From positions 1 through 64,000 of the IMG/VR virus record IMGVR_UViG_3300023174_000079: a stretch of DNA of 64,000 nucleotides; one strand, written 5' to 3'. Below are positions 1-64,000 of this stretch, one piece after another. Source of the stretch: a virus. The first letter of the stretch is position 1, and every line of letters begins with the position of its first letter. The notes beneath the pieces are model-generated. The model was given only the letters and a program-made list of their open reading frames with translations. It was not told the DNA's origin and did no database searches. The translations under genes and the position numbers were made by a program.

Positions 1-1
1 T

Positions 2-382
2 GATGGAGCTGCTTCAGCTTATCCAGAGCAGTATTCAAAGTGGTTGAATGTATTGAAAGAGAAAGCTGAAAGGTTAACAAAAGATGTTAAAGTTGATTTA
101 GACAAACCTCTAGATGAACAGTGTGATGATAAAACAACAGCTGAGAACTTAGAAGAGAGGTTTGATGAAGAGAAGAATATCTTAGACTATTTTAATAAAG
201 TTAAGGTTACAACTACTACAATAGGAGAGCAGGAGGACAAATGGAAGTGTCCATGTAATATTTGTAAGGAAGGTAAAGTCTCCTGGGAACAAGCTGCCTC
301 TGATTTAGCTCTAAAGATAATAAAGCTTGAAAAACAAATAGAAGAGCTTAAAATTGTAAATATATGCCAAAAGCCACTTTAG
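2..382 (+). CDS. hypothetical protein, 5' partial (frame is open from the window edge)
   Basis: Frame is open from position 2. Contains a CPCNIC motif and a C-terminal coiled coil. Confidence 0.6.
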   Translation, partial: DGAASAYPEQYSKWLNVLKEKAERLTKDVKVDLDKPLDEQCDDKTTAENLEERFDEEKNILDYFNKVKVTTTTIGEQEDKWKCPCNICKEGKVSWEQAASDLALKIIKLEKQIEELKIVNICQKPL

Positions 383-600
383 AATATAACTTAGATTTAC
401 CAGAAGATCTTGAAGAATTTGAACTAGCTAGTAATGCTAGAAAGTATTCTTTAGTGCTTTGGGAACTAGACCAGTACCTTAGAAACTTTGTCAAGTATCC
501 ATCTGATAAAGAGGATCCTATTCTCACTGATACTATGGCTAAGGTAAGAGATGAGCTTTGGAGGCTCTTGAATGAGCATAACTTGGATTTAAATTTATGA
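364..600 (+). CDS. conserved-type small phage hypothetical protein
   Basis: 78-aa ORF coupled to its neighbours, with typical phage early-gene composition. Confidence 0.7.
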   Translation: MPKATLEYNLDLPEDLEEFELASNARKYSLVLWELDQYLRNFVKYPSDKEDPILTDTMAKVRDELWRLLNEHNLDLNL

Positions 601-686
601 AAAAAAGAATTCCAAAATATGGCTTACTAGGTATGCCAATGGTTATAAAATGGATAAGAGATAGAAAAGAAAAAGAAAATAAATGA
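597..686 (+). CDS. 29-aa basic microprotein MKKRIPKYGLLGMPMVIKWIRDRKEKENK
   Basis: ATGA overlap with the upstream stop codon. Fills most of the 600-698 gap. Below the ORF-track size cutoff. Confidence 0.45.
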   Translation: MKKRIPKYGLLGMPMVIKWIRDRKEKENK

Positions 687-697
687 GATTTTAATCA

Positions 698-904
698 ATG
701 AAACCAGAATGGGAAATCAGATCTGATAGAGAAGGTAACTTTGATGAAGTTGTTGCCGAAGATGCTCAATTTGTCCATCTAGAAAGAATGGATCAGGATA
801 GATTTTGGCTTGGAATTACTCTTCAGGATGGCTCAAGAATTACAGCTAACCTATACATTAATAATGGCATTCTAAAGCTGAGTGCTGAGAGAGAAGAGCT
901 TTGA
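698..904 (+). CDS. hypothetical protein
   Basis: 68-aa ORF whose TGA stop lies inside the TTGACA of the next promoter. Confidence 0.65.
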   Translation: MKPEWEIRSDREGNFDEVVAEDAQFVHLERMDQDRFWLGITLQDGSRITANLYINNGILKLSAEREEL

Positions 905-929
905 CAAGCCCTCCTAAAGCATATAGAAT
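901..929 (+). promoter_or_regulatory. sigma70-type early promoter, repeat copy 1
   Basis: TTGACA-17 nt-TAGAAT, with ATG 6 nt downstream at 936. Confidence 0.85.
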
Positions 930-935
930 AAGATT

Positions 936-1199
936 ATGAATGAATTAATAGAAAAATGGAAACCAGCAATGGTGTTTAAATTCAAAGATGGATCTTTTGT
1001 ACCAGAAGACAAATACCAGGAATGTGCTGAAAAACTAGAAAAGTTTCAACAAAAATATGGAGACAGAACAATTATGCAAGATCTTATCTATATGACTGTT
1101 GATAGCTATGCTAGAGGGGATGGAAAGTTTAGTGGTGGTATTTTTGAAGTCTTTGAAGACCATCCAGAATTAAAGAACAAACTTGACATCTCCTCCTAA
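936..1199 (+). CDS. hypothetical early protein (probably leaderless)
   Basis: 87-aa ORF directly after promoter copy 1. Its stop lies within promoter copy 2. Confidence 0.7.
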   Translation: MNELIEKWKPAMVFKFKDGSFVPEDKYQECAEKLEKFQQKYGDRTIMQDLIYMTVDSYARGDGKFSGGIFEVFEDHPELKNKLDISS

Positions 1200-1211
1200 A
1201 GCATATAGAAT
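1183..1211 (+). promoter_or_regulatory. sigma70-type early promoter, repeat copy 2
   Basis: TTGACA-17 nt-TAGAAT with the same CCTCCTAAAGCATA spacer. Followed by a late-type TAAATA at 1216-1221. Confidence 0.85.
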
Positions 1212-1229
1212 AAGATAAATATATAATAC

Positions 1230-1592
1230 ATGAAAAAGACATTACTCTTCACTGCATTATTAGCCCTATGCTCCACAGCTTTTGCTATTATTCCAATATC
1301 AACTCCTACCCCCACACCAGCTCCAACAGCTACACCAACTCCTACTCCTACACCAGCTCCAACAGCTACACCTACCCCAACACCTGCTCCTACCCCAGTG
1401 TGTGATCCAGAGGATGATGGAGATGATGAGTGTATTGAACATAATCTCTCCTTTGAACAGTGTGAAGAGTGCTTTGATAAGGAATTAAAGGATATTAAAA
1501 ATAAAGCAGAAGACAAGAAGAAGAAAGATGATAAAAAGAAGAAAGACTATGACAAGAAAAAGAAAGAGCATGATGATAAGTGTAAGCACTAG
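1230..1592 (+). CDS. secreted protein with Pro/Thr/Ala repeat and Lys/Asp-rich tail
   Basis: Sec signal peptide (MKKTLLFTALLALCSTAFA), a (TP/AP)n linker, a Cys-containing acidic segment and a KD-rich C-terminus. Confidence 0.75.
   Translation: MKKTLLFTALLALCSTAFAIIPISTPTPTPAPTATPTPTPTPAPTATPTPTPAPTPVCDPEDDGDDECIEHNLSFEQCEECFDKELKDIKNKAEDKKKKDDKKKKDYDKKKKEHDDKCKH
1302..1397 (+). repeat. imperfect tandem coding repeat (TPTPTPAPTA)n
   Basis: ACACCAGCTCCAACAGCTACACC occurs twice, plus degenerate units. Confidence 0.8.
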
Positions 1593-1607
1593 TCTATAAA
1601 AAGGTGC

Positions 1608-1636
1608 TTAATTCCTCTTCTTAAGGTCTGTAGAAT
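1608..1636 (+). promoter_or_regulatory. degenerate copy of the early promoter repeat
   Basis: TTAATT-CCTCTTCTTAAGGTCTG (17 nt)-TAGAAT aligns without gaps to the TTGACA copies. Confidence 0.55.
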
Positions 1637-1644
1637 AGGCATCA

Positions 1645-2277
1645 GTGATGGATTTCAAGAATTATTATAAAATTACTCTTCAGAAGATTAGTGAAGAGAT
1701 CGAAAAAGATAATAAAATTTCTCTAAACAAAAAACCTTTATTCGAGTCACCAATGCATCATGAAGCAGAGTTTTTTAATCATTTAAATGATATTAAAACA
1801 AATCATCCATTTGCATTAGAAATGATAGAGGATGGTAAATTCATTGAAAATGTAACTATTAATGATGCAACATATAAGCTATATAGAACTTTTGAAGAAG
1901 TTTATACTTGGGATATTTTTATTAGTGGAGAAAGTGGTCATGAATTAATATCAGCATTTATAAGATACACACCAAAACGAGGAATGATAGTGATAAATGG
2001 ACTTTGGCAGATCAATATTATAGTTGGTTTGGTAAGAGGGCTAATTAATGACTATTATTCAAAGCATTTTTCAGTTCTTGAATCTGATGCTGTTGCAAAT
2101 AACAAAGGTAAGAAATTCTATCAAAATTTAGCAAAGGAATATATCCAGCATGGGAAGGGTGTTACTGTGATTATTAATAATAAAGAAATTCCTTATAAAT
2201 TAGAAGATGCTGAATCATATTGGAAGAGTTCTAATGATGTACAAAGTTCTGATAAAAAGATAAGATTTTATTTTTAA
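1645..2277 (+). CDS. hypothetical protein, possibly GNAT-like fold
   Basis: 210-aa ORF. The C-terminal ESDAVANNKGKKFYQNL weakly resembles a GNAT motif. LFES could be a prohead-protease site. Confidence 0.6.
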   Translation: MMDFKNYYKITLQKISEEIEKDNKISLNKKPLFESPMHHEAEFFNHLNDIKTNHPFALEMIEDGKFIENVTINDATYKLYRTFEEVYTWDIFISGESGHELISAFIRYTPKRGMIVINGLWQINIIVGLVRGLINDYYSKHFSVLESDAVANNKGKKFYQNLAKEYIQHGKGVTVIINNKEIPYKLEDAESYWKSSNDVQSSDKKIRFYF

Positions 2278-2280
2278 TTC

Positions 2281-2309
2281 TTGACACCTCCTCCTAAAGC
2301 ATATAGAAT
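2281..2309 (+). promoter_or_regulatory. sigma70-type early promoter, repeat copy 3
   Basis: TTGACA-17 nt-TAGAAT, with an in-frame ATG 6 nt downstream at 2316. Confidence 0.85.
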
Positions 2310-2315
2310 ATGTTT

Positions 2316-2837
2316 ATGAAGCCTACTGTTGTTTGGATTACTGGTTTATCAGGTGCAGGGAAAACAACTGTAGCTAATGCTTTGTATGAAAAATGTATCT
2401 TTCAATACAGAACAGGTCTAGTTGATGGTGATGCAATAAGGGCAAAACATGATAAGCCTGTTGGCTTTGATATGGAGAGTAGGGGAAGAATGGTTAATGA
2501 GGCCATTTATATGACAAAGAATATGATCTGTTTTCAAAAAGCTAAACTTGTCATTGTTGCTATGATTTCCCCTCTTAGATCTATGAGAGATAGTGCTAGG
2601 GACATCCTTACAAAGTATTGTGAAGCAAACTTTATTGAGGTCTATATGGATACACCTCTTGAGATTTGTGAAGAAAGAGATCCTAAGGGACTTTATAAAA
2701 AAGCTCGCGCAGGCGAAATTAAAGACTTTACTGGAATTGATTCGATCTATGAACCAGCAACACACGCAGAAGTTATAGTTCCTTTTAATTATACAGTTGA
2801 TCAAGCTATTGAGATGATATATAATACAATTTTATGA
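2316..2837 (+). CDS. cysC: adenylylsulfate (APS) kinase
   Basis: WITGLSGAGKTT P-loop, DGDAIR, and ERDPKGLYKKARAGEIKDFTGIDSIYEP. Start placed at 2316 from promoter spacing (ORF track gives 2310). Confidence 0.93.
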   Translation: MKPTVVWITGLSGAGKTTVANALYEKCIFQYRTGLVDGDAIRAKHDKPVGFDMESRGRMVNEAIYMTKNMICFQKAKLVIVAMISPLRSMRDSARDILTKYCEANFIEVYMDTPLEICEERDPKGLYKKARAGEIKDFTGIDSIYEPATHAEVIVPFNYTVDQAIEMIYNTIL

Positions 2838-3331
2838 CTAAGAAAACACTACAACCTACTAATGACCTTTATATTCAGTTCACGGAGGATGAGCTCAATC
2901 AAATTGGAGCAGGACCTGGGACTAAGCTTTCTGTAAAGCATAATGATGATGGCTCTATTGAGCTTCGTCCTTATGTTAAGATGGAGATTGAGATTTCAGA
3001 TTGGTCGAGAGAAGTTCTCGAGATGCTTATTACAAAGTCCTGTGAGGATGATGTTTCTGTTAATGATGTTATTAATGATTTGCTGAAGCAATCACTCGAG
3101 CAGTATCCTACTGAGGATAATCTTGAACAGGCTAAAAAGGAGCTTCTCTTAGAAAAAGACTATCTATATAGTGCTAGTGTTAATGCAAATTCTATTAATA
3201 GCGATACTAGTATTACGGGTAATCAACAGTATAGTGCTACAGGTAGCGATATACTTTATAGGGTGCCTGAAAAATCAACTTTTAAGGGCCTTGAAAAACC
3301 ATATTGGTTTGATATTGGGTGTGATGTATAA
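2834..3331 (+). CDS. AbrB/MazE-like swapped-hairpin protein, possible second RHH-like segment
   Basis: LYIQFTEDELNQIGAGPGTKLSVKHNDDGSIELRP resembles an AbrB-type domain. Confidence 0.5.
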   Translation: MTKKTLQPTNDLYIQFTEDELNQIGAGPGTKLSVKHNDDGSIELRPYVKMEIEISDWSREVLEMLITKSCEDDVSVNDVINDLLKQSLEQYPTEDNLEQAKKELLLEKDYLYSASVNANSINSDTSITGNQQYSATGSDILYRVPEKSTFKGLEKPYWFDIGCDV

Positions 3332-3368
3332 GGACTAGATTATTGAGTCTCGCTTACTAATTAATAGT

Positions 3369-3950
3369 ATGAAGAAGTTACTATTACTTTCACTATTGCT
3401 TATTGCAGGGTGTACCGTTTATACTGAAAAACAATCTGAAGCTCTTAGTCAAAATGTCTATGCCGCGAATGATTCATTGAATAAAGCAAGAGTCGATTTA
3501 GCTTATTATTATTCTAACGAAACTACAAGGCTTGTTAAGCCTCCGAAGAAGAGAATTGACATTCAGTCTATCTATCAAGCAGGTGAGGTTGTTAAGGACG
3601 CTAAGGCCGGCGAAAAGACGAGGGTTGTTATTGTTCCTAGTCAATATAAAGGCGATAAGGTTGTTGTTGTCGATTCAGTCGAGTATCAAGATCTATTAAA
3701 GGTCAAGGCTATCGCCGAACAATTAAAGAAAGATAATGCAAATCTTGCAAGTGCTAAGGAAAACACAGATAAGGAATTGGCAAAGCAGGCGGAATACAAT
3801 AACAAGATGATTAAAGATCTCAATCATCTTCAAGCTGAGGTTTATAAGAAAGACCTTGCCATTTTGTGGAGAAACATTATTATTATTAGTTTATTCGGGC
3901 TTATTGGTGGGTATATCTACCTGCGAATGAACAAGTTATTCATGTTTTAG
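3369..3950 (+). CDS. candidate unimolecular spanin (lipoprotein, coiled coil, C-terminal TM helix)
   Basis: Lipobox LIAG-C15, a heptad-rich region and C-terminal NIIIISLFGLIGGYIYL. Lies upstream of the holin and endolysin. Confidence 0.65.
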   Translation: MKKLLLLSLLLIAGCTVYTEKQSEALSQNVYAANDSLNKARVDLAYYYSNETTRLVKPPKKRIDIQSIYQAGEVVKDAKAGEKTRVVIVPSQYKGDKVVVVDSVEYQDLLKVKAIAEQLKKDNANLASAKENTDKELAKQAEYNNKMIKDLNHLQAEVYKKDLAILWRNIIIISLFGLIGGYIYLRMNKLFMF

Positions 3951-3983
3951 TGGAAAAACTATAACCCGTGCATAAATATATGC

Positions 3984-4112
3984 ATGGATAAATTTTTAAA
4001 AATAATTTCATCTGTGGTTGATTCGGTAACTAACTGGATCAGTCTCCACCCTAAAACTGCTCTCGCTATTACGATTTTTATCGTTGGCTTTATCATCGGC
4101 TCTCTCTTTTAG
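3984..4112 (+). CDS. 42-aa membrane microprotein MDKFLKIISSVVDSVTNWISLHPKTALAITIFIVGFIIGSLF
   Basis: Late promoter TAAATA (3973-3978) is 5 nt before the ATG. One C-terminal TM helix. Confidence 0.7.
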   Translation: MDKFLKIISSVVDSVTNWISLHPKTALAITIFIVGFIIGSLF

Positions 4113-4130
4113 TAGAGCCTTTTAGCAATT

Positions 4131-4238
4131 ATGTACGACGAACGCACACGCTCATACTATCCCTATGTTCTGTTATACGGGTATAGCTTATTTTTAGGTT
4201 ATCAACTAGCCCACGCATTACTTTATCATTTAGGATAA
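4131..4238 (+). CDS. 35-aa hydrophobic microprotein MYDERTRSYYPYVLLYGYSLFLGYQLAHALLYHLG
   Basis: Fills the gap before the holin and is hydrophobic. Its stop overlaps the holin's TAAATA promoter. Confidence 0.45.
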   Translation: MYDERTRSYYPYVLLYGYSLFLGYQLAHALLYHLG

Positions 4239-4247
4239 ATATTATTG

Positions 4248-4691
4248 ATGTGGCAGAATATTGCTAATATAGGACAGACCGTTAGTGCTTTTTTGACGAA
4301 CGGAAAAGCACCACCTAATACTCCGTCTGAACTGCAAAAGCAGATGGAAGACACAAATCATCTGTCTTCTAAAAAGTTTTTTATCATTTTTAGCTCTTTG
4401 TTCATGCTTGCGTTTGTATTCTATACAAGCGTTGGATTACTTTGGGTTATCCCTAAGGCACCAGAAATTGTTTCAGCTTTTGTTACAATTTTTACAAAGA
4501 TGATAGAGATCTTTGGTGTTATTATTTCTGTTTACCTCGGTGCACAAGGTTTAGTTGATTTGAGATACAATAGTACATCCAATGCAAGTACAGAAGGTAT
4601 ATTAGAACAAAAAGAAGTTAATATTAATGAAACCATATTAACTAATAATGCAAAAGAAGATGACTATAATATTACAGGAGTTAATGTATGA
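4248..4691 (+). CDS. putative holin (2 TM helices)
   Basis: SSKKFFIIF...GLLW and IFGVIISVYLGAQGLVD TM segments. ATGA overlap with the endolysin. TAAATA is 6 nt before ATG 4248. Confidence 0.7.
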   Translation: MWQNIANIGQTVSAFLTNGKAPPNTPSELQKQMEDTNHLSSKKFFIIFSSLFMLAFVFYTSVGLLWVIPKAPEIVSAFVTIFTKMIEIFGVIISVYLGAQGLVDLRYNSTSNASTEGILEQKEVNINETILTNNAKEDDYNITGVNV

Positions 4692-5299
4692 AATTACCTT
4701 CACCTAAGGCTCTAGCACTAATATTGGAATATGAGGTCGGTGGTGGTAAGAGTTACTACGATAAATATCTCTCTAAGCCTACTTGGCCCGGTGGGGCCAG
4801 TGGTATGACCCTTGGAATAGGTGTGGATTGTGGATATTATACACCCGCTGAGCTTGAAAAGTTGTTTAACTTTCTTCCAAGTAATCAATTAGAGGTAGTA
4901 AAGGGAGCTTCTGGAAAAACAGGTCAAGCTGGTAAAGATTACACTACTAAACACAAAAATGATGGCATTGTCGTTACCTGGGATCAAGCTATTAACATAT
5001 TCAATCAATTAACTTGGCCAAAATTCGCAAAACTTGCAGAAAAGGCGTTTCCTGGACTTGATCAATTATGTGATAACGCGTATGGTGCTATTGTGTCTCT
5101 AGTATTCAATAGAGGTTCATCTATGACAGGGGATAGTCGACAGGAAATGAGAAATATACGTGATTTAGTTCCGAAAAAGGATTATAAAGGTATAGCAACA
5201 GAACTTAGAAAGATGAAACGTCTTTGGGCCGGTAAAGGGCTTGATGGATTACTTGAAAGACGTGAAGCAGAAGCTAATTTAGTTGAAACTTGCGCTTAA
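4688..5299 (+). CDS. endolysin, T4-lysozyme/pesticin-like muramidase
   Basis: ILEYEVGG...PGGASGMTLGIGVDCG, SLVFNRG and GLLERREAEA motifs. Confidence 0.85.
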   Translation: MKLPSPKALALILEYEVGGGKSYYDKYLSKPTWPGGASGMTLGIGVDCGYYTPAELEKLFNFLPSNQLEVVKGASGKTGQAGKDYTTKHKNDGIVVTWDQAINIFNQLTWPKFAKLAEKAFPGLDQLCDNAYGAIVSLVFNRGSSMTGDSRQEMRNIRDLVPKKDYKGIATELRKMKRLWAGKGLDGLLERREAEANLVETCA

Positions 5300-5500
5300 A
5301 TGAGCAATTTAATTAGTGAATTTTTTGATTTTAATGGACCATGTCCAGATAATGTCCCTAATTGTCAGGAACTTCGTGAACAATATCAAAAAGATATACA
5401 GACAGTACGCGATTATGGCTGTCGGCCGTGTGCTGAAACTAGGATTAAAGTGAAATATATGGAAATAGTCTGGAACGCTTTTATGGCAACGCTAGGCTAG
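5300..5500 (+). CDS. small Cys-rich hypothetical protein
   Basis: 66 aa with GPCP...C and GCRPC. Starts immediately after the endolysin stop. Confidence 0.7.
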   Translation: MSNLISEFFDFNGPCPDNVPNCQELREQYQKDIQTVRDYGCRPCAETRIKVKYMEIVWNAFMATLG

Positions 5501-5973
5501 GGTATATGTTTAAACGCTCTATAGTATTTATAAAATTTTGACGCGTAAGTACGCTCAAATTGACGTGCATCAATCTCACATTCGTTCCTATAATAAGCGT
5601 TAGTGTTCCGTTCAACGTCATCATCGGTATAATTAATCTTCGAGGTCCCCACTTTGTATACTCTTGATTGCATCCAATGTCGAAACTCGTGAAGAAAATG
5701 ATTAAAGAAAGCTCTCTTTCGCTGTATTTTTGATGGTCGATTGCTGCGTGTAGGGTTACCACATAGACGTATTTTATCTGTCTTAAAAGTGTAATCACTG
5801 AAATCTGCATTATGCATAATCTGCAATGTTAAGACTTTACGTCTTGTGCTTATAGTAGGTTCAAGCTCGGCGAACAACAAAGAAATAGCGGCCTCCATAG
5901 CGTTTAAGTTAACATCGTTTTCTTTAAACCATGGAACAGAGTTCTTTGTAGGCTTTAGCTTGAATACAATCAT
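5497..5973 (-). CDS. putative zinc metallopeptidase (HExxH)
   Basis: FLHEFRHWMQ plus a downstream ECEIDARQF third-ligand motif. Confidence 0.7.
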   Translation of the reverse strand: MIVFKLKPTKNSVPWFKENDVNLNAMEAAISLLFAELEPTISTRRKVLTLQIMHNADFSDYTFKTDKIRLCGNPTRSNRPSKIQRKRAFFNHFLHEFRHWMQSRVYKVGTSKINYTDDDVERNTNAYYRNECEIDARQFERTYASKFYKYYRAFKHIP

Positions 5974-6013
5974 AATGGATTATTAGCTGTATATGGTATA
6001 ATATATTATATTA

Positions 6014-6208
6014 ATGGAAAACACAACTGAAAACAATGACGTAATCGAAGTAGTCACAGAACTTACAGTATCTGATATAAAAACACTGGATTTTATCCTC
6101 GATGCGTGTCTAAACGCAAAAATGTTTGCCGATCAGAGCATACCTGTCGTGGAGCAATTAAGCACAAAACTTAAACAGCTTGTTGGTAATTTAGAACGCT
6201 CCTCGTAG
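6014..6208 (+). CDS. hypothetical protein
   Basis: 64-aa ORF divergent from the peptidase gene. Confidence 0.6.
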   Translation: MENTTENNDVIEVVTELTVSDIKTLDFILDACLNAKMFADQSIPVVEQLSTKLKQLVGNLERSS

Positions 6209-6245
6209 GAGATGTTGGTTGATATTATTCTTAAATATATGTATA

Positions 6246-6452
6246 ATGTCGACATTAACGTCTATAGCTTCAGTTTGTGAAGAGTTTACAGATACTATTC
6301 TTGTAGATAAAAAAAAGAATAGTATTATTGTTAATGTTAAAAAGCAATGGTTCGCTACACTTAATAGACGTCTTCTATCAATGCACTGCACCCTTGTGCA
6401 TAAGACACCTATCAGTACCGGGTATACCTGTACATATGTTTATTCAGAGTAA
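6246..6452 (+). CDS. hypothetical late protein
   Basis: TAAATA at 6232-6237 precedes ATG 6246 (ORF track start is 6219). Confidence 0.55.
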   Translation: MSTLTSIASVCEEFTDTILVDKKKNSIIVNVKKQWFATLNRRLLSMHCTLVHKTPISTGYTCTYVYSE

Positions 6453-6492
6453 ACGTTGATATTACGTAAGGTATCTGTTATAATAATCGGAT

Positions 6493-7179
6493 ATGCTAGT
6501 TTTTGATCCTATAGCTCACTCCTATAAAAATGAATTTACAGGAGAAATATATACTTCCGCTTCAGCAGTTCTTGCTAAATTTAAGAAACCGTTTGAAGCT
6601 GATATTATCGCTGAACGTGTAGCAAAAAAAAGGAAGTGCACTGTTGCTGAGGTAAAGGCAGAGTGGAAGCAGGCAAACGACTTTAGTAAAACATACGGCA
6701 CTGAAGTTCACGCTGTTATTGAACAGTACAATAAGATGGGTACATACGATATAAAATACGTTGATATTATTCAGGCTTATATAGATCTTGATCTTATTGA
6801 TGCAAAGCGTGATAATATTTTATCTGAGCAACAGGTATATAATCATGAATACAAAATTGCAGGGACTGCAGATATTATTCGCTTAGAGGATAAAGGTGGG
6901 TTTAGTGTTTTTGATTTTAAAACAAATAAAAAGTTTAATCTCTACAGTCAATATAATGACTACTTACTCTCACCTGTTGATCATCTTCCTGCATGTGAAT
7001 ATTCAAATTACGCTCTTCAGCTCTCTCTCTACGCTTTTATGTATCAGGGTATTACCGGGCGCCGGGTCAATCAATTAGGTATTATATATTTTGATCGCGA
7101 AGCTTGTAAATTTACTCATTACCCGATAAATTATATGAAGCATGAAATTCTTTCTATGCTCAATTATATTAAAAACTAA
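6493..7179 (+). CDS. PD-(D/E)XK exonuclease
   Basis: GTEVH, IAGTADII, VFDFKT and YALQLSLYA motifs. Upstream TTGATA-17-TATAAT promoter. Confidence 0.85.
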   Translation: MLVFDPIAHSYKNEFTGEIYTSASAVLAKFKKPFEADIIAERVAKKRKCTVAEVKAEWKQANDFSKTYGTEVHAVIEQYNKMGTYDIKYVDIIQAYIDLDLIDAKRDNILSEQQVYNHEYKIAGTADIIRLEDKGGFSVFDFKTNKKFNLYSQYNDYLLSPVDHLPACEYSNYALQLSLYAFMYQGITGRRVNQLGIIYFDREACKFTHYPINYMKHEILSMLNYIKN

Positions 7180-7650
7180 ATGAAATTTATTGATCAAATT
7201 CTGCAAAACAGTCAGATTAAAGAAGCTAAGCTTTATGGTCCGTCAAAAAAAGCAGCCGAAAGACCGGAGACTGGTGTTACTATTCAAACACCGGCCGCGT
7301 TTCATGTTATTAAGGATTGTGCAACACTAGCTAACAAATATTTACCTCATTTTGTCTTTGGTCATTACGCTAATCCTTTTGAAGTATTAAAGGGTAAGTT
7401 TACACAAGAAGATATAGCAGAGTTTGTCAATGAAGCAAATTCTGATATTGTATTAAATCAACTTCTTGCCCTTATTGTCGGTAAAATAAACTTAACCTTA
7501 CCGCAGTTAGTCCAAACACCTTCTACATCCGTGAGTAATGTTACAAGTTCATCGGATCCCTACGGTGATTATGAATCCTATAGTGATATAGTGCCTGTAG
7601 CTACTCAGGATACAACCACTTTATTATGTAACGCCTTCGGTGTTCGATAA
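7180..7650 (+). CDS. hypothetical protein, possibly virion-internal
   Basis: 156-aa ORF with an N-terminal MKFIDQ...IKEA pattern. Confidence 0.6.
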   Translation: MKFIDQILQNSQIKEAKLYGPSKKAAERPETGVTIQTPAAFHVIKDCATLANKYLPHFVFGHYANPFEVLKGKFTQEDIAEFVNEANSDIVLNQLLALIVGKINLTLPQLVQTPSTSVSNVTSSSDPYGDYESYSDIVPVATQDTTTLLCNAFGVR

Positions 7651-7665
7651 TAAATAATTAAAATA

Positions 7666-8025
7666 ATGAAATTGTTAACTCCTTTCCTCAAGATTCAAAA
7701 TCAGCTAAGAATCTTTCACTGGCAGACCTCTAGTTATGCCCAGCACAAGGCTTTTGGAAAGGCTTATGAGAATCTCGATGGTTTTATCGATGAGTTTGTT
7801 GAGATTTTTATGGGTAAGTACGGTCGTTCTAAAGCAGCTACTAGTTATAGTATTGAATTAGATAACCTTGGGAACGATTATCTTGAAGTTGTTAATAGTT
7901 TTATCGCCTATCTTATTAGTATTACTGATGAAGTCGACTCTGTTAACGATACTGATCTTCTCAATATTCGTGATTCTATGGTTGGTGAGCTCAATCGCTT
8001 GAAATATCTTCTTACGCTCAATTAA
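7666..8025 (+). CDS. ferritin/Dps-like four-helix protein (DUF5856-like)
   Basis: QLRIFHWQTSSYAQHKAFG...DEFVE...GKYGR...LNRLKYLLTL. Late promoter at 7651-7656. Confidence 0.75.
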   Translation: MKLLTPFLKIQNQLRIFHWQTSSYAQHKAFGKAYENLDGFIDEFVEIFMGKYGRSKAATSYSIELDNLGNDYLEVVNSFIAYLISITDEVDSVNDTDLLNIRDSMVGELNRLKYLLTLN

Positions 8026-11000
8026 GCGGTCACGTCGTATCCCCAAGTGTATGTATTATCGTTGATATCGATACGACCTGCAGCAGAGCCAACTGCTGTA
8101 TAGGTATTGAGATACGGGCTACCGACTCTTATACTATTTGGTAGTTGGTTGCTGAAATTTATATTATAAACATCTGTTGCAGGCTTGTGTAGTGTACAGG
8201 TTATATTGTGTACATCGTTTTGTGTGTATTGGAAGCGTATTGTAATTATGTAGAAGCAATTAGCTGTATCTTTTCCAAGATACGTAAGTGTATATAATCC
8301 GGTTTCCTTACTATAGTTAAGAGTTGGCTTTTCAATTTTTACTATGTTTAACTCTAATCCTTTTCCGTATAAAGAGAAAGCGCTTAATTCGCTAAAGGTC
8401 AAGCTAGAGTCGTTCTTTTGCGGAAAGATTTGATTTATTTGCTCGGTAACCAAATCAAGTATATATATTGTTGGATATATAGCTTTGTAATTTGAAGCGC
8501 TCAAGTTATTATGGTGCAGTGTGGTAGCTGCTACGGTGAGTAAATTTGTGTCTTCATCAAACCAGACAGTTGAAAACTTTTCAAGTTCAGGCTGATTGCC
8601 GCGATTTAAAATAATAGGAGGTGTCCGTGAAGTTGTAATAGCGTTCACATTATAGTCATATTGTAGCTTATTGAAAATTAAATAATTCTCCGTTTCAATC
8701 TGTAAGGTATCAAAATAAACGTCAAAGTTAATTGTATTACTATACACTTCATTTTGTATAGCACTGGGTAGAGATGCAAAGACTGCACTCAATGCTGTAG
8801 ATAGTGGTCCGGTGAAGGTGCTGTTAGCGTTTCTAAAATAGAACTCCCCGTGCTCGATATTTTTTGTATAGTAGAGAGAATTCTTTGTTACATTAATACC
8901 GGAGAGTGACTGATTAAGGACGGTATCAGTATTAGCAAGTCGGGCGTTAACAAAGTTTGTTGGTTCGTTATATTGATAATTATATGTGATTACATCACAC
9001 GGTCCGGCGTTAATGTTATAATCCCAGAATGCACCGCCATCGTATGTATCTGTAATATAAAAATTGTTTAAACTATCGCTTAGGAATTGAGCTTGATCGG
9101 TAAAATTCGCTACCCCTATTGGACTATTGGGCTGAGGCGCACCATCGGCAAGAGTATTATAGTAGAGATAGGAGTCTGTTGGTGTATAGCCGCTTTGATC
9201 GCTCGGAACGTCTGGTAATAGGGTATTATCTGGTTTTGTAAAGTTTACCCCGTCACCTACTGAGCAATCGTAAGTATCAGGATTTGCGTATCCGTATGCT
9301 GTATCATTTGTTTTAAAGTCATATGATTCTAGTACTAATGCTATTCCACCATCGTTAAATGTAGCTCCATTATCTAGATAACTTGTACCGTATATAGTTG
9401 TTGTAGGCTGTGCATTATAAATTGGTATATTACCACTGCTATCAACATGCTCGTCGATACTCGTTTTTAACACGACACCGGAGTAGTTAAGAGTTGTTCC
9501 ATAAGGAATATAGTTAACATTCTGTACGTTTGTTTTAGCTACATACCAACCAGGCCAGTTTGCATCTGCTGCAGTTAAATTAAAGACAAAGCTATCAAAA
9601 ACAAAATCTAAAAATTTAGTGGCGTGGGTGATAGTGTTAAATTGTTTATTTACGGCTGATTTATAAAGGCCGTACTGATTACCGTAAATATCACTCTTAA
9701 ACTGTACAAGGGTTTTATTTATCGGTAAAAGTGTACTCTCTCTCTGATCAATAGGAAATTGATTAATCAGTACAAGTGGATAAACATCAATATTACTCCA
9801 TATTGTATCTTGATCCCCGGTAAAAAAGTCCTGAGGATCAGCGTATCGCTGAATACCAAAATCAGTATAGTTTAATGTCTGTTCTCGTGTCTGATATGCT
9901 CTAAATGTCTGAAAACATGGATCACTTATCACATCACCCATTCTATATTGATTACTATAATCAATTTTATTAAAATAATTTTCTTCTAAAAATGTTAGTG
10001 GTGACTGAAAATCGAGTTTTGTGTTACCAGAGATATTACCATATTTCGATGGATCTGGGAAGTAGTAAACAGAGTTTGGTTGCAGTTTGGCTAGGTCAAT
10101 TTTTGATGTAAAATTGAAGTTTGTAAAATTAGCTATACCGATTTTATCAGGTTTAAAAAATAAGCCGATTTCTTTTTCTGTCTTTAAAAATTCTTGACTC
10201 GGAACAGCTGCAATAGTGGGATAGCGCTTATTAAGAAAATTTGCATAGTCATTATTTGCTGTAAAGAGGACACCAGAGGTAAATGTAGAGTTAGTGCTAG
10301 TGGCAATATAATAAAAATCTGTTCCGATGTACTTACTAATTTCCTGACTTATGGTTTGTAAATTGAGGTTATTAATGTTACCGTCATTAACAGTAGATAT
10401 GAAATCACTATCTTTGAGTAAATTGAGTTGATTGGAGTTTACTAACGGGTCAATTGTAAAATTATTAGTACCGAGCTCAATAGCATAAAACGGATAGCTA
10501 AGAATAGCTTTAACAATACTCTGATTAATATTAAGAAAGAGATAAGGGTCAATTTCAGACTGATTAAGGCTAAAGAAATCATTTCTTAATCCGGTAGTTA
10601 CATTATAAGCGGAAGCTGGTAAAGTCGGGCTTATATCGTAGTAATCAGTATACGTGTCGTACAGATCCTCAATATCAATATTAATATTACCACTAATATT
10701 TGATATAGGTAAATTAAGCGTGCTTAACTTTGTTGCAATGTCTTTGGTTTGAAGAGCGTTGACAAAGCTAACATATAGTAAATTCTCAATACCTAAATTT
10801 GAACCCTTGAGATTGTATTGTAATGTTGCAGTTTGAGCTTCATCGCGTAGGGTACTATAGTAAATACAGATATCTTTTATTTTTTTAGCAATGAACGGAA
10901 CAATAATTGCTAGATCACGGCTATTGGTAATATCTATATTTTGAAGATATCTTTGCTCGTCATCTGATGTATAATTGAGTACGATTTCGTTGATTAAATT

Positions 11001-11246
11001 TGTATAATAGGCCTGTACACCAGCAGAAGCCTGTTCAACGCTTACGCCCTTAGCAGCGTACCAGTTATTAAGATAGGATTGGTATCGATTTAGGAATTCG
11101 CCTGTTGTTGTGAATAATTGTGTATTATACTTGAGCCAATCGGTAAATGTAAGAGGCTGTAAACGATCAATAGGATCGGCTGGTGGTACGATCGCGGTAA
11201 TCGAATTGCTGAGTCTTTCATCTATAAATTGTAGGGTCTCGGCCAT
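8022..11246 (-). CDS. large baseplate/tail structural protein
   Basis: 1074 aa, N/T/Y-rich. Late promoter 5 nt upstream. Follows the gp25-gp6-wedge cluster. Confidence 0.65.
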   Translation of the reverse strand: MAETLQFIDERLSNSITAIVPPADPIDRLQPLTFTDWLKYNTQLFTTTGEFLNRYQSYLNNWYAAKGVSVEQASAGVQAYYTNLINEIVLNYTSDDEQRYLQNIDITNSRDLAIIVPFIAKKIKDICIYYSTLRDEAQTATLQYNLKGSNLGIENLLYVSFVNALQTKDIATKLSTLNLPISNISGNINIDIEDLYDTYTDYYDISPTLPASAYNVTTGLRNDFFSLNQSEIDPYLFLNINQSIVKAILSYPFYAIELGTNNFTIDPLVNSNQLNLLKDSDFISTVNDGNINNLNLQTISQEISKYIGTDFYYIATSTNSTFTSGVLFTANNDYANFLNKRYPTIAAVPSQEFLKTEKEIGLFFKPDKIGIANFTNFNFTSKIDLAKLQPNSVYYFPDPSKYGNISGNTKLDFQSPLTFLEENYFNKIDYSNQYRMGDVISDPCFQTFRAYQTREQTLNYTDFGIQRYADPQDFFTGDQDTIWSNIDVYPLVLINQFPIDQRESTLLPINKTLVQFKSDIYGNQYGLYKSAVNKQFNTITHATKFLDFVFDSFVFNLTAADANWPGWYVAKTNVQNVNYIPYGTTLNYSGVVLKTSIDEHVDSSGNIPIYNAQPTTTIYGTSYLDNGATFNDGGIALVLESYDFKTNDTAYGYANPDTYDCSVGDGVNFTKPDNTLLPDVPSDQSGYTPTDSYLYYNTLADGAPQPNSPIGVANFTDQAQFLSDSLNNFYITDTYDGGAFWDYNINAGPCDVITYNYQYNEPTNFVNARLANTDTVLNQSLSGINVTKNSLYYTKNIEHGEFYFRNANSTFTGPLSTALSAVFASLPSAIQNEVYSNTINFDVYFDTLQIETENYLIFNKLQYDYNVNAITTSRTPPIILNRGNQPELEKFSTVWFDEDTNLLTVAATTLHHNNLSASNYKAIYPTIYILDLVTEQINQIFPQKNDSSLTFSELSAFSLYGKGLELNIVKIEKPTLNYSKETGLYTLTYLGKDTANCFYIITIRFQYTQNDVHNITCTLHKPATDVYNINFSNQLPNSIRVGSPYLNTYTAVGSAAGRIDINDNTYTWGYDVTA

Positions 11247-11263
11247 GGAAATATTTAGCTATT

Positions 11264-14200
11264 TTAGCTGTTGTACGTAATGTTAGCAGCTGAAGTAAAT
11301 AACCGCAGCCCCATAGTCAGCTCATAGCTAAGTAAGCTTTGTACTATACCGCTATCTGAGCTCCAATTACTATAGGAACTATTAGTAGGAGATAGTGTTG
11401 TGTAGGGATCATTCCAATTAATAACGTTATCATAATACGTATTATTAAAAACCGGATTATAGTTATAAAATTTATAGAAATTATTAATTTGTGTACCAGT
11501 AATAGTATCTGGTACAACTAATCCCCAACCCCAGTCGGGTATATATGAGGATAATGGTATAACCTCATCTGTGTTATAGTAAGCAATAAGATTATTATTA
11601 ATAAGCTTAAAATTATCAGAGAATAACTCCTGTGCTACAATAGGTGTTCCATTTGTAAATACGCCCGTGAGCGGGTCAATTTGTGATCCTAAATTAACAC
11701 CGTATGTACTATTAGATATAATTGTACCTTGGGTGTTAAAATTTTGTGTAAATTTATTATTATTACCCCAGAGTGTGCTTTGTTTGATGGAGAGTAAATC
11801 TACTAAACGACGAAGCTGTGGAGGTAAGGTGAGATTGTATTGATCAAACTCTACTGTTAGCTCTTGACAAAAAGAAATTAATTCATTAATATTAGCTTTT
11901 GATATATCGGCGTTATTATTAACAAAGTTTGCAATCTTTTCGTATACTGTTTTACCAAGCTCGTAAGGCTGGGCATCTAACCCACCTACAATAGCTCCTA
12001 GAAATTGATCAAAGAAAACTTGTTTATCGAGAAGAGTCTCTTGATAGCGTAGGGAATCATAAAAACCTGCTGCATTCCAATTTTCATTAACCTTAGCGAT
12101 ATTATACTGACCGGTACTGGGATAGATATTAAAGAGATTAGAAGCTCCTGTAATAGTACGAATTGTACTAACGGGGGCTGCATACTTGTTTAACCAATTA
12201 TAACCATTCCAGTCACCATATGCTTGAAATTCTTTGAGACCGTCACTATAGCCGTATTGATTGTTAGCTACATTAATTGGTGTTGTGTAGCTACTAATTA
12301 CAGGTAGTCCTGTTGTAGGGTAAGTTAGTGGTAAGGTATATTTCGGATTTAACACATCTGTTGTGATTAAATTTGCATCAAAAACATACAGGTTTTTATC
12401 AAAATTATTAATGACCCAGATATCGTTTGATGTGTCACATGTTATACCACCAATGCTACAAATATAGTTTGTAGTATTATTGCCAAGACCGGCTATATAA
12501 TTAGTTGTTTGTTTTGTAACGCCGTCGATCTTAGTAAGTGTTTCGGCTCCTTGAATGACCCAGGCATTTTGATTACCGTCAATAGTAAGATTACCAATTT
12601 GTTGAAATCCGCTTAACGGGAAACCAGATATTAAATTACCGCTGATATCAAATTTGTAGAGATAGTCATTTCTATTACTAAAACCAATACCTTGGGAATT
12701 ATGGTTAATAGCTGTGACCCAGACGTTACTATTTCTGTCAATCTGAATTTGTTCAGGTGATATGCCACTTGGGAAAATAATTGACGTAAGAATTGTTGCA
12801 GTTGTCGTAAAATTATTTTCTCCTTGATATTTTATTAAGGCACTGTAATCAGGGTGAGTATAAGCGACCCAGAGATTATTATCAATATCTGTATCAATAG
12901 AAGATGGGAGATATAAATCTTCTCCAGCAAAGCCGCTCAGACTATTATAATCTGAGCTCAGCGTAGTTACATTGGTTGCAGTTGTCGGTGACGCTATTGT
13001 TGTAACGAGCCCTGATGCAGTATCAAGCTTAATTACCACGCCGCTATCGATAAGAGAAGCCCATAGATTGTTTTTTCTATCTAGTGTGAGGTCGTTTGGT
13101 GAGGCGGCTGAAAGACTATTAAGAGTGAACGGATAGCGGTAATCAACAATTGATGTTTGGTTATTAACAAGGGTAACCATTGCAGATAATTGATATGTCG
13201 TTAAGAGATTGCCGTAGATATCATATTTTAATATTTGGTCTCCTACAGGGTCGGCAAACCAAGTTTGATAATCATTATCAGCTCCTGCTCCTGATGGAGC
13301 TACAGCTAAGGCATAAACGTTATTTGCATTTATATTAAATTTTGCACTGTTTGAAAATGTAATAGTGGTGAGATTATTATACCCGTTAATATTTTCTTGA
13401 CGAAGAACTCTAATAGCAGAATCGTACTGTGGAATAGTTATCCAATTAATAAGTGTGTCTTTGAGGTAATAAGGTTGGTCTTTAACATTAACAGAGGCTG
13501 TTAGATAGCAATTTTCTGTACTTTGTGAAGCGATAAAATATCCCTTATAGAAGGCACCAATTGATTGTGGTACCTGTGAACTAAAATCTTCGTAAAATTT
13601 GACACCGTCAAGTATGAAGGGCCCACCTGAGACGGCACTAAGTGTCGTGTATATAATGGTACCAACAGTAAAATCAGTATACGGTAGTCCGATACCGTTA
13701 TTGTATAGACTAGTTACTTCAGCTTCAGATAAGGCTCGGCTCCAAACGCCAGTTTCATCAATGCTTCCCCAAAATGAAGCATCTGGAGGTGTAGCAACGG
13801 AAGTATATTCATCACCACCGATTCCCCAAAAAGTATCTATATTCGCTAAATTCCCCAACCAAGCGCTATTGCTATCTACAATACTCCCATCAACATAAAA
13901 AACAATTGTAGAACCATCGTATGTTAATACAAGATGATGCCAATTATTGTCTCCATAATCAAATGGCTCTGATTGAAAAGCATTCTCATCGCCGTTGATG
14001 TAATAAAACAACCCACCATAAGGAGGGTTGATGTTTATGTTGGCTATATTTGATCCACCACCACTAGGGCCAGATTGACCAACTATTGTTGCTTGAGATG
14101 TGTTTGCATAATCTGCGTTATCATATTTAACCCATACAGATATAGTAAAGGCGGAACGACCGCCAAGAGTAAAAGAATTATTCGATAGATAATTGCCACT

Positions 14201-15553
14201 CCCATTATATACAGCACCATCGCTAATAATACCGGTTCCATTGGCAACGCCACCGTTGTTTGTTAGTGTATAACCATTTCCAGTAGAATCAGACCAACTA
14301 GAGTCATCTAGTGTCCAGTAAGCTAAGAGATTGTCAGGTAATGTGTTGGGTTCGTAGCTTGTTACTTGATATGTATATGTCGTCGTCGGATTATATACAA
14401 CAACATCTGTCTGAACATCATAGTAGAGTTGCGGTGTGATAGAGGGGTTCTGTACTACGGAGGAGGATAGAGGTGGGTAGTTTTTTGTGGTAAAATCTTC
14501 AGAATCCTTAAATTTAATAACGTATGGAATTTCTGTATCCTGCCAGCTAATAGGCGGTATATCAAAGGTATGATCCACAGGAGTACCTTCTCCATCTATA
14601 CCGGTAGTAGTGATTGAAAGATGATCTGCAGGATTATAACGAGTCTTAACACTAGCAAATACTGCAGGATCTATATTTTGAAACCCCTGTGGTGGGTAGC
14701 TAATATAGTCAAATGCGTTTGTACGGTAGGTAAATGCATCGTTAAATTTTGAATTATCAATTGATGCGAAAATTATAATAGGACTACTCTCTGTTAATAA
14801 ATTTGTCGGTATATCATCTGTATACCAGAACTGACATGATCCTGTGACCCCAGTTAATACGCTTCCAGGGTCTGTGGCATTACAACGTTGAAGTTGATTG
14901 TTTTGTATATTGGCGTAAATTTCTGTTACTGTAGGTTGTATGCTCTCAATAGTAACGTAATCGATGTTTCCATTAATAGTTGAAAGAGTATAAAAGCGAC
15001 TCAACGTTCTGAGATGCGACCATTTGTCGAGTCGAGTTTGTGGTATGTAATTATATGCACCGCGGGCTCCAGAGGCATATAAATTAATTGTATATCCCAT
15101 GGCGCTAAGTGCGGGGTAGTCTTGCCAGCTAAAATATGTATTAATCGTTAGTGGGTCAATTAATTTACCAACAGGTATATCGTAAATTAAGCTTTTGTAA
15201 TCCTGAAATGCAATTTGTGTTGATATGTAATTAAAAATCTGAACAGTAGCTGAATACGTGCTATCGTATGCGTTACCAAAGCTATCGAAAATTGTTAACG
15301 TGACGTTGTATATACCCGGCCATTGATAATGGTGGGTTGGGTTTAATTCAGTTGATGAACTACCGTCACCAAAATCCCAATGCAGTGTCTTATTTGATAT
15401 GTTTGTAGCTCCAGAAAGAACCGAGGAGGTAGTAAAGTCTGGTATAAAGGTAAGCGGTGTATTGCTTAGAGTATACGAAGATAATACGTTGCTGTTAGTA
15501 TAGTCAACAACATCATAATAAATGTATGTGTAGTTGGGTGTTATTGTTGACAT
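11264..15553 (-). CDS. baseplate wedge-associated protein with PKD, LamG and beta-propeller domains (gp7-like position)
   Basis: WDFGDG...HHYQWPGIYNVTL (PKD). FTISVWVK...WHHLVLTYDG...IDETGVWSRALS (LamG). Repeated DxxNNLWV blades (NHL-like propeller). Confidence 0.75.
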   Translation of the reverse strand: MSTITPNYTYIYYDVVDYTNSNVLSSYTLSNTPLTFIPDFTTSSVLSGATNISNKTLHWDFGDGSSSTELNPTHHYQWPGIYNVTLTIFDSFGNAYDSTYSATVQIFNYISTQIAFQDYKSLIYDIPVGKLIDPLTINTYFSWQDYPALSAMGYTINLYASGARGAYNYIPQTRLDKWSHLRTLSRFYTLSTINGNIDYVTIESIQPTVTEIYANIQNNQLQRCNATDPGSVLTGVTGSCQFWYTDDIPTNLLTESSPIIIFASIDNSKFNDAFTYRTNAFDYISYPPQGFQNIDPAVFASVKTRYNPADHLSITTTGIDGEGTPVDHTFDIPPISWQDTEIPYVIKFKDSEDFTTKNYPPLSSSVVQNPSITPQLYYDVQTDVVVYNPTTTYTYQVTSYEPNTLPDNLLAYWTLDDSSWSDSTGNGYTLTNNGGVANGTGIISDGAVYNGSGNYLSNNSFTLGGRSAFTISVWVKYDNADYANTSQATIVGQSGPSGGGSNIANININPPYGGLFYYINGDENAFQSEPFDYGDNNWHHLVLTYDGSTIVFYVDGSIVDSNSAWLGNLANIDTFWGIGGDEYTSVATPPDASFWGSIDETGVWSRALSEAEVTSLYNNGIGLPYTDFTVGTIIYTTLSAVSGGPFILDGVKFYEDFSSQVPQSIGAFYKGYFIASQSTENCYLTASVNVKDQPYYLKDTLINWITIPQYDSAIRVLRQENINGYNNLTTITFSNSAKFNINANNVYALAVAPSGAGADNDYQTWFADPVGDQILKYDIYGNLLTTYQLSAMVTLVNNQTSIVDYRYPFTLNSLSAASPNDLTLDRKNNLWASLIDSGVVIKLDTASGLVTTIASPTTATNVTTLSSDYNSLSGFAGEDLYLPSSIDTDIDNNLWVAYTHPDYSALIKYQGENNFTTTATILTSIIFPSGISPEQIQIDRNSNVWVTAINHNSQGIGFSNRNDYLYKFDISGNLISGFPLSGFQQIGNLTIDGNQNAWVIQGAETLTKIDGVTKQTTNYIAGLGNNTTNYICSIGGITCDTSNDIWVINNFDKNLYVFDANLITTDVLNPKYTLPLTYPTTGLPVISSYTTPINVANNQYGYSDGLKEFQAYGDWNGYNWLNKYAAPVSTIRTITGASNLFNIYPSTGQYNIAKVNENWNAAGFYDSLRYQETLLDKQVFFDQFLGAIVGGLDAQPYELGKTVYEKIANFVNNNADISKANINELISFCQELTVEFDQYNLTLPPQLRRLVDLLSIKQSTLWGNNNKFTQNFNTQGTIISNSTYGVNLGSQIDPLTGVFTNGTPIVAQELFSDNFKLINNNLIAYYNTDEVIPLSSYIPDWGWGLVVPDTITGTQINNFYKFYNYNPVFNNTYYDNVINWNDPYTTLSPTNSSYSNWSSDSGIVQSLLSYELTMGLRLFTSAANITYNS

Positions 15554-15561
15554 TCGTAGTA

Positions 15562-17430
15562 TTAGTTAACTAGAGATTGAATAGAGGGGGTATTAACGAC
15601 AATTTGATTAATAAAATTAGTCGCGTCCTTAAGATACGGAAACTTAAAGTAAGGTAACGGTGTGTTCTGTGAATGTACACTTATATCGTTGTAGGGGTAG
15701 ATGGGATTGTAAATTAACAAGCTAACACCCGGGACTTTAGTAATCTGACCGTTAGCGTCTGTATATTGTGTTGAGACGCTTGTAACACCTTCAATACCTA
15801 AGATTTGATTAGTTATTTCATTTATATCAATAAGAAGACCGAGGTTATCGTTTGTAGTAGCAAAATAATTTGCAAAGACACCGGCAATTAACTTCTTAAT
15901 CGCTACAGCGTCGTTTCTAGATGTAATGTCTCGGGTAACTACTAGATTAGTACTATTGGCAACCGAAGGCGTAAGAGCAATATTAGGTGTATTGACACCA
16001 AGTGCCACCTCAACATAAACAGGGTCATTAACGATTAATTCGGCTGTTGTTAGCTTAACGTTCTGAAGATCGTTTAAGATAAGTTGTTTCTGTGCGTTAT
16101 TGAGATAGTTTACTCTTGTAGTAAGAGAAGATATTTTTACTAGTTTTGGTACTGCGTAGATATATACGTTGTTGAAATTACTCGTATCAGCAAATTTCAC
16201 TTGATTAAAGAGTACTCGAGATTGAACGTTAGGTTTTGTTACACCGAGATCAAAATAGTATTTTAAATGACCGGAGATATAATCCCAATTACTTACAACA
16301 CGGGTCGATGTAATTACATTACTAAAGTTTTTATTGATATAGTTAGTAAAATCATCAGGTGTAATAAGTCTGTACTGACTTCTAAAAGTATTTGGTGCAT
16401 TAAGCTTAATGCTAGCTGCGTTTTCAGCGGCAATAAAATTAGTAGAAGGATCAGTATTCGAAAATGTAATATTAGAGGACTGCTGCGACGTGATGATGTT
16501 TAAATTTACCGGTATTACATCAGCTTTAATATTATTAAAACGCTGGGTATTAAAATAGAATAAAGGCTTGCTATTCAATAAGCCTGGTCCAACCTGACCC
16601 TTTGTACCAGCGGATTCAAGATAATAAATTGCAACCTGCGCGTTAGGAATAAGCTGTTGACCGGTTACATTATTACCAAACTTAATTTCATAGCGACCGT
16701 TTTCGTTTAATCTTATTTCATATTTTGTGGCAGTTGATTTTTCCAAGAAAAGAGATTGCGTTGGCGTCCAGAGAGACCATTTTGCATTAGGATCGATACT
16801 ATTCTTTACATATACATCAATATTAAAGTGATCGACAATTACATTTTGTGCGTTAGTGCCAACAACGGTTAGTATAACGGTTTCAAAAGGAGCTCCGGCT
16901 GCAAGATACGCTGGGTATTCAGTGTACGTACCTTGATAGAGTAGATTATTATCTTGTAGTTCTGTAAGAACTGTAGATGTATTGTTTGTGCTATTGCTTG
17001 TAAATGTTACGTCTTTATTAAAGGAATAGTTGGTACCATTGATATTGAAATACGAATAGCGTGGAATGGTATACGTACCGTTAGGTAGATTATTATTCGC
17101 AGAAGCCTTAAACGGTAAAATAGCTGTTTGATAGCCAATAGGATTATATCCAATAAGTTTAACGATCTTATTAATATTTTCGTAAAGCTCAGCTGTAGAG
17201 AACGTTGCTTCAGCGCTTGTTCTGTTCAAATAAAATAACAGAACGTGATAGGCATAGGCAATGATATCAATAACGGAGGATAAATTACTACCCTCAAAAC
17301 GCTGATCGGTATAAGCGTTTGTTGAATTAAGCCTTGCAATAATAAGGTTTTTTAAACTCAACGCATCAAATGCTGCGTACCCATTTACAGGTAAATTGAA
17401 ATCATTAAACTGGTTGTTATTTGTAGCCAT
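15562..17430 (-). CDS. gp6: baseplate wedge subunit gp6
   Basis: FEGSNLSSVIDIIAY, YEIKFGNNVTG and RLITPDDF motifs. Directly downstream of gp25. Confidence 0.88.
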   Translation of the reverse strand: MATNNNQFNDFNLPVNGYAAFDALSLKNLIIARLNSTNAYTDQRFEGSNLSSVIDIIAYAYHVLLFYLNRTSAEATFSTAELYENINKIVKLIGYNPIGYQTAILPFKASANNNLPNGTYTIPRYSYFNINGTNYSFNKDVTFTSNSTNNTSTVLTELQDNNLLYQGTYTEYPAYLAAGAPFETVILTVVGTNAQNVIVDHFNIDVYVKNSIDPNAKWSLWTPTQSLFLEKSTATKYEIRLNENGRYEIKFGNNVTGQQLIPNAQVAIYYLESAGTKGQVGPGLLNSKPLFYFNTQRFNNIKADVIPVNLNIITSQQSSNITFSNTDPSTNFIAAENAASIKLNAPNTFRSQYRLITPDDFTNYINKNFSNVITSTRVVSNWDYISGHLKYYFDLGVTKPNVQSRVLFNQVKFADTSNFNNVYIYAVPKLVKISSLTTRVNYLNNAQKQLILNDLQNVKLTTAELIVNDPVYVEVALGVNTPNIALTPSVANSTNLVVTRDITSRNDAVAIKKLIAGVFANYFATTNDNLGLLIDINEITNQILGIEGVTSVSTQYTDANGQITKVPGVSLLIYNPIYPYNDISVHSQNTPLPYFKFPYLKDATNFINQIVVNTPSIQSLVN

Positions 17431-17436
17431 AATGTA

Positions 17437-17937
17437 TTATTGAGAAGTATAAGCAAACCCTGAAGTACTTAATACACCGTTCAGGTAAAAACTAGTTGTA
17501 CCAATTGACGGTACTCTAAAGGTAATTGTTATGGTATACTGTTGGTATTCAGGTTGCGCGATAACAGTAACTTTAATTAAAGAAATTCTCGGCTCAAATG
17601 TCGAAATACCTCTTACAATTTCATTACCGATTAAATTTGCCATATCCTCGTCACATGACTCGAAGAGATATTGAACTAAATTTAAACCAAAAAAGGGATT
17701 AAGAATTTTTTGACCCGGAATAGTTAAGAACAAATTTTTAATAGAATTTTTTATAGCACCGAGGTCATAATCCGCAACAATATCAACGATTTCTGCATCT
17801 TTTAATAGCTCGTTATGCTGGGTATAAGAGCCATAAGGTGGATTGCGGTATACCGGTGTAAAATCTAAATGTAAATCACTGTATGTATAGCCGTTGTTTG
17901 TCTTTTCAGCTAGTGAATTAAGTTTGATAGTCGCCAC
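17437..17937 (-). CDS. gp25: baseplate wedge subunit gp25
   Basis: YSDLHLDF, AIKNSIKNLFLTIPGQKILNPFFG and FEPRI motifs. GTG start at 17937, 5 nt after TAAATA (ORF track gives 17967). Confidence 0.9.
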   Translation of the reverse strand: MATIKLNSLAEKTNNGYTYSDLHLDFTPVYRNPPYGSYTQHNELLKDAEIVDIVADYDLGAIKNSIKNLFLTIPGQKILNPFFGLNLVQYLFESCDEDMANLIGNEIVRGISTFEPRISLIKVTVIAQPEYQQYTITITFRVPSIGTTSFYLNGVLSTSGFAYTSQ

Positions 17938-18009
17938 ATATATATTTATTAGTGTTTTACGTTTCAATACATTGGTTTATTGGTCCTTGGACAATAAATA
18001 ATATTACAC

Positions 18010-18609
18010 ATGAATAAGCGTTTTTTAAAGCTCTATGAAAGCTGGTTAACCCGATATAACCACGGTGGTTTTCTTCAGGGTGATATTGTTAAGTTTAAGG
18101 TCAATGCTTTAAAGCACGATTTCGTCGAAACCCAGGCTGGCGACCTCGTTAAGAATATTGAAGACTTGATCAAGGATGGCCGTACTCTTAGGGTCACAAA
18201 CGTTATTAATAAATTTCCTGCCGTCATGGGTACTGGTAACCCTGATAATACAGGCCCGAACTTTACGGTAGAGGTGGGTCTCGATGAAGGTGGCGGGAGA
18301 ATTTACAAAACAGCTATTGTACACGTCGGAATGCTTGATAAGATTGATACTGTCCCTGGACTTGAAGAGGTACCTGACAGAAACAAGTACGACAATAAAA
18401 TTAAGATTAAGCCTGTTGAAGTTAAAGACGAAGCTGAAGAAGTTCCCTTCTATTCACCGGCTCGTACCCGTACAGCTGATCTCGGTGGTAATAAATTAGC
18501 ACCTACAGAGTCTAAACTCAAGAACGTTAATACTACTATTCCTTCAGGTAAGAATTATATTGATAAGGATCCTGCTGTATATACAGCGAAGTATCTTCCT
18601 AAAGCTTAA
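18010..18609 (+). CDS. hypothetical late/virion protein
   Basis: TAAATA late promoter upstream. N-terminal FLKLYES motif. Confidence 0.65.
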   Translation: MNKRFLKLYESWLTRYNHGGFLQGDIVKFKVNALKHDFVETQAGDLVKNIEDLIKDGRTLRVTNVINKFPAVMGTGNPDNTGPNFTVEVGLDEGGGRIYKTAIVHVGMLDKIDTVPGLEEVPDRNKYDNKIKIKPVEVKDEAEEVPFYSPARTRTADLGGNKLAPTESKLKNVNTTIPSGKNYIDKDPAVYTAKYLPKA

Positions 18610-19531
18610 TTTCAGATAGCTGAATTAAACAAGCGTAGCAATTAATCTCCTTATCAACAACAAAGGAGTCCCTGTAGAGATACTCAGATATCGTAAGAAG
18701 ATAAAAGCGCTTTAGATCAGGATTTGTCTCGGTTTCGTCTACATGGTTAAATAGATTACGAAGAAGCGAGGTATAGTCAGAGTTAAATGTGTGTTCGCTC
18801 TCAATTAATGCCTTCCTGAGGGTTTCGACATTCTTCTTCTTTACTTCCTTAAAAATAAGATCGAGCACTTTGTTATTCTTTGTATCATTCAATACAAGAG
18901 TACCAGAGGAAGAGAATTTCTGTAATTCATTAATACACTTACGAAGATCAGGGTATGTGCCTTTAATAAACTCTACAAGCTTAACTCTTTGATCATCAGG
19001 TATTGTTATATTTTCCTGCTTTAATATACTAGCACACCTTTTAACTGCTAAATCCAAGGGCGGGGTAAGGTCAAAGCTCTGACACCTACTCTGTAGTGCT
19101 GGAATAATTTTATATTTGTAATTCGCTGTAAGAATAAACCGAGTAATACCGGCAAACTCTTCCATCGTGTTTCTAAGGGCACGTTGTGCGTCAATTGACA
19201 GCCCATCGCACTCATCAAGAATAATAACTTTAATCTTACCATCAATACTCATAGTTTGTGCGAAGTTCATTACCTTATTTCTAATTGTATCAATGCCGTT
19301 TTCATCTGAAGCATTAATATAAAGGTACTGACACTCCAAAATATCATTTACAATAATCTTAGCGGCAGATGTTTTACCAATACCCGCAGCTCCAGTAAAT
19401 AGTAAGTTAGGAATCTCTTCTTTATTCTTAAATGAGAGTAGAGATTCCTTAGTAAACGGAGTACTAATAAAATCTTTTAGGATACGAGGTCTATATTTTT
19501 CCGTCCAAAGATTTGAAAAATCGTAGCTCAT
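18599..19531 (-). CDS. gp44: clamp loader AAA+ subunit
   Basis: LWTEKYRP, GAAGIGKT, ILDECD and LQSRC motifs. Confidence 0.93.
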   Translation of the reverse strand: MSYDFSNLWTEKYRPRILKDFISTPFTKESLLSFKNKEEIPNLLFTGAAGIGKTSAAKIIVNDILECQYLYINASDENGIDTIRNKVMNFAQTMSIDGKIKVIILDECDGLSIDAQRALRNTMEEFAGITRFILTANYKYKIIPALQSRCQSFDLTPPLDLAVKRCASILKQENITIPDDQRVKLVEFIKGTYPDLRKCINELQKFSSSGTLVLNDTKNNKVLDLIFKEVKKKNVETLRKALIESEHTFNSDYTSLLRNLFNHVDETETNPDLKRFYLLTISEYLYRDSFVVDKEINCYACLIQLSEIKL

Positions 19532-19532
19532 T

Positions 19533-19985
19533 TTATTTACCAGAACTACCAAATCCCTTACTACCTCTTTCGGTCTCTTCTACTCTACCCCACTCTACAG
19601 GCATGTGAATATTCATATAGATGACAAATTGTGCAATACGATCACCGGATTTAACTTCATAGTCAACATCTGTATGATTATAGAGCTTAATACCAGCATC
19701 TCCACGGTAGGCGTTATCAATAATACCAGGATGAGCTGAAACACCGTGTTTAAAGCCTAAACCACTACGGCTTTCTACTTTAACCCAATAACCTTCAGGA
19801 ATATAAGCAAATTTTAAACCTACCCCTACTACACTGCTGCCTCGGGCAGGAATAATCTTATCTTCAATACTATAAACATCATAACCAGTATCGGATTCAT
19901 GATTCTTAGCAGGAAGCTTGGCAAGCTCGTGGGTCTTTTCAAACTTTAAAATCGGAAGATATTGAATATTAGGATCTATAGACAT
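19533..19985 (-). CDS. dut: trimeric dUTPase
   Basis: GYDV, RSGLG, GIIDNAYRG, GDRIAQ and RGSKGFGSSG motifs. Confidence 0.95.
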   Translation of the reverse strand: MSIDPNIQYLPILKFEKTHELAKLPAKNHESDTGYDVYSIEDKIIPARGSSVVGVGLKFAYIPEGYWVKVESRSGLGFKHGVSAHPGIIDNAYRGDAGIKLYNHTDVDYEVKSGDRIAQFVIYMNIHMPVEWGRVEETERGSKGFGSSGK

Positions 19986-20044
19986 ATAACACTATAATAT
20001 TATACCTTTATTTAAAATCAACAGGAGATAAGTATATCTACAAT

Positions 20045-20512
20045 ATGGATGAAGAGTTAAACGACGAAGTAGGCTCATTACTCGATCAACTTCAAGCAGT
20101 TAGTACGAAGGTTGAGCAGGTAAAGAAAGAGCGGGACCCAATTACTAAGGAAGAGCTTGAGAAGTTTACCATTGAGAAGGGCGCTGCTTTGGTTGAGGAT
20201 GCTCTTGACATGGTAGCTACTGTAAAGGACTTTATTATTTCGGCTCCTAATGCCGAAGATGTTGAAGCTCTAGCAGGATTAATTAAAGCAGCTTCTTCAG
20301 CTATTGATTCCCTTAATCATCTTACTGTTGCAGACAAGCGTTCAAATACTTCTATTAAACTCAAGGAGATGGATATTGCATCCAGAAAAGAGCTTCAACA
20401 GACAAACATCGAGCATAAACAACTTGCTACAAGAGAAGAGATTTTTAAAATGCTTGTTGACAAAGCAAAGCCTATTGAAGCTGAGATCGTTGAAGATAAG
20501 CGTATTAATTAA
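20045..20512 (+). CDS. putative terminase small subunit (gp16-like)
   Basis: Helical protein with APNAEDVEALAGLIKA and a C-terminal ATREEIFKML, resembling T4-like gp16. Late-type TAAGTA promoter. Confidence 0.5.
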   Translation: MDEELNDEVGSLLDQLQAVSTKVEQVKKERDPITKEELEKFTIEKGAALVEDALDMVATVKDFIISAPNAEDVEALAGLIKAASSAIDSLNHLTVADKRSNTSIKLKEMDIASRKELQQTNIEHKQLATREEIFKMLVDKAKPIEAEIVEDKRIN

Positions 20513-20520
20513 GTCGCCAT

Positions 20521-21765
20521 TTATTGTTGCGGTGTTCCTGACGGGGCCGGTGCACTCTTCTTACCATTCTTTGCATTCTTCTGTGATGTCGGACTCTTGT
20601 CACATACCGTTAATTCCTTGACAACTTGTTGATAGATGTCTTCAGGCTTAGGTAATGTTTTTGCTAATTGTTTAACAATATTGAATTGATTAGTAATATT
20701 TGATTTAATGTCTTCGTACTCTTTCTTTAACCATCTACTTATATCTTCAGGTTTCGGAAATTTAAAGTTTGTAATATCTTTTAAAGTTGGTGGGTTAAGA
20801 ATCGGTAGAGTAAAGTTACAAACAATGCCTTTAACTTGCTTCTCAAGAGTTATTAACCCAGTAAGACTTGTCGGAGGACCAGAGCTTGCGACATTAGCTG
20901 CTAGACTAAAGAGATCGCCAAGTGATCCAAGAGATAGTGATGGTAGATCACCTTGTAGTTGAATACTGTTAGCGAGTGTTTGCTGTAGGACGTTCGTCGC
21001 CGTACCGACAGGATTTGTAAGAGCACTTACCACGCTACTTCCGCCAGGTATATTACCTAAGGCGTTTGTAGCAATATTGAACCCTGGTAGATTTGCAATT
21101 TGTTGATTAATTGTAGAGAACGGCAACTTATTTTGTAGTTCACCTTGGAGTACAGCTGTCCCGGTACTTGCAAGATTACTAAACAACTGCGATGTTGGTG
21201 TTTGTAAGAGACTTGTATATTGTGTCAATCTACCGCCAAGAACGCCTGTAAAAGCATTTGTACCAACACCGTATTGTTGTATGAAAGCATTTTGTGTAGG
21301 TGTTGTACTAGGTGCAGCATTTGCTGCAGTTGTGCTTGCTACTAATGTAGCTGCTGCTGTTAATACCTTTACTGTTCGATCCGGGGCACCTATTGTCGGG
21401 CTATTAATTACCTTGTAGGTAGGCGAGATTGCAGAAAGCGATGCAATAGATCTATATGGCATGGACCCGTCAGCATTAATTCTCTTACCGAGATAATCTA
21501 CCTGGATAAATGTACCTTCGACGTTTTGTGCATATGACCAAGGTGTAACAAATTGTTTATTACTATAAGACCCTTGATTCTTATTTTTTAAAGCAATTGC
21601 TCCTGTCTGTGTTGGTGCATACGCGGCAAGGTTAGTATTCTGACTAAGAACAGCACTCACCGAGGGCTGTAGGCTAGTAAAATTTGGCGTTATACCAGGC
21701 GTTGGTAGATTCAGTATAGAAAAATTACCCGCGTTATTGAAAGCTAGTGTTGTATCGTCTGCCAT
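20521..21765 (-). CDS. hypothetical tail/baseplate protein
   Basis: 414 aa, G/N/T/A-rich, at the end of the baseplate hub operon. Confidence 0.55.
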   Translation of the reverse strand: MADDTTLAFNNAGNFSILNLPTPGITPNFTSLQPSVSAVLSQNTNLAAYAPTQTGAIALKNKNQGSYSNKQFVTPWSYAQNVEGTFIQVDYLGKRINADGSMPYRSIASLSAISPTYKVINSPTIGAPDRTVKVLTAAATLVASTTAANAAPSTTPTQNAFIQQYGVGTNAFTGVLGGRLTQYTSLLQTPTSQLFSNLASTGTAVLQGELQNKLPFSTINQQIANLPGFNIATNALGNIPGGSSVVSALTNPVGTATNVLQQTLANSIQLQGDLPSLSLGSLGDLFSLAANVASSGPPTSLTGLITLEKQVKGIVCNFTLPILNPPTLKDITNFKFPKPEDISRWLKKEYEDIKSNITNQFNIVKQLAKTLPKPEDIYQQVVKELTVCDKSPTSQKNAKNGKKSAPAPSGTPQQ

Positions 21766-21768
21766 ATA

Positions 21769-23424
21769 TTATCCTCCTGTTGTTGGGCTCGGTATAGGTG
21801 TTGATTTTATTGACGCTACTGGTGTATTTTGCTGGTTAGATGTTCTTACTATAACAGTTGAATTCGGATCGTTACCTGTTAATCGATTGTAAATTTTTCC
21901 AACTGTTGGTATCCAACTTGAATTTGTACCGTAAAAATCGTTAGCCGCTCCGACTGGTGAATATATATTTCCAATTTGACCTATTGTAGTGGCATTTGCA
22001 TAATATCCGCTTGGATTAGCTAGCGATTTAGCTTGTTGATTAATAGATGCGGCGACAGAGCTAAAGCTATATAAAGGGCCACGATCGTTTGAAATTCCCA
22101 TCGCATTATTTCCTTGTAAGAACGCTCGAGATGTACCGCCGCCTGTTTCATTTATAGAAATTGCTGCAAGAAAATTAGGATCAATATTATATTTTTGACC
22201 AGCGTTAATAAAATCCTGTGCATATGGTTTAAGATTAGATGGCAAAGCATCAACGTTAAGCGTTGTACTCCCACCTGATGAACCGCTGCCAGCTAGGATA
22301 TTAACTCCTATAGATGAAGCATCCGTCTGCAGACCACCGCTGCCTATATTACCAATACCTGCATTACCACCGGCAACCGTATCACCTACATCTATTCTAT
22401 ACTGCTGGTCGACAATTTGCTGCGTAGCTGCTGCGTCATTAGCCTGTTGCTGAGCTATAGCTGCTGCAGCTGCAGCATTAGCGTCAGACGTAATGACAGT
22501 AAAGTCCATATCGCTAGATGCTAATGGGAAAATATCACGAAGATTTAAAGCTGTGGTGTTACCAATGTTATTGAGATACTGTACAAAGCTAAATGTCTTT
22601 GCTTGTGTAAAGACTGTAGCTAATTTATTTTTTAATTGATCTAATATTTTATTAATACGTACAAACGTAGGTAGGTCGTTAATTAAATTGCAACCATGTG
22701 ACGTTGTAGCATCGGCAGCTATATTTTGCTGTAGAGCAACATTTGAATATCCTATATTCATTAAATTGCGTCTCATGATTGTAGTGTTCTTTTGACTCAA
22801 GTTATACATTACATTTCTAGTAATAGAGCTAATCTTATTATCAGTTGATGCTGCAATAGGAATCGGTACACCGTAATAGCCTTGACTGATATCAAACAAA
22901 GGAAGGGTATTGTCAAGCTGTATAAACTTTGAATTTGCAATTATACCTATACTGTCACTTACGACCTTTGGATAATTAAATTCATGATTAGTAAAATTAG
23001 CTACATTTTGTGCAAACAATGAGGCTCCGGGTATATAATTCGGAAGTAAAAATGTGTTATAATGATCTTTTGCGGATTTATATGCTGTTATTTCTTTGTT
23101 ACTATACGTAGCTTTTTGATACCAATAAAGAACCGCGTCTAGAGAAAAATCCGGCTGGTTGATATAATTGTTTAAAGTATTAAAGAAATTATTAACAGCG
23201 GTTATCGTATCACCTTGTTTAAAAGCGTTACGGTAATCCATATTTGCCTGTAATTCACTAGCAGGCATAATATCTGGGGTTAACAATTCTCCAATTGTTG
23301 TATTTTGTTTGTCAACTAATTGATTATATGTATCAGCTATATCAATATCAGCAAATTCCGGAGCAATGGTAATGGTATTATTATTCGCACTACGGGGGGT
23401 ATAAACTTTTGAAATAGTACTCAT
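21769..23424 (-). CDS. baseplate hub protein with C-terminal lysozyme-like (GH73/glucosaminidase-type) domain
   Basis: KYNIDPNFLAAISINETGGGTS...NNAMGI...IGNIYSP motif. Confidence 0.7.
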   Translation of the reverse strand: MSTISKVYTPRSANNNTITIAPEFADIDIADTYNQLVDKQNTTIGELLTPDIMPASELQANMDYRNAFKQGDTITAVNNFFNTLNNYINQPDFSLDAVLYWYQKATYSNKEITAYKSAKDHYNTFLLPNYIPGASLFAQNVANFTNHEFNYPKVVSDSIGIIANSKFIQLDNTLPLFDISQGYYGVPIPIAASTDNKISSITRNVMYNLSQKNTTIMRRNLMNIGYSNVALQQNIAADATTSHGCNLINDLPTFVRINKILDQLKNKLATVFTQAKTFSFVQYLNNIGNTTALNLRDIFPLASSDMDFTVITSDANAAAAAAIAQQQANDAAATQQIVDQQYRIDVGDTVAGGNAGIGNIGSGGLQTDASSIGVNILAGSGSSGGSTTLNVDALPSNLKPYAQDFINAGQKYNIDPNFLAAISINETGGGTSRAFLQGNNAMGISNDRGPLYSFSSVAASINQQAKSLANPSGYYANATTIGQIGNIYSPVGAANDFYGTNSSWIPTVGKIYNRLTGNDPNSTVIVRTSNQQNTPVASIKSTPIPSPTTGG

Positions 23425-23425
23425 A

Positions 23426-25312
23426 TTATTGTCCGTTTGATACGAGACCGATTAGCTCGTTGTGTTGATTTACTGTTGGACCGAGTTCAGTGAGTGTCGT
23501 TGTTCCGCCGCCGGTTACGAGATCAAGAGTAACAGGATTCAATGCTGCGAAGATAGGATTAGCTGCAGCTGTTCCTACTATACCGCCATTTGCTTTTACT
23601 ACCTGATTTTCCATACCATAAGTGTCTTCAAGTTGATCGAAGTTATATACTTTAATACAGCAAAGATCGTTATAGTACTCATTGCCAATAAAAAGATGTT
23701 TAACTTCTATAATAATATATATACCTAAAAGTTTATTGTCAAACTTACTAGCAGGTATTGCACCATCTCTATCAATGCCAATAAATTCACCAGCCTGGCG
23801 GTGGGTTGAACCTTGTAGGCGGAAACTTAGTAAATTATTGGTAAAGACGCTAGCGTATAAGAATTCATTTCGACCGGAAGCTAAACGTTGATCGGCACTT
23901 TGTTCAGCTGTTGAGAACACGTTATTAACGTTTTTATTTCTATATCTTAATTGACCGGGGGCAAAATTTGCAAAAGGAGGCTTACCGCTACCTGCCTTAC
24001 TATTCATATAATTGACATAGTTTTGCTGATATGTTTTCATAGCCTGGGCTATGCCGTTTCTTTCTATGTCAATTTGAAATTGTTTATTTTCATAATCATA
24101 GCTATGAACCAAATAGGGAACTAGTTTTCTTTGAGCATGTAAGGCTGACATACTATCAAAGGAAAAATTCTTTATCGTACCAATTCGAATAAAAAGACCG
24201 TTAGCTGGAGTAAAATAATTAATTCCTTTGCCCTTTCCGTCCTCATTTGTGTAACCACCAATCTTAATTGTTTCAACATACAGCTCACCAGGACCATCGG
24301 TCAATGCGTCGTATGCTTGTCTGAAATATTGAGATAAGCTTTTAAAAGTCCACGTGCGTGTGTTTCTATCGAGTTGTAGAAAACATTGGTCGAAATTACT
24401 TTGCGTATTTGATACGTGCCGAGAAAGAATATAGTCAATACAATCGGTAGCCTTGTAATTGGCAGGAGTAGAGAAGAAAATATTTGTACCGCCTATGTCC
24501 CAATCAATATTTTGATTATCAATATCAGATTGTGATAATGTTGTAGTATCATTATTTCCGGGTATATTAATGGAAAAATCGATAGGATAATTTTCGTTGG
24601 GTGGAAACGTGGCTTTAAGAAATTCCTTTAATGCAATTCCTGTTGGTATTGCACGGTCTTTATTATCGGCATTTTCAGTAAATGTTGAACCAGTAGCGTT
24701 CTGAGTAGTTTGATTATAGCCTGATGTTGTAGCTGCAAACGTAGCTGTAGTAAACGGAACGTTTTTCTCAAGCATTAATTGATAGTATAGGTCCCAAAAA
24801 TATAACTTCTTTGATTTTAGTCCTGTATTATTATCCACTATTTCTTCAAAATCGTAAATAGCAAAATCAAAATTCATATAAAAGAACTTTCGTCCTTGTT
24901 CAGATCCTAACCCGTTGACCATAGTGCCATCAAGTCTAGGCATAATATCGACGCGTAAAATGTCGCGACCCTCGCCACGAAATAAAAATCCAGCGTCAAT
25001 ATTACTCAATGCACCGTCAGTAGTATCGTAATAATTACTATCAGCTGATTGCCCGGCGTTATTATAATAACGCGGATCACTATAAGGATCAGCAACTGGA
25101 GTGTCGCGTTCGATAATATCGAATGAGTTATTGATTACTATATATCCTTGTTGATAAAAATTATTAAGCGTATCGCTAATAAAAAATTCCTGAATAGCGG
25201 ATGGCTTGATATCTTGGGCTCGAGACTTATCACCAGCAGCACTAATAAGGGTTATCTTAAAAAGATAATCAGTGTTATTAATTAAATGATTATATGCTAC
25301 ACTAGGGGTCAT
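23426..25312 (-). CDS. baseplate hub protein (gp27-like position)
   Basis: Follows gp53. C-terminal GSTHRQAGEFI...GIYIIIEVKHLF resembles gp27/VgrG hub proteins. Confidence 0.55.
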   Translation of the reverse strand: MTPSVAYNHLINNTDYLFKITLISAAGDKSRAQDIKPSAIQEFFISDTLNNFYQQGYIVINNSFDIIERDTPVADPYSDPRYYNNAGQSADSNYYDTTDGALSNIDAGFLFRGEGRDILRVDIMPRLDGTMVNGLGSEQGRKFFYMNFDFAIYDFEEIVDNNTGLKSKKLYFWDLYYQLMLEKNVPFTTATFAATTSGYNQTTQNATGSTFTENADNKDRAIPTGIALKEFLKATFPPNENYPIDFSINIPGNNDTTTLSQSDIDNQNIDWDIGGTNIFFSTPANYKATDCIDYILSRHVSNTQSNFDQCFLQLDRNTRTWTFKSLSQYFRQAYDALTDGPGELYVETIKIGGYTNEDGKGKGINYFTPANGLFIRIGTIKNFSFDSMSALHAQRKLVPYLVHSYDYENKQFQIDIERNGIAQAMKTYQQNYVNYMNSKAGSGKPPFANFAPGQLRYRNKNVNNVFSTAEQSADQRLASGRNEFLYASVFTNNLLSFRLQGSTHRQAGEFIGIDRDGAIPASKFDNKLLGIYIIIEVKHLFIGNEYYNDLCCIKVYNFDQLEDTYGMENQVVKANGGIVGTAAANPIFAALNPVTLDLVTGGGTTTLTELGPTVNQHNELIGLVSNGQ

Positions 25313-25314
25313 TG

Positions 25315-25677
25315 TTAATTAAGAGAAGCGTCAATTTCCTTTAAGATATCAGGGATATACTCAGGCTTAATTAGCTTTATTGTTGTTCCGGCTTTAAGTG
25401 TTTCAAATGGGTTAAAAATATTATTAATTAATAAAATTAACCACCAAAGCTCAATAGTCTGGTAGGCATTAAAACTAACCATTGTCCAGGGCTGGGATTG
25501 CTGAATTGTTAGATAAAAAAGGGCGCGCTTGTCTAGCTTCTCAGGCAAAAAAATTGACTGTACAAGATTATAAAAGTACTGATTATCGTTGGTTTGGTAC
25601 ATTTTAAATATCTTCTCGTACCGATACATATTTAAATTCGGTAAGCTAGCTATAGAATTTTGATATTGCCCATCCAT
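25315..25677 (-). CDS. gp53: baseplate wedge gp53-like (LysM)
   Basis: VSFNAYQTIELWWLILLINNIFNPF...GTTIKLIK motif. Confidence 0.75.
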   Translation of the reverse strand: MDGQYQNSIASLPNLNMYRYEKIFKMYQTNDNQYFYNLVQSIFLPEKLDKRALFYLTIQQSQPWTMVSFNAYQTIELWWLILLINNIFNPFETLKAGTTIKLIKPEYIPDILKEIDASLN

Positions 25678-25722
25678 ATAGATTATTTAAAGCAATCTTT
25701 AAGTTTTGATACTTAAAAGTAG

Positions 25723-27225
25723 CTATTGGGCGAAAGGACCGAGGCCGGTACCTGGGTATAGAGTATTTGCAGAAGGTTGTTGAACGCTAGGATTTGTATT
25801 TAAACCAAAATTCGTTGAGGACGCATGAGTGGCAGCATAGAAGGGACTACCGGCTGCAGCCGCGGCTGGTAGTCCACCTGGTGCGTTTAGAATGGTATCA
25901 ATATTAGTAGATGTTCCTGCTTTAGATGTTCCTGTTTCCACGAGATTATGGGGTCCTATCATATGTTGCATGAAGTTCTTTGAGTTTGCAACTAAACTCT
26001 TAAGAGTAATTGTTACTTTATAGGCATCAGGTATGATAGTAGGAATGGACTGATAACCTACAGCTGATGCTAGAGCCTGGCCTGCAGCACCTAAATCAGA
26101 CGATACTGTATCAGCTGTTGGTACATTAATATTCAATTCACGTCTTGATCCCATGAATTCAATATTCAATGCCTGAATAGAGCAATACGGAAAATATTTA
26201 ACACCAGGTATTTCAACCTGGTAGATGACAGGCTGATCAACAGTATTGGCACTTGTTTTTCCTGGTCTGTTTTGATAAAGAAGCAAGAACAAGAATTGCC
26301 AATTTCTCACGACATCGTCGTAGGTTACCTGACCGGTATTAATTAATGGAAACTCAACAGTTATATCTTCACCTTCAGTCGGGTAATTATAAAATTTTGT
26401 TTTCTCGATGTATGTAATTTGTGCTGAGTTATTTAGGGACGCAAGTATTCCTGCTGCTGATGTAGCAATATCGGCTCCAGTTCCTATTAATGATGGTCCA
26501 ATAGATGTACCGACGCCACCGGAGTCGGAGAATGAGTTTCCTTGGGTGGCTTGATTGTTAGTAAAATACGGTAACACATAAACCCAACCCGTAGGATCGG
26601 TTAGATATAGATTTCTATAAGGAGCCAGCCACGGACTACTATTGACTGTTGGATTATTATCATCGGCAAAAGTTGTATTTAGAAAATCTTTAACTTGTGC
26701 GCCAGCTGCTCCGAAAACATTAGTAAATCCCTGTACAGTATCGTTATTTGCGCTATAAGCCTGTACCTTACTGTTTGCATCTCTTACAAGACCGCTGCCT
26801 GCATTTACAGCAGCCTTTGCTGCGTCGTTTATAAAATTTTTCGCAGCATCTGGTATAAGGCTTGATAAAAATTGTGTAAGTTTAAGATTTTTATTGATTT
26901 GGTTTAGATTTTGTAAGGTCTGTTGACCGCCGCTATATGCTTGACCAAGGGAATATTTTAATTGCGATACTAAAGCGTTTGTTCTTAATTTACGCTCGGT
27001 GAGAATAATTCTTGGAGTCTCGGCGCGCGCCACGTCCCCAACGGGTGAGTATGTCCAATAGAAATCACGTACCACGTTAACGAGATTGGTAAGTGATGTT
27101 CCACCTGGTGCTGTATAATTACTAGCTAACGCTCCGTTGGGCTTAATAGTAGGTAATGCAATAACTTCAGGTGTTATTCCGCCTGTAGTTGCTGAGCTAT
27201 TGAATCCCCAGAGGTATTGTGCCAT
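25723..27225 (-). CDS. baseplate tail-tube cap/junction protein (gp48-like)
   Basis: C-terminal PVIYQVEIPG...CSIQALNIEF...YKVTITLKSL tube-like fold. Has a late promoter. Confidence 0.5.
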   Translation of the reverse strand: MAQYLWGFNSSATTGGITPEVIALPTIKPNGALASNYTAPGGTSLTNLVNVVRDFYWTYSPVGDVARAETPRIILTERKLRTNALVSQLKYSLGQAYSGGQQTLQNLNQINKNLKLTQFLSSLIPDAAKNFINDAAKAAVNAGSGLVRDANSKVQAYSANNDTVQGFTNVFGAAGAQVKDFLNTTFADDNNPTVNSSPWLAPYRNLYLTDPTGWVYVLPYFTNNQATQGNSFSDSGGVGTSIGPSLIGTGADIATSAAGILASLNNSAQITYIEKTKFYNYPTEGEDITVEFPLINTGQVTYDDVVRNWQFLFLLLYQNRPGKTSANTVDQPVIYQVEIPGVKYFPYCSIQALNIEFMGSRRELNINVPTADTVSSDLGAAGQALASAVGYQSIPTIIPDAYKVTITLKSLVANSKNFMQHMIGPHNLVETGTSKAGTSTNIDTILNAPGGLPAAAAAGSPFYAATHASSTNFGLNTNPSVQQPSANTLYPGTGLGPFAQ

Positions 27226-27264
27226 ATTAGTATTTAATACCTATATAAAAAGCTAGTGATACTT

Positions 27265-29586
27265 TTACTGGCTATAGCTTCTATCACTAAAGCTCTTTCT
27301 TGTGTCACGGCTTGTAGATTGCTGTGTATTTAAAGACCAGCTAGAAGCATTAACAACATTTATAGGGCTGCTTACGTTGGATAAATTTTTATTAATAGCT
27401 TCTATTAAATCCTTAATACCTGTTGTTTGCTTGCGTGCTTCAATTGCTATATCTTTAAGATATGTTGTGTGGCCGCCGAGGGTATCGTTCATATCTCCCA
27501 TAGTATCTGAAAAAACTGTTGGTTGTGGTGTTAAGCTAACTAGACTTTCTGGTACAGTATTAATATCAAAAGCTTGTCTTCTTGTTTTTTCGAGATTTGG
27601 ATATTTTACACCAGTCTGTAGAGATGTTTGTTTTTTAATTTGATCTGTATCTTCACCAAACATTCTAGCTTCTGTAATACGATCAGCTTCAGCTTTTGCA
27701 GCCTGTAATCTGGTTATTTGTTCATTCGTTTCTTTAAGTTCTTGCTCCTTTTTTGTTAATCCTATTTCTGTCCTTCTTTTAGCTAGAGCGTCTTTCGCAG
27801 ATTCCAAGTCACGTTTTGTGCTCTCTATTCGCTCTTTTTCTACTTTAGGGTCTTGCTGTAATTCTTTTAATTGCTGAGTCAACTCATTGACACTCGTTTG
27901 TTGCGCTATTAATACAGTATCACCTTCAGTAAAGCTGCTTTCTTTAGCGCTTATCTCACGCTGTAAGTCGAGTGCTTTTTTCTTAGTCTGTAGATATTCA
28001 AGCGCTTGTTTTTGCTTATCCTTATCAGCTCCTTCTGGGGTTTTACTTATTTGTTCAGTGAGATCGCTAATTTCTTGTGCATATGTAGAGCTCTTTCTTC
28101 CGGCTTGACTTCCGTATCCAAATGTACCTTTTGTTAAGGCCCAGGTTATTCTTGTAGCTTGCATTGCTGGGGAATCACCCTCTTTAATACCTGCATCTTT
28201 TATTGTTGCCATGATGCCGGCGATCGGTCGGAGCATGCCTGCGATAGGTGAAGCAGCGTCGTCAAGATAATTCAGTGCTGCAGCTTGCTTGCCAGCGTCA
28301 CCTGAAAAAACATTAGCAATAGCATTAAGCACTTTACCTGTTGTCATGAAAACACGTAATACACTATGAAATAAATCAGATACGCTCTGTTTTATATTCT
28401 TAAAAGCAGTGTTAATAATATCTCCAATATTTATAGATGTGCCATCGGGTGCTGCTTCTCGTGCTTCTTGGCCAAGCTTACCTTCAAATATATTTTCTGT
28501 TAAACCGGTAAAAAAATCTGCTACAGGTGTAAGCATAGGAAAATATTGCGATAATACAAACCAACCTTTTTTAATGCCTATTTCTGTACCTTCACCGAAT
28601 AGGCCAAACGCTTCTTTTAAATGATCATATACTTCTACAATAGGGTGAAATAGGTTATCAAAGCCCTTTGATACAGCTTTCTTTAATCTCATCCAAGCGC
28701 TTTCAAAACTAAATCCTTTTTCAAATGCTTGTATACCACCTGGAGCAAGAAATTGTTTCTTAGATGTACCACCGAGAATATTAATTATATCCTCGCCGAA
28801 AGGTAACGCGAAAGCAAGATGCTTGAGACCCATCTTCCAGTCACCTTTTATAAAAGATTTAAATGCATCATAGACATCAAATAACCGACCAACGACAGGC
28901 ATATTTCTTAAGAAGTCTTTAATTTTATCTATAGAAAGTTTACCTGCTAAATTCTTTAGTGTAACCCCGAGTCCATCTTTCTGCACACTCTCCAAAAATT
29001 GTCTTGTCGGCCCAAATGCCATCGCAGCATATGATAAAGCAGCAAAGCCACCAACAACAGTAAGTAAGGGACCGAGAAAACCAAATACACTCCCTAATAA
29101 CCCTCCTTTGCTTCTTGAGTCTTCATCCTTGCGTAATCCTTGAATTTCTTTTAAGAGAGCTCCAATTTTAGTTTCAACGCCGAGAATACCTTTTATGGAT
29201 TGCTTCTCAGCTTTGGAAGGTTGTCTTAATAATGGGTCGTTTTTACGATCAGTTTCTTTTTGCGGGGTATCTTTTGCTACAAAGGAGCCGGAGATTGCTT
29301 TAAGTCCATCTTGAACAGTTTTTTGTAATCTCTCAGCATGTTCAATTTGTTCGTTCTGACCGGCAATAACAACATTAATAGCACCTGTCTGTTGATCGGC
29401 AGCAGCTGCTGTAATTGTTGCTAGATCATTTATAGCTACTTTAACAGATGCGATTCGATCAGAAAATCTATCAAGCTTTTCAGTTACAACTCTTTCAATT
29501 TTTGATAAAAGAGATGTCTGCTGTTCTAAGGGTATTCTAAATTCACCAAAAGCAGCATTAAATTGATCGATTGTTATACCTTCCAT
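27265..29586 (-). CDS. tape measure protein (gp29-like)
   Basis: Long helical/coiled-coil protein with a hydrophobic segment, next to the gp26-like genes. TAAATA is 6 nt before ATG 29586. Confidence 0.65.
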   Translation of the reverse strand: MEGITIDQFNAAFGEFRIPLEQQTSLLSKIERVVTEKLDRFSDRIASVKVAINDLATITAAAADQQTGAINVVIAGQNEQIEHAERLQKTVQDGLKAISGSFVAKDTPQKETDRKNDPLLRQPSKAEKQSIKGILGVETKIGALLKEIQGLRKDEDSRSKGGLLGSVFGFLGPLLTVVGGFAALSYAAMAFGPTRQFLESVQKDGLGVTLKNLAGKLSIDKIKDFLRNMPVVGRLFDVYDAFKSFIKGDWKMGLKHLAFALPFGEDIINILGGTSKKQFLAPGGIQAFEKGFSFESAWMRLKKAVSKGFDNLFHPIVEVYDHLKEAFGLFGEGTEIGIKKGWFVLSQYFPMLTPVADFFTGLTENIFEGKLGQEAREAAPDGTSINIGDIINTAFKNIKQSVSDLFHSVLRVFMTTGKVLNAIANVFSGDAGKQAAALNYLDDAASPIAGMLRPIAGIMATIKDAGIKEGDSPAMQATRITWALTKGTFGYGSQAGRKSSTYAQEISDLTEQISKTPEGADKDKQKQALEYLQTKKKALDLQREISAKESSFTEGDTVLIAQQTSVNELTQQLKELQQDPKVEKERIESTKRDLESAKDALAKRRTEIGLTKKEQELKETNEQITRLQAAKAEADRITEARMFGEDTDQIKKQTSLQTGVKYPNLEKTRRQAFDINTVPESLVSLTPQPTVFSDTMGDMNDTLGGHTTYLKDIAIEARKQTTGIKDLIEAINKNLSNVSSPINVVNASSWSLNTQQSTSRDTRKSFSDRSYSQ

Positions 29587-29610
29587 CAAAGATATTTATA
29601 ACAAAATATC

Positions 29611-30366
29611 TTAAACAGTAAAGAATGACCCGTCAATATCAATAGTTACATCATCTACCTTGAGATAGAGAGTCTCAAGATTTCTATAATTTTTGATAAA
29701 ATCAAGTACTTTATTAACTACGCTTGACGGGAGCTTTTCTACTATAGCAATTCTATCAGCTACTTTAGTTGAAGCAAAGGATATAACTGTTGGTGTCTCA
29801 CCTGCATTAATATTAATATCGGTTATAAACTTTGTAAGTTCATATACAAAAAGCTCACCGATTACTGCTTTAAAATCTGAATCCTGATTTTTCTTACCGA
29901 GGGCAAAGCTGTTAAGGTCATTATCGACACCAAGTGATGGTGCTTTAACTTTAACGGTAATATTTTTATCAATAATTACACTTTCAAGAGGGTAGTTCCT
30001 AATCTGCACGTTTGGAACGTTGTCAACAACTTTATTAAGATCAATTGTTTTGTCTTGAATTAAGACTGTACTCTCTAGCGCTTTAGCACGAAGATTAAGA
30101 GCAATTATACTCCTATCAATAGTTAAGAGCTGATTGATATCCAGTGTATCAAGAATATTGTCCTTAATAATATTATAAAAATAAGAATTAAAGGAAAGCT
30201 TGGTTAAGCTCTCATCAATTGATGACGTAAGAAGTCCTTTTTGCTGTTTGAGATTGAGTGCTTTAAGCTTGACTGTCTTTTGTAGAGATGGAATAAAAAC
30301 GTCAATTCCGCTTTCAATGCTAATTGTCTCAAGCTGTTTTAAAACATCACTAATATTACTACTCAT
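29611..30366 (-). CDS. baseplate hub assembly protein (gp26-like)
   Basis: IPSLQKTVKLKALNLKQQK...LTIDRSIIALNLRAK motif. Confidence 0.65.
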   Translation of the reverse strand: MSSNISDVLKQLETISIESGIDVFIPSLQKTVKLKALNLKQQKGLLTSSIDESLTKLSFNSYFYNIIKDNILDTLDINQLLTIDRSIIALNLRAKALESTVLIQDKTIDLNKVVDNVPNVQIRNYPLESVIIDKNITVKVKAPSLGVDNDLNSFALGKKNQDSDFKAVIGELFVYELTKFITDININAGETPTVISFASTKVADRIAIVEKLPSSVVNKVLDFIKNYRNLETLYLKVDDVTIDIDGSFFTV

Positions 30367-30396
30367 ACTATTATATATACCTAAAAACTAATTTTA

Positions 30397-31287
30397 TCAA
30401 GCCGGTGTTCCTATATTAGCAGGTACAGCAAGTGGATTACCACTTACCGGTTTCTTTTCAGCTTTCTCTCTATTAGCTTGTTCTTCTTTATAGAGGTTTA
30501 TATAGAGTAGAAGTTCAGCAAGAGTTGATTGCGAAACTAAATCGTAAGATAGATGAAGCTCTTTAAGTAAAAAATATTCAATCTCATAAATTGATGTAAG
30601 ATCTCGTTTAAAGCAAAGTTTTAAAAAGTCGAGTGTTGACTTTGTTAATAGGTTTGGTGTAATTTGGATCTGATCTTTCTGATTGTTAAAATCCACGGAG
30701 AGTAAAGAGAGCTTACTAATTTCTTCTTGTATTTTGTAGAGGTGTTGTTTTGCGTCTTTATAAACTGCTGCCGGTAACTGATCGATAATATCCAAAATAT
30801 TTTCTGTATAGTTTTTATCGCCGATACTAAGCTGTCTTATGGTTGAGAAAATAGACTCGTTATTTGATTTAAAATAAAACTGTGTAGGTATACCATAAGT
30901 TATTTTTAATTTACCGTATTCGACGACTGTATTATTGAATTTATTATACAAGTCCATACTGTCTATTTTTTCAATAATATCGTATATCTTAAATGTGAGG
31001 TTTACTGTACTTCCGTTTTCAGGGTGCATTACAGTCAGCTCAAGAGAGGGCTGTATACACATTGCCCTTATTGTTAGCAATATAATCAATTTGTCTAAAA
31101 ATGTAATATTACTGACATCGTCCACACAATGCTCTTTAATGAGACTATCGAAAGCATCAGTAATGAGTATATCGTTATCGTTTGTTATTAATTTACAGAG
31201 CTGTTTAAAAGCGGTAAATTTTAATTCTGTTAATTTAACGCTTTTATTAAGGCTGGGTAGATAAGCTGTATATACAAACTGACTCAC
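30397..31287 (-). CDS. baseplate hub assembly protein (gp26/gp51-like)
   Basis: LPSLNKSVKL...FLDKLIILLTIRAMC, plus a C-terminal gp51-like YFLLKELHLSY...ELLLYINL segment. Confidence 0.55.
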   Translation of the reverse strand: MSQFVYTAYLPSLNKSVKLTELKFTAFKQLCKLITNDNDILITDAFDSLIKEHCVDDVSNITFLDKLIILLTIRAMCIQPSLELTVMHPENGSTVNLTFKIYDIIEKIDSMDLYNKFNNTVVEYGKLKITYGIPTQFYFKSNNESIFSTIRQLSIGDKNYTENILDIIDQLPAAVYKDAKQHLYKIQEEISKLSLLSVDFNNQKDQIQITPNLLTKSTLDFLKLCFKRDLTSIYEIEYFLLKELHLSYDLVSQSTLAELLLYINLYKEEQANREKAEKKPVSGNPLAVPANIGTPA

Positions 31288-31323
31288 AAGGAATACTTAA
31301 GACATGTGACGAAAGACTCAAAT

Positions 31324-32217
31324 TTAAACAGTATTATATCCTTTAAATAGGCTTGGATTACCTACTTGAGGTGCTCCGTTTTGTGCAAAATTATTAATAA
31401 TATCAGTAATTGGTAAGTATAGATTATTGGATACGGTGTAGTTTGAATATGTCCAACGAGTATTATATGTAATCATTTTTTCTTCTGCGTATTCAAGTGA
31501 CTCTTCACCCACAGTAAATGGTACACAGTTATAAAAATTCCATATCTTTCTAGGAATCATTGATACACCGGCTCGAGAGCGTGTATATTGTAAAATATGC
31601 ATATTAACTTTCATGTTTTTATTGATCTGGTTGAGATCAAATGGATTTCTAGCAACCATGCCAAAATGTGCAGCAAGAATAACCCAGGGTCGGATAACAA
31701 AATCAATAAACGATGTATTTGTTTCTCTAAAGCTAATATCTAATACAGGTGCATCTGTGTTTCTTGCGCCTCCAATGACACCGGGTAAGAATCCTCTATT
31801 GTTATCAACGTGAGCTGTCTCTACGGTAAATGACTCGTTAGGAATTGTAACTGCAGCAGCAAATAGACAGCCGATTACTTTTTGTAAGGGAAAGGAAGTG
31901 AGAATATTTTTAGCTCCATCAATATCAAACCCTTGTTTTGATCCATCTGTACGCTCAAGTCCTTGAATAATAGAAGTGTTAAGACCTACAGGATAGCTAT
32001 CAATAAGTACGATCCATTGAGTAGCCATGGGGAGTGCAGTAAACCACGACTCCATTTGTGTTAGGAAATAATCTCTTGTGCTGATAATAGGTACAGCAGG
32101 TAGATTTAACCCAAAAAGCTGAGATACCTGAGGTGCAAAAAGAGGATTAGCCCCGGTACCGACTCCAATAAGATTCTGACCTAAGCTATCAAGTGCACTA
32201 CTAAAAGGATCGTTCAC
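31324..32217 (-). CDS. tail tube initiator (gp54-like)
   Basis: Tube-fold motifs VTIPNES, LDISFRET and WNFYNCVPFTVG. Late promoter 5 nt before the GTG. Confidence 0.6.
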   Translation of the reverse strand: MNDPFSSALDSLGQNLIGVGTGANPLFAPQVSQLFGLNLPAVPIISTRDYFLTQMESWFTALPMATQWIVLIDSYPVGLNTSIIQGLERTDGSKQGFDIDGAKNILTSFPLQKVIGCLFAAAVTIPNESFTVETAHVDNNRGFLPGVIGGARNTDAPVLDISFRETNTSFIDFVIRPWVILAAHFGMVARNPFDLNQINKNMKVNMHILQYTRSRAGVSMIPRKIWNFYNCVPFTVGEESLEYAEEKMITYNTRWTYSNYTVSNNLYLPITDIINNFAQNGAPQVGNPSLFKGYNTV

Positions 32218-32244
32218 CTAATTATTTAGCTTAGGTAATTGAAT

Positions 32245-32808
32245 TTAGGATGTCCTCGTAAAGTAATGATATGCCATTGTGGCGGTGAAGTCAATGGTCT
32301 GACCAGTACCACCGGCGATATTATAGCTGAGAGCACCGACGCTACGTGGTGAAACACCGATGAGACTATATTCAGCGACACGATTCAACTTGTTATCAAG
32401 CTGAAGGAGGTTGATAACGGATGTCTGCTTAGGCGTAAGATAATCACCGGTGCTGTTAGCGTCATCGAATGTATAACGCGACCAATCTTCAAACTTCTGT
32501 CTGATCTGTGATTGGGCATCAGCGTAGAATGTCATGCTATAGCCTTCTGAGCCGGGATAGGTTGCATTACCAGGAAGATTGAAGTTGAGTCCCATATAAG
32601 GAACAGCAACGTTAGTGATAGCTCTTTCAGGTAATGTAGCTGTCTTAACATAGACAAGATCGGTATCACCGAACTGGATTGTTTGCCCGGCTGCGTTTGT
32701 TGCGCCGCCTGTTGTAATCGACAATACACGGAAATTAAAATCACGTGCGAAGTCTCTTGCAGCTGCTGTACTGTAGAATTGATTGATCAGTTGGTTTGTA
32801 TCGGCCAT
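32245..32808 (-). CDS. gp19: tail tube protein
   Basis: VKTATLP...VPYMGLNFNLPG...IRQKFEDW...FTATMAYHYF. Follows the sheath gene. Confidence 0.88.
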   Translation of the reverse strand: MADTNQLINQFYSTAAARDFARDFNFRVLSITTGGATNAAGQTIQFGDTDLVYVKTATLPERAITNVAVPYMGLNFNLPGNATYPGSEGYSMTFYADAQSQIRQKFEDWSRYTFDDANSTGDYLTPKQTSVINLLQLDNKLNRVAEYSLIGVSPRSVGALSYNIAGGTGQTIDFTATMAYHYFTRTS

Positions 32809-32828
32809 ATGTGTAATTATTTAGTTGT

Positions 32829-35165
32829 TTATGCTACGATCTCAGAGAAGTTTTGATTTGTTCTTGTAGCGTAGAAGTTAACAAGTACATACTCCGCAGT
32901 ACGGACTGGCTTGATGTAGATATCAACAACAAGCGAGTTATCATCAATAACAGCGGGTGTATTGTTACGTTCATCACAGATTAACAAGTAATCATAGAGA
33001 CCGGCTGAGTTCTTTGCATTGTCAAAGATTGGTGTGAGAACGTTCTTAACTTGAGTTCTTGTAAAGAGTGTATTAGGTTCGAATACATAGTTTCTTGCAA
33101 CAAGATTTGTCTGATTTTCAAGTGTTAAGAACAACCTGCGGACGTTAATACGATCGAAAGCGCTTGGAAGCTTTGACATGGTCTTCTGACCATAAACGAC
33201 ATAACCTTCGTTCGGGAAGAACGCGACTGGATTGAGAGAGATCTTATAAAGTTGATCGCGCTGCTTTTGCTTAGGATAGACAGCAATGTCAGTAATACCG
33301 TTAACAACACCGCGACGGAAGCCAGCAGGAGCTGTCCAAGGCTGGTAGTTGGCGTCGGTGTTAGCCATGATAGCTGCAGCAAATCCTGAGAACGGTACCC
33401 AAACGAGTCTGCTTGAAGATTGGTCAGGTACTTGTACTGCGTTTGCATATACAGCTGTGTAGCTGTTATTGATAAAGCTAAACTGGTTATATAGCGGCCA
33501 GTAGATATTTGTGCTAAAGTCCTTATTAGGATCATCAAGAGTCTTAACGCCGTTCTGAACAAAGATGTTTGTAAGAGGGTCGGCGATGAAGAGGTGATCT
33601 TTGCGCTTGTTTGCTGTGAAGTTAACGAACTGTGAAGCAACAGCCTTGTAGTTAAGTGCAATTTGAGCACTAGCACCTGTACCATCTTGTGCTGTTAATG
33701 CATTGATATCTGTACCGGTATAAGGAACGCTATCATCGAAGTAACCAGAGGTTGTCGGGTTGAAGGAATTTGCGTAAATTGTACCAAGACCGGCTTCAGT
33801 TACAATGGATAGCGGATAGAGATCGGCATTATCCACGAGGTTGAGCATATTGTTAACCTTTGTAGGTACATCGCCGATAACTTTTGTTGTAACATTTTCA
33901 ACAGCGTAGTCACCGAGAGCGACAAGACTATTTGTTGAGCCGTATTGTGTAATAAGTGCGCTATAGGTAGCGGATGTTGCGCCAGTGCGGGTCGCAAAAG
34001 CGATATCATTGGCGTCGGTTCCAAGAGGCGTAGCGCGTGCACTGTTTAAGAAACGAACACTCTTGTTAGGCACGCCGCTAAGGTTAAGCCATGATGTTGT
34101 ATTCTTATTGGAGATATAAGGATTAACAAGGGTAATGATGTTATTGGAATTGTTTTCAACTTGCTCAATGAAATAGCTTGTTGCAGGCCCACCGTTTGGG
34201 TTGTTGATTTGACGATAGTAATCAAGCGAGGCGTTATACCCTTCCTGTAAGACGTAGTCAAGCTGGATGGTGTCGGGTGAGAATACAGATTGACGGAGCT
34301 TAAATACACCGATATTAACTGTATCGTTAAATGCTGTTGACGATGTATCGAATGTCGGGATATTTTCCACAACTTCAGAAATACTGCCGTTAGCGCCAAG
34401 TGTTGTAGCAGAGAGCGAGAATGTTAAACGCTGACTTGGAACAGTTACGTAGTTGCCTGGCGTGATGAATCCGTTTGTATTAACAGATTGAACGGAGTTG
34501 AAATCATCAAATTGTGTGGCTGGGTTAAGAGCGGTATTGTCAGCAAGAGCTATATATGTACCTTCAAAGCGGCTGTTAACAGAGGCTTGGGCTTTATTAA
34601 GAACGATTAAGCCAGCATTAGCTAATTGCGATAATGAGCTAAATGTTGCTTGACCGCCGCTAGCGCTCCATGTATAGGCGTCGCCTCGAAGAACGGAAAG
34701 GTAATCAGATTCGTTTAGTGTAACGTGTGTTGGCGCGCCAAAGAAGTATGTAACACCTGCAGTAGAGACGGAATAGTTGAGCGTTGATGATGTAAGAGTA
34801 ACGACTGCTGTTGAGGCGGGGTTAGCTGAAAGTGTAGCAGTAACTACGGGATAAACAAGGGCACTGTACTGACTTGTTGTACCGAGACCGGCTCCACCAC
34901 CGTAGGGAATACGATAGCAAGTAACATTAGCAGGTGACTGAAAAACGGCTTTTGCAGACTGATAGAAGTAACGCTCAGCTGCGTTTGTAGGTGTACCGAA
35001 AATCTGTTCAAATTCAGATAATGTGCTTACCTGAACAGGATCAGAGGAAGGGCCCTTAGGAGCGAAGCCGGGAATTAAGATATTTGTTGATGAGGCGAGA
35101 TTTGCTCTAAGTGAAAGATCGACTTCACTAATTTGTACGCCGGGACTTTGAATTGTACGTGCCAT
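32829..35165 (-). CDS. gp18: tail sheath protein
   Basis: SPGVQISEVDLS, PWTAPAGFRRG, YGQKT, SAFDRINVRRLF and IYIKPVRTAEY motifs. Confidence 0.96.
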   Translation of the reverse strand: MARTIQSPGVQISEVDLSLRANLASSTNILIPGFAPKGPSSDPVQVSTLSEFEQIFGTPTNAAERYFYQSAKAVFQSPANVTCYRIPYGGGAGLGTTSQYSALVYPVVTATLSANPASTAVVTLTSSTLNYSVSTAGVTYFFGAPTHVTLNESDYLSVLRGDAYTWSASGGQATFSSLSQLANAGLIVLNKAQASVNSRFEGTYIALADNTALNPATQFDDFNSVQSVNTNGFITPGNYVTVPSQRLTFSLSATTLGANGSISEVVENIPTFDTSSTAFNDTVNIGVFKLRQSVFSPDTIQLDYVLQEGYNASLDYYRQINNPNGGPATSYFIEQVENNSNNIITLVNPYISNKNTTSWLNLSGVPNKSVRFLNSARATPLGTDANDIAFATRTGATSATYSALITQYGSTNSLVALGDYAVENVTTKVIGDVPTKVNNMLNLVDNADLYPLSIVTEAGLGTIYANSFNPTTSGYFDDSVPYTGTDINALTAQDGTGASAQIALNYKAVASQFVNFTANKRKDHLFIADPLTNIFVQNGVKTLDDPNKDFSTNIYWPLYNQFSFINNSYTAVYANAVQVPDQSSSRLVWVPFSGFAAAIMANTDANYQPWTAPAGFRRGVVNGITDIAVYPKQKQRDQLYKISLNPVAFFPNEGYVVYGQKTMSKLPSAFDRINVRRLFLTLENQTNLVARNYVFEPNTLFTRTQVKNVLTPIFDNAKNSAGLYDYLLICDERNNTPAVIDDNSLVVDIYIKPVRTAEYVLVNFYATRTNQNFSEIVA

Positions 35166-35205
35166 ATAAAGTATTTATGGACATCGGGAAATATTTTTTT
35201 AGCTT

Positions 35206-35829
35206 TTACAGACTTTCTATTTCGTAAATGGGTGTTACAATGAGCTGGGAGTAGCTAATGGTCATTGTCGACTCAATTGCACCTCCATCCTTGTAGTTGT
35301 ATGAAATGCCGCCGAGATTTGTAGGGAAAGCATCAATATATTTGAACTCTATGACACGCTTATTATATTCATCAAGGCCGTATACGGATATTGTTGTTTT
35401 ATATTGACTATATTGGCCTTTAGCAGCAGATTCGACGACGGTTTGAGTAGGATATGTTAAATCGGTACTATCATAAGTGTTCAATTTATCGTCGTTTAAC
35501 AGATTGAGCCAGGTATAGATAACCCAGTAGTTATTAAACCGATTATCCACAATAAACTCCACTGTAACCGGTGGATAAGGATCGCGGGCGTGCGACGTTA
35601 CAGTTTGTGTCTGCCCGGCGTACCGATTTTGTACTGCAGGGACAGAGATTTCTGGAATTACTGTTCCTGCTACAGAAAACTGCATAGTATCAGGTAAGAT
35701 ATTAACATTATCCCGTACAAATTTTGATGTAATCTGCTTTAAAGCAGGTGGTACATCGAGGACAAGAAGAAATTTATCTTTCCTTGAAAGGTTGAACGGA
35801 CTTTGTGTATAATCAATAGCGTTTGACAT
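35206..35829 (-). CDS. gp3: tail completion/sheath stabiliser
   Basis: VTVEFIVDNRFNNYWVIYTWL and FKYIDAFPTNLGGISY motifs. Confidence 0.75.
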   Translation of the reverse strand: MSNAIDYTQSPFNLSRKDKFLLVLDVPPALKQITSKFVRDNVNILPDTMQFSVAGTVIPEISVPAVQNRYAGQTQTVTSHARDPYPPVTVEFIVDNRFNNYWVIYTWLNLLNDDKLNTYDSTDLTYPTQTVVESAAKGQYSQYKTTISVYGLDEYNKRVIEFKYIDAFPTNLGGISYNYKDGGAIESTMTISYSQLIVTPIYEIESL

Positions 35830-35833
35830 AAAA

Positions 35834-37042
35834 TTAGCCTAATAATTTCCAGCCCTGTTCTTCCATATCATTAATATCAGTTTTTTCCGGTGAATCACCG
35901 ATATCAAAAAGAATAGGCATTGGTGTACCTTCTTCCTTATGTTGTTCATTATTGTACATGGATGTAGGGTTAATAAAATATTTAATACCGTAATCCAGTG
36001 ATTTAATATGAAGCGGTCGTTTATTATCATCTAAATCAACTATCTCATAATACTTCTCTGTAATCTCATTTTCTAAAATCATTAACGACCAAATTAAACT
36101 CATGACTCGGTCATCGTGGTTACCGTTACCGGGTTTTGTCGACCAGGTACCATTAGGATAACGAACAAAGTTTTTTATCTCCATTAACGTCTTAATGTCT
36201 TTAATTCTTACAACGTTGAGTTCGTTCATCCAATAACGCATATTCATGACACCCTTATATTTTGTATTAGTGTGCGCTACAACCCCTGGTTTATTGAAGA
36301 CTTTGTCACCTGCTTTTGACCCGTATGTTACAATATTCTCATATCCAATATTATTTTTTAATTGATCAACAACCTGCGCGCCGCAATTATTTCTCTCAAT
36401 TAAAGCTGGAGGATTACCCCAATGCTGTAGGATTTCATGTAATTTTGTTGTAAAATTGTACGGGCTAATGTCATTATTATGGTAAATTGCCACTTGTTCT
36501 ATACTACGTAAATCAGTAATATCCAGAACTTGGATAACCGAAGCTGCTTCCTTTACACCTTCTGCTACGTCAACGCCAACTACATAAAGACGTTCTTTAT
36601 CTGGTTCTTTCCAGAGAAGATAATGACCATCGTCAAAAACAAATGTTGGTTCTTGGCATTCAGCCTTTAACTGATCGAAGAAAGCTTCATCAATAGCGCT
36701 TTCACCAGACTGTAAAAAGCAGTTATGTACATGTATATCGTTGGCGTAATATGTATTGCCGTTAGATACGTTTATAAGATCATAAACATCCTCGTAACCG
36801 TCAGGTTGAATATCTGTAATGAGCTCTGTCTTTTTATTCTTAAGTTCAAGTACATCACCCACTTTAAGTGTATTAGCTAAAACAGGTTCACCTTTAATAA
36901 CAAACGGGTGATCATATGTTACCCTTATCTGTTTATTTAATGTATTAAATTTTAGTACAGGTTTGTGAAGTTTACGTATACCCTCAAAAGACATGTACCC
37001 ATTTGGTGTCAAGACTTTATAATTACTTTTATTTATTTTCAT
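35834..37042 (-). CDS. gp17: terminase large subunit C-terminal (nuclease) half, preceded by split-intein C-fragment
   Basis: IntC ending ...IHVHN|CFLQSG, then RNase H-type nuclease motifs YVVGVDVAEG, IERNNCG and HDDRVMSL. Start placed at ATG 37042. Confidence 0.92.
   Translation of the reverse strand: MKINKSNYKVLTPNGYMSFEGIRKLHKPVLKFNTLNKQIRVTYDHPFVIKGEPVLANTLKVGDVLELKNKKTELITDIQPDGYEDVYDLINVSNGNTYYANDIHVHNCFLQSGESAIDEAFFDQLKAECQEPTFVFDDGHYLLWKEPDKERLYVVGVDVAEGVKEAASVIQVLDITDLRSIEQVAIYHNNDISPYNFTTKLHEILQHWGNPPALIERNNCGAQVVDQLKNNIGYENIVTYGSKAGDKVFNKPGVVAHTNTKYKGVMNMRYWMNELNVVRIKDIKTLMEIKNFVRYPNGTWSTKPGNGNHDDRVMSLIWSLMILENEITEKYYEIVDLDDNKRPLHIKSLDYGIKYFINPTSMYNNEQHKEEGTPMPILFDIGDSPEKTDINDMEEQGWKLLG
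36722..37042 (-). mobile_element. split intein C-fragment (107 aa, AceL/GOS-TerL-like atypical split)
   Basis: Block B VTYDHPF, block F VYDL, block G HVHN, followed by Cys+1. Confidence 0.9.
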
Positions 37043-37976
37043 AATCCCATATAATTTTAAAATCACACTTCAAGTGATCTTGTATTTCCTTTTGTCGGTT
37101 TGTGTCTCTCTGTTTTTGAGCCTCGTATGTATGATAGTGTTCGTATACTTCATATATGGTATTCGTTTCGTGGCAGTAGCCGTCTGGATAATATCCTATA
37201 ATAGAGAAATTTCTATCAATTTTACAATTATCAATTTTTTCCTGCTCATTGAGCAATTGCGTTTCATGACGTCCTATTGCATGAAACTTTGTATCTGCAC
37301 GGGATGCACGTTTTTGGTAAGCGATTCTACCTGCGAGTTGACGTTTTCTTCTTCTTTCTAGATTCTGTTCGGGTAGGTAGCGTAGCATATAAAATTTTTG
37401 CTCCCAGTCTTCACCGTATAAATATTTAAAATGGTCTTTAGAATTTGGACCAAGAGCGCAACCACGACGCTTGCAGTAGGATTTTTCTGTAATTTTTCGC
37501 TCTGTGGGTGAAAACATAATATATGTTCCACAGCGGCAGTAGTGTTTGCTATCGAATGTAAAATTATATTTTCCAGCGATTAATAGTCTAAATGATAGTG
37601 TAAATCTAGGATGCCTGCAGTACATCTTATATTTGTCTGTATAATAAAACAGTGCTTTGTATAATTCAGGATTATCTTTAATGAGTGTGCGTCCCTTTGC
37701 CTTGCCGAGATATTTTGTATAGTGGTAATTGCTGCTGTTTAGTATGTCGTGGAGCTGTAATTGTGTATATGTTACTTCGATTGAATTTAATTTATTTTGT
37801 AACTTATGATAATACTGCTTTGTTCTCTCTGCGCAGGCTTTCAATGTGCCTGAGCCGTATGTACCGTATTTTAGATAATTGGTCTCACGTCTCTTTAGAT
37901 TAGCTGCAATTTTTTTTTCAGGATCTATGTCATAATAGGTCAAATAGTTCCTTGATGGTAATTGCTTGTTGCTCAT
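37029..37976 (-). CDS. free-standing Vsr/EDxHD-like homing endonuclease between the split-intein halves
   Basis: C-terminal YYPDGY...IYEVYEHYH...RDTNRQKEI...FKIIWD nuclease domain. CRC...CxxxxC zinc motif and a basic NYLKYG segment. Confidence 0.8.
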   Translation of the reverse strand: MSNKQLPSRNYLTYYDIDPEKKIAANLKRRETNYLKYGTYGSGTLKACAERTKQYYHKLQNKLNSIEVTYTQLQLHDILNSSNYHYTKYLGKAKGRTLIKDNPELYKALFYYTDKYKMYCRHPRFTLSFRLLIAGKYNFTFDSKHYCRCGTYIMFSPTERKITEKSYCKRRGCALGPNSKDHFKYLYGEDWEQKFYMLRYLPEQNLERRRKRQLAGRIAYQKRASRADTKFHAIGRHETQLLNEQEKIDNCKIDRNFSIIGYYPDGYCHETNTIYEVYEHYHTYEAQKQRDTNRQKEIQDHLKCDFKIIWDYENK

Positions 37977-39897
37977 TATTATTATTTATTACATCAAGAT
38001 TACTTTCCCCGGTTACACAATTACCGAACTCCTGGTCGAATTTTTCTCTACTGCCCATCTCACGGATTGTCTTGTTCTTCCATTTTTCATCCCTACCAGG
38101 AACCTCCCACCAGTCAACACGTTCTGCCTTCCATCCATTGTGTTTTTCTGGATCTTCTTCCATAGCTCCTTCATAAAGTTCATGAAACAGATTACCGGTT
38201 CCATTAGGTGTACTAGCTACGAAAATTTTTGATTTCTTAGAAGATGAAATAATAGGGTAGACAGAGGCCCAGAATTCTTCAACAAGGTGATTATCGATAA
38301 AGGCTAACTCATCTAATAGGACAACATTTACGGAATCGCCGCGGCCGGCGTCACTGCTTGTTGTACTAATACCAATACTTGAACCATTAGCTAATGACAT
38401 CGATGTTTTACCGTACTCAACAACACCAGGCTTTAGATAATTCGGTAATTTTTCATAAGCCATCCTAACGCGCTTAAAAATATTAATAGCGGTTGATTCT
38501 TTGTTAGCAACAATAAGAACGCGTTGATCGGGTTGAAAACATACTATCCAGAGAGCGTATATAGTAAAGAGAGTAGTATTGTGTGTGGGTATTAACTGCT
38601 TACCAGCGAGATATAAATTATCTACACTATCAACAGTAATACATCTAACAGGTACCGACGGCACTTCAACAATTTGTTTTATATAATGCCATTGTGCGCG
38701 AAGATGCGACTGTACAGTAGGCGGCTTTACCTGAATTCTACTACGCTTAAACGGTAGACGACATACAAATTCTATTGGCTTAAATGTAACGATAGCGGAG
38801 ATATTACATTCAACGCCTCTCAATTTAGGTACATACTCTTTATATGTAACTTTATATCCAAGACTAGTTATGAGCTCTTTAACCTGCTTGGCTAATTCTA
38901 AATTTGTATTATAAAAACATGCATTTCCTCTATCATTAATATACCCATCACTATCAATAAGCCCTTGTAGTAGAGCGAGTCGCTGCTGTCTGCTTGCAAG
39001 CATGTACTCATTAGGAATATGCTTATTGTTTTTTAGGTTATTGTTTTTGATTAATCCGGATAAACTTTCTGTGTGTAAATTTTTTGTTGATGTTATTCTC
39101 AACGTATATACCTCTTTCTTATATTCATGTAAAATTAATTTGTCGAATTGTTTTTGCTGTGTATTAAGAATATCTATAATTTCGTGTATATCTCGTCTAC
39201 CTACAGTTATAGTACCACTAGCACTCGCTCCGTCCCCTAGCCACAATCCAAGCACATAAGGCTCAATAGGTAGTTCCTTTTCAATTCCCGTTACTCCGTT
39301 TATACATACAGGTATTCTATGATTAGGTTCTTTGCAGTATGGCGCGTATAATGTATCGACAATCTGCTGCGTAGTTTTTACTGTACCACTTGTCTTTCTT
39401 TCATTTCTCGATTCTGTAAACCATAGATGATCTGCATCGGCAATAATTTCCTCACCATTATCAAATATTACTTTATAACATTTACGGTTATCAAGGGTCT
39501 CGTGGGCATGCACGATGTTGCAAGGTTCACCATCAGCTCCGTATACTCGATCGCCTTTCTTAAGCTCACCCATTGTTGACCACCCGGATGTGGTTAATAT
39601 CGGCGTATCTAGTGCAAGTGCCTTACCACTCTGTCTACTTGATAACATACATACAAATCGATTATCACGGAGCGACCGAAGGATGCGTTTTTGATAGAGA
39701 TGGAGTTGTATTTTTATCTTACCTTCATCAAGATTTGTAATATAAAAGAAATTTTCAGCAAAATATAAAATATTTTTTTTACATTTTTCTATATCCTTTA
39801 TCCACTCTGGATTCGAGCTATAGTCAAACAAAGCATCCGGTGTCGGTAAGCTTTCATTACCTAGATAAAACTGCTGTTTCTCTTTTTTAGTAGCCAT
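37930..39897 (-). CDS. gp17: terminase large subunit N-terminal (ATPase) half with class 3 intein and terminal IntN
   Basis: LHLYQK Q-motif, SRQSGK|T Walker A interrupted by an intein, LLDELAF Walker B, and STPNG motif III. Confidence 0.95.
   Translation of the reverse strand: MATKKEKQQFYLGNESLPTPDALFDYSSNPEWIKDIEKCKKNILYFAENFFYITNLDEGKIKIQLHLYQKRILRSLRDNRFVCMLSSRQSGKALALDTPILTTSGWSTMGELKKGDRVYGADGEPCNIVHAHETLDNRKCYKVIFDNGEEIIADADHLWFTESRNERKTSGTVKTTQQIVDTLYAPYCKEPNHRIPVCINGVTGIEKELPIEPYVLGLWLGDGASASGTITVGRRDIHEIIDILNTQQKQFDKLILHEYKKEVYTLRITSTKNLHTESLSGLIKNNNLKNNKHIPNEYMLASRQQRLALLQGLIDSDGYINDRGNACFYNTNLELAKQVKELITSLGYKVTYKEYVPKLRGVECNISAIVTFKPIEFVCRLPFKRSRIQVKPPTVQSHLRAQWHYIKQIVEVPSVPVRCITVDSVDNLYLAGKQLIPTHNTTLFTIYALWIVCFQPDQRVLIVANKESTAINIFKRVRMAYEKLPNYLKPGVVEYGKTSMSLANGSSIGISTTSSDAGRGDSVNVVLLDELAFIDNHLVEEFWASVYPIISSSKKSKIFVASTPNGTGNLFHELYEGAMEEDPEKHNGWKAERVDWWEVPGRDEKWKNKTIREMGSREKFDQEFGNCVTGESNLDVINNNNEQQAITIKELFDLL
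37933..38019 (-). mobile_element. split intein N-fragment (29 aa, CVTGESNLDV...ITIKELFDLL)
   Basis: Block A Cys1 follows FDQEFGN. The ORF stops after the typical I-K-E-L-F helix. Confidence 0.9.
37983..37988 (-). promoter_or_regulatory. late promoter embedded in IntN coding sequence
   Basis: TAAATA lies 6 nt upstream of the endonuclease ATG (37976), the same spacing seen at other late genes. Confidence 0.6.
38578..39621 (-). mobile_element. class 3 intein with LAGLIDADG homing endonuclease (348 aa)
   Basis: Ala1 (ALALDTPI), block B DADHLW, block F VRCITV, block G IPTHN|T. Endonuclease motifs LGLWLGDG and LQGLIDSDG. Confidence 0.92.
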
Positions 39898-39919
39898 TTA
39901 GTATAAATAATTAGGCAAT

Positions 39920-40771
39920 ATGAATAAAGCACGCAATCTCGTTGAAATTGGTGAATTCTACGCCTCAACAGTACTTACTGAAGGTAAGAAGAATTTCCCG
40001 CCTAAGGACACTTTCGCTACATCTGGTAAGAAAACATCTGATGCTGTATTACCTAAAGGTTTAAAGACAAAAGCTTATGATAAGCGCGGGCCTTTAAGCA
40101 ATAAAAATGAAGAAGCTCTCGTTAAGCCTCTTGAGGCTAAGGACGCCAAGGGTAAGAATACTTTTACTGGAGTTGAAAATCTTTCGTTGGCCCCAGAAAA
40201 AATGGAAGTGGAGACTATAAATAATTTTATGAACAAATCTATTTTTGATCGCCTCTACGAGGACGTTATGTCCGACAATATCAATTCACCTGCTGACGCT
40301 GAACAGCACGACGCCGAAGCTCTCGACCTTCCTGGTACAGAAGAGCACGAAGGTGAAGTAACAATTACCCTTGATCGTGAACTTGCTACTAAGCTTCACG
40401 ACGTTCTTATGGCCGTTCTCGGTTCTGAAGAAGAGCATATCGGTGATGAAGAGGGTGAGCTCGAAGGTGAAGAAGCTGAAGAGTGTGATGATACACTTCC
40501 TGAAGCTACCGAACTTAAGGAGCTTCCTACTAGCGCTGGTACATCACTTCAATCAAAGAATAATAAGGTTGGTGACGTAACTGCAAAGAGCGTTGATGGT
40601 AAGCACGGCGACGGTACTGTTGACAATAAGGTCGATGGTAGCGGTAAGCCTATCAAGGATATCAAGATCGGTGCCGGTGTTAAGGCCGATACAACAGCTG
40701 TTAGTGGTAAGAGTAACGTCGTTGCTTCTTCAAAGACCTCTAAGGTTGGTACATATCTTGCCGGTAAGTAA
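39920..40771 (+). CDS. hypothetical late protein (head internal/scaffold-like)
   Basis: Canonical TATAAATA at 39902-39909. VLTE and RLYE motifs, an acidic middle and a basic G/K-rich tail. Confidence 0.65.
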   Translation: MNKARNLVEIGEFYASTVLTEGKKNFPPKDTFATSGKKTSDAVLPKGLKTKAYDKRGPLSNKNEEALVKPLEAKDAKGKNTFTGVENLSLAPEKMEVETINNFMNKSIFDRLYEDVMSDNINSPADAEQHDAEALDLPGTEEHEGEVTITLDRELATKLHDVLMAVLGSEEEHIGDEEGELEGEEAEECDDTLPEATELKELPTSAGTSLQSKNNKVGDVTAKSVDGKHGDGTVDNKVDGSGKPIKDIKIGAGVKADTTAVSGKSNVVASSKTSKVGTYLAGK

Positions 40772-40794
40772 TATATAAAAATAGATTATAAATT

Positions 40795-40824
40795 AAAGGG
40801 CCTTAGAATAAGGCCCTTTTTTTT
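40795..40824 (+). terminator. intrinsic terminator
   Basis: AAAGGGCCTT-AGAAT-AAGGCCCTTT hairpin followed by a T tract. Confidence 0.85.
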
Positions 40825-40838
40825 GTATAAATATATCT

Positions 40839-41186
40839 GTGAAGAGCTTTAAAGACTTTATTTTCGAAAGGTTTAATCCTCATTTTAATAAAAAGACAGG
40901 TGAGGCAAGACAGCACCGTCATATGGCTAATATGATTCCAGATGTTAATTCGCATTCTGCTACAGGTGGAAAGACTGTTCCTGAGTACTGTAAGCATGAT
41001 AATAACGCTGTACAAGAATTTGAAACACTTAAGACGATGAACAAAGGTACAAAGACGATTAATCTTGCTAAAGCTCGTAAACTTAAGGATCAATTTAATC
41101 TTAGTGAGTTCAAAGGTACCCTTGGCAACACAGGGATACATTTAGCTCCACATCATGAACCAGGTTTCTTTACGCTAACCAAATAA
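40839..41186 (+). CDS. hypothetical late protein (internal-protein-like N-terminus)
   Basis: TATAAATA is 5 nt before the GTG. MKSFKDFIFE resembles T4 capsid-targeting sequences. Confidence 0.65.
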   Translation: MKSFKDFIFERFNPHFNKKTGEARQHRHMANMIPDVNSHSATGGKTVPEYCKHDNNAVQEFETLKTMNKGTKTINLAKARKLKDQFNLSEFKGTLGNTGIHLAPHHEPGFFTLTK

Positions 41187-41923
41187 TGACTATTGATACA
41201 AAAGATTTTTATACCGGTAATCCGACCCCGCAAATATATCCTGCGAGCATTACCTATACACCTAATCCGTGTATACGTTTTACTGATAAGACGAATAATC
41301 AAAACGAACGCATTTTATACGCTAATTATTGGCAAGAGCAACTTAGCTTATACGGTCAACAGGTTCAGTATTATGTAAACACATTCAATACATTATCAGC
41401 TGATATGTTATATGGTGAGCAACCAACTCAGCAATTTGCGCCTCCGTTACCAATTATTTTTGGCATTAACTTAAACGAAAACGCTCTTATGCTTAGTAAG
41501 TATGGCTTACTCTCTGAGGATGAAGTTACAGCATTTGTACCGTATAATAGTTTTTATGCTACGTTTGGTAGTGGTTCAGAGCCAAAATCTGGAGATGTAT
41601 TTCAACTATCGGAATACGGTAGTGATCGTGTTAATGGTCGTAATGGTAATTTTTATGAGATCACAGAGCGTCTTGACCAGGATATCGCCCAGATTAATCC
41701 TCTCGCCGGTCACTACGTTTGGTTGATTAAAGCCAAGCGATTTGAATGGTCGTTTGAGCCCGGGTTATCAGGTGAAGCTGTTAATCAACAAGTATTCGAT
41801 GACACGCGAAATCCTACAGCGTCAGGAGCACAGAAACCTTATAGTTACAGCGCTGATATAGAGTCAAAATCTGTTTTTGATTACAGTCTCACAGATTATG
41901 GATCTGTATACGGTGGGTATTAA
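41186..41923 (+). CDS. gp14: neck protein
   Basis: EQLSLYGQQVQYY, LYGEQP, LSKYGLLSEDEV, PKSGDVF and FYEIT motifs. Confidence 0.8.
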   Translation: MTIDTKDFYTGNPTPQIYPASITYTPNPCIRFTDKTNNQNERILYANYWQEQLSLYGQQVQYYVNTFNTLSADMLYGEQPTQQFAPPLPIIFGINLNENALMLSKYGLLSEDEVTAFVPYNSFYATFGSGSEPKSGDVFQLSEYGSDRVNGRNGNFYEITERLDQDIAQINPLAGHYVWLIKAKRFEWSFEPGLSGEAVNQQVFDDTRNPTASGAQKPYSYSADIESKSVFDYSLTDYGSVYGGY

Positions 41924-42192
41924 ACATCAACCTTACCCGTTTCCGCTGTATAATCCGGCACTACTTCGTTACGTAATTTAGCAATAAAATTATCCGCAGT
42001 TTTACTTGATTCAAAAGAAAGCACAACACGTGAACGATCCGTGCCATCAAACGTATAGTTTAAAACACTATTAGTTAGATTAATATTAATGAGTTTGTAT
42101 AAAACATTAATATTAAAAGAATTTTCTAATGATCTAAATCCACGACGAGGATCAGGTCTTACACTGAAGCTGGTACCGATGATGTAGTGCAT
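41920..42192 (-). CDS. hypothetical protein
   Basis: 90-aa ORF, last gene of an overlapping operon. Confidence 0.6.
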   Translation of the reverse strand: MHYIIGTSFSVRPDPRRGFRSLENSFNINVLYKLININLTNSVLNYTFDGTDRSRVVLSFESSKTADNFIAKLRNEVVPDYTAETGKVDV

Positions 42193-42467
42193 GGGAGTTT
42201 TGGAGCAGTAATAGCGTTGTTAGTTTCAATTTCATCAAGATCGGATTTCATAGAGAGAAAGCGCTCTTCAATATATTTTTGAAATGCAAGTGGTTTGATC
42301 CAATCAACATCATTTTCAATTGAACGTTTTTTGAGCTGCTCAACGCGCTTACTTACAATCTCTACGCCTTCTAGAAGGCACAACCAGCGTGCATACTCGT
42401 CGTATGACATATTAAGCTCTGTATTATCTCTTAGTGATATTGATTCGTTTGATAGTGTCGATGACAT
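42159..42467 (-). CDS. hypothetical protein
   Basis: 102 aa with a WIKPLAFQKYIEER motif, in an overlapping operon. Confidence 0.65.
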   Translation of the reverse strand: MSSTLSNESISLRDNTELNMSYDEYARWLCLLEGVEIVSKRVEQLKKRSIENDVDWIKPLAFQKYIEERFLSMKSDLDEIETNNAITAPKLPCTTSSVPASV

Positions 42468-42882
42468 ATCCGAGTATTATGTATGAAATTCGCTGCACGT
42501 CAAGAATATTCTTCTCTTCATTAAAGTAATTTAATAACGTGTGTATGGCATCAATATTCTGTATCGCACCATTAATGGATGTATTGAGAGCTTTAATTAA
42601 TTCACTTTTATGCTCATCTTTAATCTTTGATATCTGCACTGTCTTTGTAAGAGTATCAATATAAAGAAGAAGTAAGTTCTTTATAATGTTCTTGTCTGAC
42701 GATGTATCCTTTTTATAAAAGATAAGACCTTCTTCAAGAGACTTATAACTTTGAAGATCTAATTTTTGTCTAAGAGTACCTAAGATATCATCAAATGAGA
42801 TGCGCTGTGACTCTGTAGCTACAGCGAACCTATCTGCTATACCTTCTTCGGTTAAACTATTAATACTTTCAGGAATCTCCAT
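42424..42882 (-). CDS. hypothetical protein
   Basis: 152-aa helical ORF. Confidence 0.6.
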   Translation of the reverse strand: MEIPESINSLTEEGIADRFAVATESQRISFDDILGTLRQKLDLQSYKSLEEGLIFYKKDTSSDKNIIKNLLLLYIDTLTKTVQISKIKDEHKSELIKALNTSINGAIQNIDAIHTLLNYFNEEKNILDVQRISYIILGYVIDTIKRINITKR

Positions 42883-43300
42883 TGTCAGTAATAATTAAGG
42901 GTACAGGTGCAGGGAGTGTAACATTAGCGATAGTCTCAGTGACGAGGGCAGTTTCCGTAGCAATATAAACGCTCACGTTCTTCTGGCAATAATCGCATTT
43001 GTAATTGTTATTTGTATTCAAGACAATAGGGACGAATTCTGTCTTCTTGAGTGAGCATGGACACGTAACCTCAAGACCCTGCAGGCTAAACTCTTTTATT
43101 CTCTCGTTTTCGAGTTTTTTATTTTTTAATTCTATGTAAGCACTGAGTGCTGTAATGAAAGCATAATAAGCACCGAATTGTATGATTACACCGAGAGGGA
43201 TACCTATGAATAGAGAAACACCAAAGCGCTTTAAGAGTAAACCAAATAAAATAGCGGTAATAACAAGCGCAGTTAATTGCGATAAAAGTCTACTAAGCAT
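42869..43300 (-). CDS. membrane protein with zinc ribbon
   Basis: Two N-terminal TM helices, then CPC...CDYC. sigma70-like promoter upstream. Confidence 0.65.
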   Translation of the reverse strand: MLSRLLSQLTALVITAILFGLLLKRFGVSLFIGIPLGVIIQFGAYYAFITALSAYIELKNKKLENERIKEFSLQGLEVTCPCSLKKTEFVPIVLNTNNNYKCDYCQKNVSVYIATETALVTETIANVTLPAPVPLIITDNGDS

Positions 43301-43330
43301 TATATTATAATAATGTAGCAGCTGCTAAAA

Positions 43331-43720
43331 TCAAGCGTCTTTAGCATTCTTGTCTATTACAACAAATATCTGCTTGAGTTCTTTTAGAGAATTATTAAGA
43401 CAATTAACAATTAATTGTAATTCTTTTTGTGCCTTTTCGTCTTCTCGTACGAGAGGGTTTTTTAATGCAATTTTAAAGTTAGCAATCGCGCTTGTTGTAT
43501 TAGTAATTAGATCACCAAGAATTGATACAGTATTAGGAATTGGATATGGAATTACATTACTAGCACGTGCATCGTTTGGATTTTGAGTTCTATATCCTTT
43601 ATCGTTACCAACAAGATCGTTAAATTTCATTTTGATGGCTCCAAACTCACGTGCTGCTTGACCTGATACCCACCTATTATACATTGAAACTGTATCTTCA
43701 AATAGAACCTTCTTTTTCAT
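43331..43720 (-). CDS. hypothetical late protein
   Basis: TAAATA is 7 nt before the ATG. N-terminal KVLFED motif. Confidence 0.65.
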   Translation of the reverse strand: MKKKVLFEDTVSMYNRWVSGQAAREFGAIKMKFNDLVGNDKGYRTQNPNDARASNVIPYPIPNTVSILGDLITNTTSAIANFKIALKNPLVREDEKAQKELQLIVNCLNNSLKELKQIFVVIDKNAKDA

Positions 43721-43754
43721 GTAAAATTATTTAATCTTCAACATAAATACTATT

Positions 43755-44159
43755 ATGAGTTATTTTAAGTCGAGATTTGATTATATTTTAGAAGCTGATG
43801 TTACACCGTCTCCAGAAGCTGCCCCTGCTAATGATCAGGAAGCTATGGCCCAGCAGTTAGACACAGCTAAGCCTTCAGATTTCGATGTTAAGGCAGCGGA
43901 AAGACAAACCCGTATTGATCATGTCAAGGTAAATCAGATTAATACGCTCAATGAATGGATTAAGCAGATTGACGCTTTTGTTGTTTATCTTAACGATACA
44001 GACAGTAATTCAATTCAAATTCAACTTCATTCCGCTCCTTGTGATTCAATGTTTGAAAATATTGCAAGAAGTGAAAAGAAGAGGATATCACGTCTTGCAG
44101 CTGATCTCGGTACCCTTGCACAAAACTTTAAGGGATATCTTGCTTCCGCTAACGATTAA
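43755..44159 (+). CDS. hypothetical late protein
   Basis: TAAATA is 5 nt before the ATG. N-terminal FDYILEA motif. Confidence 0.65.
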   Translation: MSYFKSRFDYILEADVTPSPEAAPANDQEAMAQQLDTAKPSDFDVKAAERQTRIDHVKVNQINTLNEWIKQIDAFVVYLNDTDSNSIQIQLHSAPCDSMFENIARSEKKRISRLAADLGTLAQNFKGYLASAND

Positions 44160-45190
44160 TCTTTAATCTCAGACATTAAAAGCTTTGCTTTTAATCCGGT
44201 ATAGGAATTACTAATAATAAACTTCGGAGATATTTGGTTTATATTTGCAGCTAAGCAAACGTCGTTAATATCTTTACACGATCTGCCTATCTTTTCCGGC
44301 CAGATAAAAACCGTCTCATTCATATCAATTAGACGCTTTGTCTTGACTCTACTAGCTTTATCTTGCCATTGACTATCAAGTACCCAAATTCGCTTAAATA
44401 GATTGAAACCATTAATCTGCGATTGTTGTAGACTAGAAAACATATTATTGCTATTTTCTTGAATACCTGCTACGGCTGTCCCATTCTTGACGAAGAACGC
44501 ATCAATTGGTCCTTCAAAAACAAAAATATAATCGAGCTCAGGATCAATATTGTTGAGGTTGTAGAGTGACTTTTCTCCGTTTATCTTACTAAGGTATTTT
44601 GGAAGCTTGTCTCCAGATTGATTTAAAATCGTCCTTGATTGATAAAAAACGATTTCATCTTTCTCATCGTAGAATGGTATAATTAATCTATCTTTATGTA
44701 CCCTGTCTGTAAGAGATAGCCAGAGTGATTTAGGCCTATTAACAGCAGTATCTAGCTTCCGTGCCTTAATTACTTCAATAGCCTTTTGTACCACAGCATT
44801 ATTTTTATGGTAATTAATTTGATGATCGTCGAATAAATTAATGCAGTCAAGCGGTAGCTTATGTATAATTTTAACCGGATCTGGTTCAGCTTTATCTGTA
44901 GAGATATCGGTGGGTAAAATATCATATGTTCTAACTTCTTTTATAATTTCCTCGTACGTCTGATTAGATACTTCTTGAATCCATTTTAATGGCTTACCAA
45001 ACCACCCACAGTTATGACAGCAAATAATGTTATCTTCAACAAGATAGTAACACCTACGCTTTTTTAGCCATGATGAACCTTCACGACATATAGGGCATCC
45101 CGCCTCATATGTATTTGATGACTTCTTATACTTCGGATAGCCTGCATATTGATAGTACTTCTGTACAATATATTCCTGAGGAAGTATCAC
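44156..45190 (-). CDS. gp61: DNA primase
   Basis: CPIC...CHNC zinc finger, RLIIPF, and TOPRIM motifs FEGPIDAFF and KDIND. Confidence 0.93.
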   Translation of the reverse strand: MILPQEYIVQKYYQYAGYPKYKKSSNTYEAGCPICREGSSWLKKRRCYYLVEDNIICCHNCGWFGKPLKWIQEVSNQTYEEIIKEVRTYDILPTDISTDKAEPDPVKIIHKLPLDCINLFDDHQINYHKNNAVVQKAIEVIKARKLDTAVNRPKSLWLSLTDRVHKDRLIIPFYDEKDEIVFYQSRTILNQSGDKLPKYLSKINGEKSLYNLNNIDPELDYIFVFEGPIDAFFVKNGTAVAGIQENSNNMFSSLQQSQINGFNLFKRIWVLDSQWQDKASRVKTKRLIDMNETVFIWPEKIGRSCKDINDVCLAANINQISPKFIISNSYTGLKAKLLMSEIKD

Positions 45191-45229
45191 GCCATTAGTA
45201 TAACGACGTTTTTAAATAAAACAAGATTA

Positions 45230-45418
45230 TTATGCCTTAGCTTGTTTATTGATATCCTTTATAGAAACAATGCCCTTGTGAACAAAGACCCCGGAAGCAG
45301 GATCTGTATATATCGCTTCGGTGATTTCCTGATTACCCTTAATATAGGTTCTAAGTGTCGGACGAATTGGTTCACCGCTAATTGGAGACTGAATGACTTT
45401 TGGTTGGATAATATCCAT
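45230..45418 (-). CDS. small hypothetical protein (Cys-less zinc-ribbon-like)
   Basis: SPISG...DPASG knuckles. TAAGTA is 5 nt before the ATG. Confidence 0.6.
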   Translation of the reverse strand: MDIIQPKVIQSPISGEPIRPTLRTYIKGNQEITEAIYTDPASGVFVHKGIVSIKDINKQAKA

Positions 45419-45426
45419 ATATTTAC

Positions 45427-45741
45427 TTAGTCTTCAGTATCTTCTAATGCTAGAACTTTAGTTTTGTTCTTATTATACTGCTGCATACATGTTTTAAACA
45501 CATATGCAGGAAGCTGCTCGACAATGTCGACAATTCCACTTTCGATACCGGAATCAAACTTATCAATAGGTATTTTTCTAATATCCATATCAGGTAATAC
45601 CAAAAAATTATAATTAAAAGAATCTTTTTCTACGTAAACTAATAATTCACCTAAGTATTTACCTGCTGTAATAGCGTAAATAAAGGATTGGCGTGGATGC
45701 TTTTTCGTTAAAAAGGATTTAATCCTGATCAGGTTCTTCAT
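45427..45741 (-). CDS. hypothetical protein
   Basis: 104-aa ORF in the operon after gp45. Confidence 0.6.
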   Translation of the reverse strand: MKNLIRIKSFLTKKHPRQSFIYAITAGKYLGELLVYVEKDSFNYNFLVLPDMDIRKIPIDKFDSGIESGIVDIVEQLPAYVFKTCMQQYNKNKTKVLALEDTED

Positions 45742-46063
45742 TCTCTATATGACTGTGAAAGAATTTATTAATGAGAGTAACAAGGGAATCTGCTTCTTGC
45801 TGATTATGTGCGGAAATGCATTGAATGGGTTCTCCATCAAACGTATAACCGAGAATAATAAAGGACGTTAGATACTCTTCAACCTGAGTTGAAAGGGTCT
45901 TCAGATCTTTTTTAATACCGTTTTCACGAGTAGCGAGATTTTCTTGCAACGAAGAAATCATTGCCTTGCGGAGTACTTCCTTGTCTTCAGGGTTTAATTT
46001 AACCTCCGATTTCTCCGATTTCTTCATTTTTTTCTCCCTGTTGTTCTGACTCTTGTCGCTCAT
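45719..46063 (-). CDS. hypothetical protein
   Basis: 114 aa with an EYLTSFIILGYTFDG motif. Confidence 0.65.
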   Translation of the reverse strand: MSDKSQNNREKKMKKSEKSEVKLNPEDKEVLRKAMISSLQENLATRENGIKKDLKTLSTQVEEYLTSFIILGYTFDGEPIQCISAHNQQEADSLVTLINKFFHSHIENEEPDQD

Positions 46064-46415
46064 TGTTAATATTTATCCTCTTGACAAGATATCTCGATTT
46101 ACCGTGATAGTTGATATTATTTGATACTCCGCGAGTAATGAGATAATCAATAATTACTTCAATACTGTCGGTTTTAATACTATAATTCTTGGGTATCTTG
46201 CAACCACCGTCATTCAGTTCAAATAAGATTTCACCTAAATCATTTTTATTGGCATAGCATGTAATCATTGCAGATGACTCGCTAGGATTCACCATTACTG
46301 TCCATCGGCGTGGATCGCCTTTAGCATATACCGAAAATAAACGAATAACAACAAAACCGTTATCACGGAGTCGTTTAATAAAATATCCTGGTGTTTTTAG
46401 TTTGTTGTTGCTCAT
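45999..46415 (-). CDS. hypothetical protein
   Basis: 138 aa with YFIKRLRDNG...DPRRWTV. Adjacent to gp45. Confidence 0.7.
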   Translation of the reverse strand: MSNNKLKTPGYFIKRLRDNGFVVIRLFSVYAKGDPRRWTVMVNPSESSAMITCYANKNDLGEILFELNDGGCKIPKNYSIKTDSIEVIIDYLITRGVSNNINYHGKSRYLVKRININNERQESEQQGEKNEEIGEIGG

Positions 46416-46421
46416 AATTTT

Positions 46422-47156
46422 TTAATTTTGTATTGCTGAAACAATAAACTTTATGTTTGTTGCTTCATTATTAGTATCAAGAGTTAAAAGACCGCGGGAG
46501 GACGCGATACTAGCTGTCAATACCTTGTATTTCATACAAGAAATTATTCTAAATAATTCAAATTTCAAGGGTATATAATTACTAATTTGTTCGCCCTTAT
46601 AATCTTCAGATATCTTAATACCATAGGAGTCGGTATTTGCTCTTGTCTTATCTGTTAACTCACCAAAAACGCTATCATCTTTAAAAGAAATATAAATCTT
46701 ATCAGTCTCTGTAGCTATAGAACTACCTTTAATAAGTGATACTACAGATGTATATGGAATGGTAAATGTACCATCAAAGGGTAATTCTTTTAATTTTTCA
46801 AGATTAATCTGCTTAGGCGTTTTAATAATATTATCATCAAATAGGTAGTATTTAAATCTAATCGAAGGTGATTCAAAACCGATATGATTAGTAGAAATAT
46901 CTAAAGCACATCCTTTATCTTCAATACAAGAAAGAACTCTACAGAGTTTTTTTAAATCTGGTATGTTAAGATTTTTCTCTATTCCAGACAGTATGTTAGT
47001 GTATACAGCATGAACTACTAGAGTATTGTCCCCGGTCGCAATGATAGCGGAAACGTTTTTTGATGTAAGCTTTAATACAGCGCTATCAGCAACACGACTT
47101 AGCGGTGTTAGGAAGTTATTAAGAAAATCTTCTCTATCCGGTATAGTAAGGATCAT
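46422..47156 (-). CDS. gp45: sliding clamp
   Basis: 244 aa with a PCNA/gp45-like alternating pattern (LNIPDLKKL, FKYYL, FIVS), in the replication cluster. Confidence 0.7.
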   Translation of the reverse strand: MILTIPDREDFLNNFLTPLSRVADSAVLKLTSKNVSAIIATGDNTLVVHAVYTNILSGIEKNLNIPDLKKLCRVLSCIEDKGCALDISTNHIGFESPSIRFKYYLFDDNIIKTPKQINLEKLKELPFDGTFTIPYTSVVSLIKGSSIATETDKIYISFKDDSVFGELTDKTRANTDSYGIKISEDYKGEQISNYIPLKFELFRIISCMKYKVLTASIASSRGLLTLDTNNEATNIKFIVSAIQN

Positions 47157-47198
47157 GCTATTATATTAGATTCTTTATTCGCTTATACCAGCGGTAAA

Positions 47199-47660
47199 TT
47201 AATCCTTTTTTTTAGTGTCAGTAAGCTGAAGAAGCGTTTCTTCAATAAAAGAAAGTCTCTTTTCCAGACGCTGAAGCGAATCAAAGATGCGTTCAGAGAG
47301 TGGGCTCGTTTCAAAATTAAATTCAAGCTGATTTTGGTCAATCGCTACAGGTTGTTGTGCGACAACTGGCTGAACGCTAACCGGTGGATTAGTAGTCTCA
47401 ACACCTGCAAGATCGGGCTGTAATGTGTTGTGTACGGTAAGTTGTGGCTGGGATTGTGGAGGTGGGGTTTGTACCGGTGTGGATGGGATACTATTAATAA
47501 CAGCTGTAGGATTAAGAATCATACCTTGTAGCGTATTATTTTTTGCTACAAGATTTTTATCAAGCTCTTTTAAATCTCCAGTAACATGCTGACCCATAAA
47601 TTGCAGGGTCAACATCTTAATTTGCTCTGGAGTCAGCGCTGCGTCATTAAACGTATCCAT
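47199..47660 (-). CDS. hypothetical protein with P/Q-rich linker and coiled coil
   Basis: 153 aa, translationally coupled to gp32. Confidence 0.6.
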   Translation of the reverse strand: MDTFNDAALTPEQIKMLTLQFMGQHVTGDLKELDKNLVAKNNTLQGMILNPTAVINSIPSTPVQTPPPQSQPQLTVHNTLQPDLAGVETTNPPVSVQPVVAQQPVAIDQNQLEFNFETSPLSERIFDSLQRLEKRLSFIEETLLQLTDTKKKD

Positions 47661-48526
47661 TAATCTTCAAGTCCCTTGAGAAGGTCTGCAATTGAATCAT
47701 CATCAAGACTAGTAGGAGCTGCTTTTTTCTCGACAACAGGTACTGTAGTAGGCTTTGGTGTCGTTGTAATCTTAGGGGCAGCAGCAGGTGTTTCTTCAGC
47801 GTCTTCAACATCAGATGTGCAGAAGTAATGAGCATTAAGAATATCCTTAAGCTCATCATAGCTCTTGACAGTAAGATAAGATTCGAGATCAAAAATATTA
47901 TTATAAATCTCATCATAAGAATCGGCATCCAGACCGGTAACAGCCTTAGGAAGAGCGAACTTAGATGATACATAGGTCGGGTAATCGCCTTGCTTCTCTA
48001 CCTTGATACGGAAGCTACAACCGTTAGGTGAAAGATCGAAGATACGAGGTCCAAAGTCTGCTGCATCTTCACCTTCAATAGCATCCATAATAATCTTATT
48101 AAGTTGACGGCCAAAGCGAAGAACCTTGATGGTGCCGTTATTCTCAGGACGAACTGGATCGTTCTCTACGTAGACGTTGATCAACCAGCTCTCCTTACGG
48201 TTAAGAGCACGAGCCTTGTCCTTCTCTTCTTCTGTGCCATTACGACGGATACGATATCCCTCTTCAGCGATAGGATCGCGCTGGTTCCAAGTAGTAGGAC
48301 TAATTACGTTAATTAACTTACCATCTGCAAAGCTATTCCAAGCATATGAATAGTAGTGAAGAAATGTCTTATTAGGATCCTTAACGTTAGGAAGAAGACG
48401 AACGGTATAAGTGTTTCCTACTTCGGTTTTAAGGTAGTCCTTAAACTTTGTATTACTTCCCTCAGTATTTTTAGTGAGGGCTGACTTAATGCTATCGAAC
48501 ATGGATGTTGTGAATGAGGAGCTCAT
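47660..48526 (-). CDS. gp32: single-stranded DNA-binding protein
   Basis: VRLLP, NVYVENDPVRPENNGTIKVLRFG, FDLSPNGCSFRIK and YVSSKF motifs, with an acidic tail. Confidence 0.9.
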   Translation of the reverse strand: MSSSFTTSMFDSIKSALTKNTEGSNTKFKDYLKTEVGNTYTVRLLPNVKDPNKTFLHYYSYAWNSFADGKLINVISPTTWNQRDPIAEEGYRIRRNGTEEEKDKARALNRKESWLINVYVENDPVRPENNGTIKVLRFGRQLNKIIMDAIEGEDAADFGPRIFDLSPNGCSFRIKVEKQGDYPTYVSSKFALPKAVTGLDADSYDEIYNNIFDLESYLTVKSYDELKDILNAHYFCTSDVEDAEETPAAAPKITTTPKPTTVPVVEKKAAPTSLDDDSIADLLKGLED

Positions 48527-48565
48527 AGTTAATTTTGTTTAGTATATGTTGTGGGTTTTGTATAA

Positions 48566-49222
48566 TCAAGTAGTTTTTTTATTTTTTATTTTTTGTATTC
48601 CAAGCTCAACTAACGTTTTTGCTTTTTTTGAAGCAAAAAACTTTAATCGAAACGTAGAAAGATTATTAAGAAAATCGTCGCCTAGAATAAATTTTAAGAG
48701 TTCAGAATCTTGAGCTCTTATACTACGTTCAAAGGCTTGAAATCCAAATAAGCTATAAACATTTACTCTATGTTCTTTAAGATGCAAGATATAGGAAGCG
48801 TTATTGCCTGTTTGATGTTGAATATATTCAGATATATCAATTTCATGCTCTATACAGAAAGAAGAAATATATTTTAAAGATTCAATAATATTTTTTAATT
48901 GTTCGTTATTATCCGGGTCAAGCATTTCCTGTTTTTTCATAAACAGTGTATATGCTTTTGTTGCTTTTAGCGTGGTGTAGTAATCTAATTCAAAATGCTC
49001 TTGATCAGAATAAATCTCATACGGAGCTTTGATAAAATTCTCTAACTTAATGTGCGGAAACTTAGCTAAGAAAATTGCTATCTTCTTTGAACTATTAATG
49101 TATATATCGTTTAAATTACTAAAGTCTTTTCTATATTTAAAAGGTAATCCCTTTCTACTGCGGGAGATTCTAAGATGAGTATTATAGATGTGTTGCTCGA
49201 AATCTGTTAGAGATGCCCCCAT
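48566..49222 (-). CDS. hypothetical protein, candidate gp59-like helicase loader
   Basis: 218-aa basic, aromatic-rich protein immediately upstream of gp32, the position of gene 59 in T4. Confidence 0.45.
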   Translation of the reverse strand: MGASLTDFEQHIYNTHLRISRSRKGLPFKYRKDFSNLNDIYINSSKKIAIFLAKFPHIKLENFIKAPYEIYSDQEHFELDYYTTLKATKAYTLFMKKQEMLDPDNNEQLKNIIESLKYISSFCIEHEIDISEYIQHQTGNNASYILHLKEHRVNVYSLFGFQAFERSIRAQDSELLKFILGDDFLNNLSTFRLKFFASKKAKTLVELGIQKIKNKKTT

Positions 49223-49224
49223 CC

Positions 49225-49512
49225 CTACATTGTAATCTTCTTTTTTGTATTATTCAAGTATTTCATTACATACTTACTTTTATGTAAACTTGGGTCAAAA
49301 GAAAGAAAAGCCTGCACAGCAGCGAAATCACTGTTTGCATCACAGTAGTGTTTGAAGAGATCTCGTAGAGGCTTGTTTTGCAAAACCAAAAGAAAGACAT
49401 TTGCGAGATTTAATTTCTTTGCATGAATTAATGTTACAAAGGAACAAAACGCAAGAAAGAGATGATCTCTTTCATAATCTATAAGTGTGCCTTCTTCTAA
49501 TATACGCTTCAT
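49225..49512 (-). CDS. hypothetical protein
   Basis: 95-aa ORF between gp41 and the gp59-like gene. Confidence 0.6.
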   Translation of the reverse strand: MKRILEEGTLIDYERDHLFLAFCSFVTLIHAKKLNLANVFLLVLQNKPLRDLFKHYCDANSDFAAVQAFLSFDPSLHKSKYVMKYLNNTKKKITM

Positions 49513-49554
49513 TGATTTAACTAATTATCAATAAAGTATATTAAATCAATGTTT

Positions 49555-50868
49555 CTAATTAGAAAGAGCTGCTAAAGCGTTTACGGTACTTGTACTAGCC
49601 TCAGTGTCGTTTAAATGTTCATCCTCTGATAGAGTAAGCGTTGAATAATCTATGCGGAGAACACACTGTCCAAAGTTTTGACCAAACCGATTCTTCATCA
49701 TACCCATTTTTATGACGCCAAGCTCTCTATCTGTTGTTTCCTGCCAAATGCTCATGATAACATCCGCTGTCATCGCAAGTCCAGAGCTCTCCGAGATTGT
49801 CTCCATTCCTGGATCTGATACACCAAATCCACTTCTATTGACTTGGGTTGCAGAAATTATCGGGCAGTTAAAGATATATGTTAATGCTCGAAGCTGCTCG
49901 GTAATTTTTTTTACCTTTTCGTAGCTATTACCTTCTCCTGGATATGTAAGAAGATTGACATAATCGAGTACAATTGCGTCAAATTTTAGACCCTTGTCAC
50001 GGAGTTTCTTAATATATGACTGTAGAAATCCAACAGTAATGGTCGACGGGGGGAACTCCTTAATAAGAATTTTCGCTTCAGGATTATTATCGGAGTATTC
50101 TTCAAGTGAATGCTTAAGTGTAGGTAGTTCAGTTCTTAGCTTACTAAGAGGAATCTTTGTAATACTAGAACTAATTCGTTGCGCGTAGATTACCTCAGGC
50201 ATTTCAAGGGAAATAAGTAATACGTTCTTACCCTGTTTGGCAATATTAATTGCTACATTACCAAGAAAGATGCTTTTACCGATATTTGTTTCACCTGTGA
50301 AGATATAGAGTGCTCTACCATCTTGCAAGAAGCCACCGCCAATTTTTTCGTCTAACCATGTCCAGCCTGTTGGTATATAATTAATTTGCGTACTTAGAGT
50401 ATCGACAAGCTTATCCACGTCCTCGAGAAGATCTAAACCAATCTCTGTCGTTAATGAGATATTGCATGATTCTTCAAATTTCTCTAAAATCTTTGCCGTA
50501 TCCATATCCGGCTTTTCAACAACCTCAAGCATTGTATGATATACGGCTTTTTCCTTTAAGAACGTTTCTGTATTTTTATACAATTCATCAGAATTTATTT
50601 TTAAGTCAAGATCCTTAAATGCCGCGACTGTTTTTACATAAGAATCTTTTAATTCTTTAGTCGTTAAAAGTGACTTAATTTCGGTATTCGTAGGACAAGC
50701 GTTACGGCGATTAAAAAAATCTTTTATGATCTCAAAGATAGGTTTGATATCTTTATCTTTAAAAAAGATTGGCTTTACGTAATCAACAATAGAAGCGAGA
50801 TAAGTCTCGTCAGTTAGCGCCTTACACACCATCACCTTCTCAAAATAATCATGATCAATACTAGCCAT
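49555..50868 (-). CDS. gp41: replicative DnaB-like helicase
   Basis: GETNIGKS, ISLEM, IKEFP, LDYVNL, SATQVNR, SESSG and MKNRFG motifs. Confidence 0.95.
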   Translation of the reverse strand: MASIDHDYFEKVMVCKALTDETYLASIVDYVKPIFFKDKDIKPIFEIIKDFFNRRNACPTNTEIKSLLTTKELKDSYVKTVAAFKDLDLKINSDELYKNTETFLKEKAVYHTMLEVVEKPDMDTAKILEKFEESCNISLTTEIGLDLLEDVDKLVDTLSTQINYIPTGWTWLDEKIGGGFLQDGRALYIFTGETNIGKSIFLGNVAINIAKQGKNVLLISLEMPEVIYAQRISSSITKIPLSKLRTELPTLKHSLEEYSDNNPEAKILIKEFPPSTITVGFLQSYIKKLRDKGLKFDAIVLDYVNLLTYPGEGNSYEKVKKITEQLRALTYIFNCPIISATQVNRSGFGVSDPGMETISESSGLAMTADVIMSIWQETTDRELGVIKMGMMKNRFGQNFGQCVLRIDYSTLTLSEDEHLNDTEASTSTVNALAALSN

Positions 50869-50898
50869 TATTCTCTATTATAATACTATCTGTAACGA

Positions 50899-51588
50899 TT
50901 AATAGCTAGCATACTCTTGTAAAAACTTTGTTTGATTTTCTGCAAATATCTTGTCATTGAGGTCTCTTAACCCTGGTGAGTTATGGTACGTAAGAATCGG
51001 AATAACACCAAGTCGGAGTTTCTTTTTATTTGCATCTAAGCAGCTTGAAAGATCATAGTGATGAAAGGTATAGTTTTCATTAAACTGCCAACCTACCTCA
51101 ATAGCCTTCTTTACATTTAAGGACATAAAAGCACCGTCAATGAGAGCGACTCTAGCTGGGCTCGGGCCAAAATTTGTAATCGAAGTAGTTCTACCATCAG
51201 GGAGGTAATGACCGGCAAATCCTCTCAAATTACCTCCTTGAAAGCCACCACACATAACATGCCAGAGGGCAGGTGCTTTGAGAGCCGGATTCAAACCTCC
51301 TGCGACACCAATTAGATCATACTCTCTATGCGCCTCTTCAAGCTTAAAGATAAATCCAGCGTCGTCAATCCACATATCATCGTGCACAAAGAGTACATAA
51401 TCATAAACAGGGTTCTCATATAAGAACTTGTTGTAAGCTTTACCGAGTCCGGTTTTATTTTGGGTAATAAAATGTGTTTTATCAAGTAGTGAGAGATTTG
51501 TTATTTTTTCGAGTTTAGCTAAACATTTATAGAGTAGCGTTTGTTTATAATCCGCTACTTGTGTGCATGATACAATTGCAAATGTCAT
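50899..51588 (-). CDS. GT-A fold glycosyltransferase-like protein
   Basis: GLGKAYN, LFVHDD, LIGVAG, IDGAFM and FHHYDL motifs. ATGA-coupled to the amidotransferase. Confidence 0.75.
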   Translation of the reverse strand: MTFAIVSCTQVADYKQTLLYKCLAKLEKITNLSLLDKTHFITQNKTGLGKAYNKFLYENPVYDYVLFVHDDMWIDDAGFIFKLEEAHREYDLIGVAGGLNPALKAPALWHVMCGGFQGGNLRGFAGHYLPDGRTTSITNFGPSPARVALIDGAFMSLNVKKAIEVGWQFNENYTFHHYDLSSCLDANKKKLRLGVIPILTYHNSPGLRDLNDKIFAENQTKFLQEYASY

Positions 51589-52268
51589 AAAATAAAAAAC
51601 GGTGAATTGTTTGTAAATCCCCCGACAGACGTTAGACCTTCTGGTGTGACAAGATATAATACTCCCTCCTCTAGAGGTGTTAGTCCGTCATCTGGAAGAG
51701 ATGAAATTGTATTATCTAGTATATTTGCGTAGAGTGTACTACCAGATCGTGCTATATAAACATTATGCGATTCTTTATTATAGATCCAGAGTCCGAAGGT
51801 ACCTTCTAGCTTTGATAGAACTTTACAAATTATATCTACTTCGTTAACAATTTCTTCTGAATACTGCTCGAGTAACGCGGGAATTACGGATGAATCAACT
51901 TCATTAAAACTTTCTTTGTTTCGTATCTTTGTTTTAAGCTTAGTGTCGTTAGTAAGTACCCCGTTATGCGCTACAACCCAAGAACCGCAAGCAAATGGGT
52001 GTGATGTTAGTTCATCGAACTCGCGTTGTGAGCTAGTGGGGGCTTGGGTGTGTCCCATAAAATAATAAAAATCAGATGGCTTCATTTGAATATCAATATT
52101 ATTGATGATCATATTTTTCGAAAGCTCTACTGTGCCTTTGGCTTTCATAGCCGCGTCGTATTTGTAACTGAGAAATAAAGCTCCGTAAGCAAAATTGCCT
52201 CTTTCTTTATTCTTATTATAAAGCTTCATATATTTGCTAAAATCGCTAGCAGTAAAGATTCCACACAT
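51585..52268 (-). CDS. class II (Ntn) glutamine amidotransferase
   Basis: MCGIF N-terminal nucleophile, GHTQAPT, SHPF, AHNGVLTN and VDSSVI motifs. Confidence 0.88.
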   Translation of the reverse strand: MCGIFTASDFSKYMKLYNKNKERGNFAYGALFLSYKYDAAMKAKGTVELSKNMIINNIDIQMKPSDFYYFMGHTQAPTSSQREFDELTSHPFACGSWVVAHNGVLTNDTKLKTKIRNKESFNEVDSSVIPALLEQYSEEIVNEVDIICKVLSKLEGTFGLWIYNKESHNVYIARSGSTLYANILDNTISSLPDDGLTPLEEGVLYLVTPEGLTSVGGFTNNSPFFIL

Positions 52269-52308
52269 TATGAATATATTATACCCTCAAGAATAAATAA
52301 TTCAAGAC

Positions 52309-53208
52309 ATGAATAAAGATAGTCACTTAATTTTTGAAGCATATCGTAAGCGTTTTGTTACCGAAGCTCCTATTAGTGCCGAATATGAGCCTTTTGCTGC
52401 AGCCACTAAAGGAGCTATTGTAGGTCGGGGAGGAGATACATATCTTTTTTCAGATTTAATGAAGAAAACCGGTAAATCGTCTGATGAGGTCGTAGAGATG
52501 ATTGTAAAGCCTGTCTTTGATGCTCTTTTCCCTGGTGGTCGTTTTGATGCGGAAGGGTCAGAAAAGGAGCAATTAAACAGCTTACAAACTGCTATTCATA
52601 GTGAGCTCGTTCATCTTGGATATCCCAAGGCTCGTGCTGGTTATACAGCTCGTATTATTAAGAACGCTGTAGCCCCTGCTGTTAAATTCCTTAGCGACAA
52701 GGCAGAAAGTGGTGATGCTGTTAATCACGACGACGTTGAGGATGCCGTTGTTGGCTCAATTGAAGACACAAACGATCAAGCAGGTCAAGAGCTTAAAGCT
52801 GCCCCAGCTGATCACGGTCATACAGCCTCAAACGAAGATAGAGAGACAAGTGCATTAATCCAACATACCGTTGATCAAGTTGGTGACGGTATAAATGAAA
52901 ATGAGCTTGTCGATGCTTTAAAGCAGTTTGTAGTTCAAAAGGACCCTGAAGTAAGCGAAGCGAGAGCAACTGGTCGTGTCCGCGGTATTATTAGTAAGCT
53001 TGTTACATCGAAAGTTCTTGCCAAGAGGGGTAATATTATTGAACCAGGTGACAACGCTGATGAATTTGCTGAGAAGGGTGATCTTTCACTTGTATCAGTC
53101 GATCCTGAAGAATATGCAGCTCGTGAATTTGGTGTGGGTAGTAGGCCTACAACAGGTCGCCAGGTGTTTGGCGGCGAGAGCGGGCGCCATGGCGTCGACT
53201 TCGGTTAA
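52309..53208 (+). CDS. hypothetical late protein with possible C-terminal winged helix
   Basis: TAAATA promoter, an N-terminal LIFEAY...VTEA, and ENELVDAL...VRGIISKLVTSKVLAKRG. Confidence 0.65.
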   Translation: MNKDSHLIFEAYRKRFVTEAPISAEYEPFAAATKGAIVGRGGDTYLFSDLMKKTGKSSDEVVEMIVKPVFDALFPGGRFDAEGSEKEQLNSLQTAIHSELVHLGYPKARAGYTARIIKNAVAPAVKFLSDKAESGDAVNHDDVEDAVVGSIEDTNDQAGQELKAAPADHGHTASNEDRETSALIQHTVDQVGDGINENELVDALKQFVVQKDPEVSEARATGRVRGIISKLVTSKVLAKRGNIIEPGDNADEFAEKGDLSLVSVDPEEYAAREFGVGSRPTTGRQVFGGESGRHGVDFG

Positions 53209-53939
53209 GCCAGCAATCTATCCCAAGGAATGTCTTTAGAATAAGATATCGGATCCTTGATACCAGCCTGAATAAAACCCTGTAATCTTAAAGAGCATGC
53301 GGTACATTCACCGCACGCAAGATCCAATCCTTCATAACAGGTCCACGTGCGACTAAAGTCGACACCAAGCTCAATCCCCATTTCAATAATTTCTTTCTTG
53401 GACTTATTAATTAACGGAGCTTCGACTTTTATCTTGTTTCTCCTGTTAAGAGCAGTGATATTGTTGATTGCAGAAAGGAACTCTGGCGACCCATCCCAAA
53501 ATCCTGCGACACTATCGGCTTGCGCAGCACCATGGTAGACAGTCGTAGCGTCAAATTGCTCAGCAAACGAGCAAGCAATACTTAAAAGCATCATATTCCT
53601 AAAAGGTACGTAGTTTTGATTTTGGGGATCACCCATGACGTCTTTCGCTTTAGCAACGTCAATCTCACGATTGAGCAAGGCTGAATTCTTGATCAAGTCA
53701 AAAAACGGAAGCTTAACTACTGTGTTAAAACACACATTTTTTTCGTCATCTCCCTCTCGAATCACGTTAATTTGATAGTCAGCGCACTCAAGCTCTTTCC
53801 TGTGTCTCTGACCGTAGTCAAACGAAATTGCGTAGACGTTATCAAAATTAGATGCAGCGTGATGTAGTAACACTGTACTATCCATCCCACCGGAAACCGG
53901 TACAATAACTCCAGTTTTTACGTTATTCTCCTTGTTCAT
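53205..53939 (-). CDS. queC: QueC-like 7-cyano-7-deazaguanine synthase
   Basis: SGGMDS PP-loop, FDYGQRH, YVPFRN and the TWTCY...CGECTAC zinc site. Start placed at 53939. Confidence 0.88.
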   Translation of the reverse strand: MNKENNVKTGVIVPVSGGMDSTVLLHHAASNFDNVYAISFDYGQRHRKELECADYQINVIREGDDEKNVCFNTVVKLPFFDLIKNSALLNREIDVAKAKDVMGDPQNQNYVPFRNMMLLSIACSFAEQFDATTVYHGAAQADSVAGFWDGSPEFLSAINNITALNRRNKIKVEAPLINKSKKEIIEMGIELGVDFSRTWTCYEGLDLACGECTACSLRLQGFIQAGIKDPISYSKDIPWDRLLA

Positions 53940-55059
53940 CAGAAATCGCTTCAAGCTCATCTTCAACAGTAGGACTACCGTTGTATTTGTAATCTTCTGC
54001 TAGCTTCTTGTCAAGTTCGGGGATGATAAAGTCTTCAAAGAATGATGCATCTTTAACAAAATTCTTAGCATAACCGAGTTTATCACCCTTTTTATACTTA
54101 CCACTATCTACACCGACGAGATATGTGGATCCAGTCTGCTCAACAATACCACGTGCTGCTGCCATCTGTAACAACCCACTGTACTTGTTAAGTCCTGACT
54201 TAAAGGAAAGGTACATTTCTGCCTCTAAAAACGGTGGGACAAAGCGATTTTTCACTGTTAGTGCACGAAGTGTGACGCCTGAGTATTTGTTAGCCTCAGC
54301 AAGCTTATCAGTCTTAAGATTACCTGAATCACCCTCTCCCTCCTTCTCATTACGCTTGGCAAGCTGTACCAAGATACTAGCCATATATACAGGTCCTGAC
54401 CCACCAGACTGTGTTTTTACAAGTGTTGGAAACATAGCACCGGGATCAGAGTAAGTATGGTTAGTGAACATGATCGTTACACCGGCCTTACCTGCTTTAT
54501 AGGTAAGCGTACGAAGCATCGACTTAAGCGACTTAGCACGGGTACCCATATCCATAGCTGATTTATCCTTAGCAATATCATCAATTTCCTTCTGTGATGA
54601 AAGGTTACCAAGACTGTCAATACTGATAATAAACTTACCTTGCTGATTGCTTTCAATAACACTATCAAGGAATCCAGAGATCTGATTACGGCATTGATCA
54701 ACTGTATAAACTGGTACATATTTCGTCTTACTAGCATCGAGACCTACTCCCTTCGTCGAACTCTCATCAATAGCAAACTCTGTATCGAAGATGACAGGAA
54801 TAACGCCTTGCTTCTGAGCATTAGCGAGAATCTTATTCACAACAAATGTCTTACCAGTCATCGACTCACCTGAAAACCCTACAATTCTACCCTTAGGTAT
54901 GCCTCCTTTACGACAGCTACCGCCAAGAATAGCATTGAGCGCGTAACACCCGGTATCATACCAAGTATCAACATTTGACAATGCATTCTCATCAAGCATC
55001 GTTGCTTCGCTATTCATTGAATCAAGTTTCTTAAAAATATTATCAATCTCTTTACTCAT
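53923..55059 (-). CDS. uvsX: RecA-like recombinase
   Basis: DTGCYALN, GESMTGKT, FDTE, IDSLGNL, SGGSG and KNRF motifs. Confidence 0.93.
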   Translation of the reverse strand: MSKEIDNIFKKLDSMNSEATMLDENALSNVDTWYDTGCYALNAILGGSCRKGGIPKGRIVGFSGESMTGKTFVVNKILANAQKQGVIPVIFDTEFAIDESSTKGVGLDASKTKYVPVYTVDQCRNQISGFLDSVIESNQQGKFIISIDSLGNLSSQKEIDDIAKDKSAMDMGTRAKSLKSMLRTLTYKAGKAGVTIMFTNHTYSDPGAMFPTLVKTQSGGSGPVYMASILVQLAKRNEKEGEGDSGNLKTDKLAEANKYSGVTLRALTVKNRFVPPFLEAEMYLSFKSGLNKYSGLLQMAAARGIVEQTGSTYLVGVDSGKYKKGDKLGYAKNFVKDASFFEDFIIPELDKKLAEDYKYNGSPTVEDELEAISDEQGE

Positions 55060-55107
55060 ATAGTACCTATTATACTGTCATATTATTTGTAATCAAGAGC
55101 ATAAAAT

Positions 55108-55138
55108 AAAAAAAACGCCCGACCTAAGCCGGGCGTTT
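55108..55138 (-). terminator. intrinsic terminator
   Basis: AAACGCCCG-8 nt-CGGGCGTTT hairpin with a U tract on the minus strand. Confidence 0.85.
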
Positions 55139-55168
55139 AATCTGGTTTCTTTGAGAGCAGATTACGGT

Positions 55169-55528
55169 TTACTCATCAAAAAGCTTTACAACTGCAGGCT
55201 CGGTAGTCGGTGTAGCTGCAGGAGCTGTAAAGAGCTTGCTATACTGATCAACAAGACGAGGATCATTGTCAACATCGACGCCGACAACAACGTTAGCATA
55301 GTGATACTTCCAAGTCGTGCCATTCTCCTTTGACTTATCACCGACGAATTCGCGGAAATAAAGAGGAATAGTCTGAACGTTAAGCTGACCCTGTTGAGTT
55401 GGCTGGACGTGAATAATAGCGGGGTTCTTTACAAGAAAGGACGCACCGTTGTCTACATCACCAACAGCCTCGCCAATAATAGTGCGGCCGATGTGATCAA
55501 TGAAGGTAAGAAGTTTTGTTTCGCTCAT
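55169..55528 (-). CDS. hypothetical protein (Sm-like beta fold suspected)
   Basis: GRTIIGE...LVKNPAII motif. Has its own promoter and terminator. Confidence 0.65.
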   Translation of the reverse strand: MSETKLLTFIDHIGRTIIGEAVGDVDNGASFLVKNPAIIHVQPTQQGQLNVQTIPLYFREFVGDKSKENGTTWKYHYANVVVGVDVDNDPRLVDQYSKLFTAPAATPTTEPAVVKLFDE

Positions 55529-55565
55529 ATCTCTTATATATTAAGCTATCGATTATTAAAATCAA

Positions 55566-58154
55566 CTAATTCATGCCAAGAAGATCGAAAAGATCAATTT
55601 GTACGTCATTACCGGGCTTCTTTACTGTCCAGTTAACTGCTTCATAAAAACGCTCAATAACTGAATAGATAATCTTTTCAAACATCTTCTCATAGTCGAT
55701 CTCAAACACTGATTGAAACTCCTTTGGATAGTAATATTTGTATCCTACAACAGATAGACCGAAACTATTTGGCTTCTTAACCTCAAAGAAGCGTACCTTA
55801 TCACCTGACGCCATCTTCTCGTATTTTCTTTCAATACCAAATCTATCAAGAAGAATATTATGGTAGTACGCAGCTTTAACATGCTTAGGCATTCCTTTTA
55901 CTGTCTCAAAGCCGCTGCATCGGTTAGCGTATTTTTCATATCCTTTTACACCCATCACAAATGCAATGTCCTCGAGAGGTAAACTCTTAAAGATTTCATA
56001 CGTCTCGTTAAATATTTTATTTGTCATTGTGTAGTCTTTGGTAAGAAGCATTGTTTCAATAATCTTCTTTACATAAGGTTTGATAGGAGCAGGCATTGTA
56101 GTACGTACTACTTCAACGCCTGTATACTTAAACTTTTTACCTGGTATACCTTCAACGTCGAGAGTATGTAGAACATAGCGCTTCTTAGCTAAGAATAAAC
56201 CTACATCTGCAATCGCTTCACGTTTGAACACTAGACGGCAGTCCTTTGATCCTAAAGAACTCTTTCCCCATACAATAATCTCCTTATTTAAATGATCTTC
56301 AATTTCTTCGACTGCCTTATAGTACTCAGGTGCAACATTACCGTCTTTATCAAAGACGGGTATTTTTTTCGCTTTAACTAAATGCTTAATAGAAATGTAG
56401 CTAGAGTCGGTATCGTTATAGATAATAGGAGAATTCTCTTGCAATTCTTCATCGGATAACCCGGTATTCGTTTTAATATAATCCGTTAAGATACGATTAG
56501 ATTCCTTAATAACTGCTTGACCTGTAAGCGTGATTGAATTTGCTAAATCGTCATCTCCAAGTGGACTGTGTTTGTTACCGAAGTATCCATATACAGTGTT
56601 CATCAAGATCTTTATTGTATGTTGACGAATATTAAGCCGATCTACTTCAACTTGAAGATCTTTATATTCCTGTGTATCATCCTTAAGAGTAACAAGCTTC
56701 TTTTTAGCTTTTGTAAGCTGCTTCTTTACTTCAACACGCTTACTGTAATAGTAATCAATTGTATCAGGAATGATGCCTTTCTCTTTTTGTGTAAACAAGA
56801 TCTTAGCTCTTGAGATAGCTATCTCTTCCTGCTTAACAAACGAAGCAAACTTATCATGATTGAGCGTAAAAGTCTGCCCATTAACATGCTTGATTGTTAT
56901 ATCTTTTTCTGTACTGTTAACAATCTTCCCGACTTTTGTCTCGGGTGAAAGATTTAACGTGATCATCGTGTTTGGATACAGGCTATTTGCGTCAAGAGAT
57001 ACTATATGCTCTTGGAATCCTTTCTGAGGATCGGCAACATAAGCGCCTTCGTTCTTTGGACCTTCTTTAACATCTTTAACAAACGTAGGGATACGCTTAT
57101 CTTTTAACCGAGCTCGTATGGAGCAAAGCCCGGTAATGACTGACAGTGATCCTAGAGCACCTTCAAACGTCGTAAGACCAGCGTACGCGATCATTCTCAA
57201 TAATTGAATGTACTGAAGTTTTTGTTCCAGTCTTACAAGCAGATTAACGTCTTGAATATTGTAATCAACGAATGTATCCCAATCACCATCTGCTAGTTCT
57301 GTAAGATTTTGATCACCGTAATCAATCTTTCTCTCCTGTAATTCAATTTCACCGATTGCATCTAGCTTATAGGACTCGCGTAATGTCTGACAAAAGCGCT
57401 TATAGATATCGAGATAATCTACACAAGAAAGCCCTTCAATGTGCCATTTGACTTGCTCTCTACCATACTTTCCCATAAACGTTCTTGAACGTAATGAACC
57501 TGCAGGAGAAAGTCTTTGCATAGCCTCTTCGCCAAGAACCTTTCTTACCCTATTAATAACATACGGTACGTCAAAGAACTCTGAGTTCCATCCTGAAAGA
57601 ATATCTGGATAATCTTTGCTAAAGAAATCTACAAACTTACGTAGTAATTCCTCTTCAGTCTTACATGCTATATAAACAACATCAGATGATTTAGCTGTAT
57701 AAGGCTTAAGTCCCCAAGAATAAAATTTCTTCGTAATTGTATCATAAATGGTAATAATATTAATTGTATCGTTCGGATCTTGGGGATCAGGAAATGCATC
57801 TGGTGAATAGGTCTCGATATCGATAAAATGTACCTTCAATTGATGCTTTGTAAAATCGGGCTTTTCATTCTCTTGCCAGTATGCATCGATTAAGAACTGT
57901 TGATAGACGTTAAAGTTTTCAAAGACTCTTGTTACTTTATTATCCTTAAGATACCGCGAACGATCGTATTGATTCCTAAATCTCTTCTTCTTTAACTTAG
58001 TATTGAAGATGCTCATAGCATCAGGAGCATTATTTGTCTCAAGATAAATGTATGGCTCGTACGTAGAGGGTATTGTTATTCGTTTACCGTTTTCATCCCA
58101 AGTATGAAGGTAAATTGTCTGTTCTTGCGGAGAGTATGAAACGTTCCTATACAC
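55566..58154 (-). CDS. gp43: family B DNA polymerase
   Basis: Exonuclease motifs DIET, WNSEFFD and YNIQD. Polymerase motifs SLDANSLYP, KILMNTVYG, YNDTDS and KKRY. C-terminal clamp-binding DLFDLL. Confidence 0.97.
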   Translation of the reverse strand: MYRNVSYSPQEQTIYLHTWDENGKRITIPSTYEPYIYLETNNAPDAMSIFNTKLKKKRFRNQYDRSRYLKDNKVTRVFENFNVYQQFLIDAYWQENEKPDFTKHQLKVHFIDIETYSPDAFPDPQDPNDTINIITIYDTITKKFYSWGLKPYTAKSSDVVYIACKTEEELLRKFVDFFSKDYPDILSGWNSEFFDVPYVINRVRKVLGEEAMQRLSPAGSLRSRTFMGKYGREQVKWHIEGLSCVDYLDIYKRFCQTLRESYKLDAIGEIELQERKIDYGDQNLTELADGDWDTFVDYNIQDVNLLVRLEQKLQYIQLLRMIAYAGLTTFEGALGSLSVITGLCSIRARLKDKRIPTFVKDVKEGPKNEGAYVADPQKGFQEHIVSLDANSLYPNTMITLNLSPETKVGKIVNSTEKDITIKHVNGQTFTLNHDKFASFVKQEEIAISRAKILFTQKEKGIIPDTIDYYYSKRVEVKKQLTKAKKKLVTLKDDTQEYKDLQVEVDRLNIRQHTIKILMNTVYGYFGNKHSPLGDDDLANSITLTGQAVIKESNRILTDYIKTNTGLSDEELQENSPIIYNDTDSSYISIKHLVKAKKIPVFDKDGNVAPEYYKAVEEIEDHLNKEIIVWGKSSLGSKDCRLVFKREAIADVGLFLAKKRYVLHTLDVEGIPGKKFKYTGVEVVRTTMPAPIKPYVKKIIETMLLTKDYTMTNKIFNETYEIFKSLPLEDIAFVMGVKGYEKYANRCSGFETVKGMPKHVKAAYYHNILLDRFGIERKYEKMASGDKVRFFEVKKPNSFGLSVVGYKYYYPKEFQSVFEIDYEKMFEKIIYSVIERFYEAVNWTVKKPGNDVQIDLFDLLGMN

Positions 58155-58185
58155 ACCAATAGTATACTACCACTAATTATTGCAA

Positions 58186-59424
58186 TCAAGCCTTAATACC
58201 ATTAATAGCATTAAGCAACTTTCTATCTTTATGACCGAAGGGAAGTGTATGAAGCTCAACATATTTGTTGATATTGTCCTCGTTCTCTAACCAACGATCT
58301 TCAGCCATCTTACGCATTTTAGCAGATATGTTCATATATCTACCTTTCTTAGAGAGAACATCATCCACGATATCAATCATCTCCTCACCGGTGTCAAACT
58401 TATACGGCGCGTTTTCGTACGTAACAAGATTCTGACAGGCAATTGGCAAACCGTAGCAGCATGCTTCGACGAGCTTAAGATCAGATTTTGCTTTGTTAAA
58501 CGTATTATCCTGAAGAGGAGCGACCATCATCTGGACATTCAAGCTAGCAATCTTTTCTGGATATCTATAGAGGGTCTCCCATGGGTGGTATTCAAACTCT
58601 TTGCTCTGAATAAGATCATGAAGTGGTAGTGGGTATGCACCGAGGAATACCCACTGATATTTGTCCTTTGTTGCGCGAATTACCTGATTAACATGCGCAA
58701 AGTCATCATTTTGTCCAACACGATTATCAACATCAAAATGAGCTCCAGAGCCGGCGTAAAGAATTCGAGGCTTCTTTTGATAGCGATCGTAATTATCTGA
58801 AATTTTCTTTTCGTTATAGAAGTTTCCCATCCAGAATTTTGGCGGGTAATTAGGAATAACAGTAACGTTCTTGTTAGCAGTTTTACCCATATAGTACTCT
58901 TTCATGAAATCACAGGTTACTGTAATCTCATCGCACAGCTCCATAATCTCTTGTGCTGTTTTGCGAATTTCAGGATTAACAAAAGCTGGCTTGAACTTAT
59001 TGTACTCGGGAATATCTTCACTAAACACGAGATCATCAATCTCGTAAATAATTCTAAAACCTAATTGCTTACTAAGCTCTTTAAGAAATTTAACAAATTG
59101 AAGCTGATGCGGCGTGGCTTGACGTTGAATGCGTACGCATTCTGTTCCTCGAAAATAATTCGGATCAAAACACATCATCGTACTACCGTGTACAACCATC
59201 TTTTGATGAGCGTTTAAGATATGTTCAGGCCAAATCAATCGCCAAAATCCACAACCGCTATAATCTGCATAGTAATTCATTACTCGTTTTAACGAGAGTT
59301 CAGGAGGTTGTGGTAGGGCCTCGGGTACAGATTGTTGTATAGGCTGCATCCCGAATGGCGCCACAAAGGGAGAAGTGAAAGGTGAGGCAAAGGGCGATGC
59401 AAACGGGCTCGGTGTCATGTTCAT
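58186..59424 (-). CDS. GT-B fold glycosyltransferase with N-terminal SPFx repeats
   Basis: GCGFWRL, YEIDD, VIPN and APLQDNTFNKAKSDLKLVE motifs. Confidence 0.75.
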   Translation of the reverse strand: MNMTPSPFASPFASPFTSPFVAPFGMQPIQQSVPEALPQPPELSLKRVMNYYADYSGCGFWRLIWPEHILNAHQKMVVHGSTMMCFDPNYFRGTECVRIQRQATPHQLQFVKFLKELSKQLGFRIIYEIDDLVFSEDIPEYNKFKPAFVNPEIRKTAQEIMELCDEITVTCDFMKEYYMGKTANKNVTVIPNYPPKFWMGNFYNEKKISDNYDRYQKKPRILYAGSGAHFDVDNRVGQNDDFAHVNQVIRATKDKYQWVFLGAYPLPLHDLIQSKEFEYHPWETLYRYPEKIASLNVQMMVAPLQDNTFNKAKSDLKLVEACCYGLPIACQNLVTYENAPYKFDTGEEMIDIVDDVLSKKGRYMNISAKMRKMAEDRWLENEDNINKYVELHTLPFGHKDRKLLNAINGIKA

Positions 59425-59428
59425 ATAA

Positions 59429-61240
59429 TTATATGGCAGTGTCTACGTAATCAACGCGTTTTGTAATACCATTACTCTTTTCCAGGAAAATAACATCACC
59501 GGTAGCTGCTTTCACGCTTTCTTTACGGTGACTGATAACCATGATGCTTTCGTTATATTTTTCAACACGCTCCTTCAGTACATTAATAACAAGTTCGATA
59601 CCACGAGCATCTAAACTCGAATCAAATAGTTCGTCGTAAATACTAAAGTTAAAACATACATCACCCTGTAATCTACGCATATCCATGAATGTAAAGAGAC
59701 AAGCAAGGTCCATATTCTTTCTCTCAGCTCCGCTAAAATTAAAATACGAACGCTGTGCTCCTTTAATATCAACGATTTCCTCTTCAAAATATTCATTAAA
59801 CGTACAAATACAGTTGGCGTCCATTTTCTGAAGATAGTAAGCAAGTTTGCTATTAAACAATTGAAGTATTTTCTTAACAATATATGACTTTACACCTTCC
59901 TCTGAGACAACAAATTTTACAACATCTAATACGTTTGTTGTTTCTTTAATTGTTTCAAGACCAGTTGTCAATCTTGTAAGCTCTTGCTGCTTTTCATCGA
60001 TTAATGTATCAAACTGCGTTGACGCTTGCTCGAGATCTTTTAAATCCTGATCAAGCATTGTTTGCCATTCATTTAATTGAATTAAACGTGCTTGTCGATT
60101 TTGTTGATCTTTTATTTCGAGATTATATGCATGAATACTATTTTCTAATGTACTGATCTTAGTGTTGACATCATTACGCTTTAAAACAAGTGTCGACTCA
60201 ATATCAGTCTGGTCATTAATAATTTGTTTATGATCTTCAATGTCGTTAGTAAGCTTCTGCTTTTCCTTCTTAATATGGTCCTTATCAGTTTCTTTGATCG
60301 AGCGTAAACATGTGGGGCATTTATCTTTATCTGTACCTACGGCATTTATTTGTTTTTGAATTTGTGTTATCAATGTTTGACTCTCACTTCTTGTGTGTCT
60401 ACAAGCTTGTATCTTATCATCGACTTTAGTATTAGCATCTTTGAGCTTGGTGATAGCAGCATTAATATTATCAATACTTTTTTCTTTAAAAGAATTTATT
60501 ATTTCTGTCACTTCAACAATTTCTTTAGCATTATTAATCTTTCGTTGTGTGTACTTTTCATGCTTTTGCTTTCGTTCATCAAGAGTATTGTCTCGCTGAC
60601 GAATATAGCTTCTAAGAACCTTATCTACTTCCTCATACCTAGTACCTTCAATATCAAGAGATTTTTTATTTTCTGTTACATCGGCTTTTAACAAGGTCGA
60701 CATATTACTGAATACACCGAGATTAAAAATATCTTCAATAAATTTTCTCTTTTCTTGTTTCTTTTTCGCCATAAACGGAGTAGTGTTGTTTATGGTCATA
60801 ATCACACAATTCTGAAATATTTCAGGCGTGCAATTAAACTTCTTCATAATGAAGTTATTTGTATTTGAAATACTATCTCTTGTTTTATCCTCATCGTTAA
60901 TATAGATAAAGCATTTTGAGGGCTCTAATGTACGTACAATTTTAATATTTTCAATGGTATCAAATTGATTAATTGTTGCTTCTAATATAACTTCGCAGTT
61001 TTTCTTGTTGATGCTATTAACAATAAATTCTTTTTTAAGATCTCTAAGTGTTTCACCAAATACAGCAAAGTTGATAGCATCAGCTATTGTCGATTTACCG
61101 ACACCATTTTGTCGATCCTCCTTGTCTTTATTGATACCTGTAATAATATGGAGACCACGTTTAAAGTCTACAGTAACAGGGGCATTACCGACGGAGAGAA
61201 AATTCTTTATCGTTATATTTTTGAAATTAATTTGTTTCAT
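59429..61240 (-). CDS. gp46: Rad50/SbcC-like recombination ATPase
   Basis: KNFLSVGN, NGVGKST, CPTC zinc hook, FSGAE, YDELFDSSLD and VISH motifs. Confidence 0.95.
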   Translation of the reverse strand: MKQINFKNITIKNFLSVGNAPVTVDFKRGLHIITGINKDKEDRQNGVGKSTIADAINFAVFGETLRDLKKEFIVNSINKKNCEVILEATINQFDTIENIKIVRTLEPSKCFIYINDEDKTRDSISNTNNFIMKKFNCTPEIFQNCVIMTINNTTPFMAKKKQEKRKFIEDIFNLGVFSNMSTLLKADVTENKKSLDIEGTRYEEVDKVLRSYIRQRDNTLDERKQKHEKYTQRKINNAKEIVEVTEIINSFKEKSIDNINAAITKLKDANTKVDDKIQACRHTRSESQTLITQIQKQINAVGTDKDKCPTCLRSIKETDKDHIKKEKQKLTNDIEDHKQIINDQTDIESTLVLKRNDVNTKISTLENSIHAYNLEIKDQQNRQARLIQLNEWQTMLDQDLKDLEQASTQFDTLIDEKQQELTRLTTGLETIKETTNVLDVVKFVVSEEGVKSYIVKKILQLFNSKLAYYLQKMDANCICTFNEYFEEEIVDIKGAQRSYFNFSGAERKNMDLACLFTFMDMRRLQGDVCFNFSIYDELFDSSLDARGIELVINVLKERVEKYNESIMVISHRKESVKAATGDVIFLEKSNGITKRVDYVDTAI

Positions 61241-62295
61241 ATTTCGCTTGCGCGTTTATATAAATCAGCACAATACTTGATTATATTCTCTTTGTTGTCA
61301 ATATCTAGCACGTTAATAAATTCCTCAATAGTTGCCTGCATATTCACCCCAGTTGATTCATAACCCTTATCGTCAATATTGTAATTATTTTCCGTATAGG
61401 TATAATCTGTAGTAAATGCTAATGGCTTATAGACAGAAAACTTTTGAATTAAAGCGTCAATAGCATCACTATTTGCTTTCTTATCGACAACAAATTTAAC
61501 AAAATTACCGTTAACCATTTCATTAATATCTGCGCCAGTCAGCGACTTAGCGTTCGTCAATTCAGTAAGTGATATCTTTCTGTGCTTTGGTGATATATTA
61601 TTTTCAAAGAAATTATAATTTAGTGTTTCAAGGTCGAGAGTATAATACCCTTTAATACCACCTAGGTCGCCAAAATCCATCTCAAACGGATTACCGACAT
61701 ATACGATTGTACCGTCATTATATACTCTTTCGTCTCTAAGATGGAAGTGACCTGACATCACAAGCTTTGCTTTAGTAAGCAGATCACGAGTCTTAGTACC
61801 GTGATCACATGTCTTAAAGCTGTTCATTTTAAAGCTCTCAATTTCTAAATGCCCAAAAATAGCATCAGATTTTGGTAAATCTGAAATATCGCCTCCCCAG
61901 GGAATAAATGTAAACGTCTTGCCAAAGAGAGTACTCGTTGTTGTTTCACTAATAACAGTTAAATTTTTTCTACCACTAAGAATGGATAATGAATTAACGT
62001 CGGAACGATCCTTATAATAGGCGTCGTGGTTACCGACGATCATAACTACATTAAACTCACTTAGCTTATCTAAAACTAGACTTGCAACATGTAATGTAGA
62101 AACGGATATGTCACTTCTATGATGATAGAAGTCACCAAGAAATAAGACATCTCTAATATCTTGCTTTTTAAGCTCCGATACAAACCAATCACACCATTCT
62201 AGAGCAACTTGATGCCATGTAGTAGAATCAAGATGTACTCCTAAATGTAGATCGGAAAATATAGCTACTTTTGATTTGTTTAAAAATAAATCCAC
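61237..62295 (-). CDS. gp47: Mre11/SbcD-like nuclease
   Basis: SDLHLG, LGD, VGNHD, FGHLE and SGHFH motifs. Confidence 0.95.
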   Translation of the reverse strand: MDLFLNKSKVAIFSDLHLGVHLDSTTWHQVALEWCDWFVSELKKQDIRDVLFLGDFYHHRSDISVSTLHVASLVLDKLSEFNVVMIVGNHDAYYKDRSDVNSLSILSGRKNLTVISETTTSTLFGKTFTFIPWGGDISDLPKSDAIFGHLEIESFKMNSFKTCDHGTKTRDLLTKAKLVMSGHFHLRDERVYNDGTIVYVGNPFEMDFGDLGGIKGYYTLDLETLNYNFFENNISPKHRKISLTELTNAKSLTGADINEMVNGNFVKFVVDKKANSDAIDALIQKFSVYKPLAFTTDYTYTENNYNIDDKGYESTGVNMQATIEEFINVLDIDNKENIIKYCADLYKRASEI

Positions 62296-62297
62296 AA

Positions 62298-62909
62298 TTA
62301 TTCGTCAGCGTCATCACCTGTGGGCTCAATATAAATATGAGCACCGTTATTTTCTTCAGGGTTAAGCATTAATTCTGTATAGACTTTTTCTCTATACTCG
62401 TTAATGGCTTCATGATGCTTCTTTTCTTTTTTAATTCTATTAATAAAAGCGTGAAATGCAATAGTAGTGAAATATGAAAACGGACTAAATCCACAATCGA
62501 TCTTAAACTTCTTATTCTTTAATGCTGAAAACATCTTAACAACAGCATCGCCGACCATATCTTCCTTATACGAATAATTTAAAAAATTAGGGGCATAAGA
62601 AAGACCGTTGGCTATTTTATTAATACTTTCACACAGCTTATCAGTCATTGTGTCTGTTTTATAGTAGTTTCTTATTTCGTCTTCGAATTCTCGGCTATTG
62701 ACGTAATGAACCTTATCCTTTGGCTTGATCTTTTTAGGTGTTTCAACTTCATCAGCAATAGGCAGCGTCTGAATAATCTCTTGTGGAAGAACCTCTACGA
62801 TATCTTCCTCCTCGGATGTGAGATTAAGATCTAAGATAATAGGATCAGCTTTAGCCTTCTTACTTTTCTTCGATTTCTTTGATTGCAAATGGGATGTGTT
62901 CTTTTTCAT
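62298..62909 (-). CDS. gp55: late-transcription sigma factor
   Basis: HYVNSREF, KIANGLSYAPNFLNYSYKEDMVGDA and PFSYFTTIAFHAFINRIKKEKK motifs. Confidence 0.92.
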   Translation of the reverse strand: MKKNTSHLQSKKSKKSKKAKADPIILDLNLTSEEEDIVEVLPQEIIQTLPIADEVETPKKIKPKDKVHYVNSREFEDEIRNYYKTDTMTDKLCESINKIANGLSYAPNFLNYSYKEDMVGDAVVKMFSALKNKKFKIDCGFSPFSYFTTIAFHAFINRIKKEKKHHEAINEYREKVYTELMLNPEENNGAHIYIEPTGDDADE

Positions 62910-63999
62910 AAAGTGCTTGTCGTTTTAATGCATGTGCAGCGCTATAGCGGAGATCATCAGTAATATCAAATATTATAAGCTTAGTTTTATCTTTATGCAA
63001 CCTAAGACCTCTACCAATCGATTGAACAATTTTTATCTTGGCCTTACCACCGCATGCAAAGATTATATAATGTAAATTTTTAATATTGATTCCGGTTGAG
63101 AAGATTTTTGATATAGCTACTACCACGACATTGCTATTAGTCTCCATGAGCTGTCTGACTCTATCACGCTCCTCTACTTCAACTTCTCCGCGAATAAAAA
63201 AGCATTGTTTCTCAGGCATCATACGCTGAACGATATCGAATAATAGTTCGCCGTGTTGGATATAATCAACCATTATAAGAGAATTTTGATTCAGACCCTT
63301 AGTAAGCTTTGCAATGAGTTCGTTTCGAAAGGTGGAGGTCGTGAGGTATTCTAGTTCTTCTCTATATGCATTTCCGCCATCAGTTTTTTTTGGTACGTTC
63401 TTATGTAAAAGTTTAATAACCTGAATTGATGCATTACTTACATAGTTATCTTGTCTTAGATCGTAGCTATTTTTTTCATAGATAACCGGGCCAATCTTAC
63501 CGATAATATTCCATTGATCTAAGCTCTCCTCAGGCATTGTACCTGTAAATCCAAACCTATAAGGTGTTTTAATTTTCTTAAGAATATCGTTTACTTTATT
63601 ACCTTTACGAATTTTATGTACTTCATCGACAATTAACAGGTCGATGTCCTCCAGCCAATCTAAATTACTATTTTTGCTTTGTAAGATACCAAGATTTGAT
63701 ACAATTACGTTAGATGATAGATCTAAATCATCGTCACCTGTCCATTTTGAAACTTTAAATGGTACACCGTAATCAATAAAATCTTGATAGGTCTGCGATG
63801 CAAGACCACGATCTGGTACAATAAAGAGACATTTAAAGTCTTGTTTATTGTATGGTGACATATAGAGTCGATAGACTTTGGAAATTAGTGAAGCTGACGT
63901 TAGTGTTTTGCCACCTGCAGTAGCAAGAATAATAGTACCCCTTCCATTAAAAAGACATTCCTTTACGATATCTTCTTGATAGTCTCTAAGGCTTAATTT
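62860..63999 (-). CDS. uvsW: SF2 helicase UvsW, 5' partial
   Basis: Frame stays open to the window edge (LRDYQ...LATAGGKT upstream of the tracked ATG). DEVH, GFTGT, FSTGINI and QSIGRGLR motifs. Confidence 0.93.
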   Translation of the reverse strand, partial: KLSLRDYQEDIVKECLFNGRGTIILATAGGKTLTSASLISKVYRLYMSPYNKQDFKCLFIVPDRGLASQTYQDFIDYGVPFKVSKWTGDDDLDLSSNVIVSNLGILQSKNSNLDWLEDIDLLIVDEVHKIRKGNKVNDILKKIKTPYRFGFTGTMPEESLDQWNIIGKIGPVIYEKNSYDLRQDNYVSNASIQVIKLLHKNVPKKTDGGNAYREELEYLTTSTFRNELIAKLTKGLNQNSLIMVDYIQHGELLFDIVQRMMPEKQCFFIRGEVEVEERDRVRQLMETNSNVVVVAISKIFSTGINIKNLHYIIFACGGKAKIKIVQSIGRGLRLHKDKTKLIIFDITDDLRYSAAHALKRQALYEKEHIPFAIKEIEEK

Positions 64000-64000
64000 A

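Follow-up and report, generated by a model that had tools for sequence, protein, structure and literature searches.

Why should a phage that carries CG at ordinary frequency be almost free of this dinucleotide over one stretch, and why does this stretch end abruptly inside a gene? The window analyzed here is a 64,000-nt stretch of a 118,973-bp contig, and its first 2705 nt hold 4 CG, where base composition predicts 74.0 (observed/expected ratio, o/e, 0.054). From 2706 to 64000, 2105 CG were counted against 2087.5 expected (o/e 1.01), and the o/e of the remainder of the contig is 1.02. CG sites in positions 1-3000 were found at 757, 1701, 1743, 1978, 2706, 2708, 2714, 2743, 2765, 2883, and 2966; the four sites and the edge near 2706 counted by eye in the original prediction match exactly. 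The same prediction had CG becoming common beyond 2706, which stands, but at one per 50 nt, which is too low: the next 2.7 kb hold 69 CG in 2705 nt, about one per 39 nt (o/e 0.79). In a scan of the whole contig, 1-kb windows with a CG o/e below 0.6 occurred only within 1-3500. The desert contains the two longest runs without CG (944 and 728 nt), the third longest contig-wide being 242 nt, and among 1136 further windows of 2705 nt taken from the contig, none has fewer than 60 CG (mean 92.3).

This depletion persists after correction for codon and amino-acid use. With amino acids fixed and synonymous codons sampled from the remaining genome, 70.7 +/- 7.2 CG were expected, with a minimum of 46 in 2000 draws, so that tens of CG are missing by this null as by base composition. 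When the desert's own codons were permuted among synonymous sites, 24.0 +/- 3.7 CG were expected across codon boundaries (minimum 12) and 3 were observed. The two nulls together indicate that the depletion targets the dinucleotide itself and not codon choice. The desert contains no NCG codon, the Pro/Thr/Ala repeat included, and its Arg codons are 26 AGA/AGG and 1 CGA, compared with 739 CGN and 552 AGR elsewhere, both as had been noted by eye. GC (85 vs 74 expected, 1.15) and GATC (n=12, 4.4/kb vs 3.9/kb elsewhere) are not depleted, again as read from the letters. Since the stretch opens in the middle of an ORF, where a contig rated 54% complete by CheckV starts, the desert is truncated at position 1 and is the cut-off end of a conserved feature; to call it the early region of the genome, as the original prediction did, is tentative. 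The features of positions 1-2837, with genes called simply as longest ORFs, are as follows.

1..2705, no strand: CG desert, 4 CG vs 74 expected; its left end is the contig start.
2..382, + strand: long coiled-coil protein gene, 3' part only; ORF open at the window start, 0 CG.
364..600, + strand: small acidic ORF, 78 aa, pI 4.4; adjoins cysC in 10/10 related loci.
698..904, + strand: 68-aa ORF; phrog_35961, E 6.6e-07; common only to L001 (87%).
900..2279, no strand: three-cassette block, absent from a related strain; the deletion ends at promoter copies 1 and 3.
901..929, + strand: promoter copy 1; TTGACA, 17-nt spacer, TAGAAT; conserved spacer CCTCCTAAAGCATA.
936..1199, + strand: orphan cassette ORF, 87 aa; sole homologue in the L002/G005 desert (55%).
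1183..1211, + strand: promoter copy 2; same 29-nt pattern as copy 1.
1230..1592, + strand: cassette ORF, 120 aa; hydrophobic N-terminus, Pro/Thr/Ala repeat, Lys-rich tail; 0 NCG codons.
1645..2277, + strand: orphan cassette ORF, 210 aa; distant homologue (30%) in the second desert of G001.
2281..2309, + strand: promoter copy 3; immediately 5' of cysC.
2310..2837, + strand: cysC (APS kinase); PF01583, E 1.1e-45, residues 5-157.

The coiled-coil protein has full-length homologues of 444-546 aa in L001, L004, L005, L006, L008, and L010 (44-61% identity), and the Pfam matches of the L005 homologue (7979-9619) are weak and of coiled-coil type only. The small acidic ORF has 0 CG in this contig and 9 in L005. 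For the 210-aa cassette product, a weak structural lead points to a GNAT-like fold. Residues 5-157 of CysC align to positions 2-151 of the 152 of PF01583, and the translation contains both GLSGAGKTT (P-loop) and KKARAGE; judged from these matches, the product is a full-length APS kinase domain and a predicted enzyme.

A desert at a contig end, next to repeated promoters by which assemblers could be misled, might be thought to reflect a chimeric assembly near 2705. Logan contigs from four runs and three studies bridge this position: X1 record 1 (1-6000), X2 record 11 (2281-4897), X3 record 19 (2280-4293), and X4 record 23 (2280-3951), X1 and X2 possibly being the source sample while X3 and X4 are not so marked. 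Moreover, the cysC reading frame is unbroken across the edge, the arrangement is repeated in 9/10 related loci, and the deserts of G001 and G004 lie inside their contigs. The chance that the edge is a chimeric join, as the original prediction had allowed, is thus practically negligible.

We then consider which phages share the desert. The phage carrying it, known from lake water and uncultured, is a deep-branching member of the T4-like group. A PF07068 (Gp23) match (E 3e-68) was found at 105633-106769 of this contig (G000), with Gp23 also present in G003, G006, and G007, and the best cultured match to the capsid protein reaches only about 32% identity. When cysC was scanned against the genomes of 185,579 species, no match exceeded 51% identity, and the matches were spread over many phyla. 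A CG-poor stretch lies 5' of cysC in 9/10 related IMG/VR loci (o/e <=0.32; L009 = 0.57). Deserts of 2.6-7.7 kb are present in the related T4-like genomes G001, G004, G005, G006, and G007, G001 having four of them, distributed along 30 kb and separated by CG-normal DNA. No desert was called in G002 and G003, the G002 contig ending 705 nt upstream of cysC at an o/e of 0.25. Pooled, the deserts have a CG o/e of 0.07 vs 0.81 in the remainder, and their median gene length is 91 aa vs 158 aa elsewhere; the 10 longest desert ORFs were compared with Pfam, and none reached the cut-off. The capsid proteins of desert-sharing phages are only 64-68% identical. Since the lowest per-kb CG o/e in T4 1-50 kb is 0.53, CG clearing is not a general T4 trait.

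The sharp edge itself looks like a recombination joint, as far as alignment with relatives can tell. Codons 1-132 of cysC are CG-free and close to those of the relative L001, while the last 43 codons contain 5 CG and are unlike all relatives; compared with the closest relative, identity is 84% nt and 88% aa in the first part but 64% and 49% in the last. This break at 2705/2706 suggests that the joint lies within cysC. Desert edges are often intragenic in the related phages too, which is consistent with recombination joints, yet single transcripts then combine CG-free and CG-bearing parts.

The original prediction had proposed, as one option, that a CG-avoiding phage donated the module through a crossover in cysC. 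The recombination signature at the edge fits the crossover, as does cassette exchange. A Logan contig of 35,702 nt (X4 record 23) joins 899 to 2280 and is therefore without 900-2279, X1 record 2 has a different sequence between promoter copies, and the X2 contigs break at 1203/1211 and 2281/2309. Between G006 and G007, desert proteins are 83-95% identical, whereas 73 other orthologues have a median of 44.5% and the capsid protein is 64.6% identical, a difference that indicates horizontal exchange. The cassettes are thus mobile: phages acquire, lose, and trade them, in part through recombination at the repeated promoters. The CG-avoiding partner, in contrast, was not found: genome-wide CG o/e varies among the relatives from 0.52 to 1.00, and none is CG-free genome-wide. 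If import from a CG-poor lineage were the whole explanation, with no selection on CG in this phage, the edge, the exchange, and this variation among relatives would fit, but a donor with a genome-wide o/e near 0.05 would be expected and the lowest is 0.52. Desert orthologues at 38-94% protein identity are all still CG-poor, which requires continued CG removal and makes ancestry alone insufficient.

In addition, the same gene can be CG-free or CG-normal by location. A 223-aa phosphoesterase gene has 1 CG (15 expected) in the G004 desert and 8 CG (16 expected) in G007, where it lies outside a desert, although the pair is 94% identical in amino acids and 89.7% in nucleotides. At each of the 8 CG sites the change is synonymous (unrooted differences, one of which, at position 61, is common to an outgroup). 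Third-position C differs in 7/7 cases before G vs 8/31 not before G (Fisher p = 5e-4). Other members of the family have 0-4 CG in deserts and 6-13 outside. In these comparisons, CG content tracks genomic place and not gene ancestry, so we consider a purely ancestral origin of the desert unlikely.

The deserts are also linked to promoters. An identical sigma70-type promoter lies directly 5' of many small orphan desert genes, and its 29-nt pattern was found in 57 copies in 33 IMG/VR stretches, the flanks of which have a CG o/e below 0.3 in 46/57 cases and of at least 0.6 in 4/57. Strict sigma70 sites are eight times more frequent in deserts than elsewhere (0.79/kb vs 0.10/kb), and TATAAATA motifs seven times rarer (0.02/kb vs 0.16/kb). 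The 4/57 copies in CG-normal DNA count against the promoter link, as does the G004 desert, which is without the repeated promoter and has 70 sigma70-like sites vs 65.3 +/- 9.0 in shuffles. From promoter and motif content, the desert genes are probably expressed early. In 41/60 promoter copies an ATG follows 6 nt after the -10 hexamer, as it does between promoter copy 1 and the next ORF, and the mRNAs would therefore be leaderless.

PeSL (promoter-early stem-loop) cassettes of T4-like phages were reportedly described by Arbiol et al. in 2010. They lie in the hyperplastic regions of these phages (Comeau, Arbiol & Krisch 2014, PMC4122927, in the part of the article consulted). The arrays described here resemble them: the phage is T4-like, small orphan genes are separated by a repeated conserved early-type promoter, indels and replacements end in the repeats (X4 record 23, X1 record 2), and otherwise unrelated genes are traded from phage to phage. 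Unlike PeSL cassettes, they have no stem-loop or terminator half. Sequences 60 nt upstream of the promoters fold about as shuffles do (mean MFE -6.43 vs -6.15 kcal/mol; 5/59 at -10 or below), and no terminator-like site was found on the + strand upstream of 901, 1183, and 2281. Leaderless mRNAs are a second expected difference. The third is that the arrays are cleared of CG, a property unmentioned in the consulted part of PMC4122927 and absent from T4 1-50 kb.

Our preferred reading, to which we give about an even chance, is that selection still acts against CG in mobile cassette arrays expressed early, with a CG-directed activity of the host as the favored cause and a joint in cysC as its edge. 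Positions 1-2705 would form the right end of a hyperplastic small-gene array, many genes of which stand behind a host-type sigma70-like promoter, and such arrays would circulate by recombination even among distant phages of the group. Selection would purge CG, and more weakly GGCC and CATG, from any DNA located in the arrays. The pressure could come from a host nuclease or transcription block directed at CG-containing DNA, and it would be strongest on genes needed in the first minutes, before phage counter-measures act; for the rest of the genome, early gene products, repair, or base modification may provide a later rescue. At 2705/2706, a CG-free segment of promoter and 5' cysC would meet a different, CG-containing cysC 3' end. 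Evasion of a CG-recognizing defense by early-exposed DNA had been proposed, and early exposure and selection agree with the three near-consensus sigma70 promoters and with the CG-specific, context-dependent loss. One point counts against a DNA nuclease: if all the DNA is injected at once, CG selection is expected elsewhere too, and the remaining genome has an o/e of 1.0. A way round this would be that early genes are the sole indispensable target, later cuts being repaired or prevented.

The agent probably comes from the host and would act on DNA and not on RNA. GGCC (0.43) and CATG (0.51) are the lowest of the 110 CG-less tetramers in deserts (elsewhere 0.74 and 0.81), and the residual desert CGs, at which T before and A after are tolerated, have a nearly strand-symmetric context. 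Palindrome avoidance and near symmetry hint at pressure on DNA. We also considered a factor directed at RNA, such as a ribonuclease of the host or the phage, that reads CG in the earliest transcripts. This would explain regional avoidance without staged entry of the DNA, and it suits deserts that are promoter-rich, co-oriented arrays of small genes. A slight sense-strand asymmetry of the residual CGs (27 A-after-only vs 12 T-before-only; 55:45 in the remaining genome) goes the same way but is marginal. Intragenic edges leave CG in the 3' part of mRNAs such as that of cysC, and the GGCC and CATG avoidance points to recognition of double-stranded DNA. We know of no CG-specific bacterial RNase, and selection on RNA appears doubtful.

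A regional mutation bias without selection, by methyl-CG or transcription-linked deamination, could account for the phosphoesterase pair, in which 7/8 CG differences are at C and six are C/T, and for CA/TG being slightly higher in deserts (1.16 vs 1.07 elsewhere). The Arg shift from CGN to AGR, however, requires C-to-A changes and is not a product of C-to-T decay, the gains of AG/CT and GA/TC are the largest and exceed that of TG/CA, and the coding strand of the desert is not T-enriched (T 0.287 vs 0.320). No PF00145 (cytosine-5 methylase) match was found in the phage records G000-G007 (G000-G005 being incomplete), although the host might encode such a methylase. Such a bias is highly improbable as the cause. 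Alternatively, the phage itself might mark CG sites, for example with a 7-deazaguanine derivative, and its first-read genes might avoid the target. QueC is indeed encoded at 53265-53909; nevertheless, G006 (completeness rating 100%) shows no QueC match, although it carries deserts as well as this promoter. PF01702 (TGT) was without match in G000, G001, G003, G006, and G007, as were N4/N6 methylases in G000, G001, G006, and G007. Since nothing links modification to CG either, we regard a modification-free zone as very unlikely.

Returning to selection on early genes, the desert could instead be the leading end of the DNA, which is first to enter the cell and has to withstand restriction before an early protein shields the remainder. 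Contigs ending within a desert (this contig, L001, L004, L007, L008, L010, G006, and G007) favor this, but such breaks are also explained by repeated promoters and cassette polymorphism, as seen in X2. T4 packages its DNA by headful, with permuted ends and without fixed ends, and the capsid protein here is of the T4 type. The four G001 deserts, split by CG-normal DNA, and the lack of a terminal repeat (in the metagenome contigs G000, G006, and G007, end repeats do not go beyond 40-120-nt promoter units, by which alone the G006 ends overlap) argue further against first injection, and this half of the original prediction finds no support. Precedents exist in the consulted parts of two articles: in Autographiviridae, absence of a motif only in the first-injected region decides Type I sensitivity (PMC12455610), and in T5 and BF23 a terminal repeat with pre-early genes is injected first (PMC10644984). 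As described there, these pre-early regions and the leading regions of Murciavirus and T7-like phages resemble the desert in being small, variable, host-promoter-driven, and without words common elsewhere. They differ in that the avoided word here is a bare dinucleotide graded by its flanks and not a 4-13-bp site, in that neither fixed ends nor terminal repeats are apparent in this T4-like phage, and in that several islands per genome are possible. A leading-end origin is rather unlikely.

A more specific form of the preferred reading is possible, though clearly short of probable. Some freshwater bacteria may have an immune or silencing factor that reads bare CpG in incoming nucleic acid and tolerates T before and A after, and a whole group of T4-like lake phages may answer it with CpG-free, leaderless first-response cassettes under host promoters, shared among them horizontally as one pool. 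If so, prokaryotes would have, in this factor, their own equivalent of animal CpG sensing. The purge in any case predicts a CG-directed activity in abundant lake bacteria. In vertebrate viruses, CpG is suppressed through ZAP- or TLR9-type sensing or methylation decay. CG avoidance across codon boundaries is common to both cases, as an analogy only. The deserts differ from this suppression, which is touched on in the consulted part of PMC5683454, in belonging to a bacterial virus, in being regional and not genome-wide, and in being far stronger (o/e 0.05-0.07); as for methylation decay, the phage records have no cytosine methylase and the TG/CA excess is too small for the loss. The literature searched contained no account of CpG-free stretches in the genomes of phages. 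Local restriction-site avoidance in T5- and T7-like phages and mobile early-promoter cassettes in T4-like phages are already known; the new elements are a near-total dinucleotide purge over 2.6-7.7 kb, its confinement to cassette arrays, and a selection that would depend on position. CG deserts offer a simple marker, readable from sequence alone, by which the likely first-response genes of large uncultured phages can be picked out; anti-defense genes are expected among them.

Only 4 CG dinucleotides (at 757, 1701, 1743 and 1978) were found in positions 1-2705 of the window, where base composition predicts 74.0 (observed/expected ratio, o/e, 0.054), and the next ones follow at 2706, 2708 and 2714. 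The remainder of the window contains 2105 CGs for 2087.5 expected. We looked at the whole 118,973-bp contig and observed that the only 1-kb windows with an o/e below 0.6 are those at this CG-poor stretch, called here a desert. Its two longest CG-free gaps, of 944 and 728 nt, are also the longest of the contig, the third being 242 nt, and the lowest count among the 1136 other 2705-nt windows is 60. The original prediction was made by eye, and its count of 4 CGs in 1-2704 with a return of CG at 2706 proved exact. It had also claimed that NCG codons are absent, that Arg is almost always AGA/AGG and that GC and GATC are not depleted; in 1-2705 we counted no NCG codon, 26 AGR codons against one CGA, and found no depletion of GC or GATC. 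The depletion holds after correction for codon and amino-acid use, with 70.7 ± 7.2 CGs expected (minimum 46 in 2000 draws) when the protein is fixed and codons are taken from the remaining genome. The coding strand of the region is A-rich and C-poor, with CT, CC, TG and GA raised and GT and AC lowered. Codon supply cannot explain that CG is avoided across codon boundaries too: 3 boundary CGs were observed for 24.0 ± 3.7 when the region's own codons were permuted among synonymous sites. A tRNA-based cause was likewise rejected, as this 119-kb contig has no tRNA gene. Related T4-like phages (G001, G006 and G007) carry 14-19 of them, including tRNA-Arg(TCT) in G006 and G007.

An assembly join at about 2705 had been named as a possible refutation, and it was not borne out. 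Logan contigs of four sequencing runs span the edge (X1 record 1, X2 record 11, X3 record 19 and X4 record 23), X1 and X2 possibly being from the source sample while X3 and X4 bear no such mark, the X4 strain being about 6% different. Moreover, the reading frame of cysC (2310-2837, + strand) is unbroken over the edge, and its product aligns with the whole length of the APS-kinase model. Together these argue strongly against a chimeric assembly. X1 record 1 covers 1-6000 and extends 179 nt past the window start. Since the contig begins in the middle of an ORF, the desert is truncated on the left. Completeness was estimated by CheckV at 54%, and the two relatives rated complete (G006 and G007) measure 218 kb and 226 kb. 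Among the contig's genes is one for a major capsid protein of gp23 type, and all runs holding the stretch are lake or freshwater metagenomes. No RNA run was listed among them, and the runs compared were DNA contigs, which carry no information on depth or on molecule ends. Against 50,697 deposited phage records, megablast of 1-6000 gave no close DNA relative, and protein searches gave only distant matches (RecB-like exonuclease 29%, cysC 36-46%, capsid about 32% to its best cultured-phage match) and neither a cultured relative nor a host. Compared with the genomes of 185,579 species, cysC reached 51% at best, with matches spread across many phyla and uninformative on the host.

To see how far the desert is conserved, we used ten IMG/VR loci that encode a cysC relative at 58-77% identity and share the gene order. 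In nine of them, the stretch of up to 3 kb upstream of cysC has a CG o/e of 0.10-0.32, the exception being L009 with 0.57; as L005 and L006 are near-identical, this amounts to eight of nine distinct loci. The 3 kb downstream mostly have an o/e of 0.6-1.1 (0.43 in L002). Where contigs extend further, the desert measures about 5 kb. The G004 desert (64,601-69,540) is bordered by a tail-fibre gene on one side and by cysC on the other. In L005 too, a tail-fibre gene (166-2214) stands beside the desert, with an N-terminal Mtd_N (major tropism determinant) domain and a Peptidase_S74 chaperone domain. Four deserts summing to 17.8 kb were found inside the first 31 kb of G001, one in G005, and one in each of the complete G006 and G007, divided between both contig ends. 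In G002 and G003 no desert was called, the G002 contig ending 705 nt upstream of cysC with an o/e of 0.25 there. The symmetrised CG value is 0.07 in 41,960 nt of pooled desert and 0.81 in the remaining 1.06 Mb. The idea that all T4-like early regions are CG-poor was rejected, as the minimum per kb is 0.53 in the early-gene-rich positions 1-50 kb of T4, the sole control; the PeSL promoter cassettes were defined in other phages, RB49 and phi1. Genome-wide, the o/e of six of the genomes (G000, our contig, G001, G003 and G005-G007) goes from 1.00 in G000 to 0.52 in G005, so that entire genomes of some lineages may be under a weaker CG pressure.

The window desert contains small ORFs and three copies of one promoter, as follows.

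Promoters and small ORFs of the window desert
901: promoter copy 1, before ORF 936-1199
1183: promoter copy 2, before ORF 1230-1592
1230-1592: ORF of 120 aa whose N-terminus is hydrophobic and lipoprotein-like, followed by a Pro/Thr/Ala repeat and a tail rich in Lys; sole homologue in the G005 desert
1645-2277: 210-aa orphan ORF; Atlas matches to viral hypothetical clusters and a weak GNAT acetyltransferase likeness (TM 0.56-0.57)
2281: promoter copy 3, before cysC

The promoter consists of TTGACA, a 17-nt spacer with the invariant part CCTCCTAAAGCATA, and TAGAAT. We found this pattern 12 times in G001, three times in the G005 desert and in 33 IMG/VR stretches; it is not present in the G004 desert. 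The flanks of 57 copies have a CG o/e below 0.3 in 46 cases, 0.3-0.6 in 7 and at least 0.6 in 4. In 41 of 60 copies, a set that takes in window 929-936, 1211-1230 and 2309-2310 and loci L041-L073, the start codon lies 6 nt past the -10 hexamer, so that the transcripts would be leaderless; leaderless early mRNAs are not typical of T4-like phages and may hint at what the host is. No stem-loops were found upstream of the promoters. Strict sigma70-type sites number 0.79 per kb in deserts and 0.10 elsewhere, and TATAAATA, the T4 late-promoter word, 0.02 and 0.16. Desert genes are short (median 91 aa vs 158 aa), and none of the ten longest desert ORFs of the relatives passed the Pfam cut-off, two of ten matching PHROGs of unknown function. 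From this excess of sigma70-type sites, the scarcity of TATAAATA, the short genes and the missing Pfam matches, we take the deserts for arrays of orphan genes that the host polymerase would transcribe early, the timing being predicted from promoters and motifs. For ORF 1645-2277, a pattern scan of IMG/VR gave no relatives, and the GNAT likeness is a lead only.

These arrays are mobile. In the related strain of X4 (record 23, a 35.7-kb contig), 899 is joined straight to 2280 at the promoter copies, and block 900-2279, three cassettes from promoter copy 1 to copy 3, is missing. Other contigs have differing sequence or inserts between the promoter copies, and X2 contigs break at them; such cassette polymorphism and repeated promoters account for the frequent contig ends within deserts in this phage group. 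Outside deserts, G006 and G007 share a median protein identity of 44.5% (73 orthologue pairs; capsid 64.6%), whereas the five desert-to-desert pairs are 83-95% identical, and similar contrasts were observed for G001 with G006 and with G007. Since desert proteins are far more alike than the remaining orthologues, gene comparison shows that cassettes are exchanged horizontally among distant members of the group.

We then compared related genes inside and outside deserts. A gene for a calcineurin-like phosphoesterase (223 aa) has 1 CG (15 expected) within the G004 desert and 8 (16 expected) in G007, where it lies far from any desert. Protein identity between the two copies is 94%, DNA identity 89.7%. 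Each of the eight CG sites differs within the pair by a synonymous change; third-position C differs in 7 of 7 cases before G and in 8 of 31 elsewhere (Fisher p = 5e-4). Other family members have 0-4 CGs in desert flanks (L007, L073) and 6-13 in non-desert contexts (G005, G003, L070). Likewise, the ORF at 364-600 has no CG in the window and 9 in L005, and desert orthologues of 38-94% identity are still CG-poor. This dependence on context, together with the CG poverty of diverged orthologues, indicates that CG was removed in place and kept out. The CG purge of the cassette arrays is real and conserved. Ancestry alone does not account for CG following position, and simple C-to-T decay fits badly with Arg having moved from CGN to AGR codons.

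Over its first 132 codons, the window cysC is 84% identical in nucleotides (88% in amino acids) to its closest relative, L001, and over the last 43 codons 64% (49%). These last codons (2706-2837) are 44-60% identical in amino acids to all ten relatives, and lack a six-residue insert common to all ten. Identity breaks at the conserved KKARAGE motif, where the first CGs also appear, and a cassette promoter directly 5' of cysC is found in this genome only. Thus, cysC appears chimeric, and we read 2705/2706 as a recombination joint. In the relatives the change around cysC is more gradual, the first CGs standing at +11 to +311; other desert edges are as sharp and likewise within ORFs. Of the suggestion that the desert came as a module by crossover in the conserved part of cysC, the crossover agrees with the break at KKARAGE, but acquisition from a CG-poor source is insufficient, since CG was removed in place.

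The nearest known cases are of two kinds. PMC4122927 describes hyperplastic regions with promoter cassettes in T4-like phages. The deserts, which we regard as their counterpart, share the architecture and mobility of these PeSL regions, but are without the stem-loop half and are purged of CG. In T5-like (PMC10644984) and T7-like phages (PMC12455610), sites are avoided in the region exposed first and not beyond it; the logic is the same as in the deserts, which differ in phage type, in having a dinucleotide as target and in that several islands are possible. Staged DNA entry may lie behind the CG avoidance. With DNA delivered all at once, a DNA nuclease would select only locally if the loss of early genes alone were irreparable later. 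In a full-text search of the literature library, limited to main texts, no phage genome was described as having CpG-free regions.

To look at what might read CG, we examined the 83 residual CGs in the pooled deserts of G000, G001 and G004-G007. They are mostly T-CG or CG-A, 28 being TCGA. Relative to elsewhere, the CG density kept is 0.32 for TCGA, 0.08-0.13 with only T before or A after, and 0.007-0.046 with neither. The flank effect is about multiplicative per strand and almost strand-symmetric, the asymmetry of contexts being marginal. Among 110 CG-less tetramers, the lowest in deserts are the palindromes GGCC (0.43) and CATG (0.51), with 0.74 and 0.81 in the remainder. This looks like restriction avoidance that is stronger in the arrays. 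An RNA-directed agent may lie behind the CG avoidance, but the GGCC and CATG deficits favour one acting on DNA, and word usage tips us towards a DNA-level agent. Phage-encoded CG methylation is ruled against, as no cytosine-5 or N4/N6 methylase match (PF00145, PF01555) was found in desert-bearing genomes. A candidate modification gene lies in the window:

53265-53909, - strand: QueC gene (PF06508, E 3.9e-60)

QueC is present in G000, G002 and G007 and absent from G006, so by gene content the 7-deazaguanine pathway is variable within the group. A link to the deserts is unlikely and was rejected, since G006 is complete and has a desert without QueC. No PF01702 match was found in five records (G000, G001, G003, G006 and G007), a model that divergent phage enzymes may escape. 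Finally, an N4/N6 DNA methylase match with one in-frame TGA was observed at G003:C1:118586-118927 (- strand, E 6.4e-9), G003 being the one long relative without deserts.
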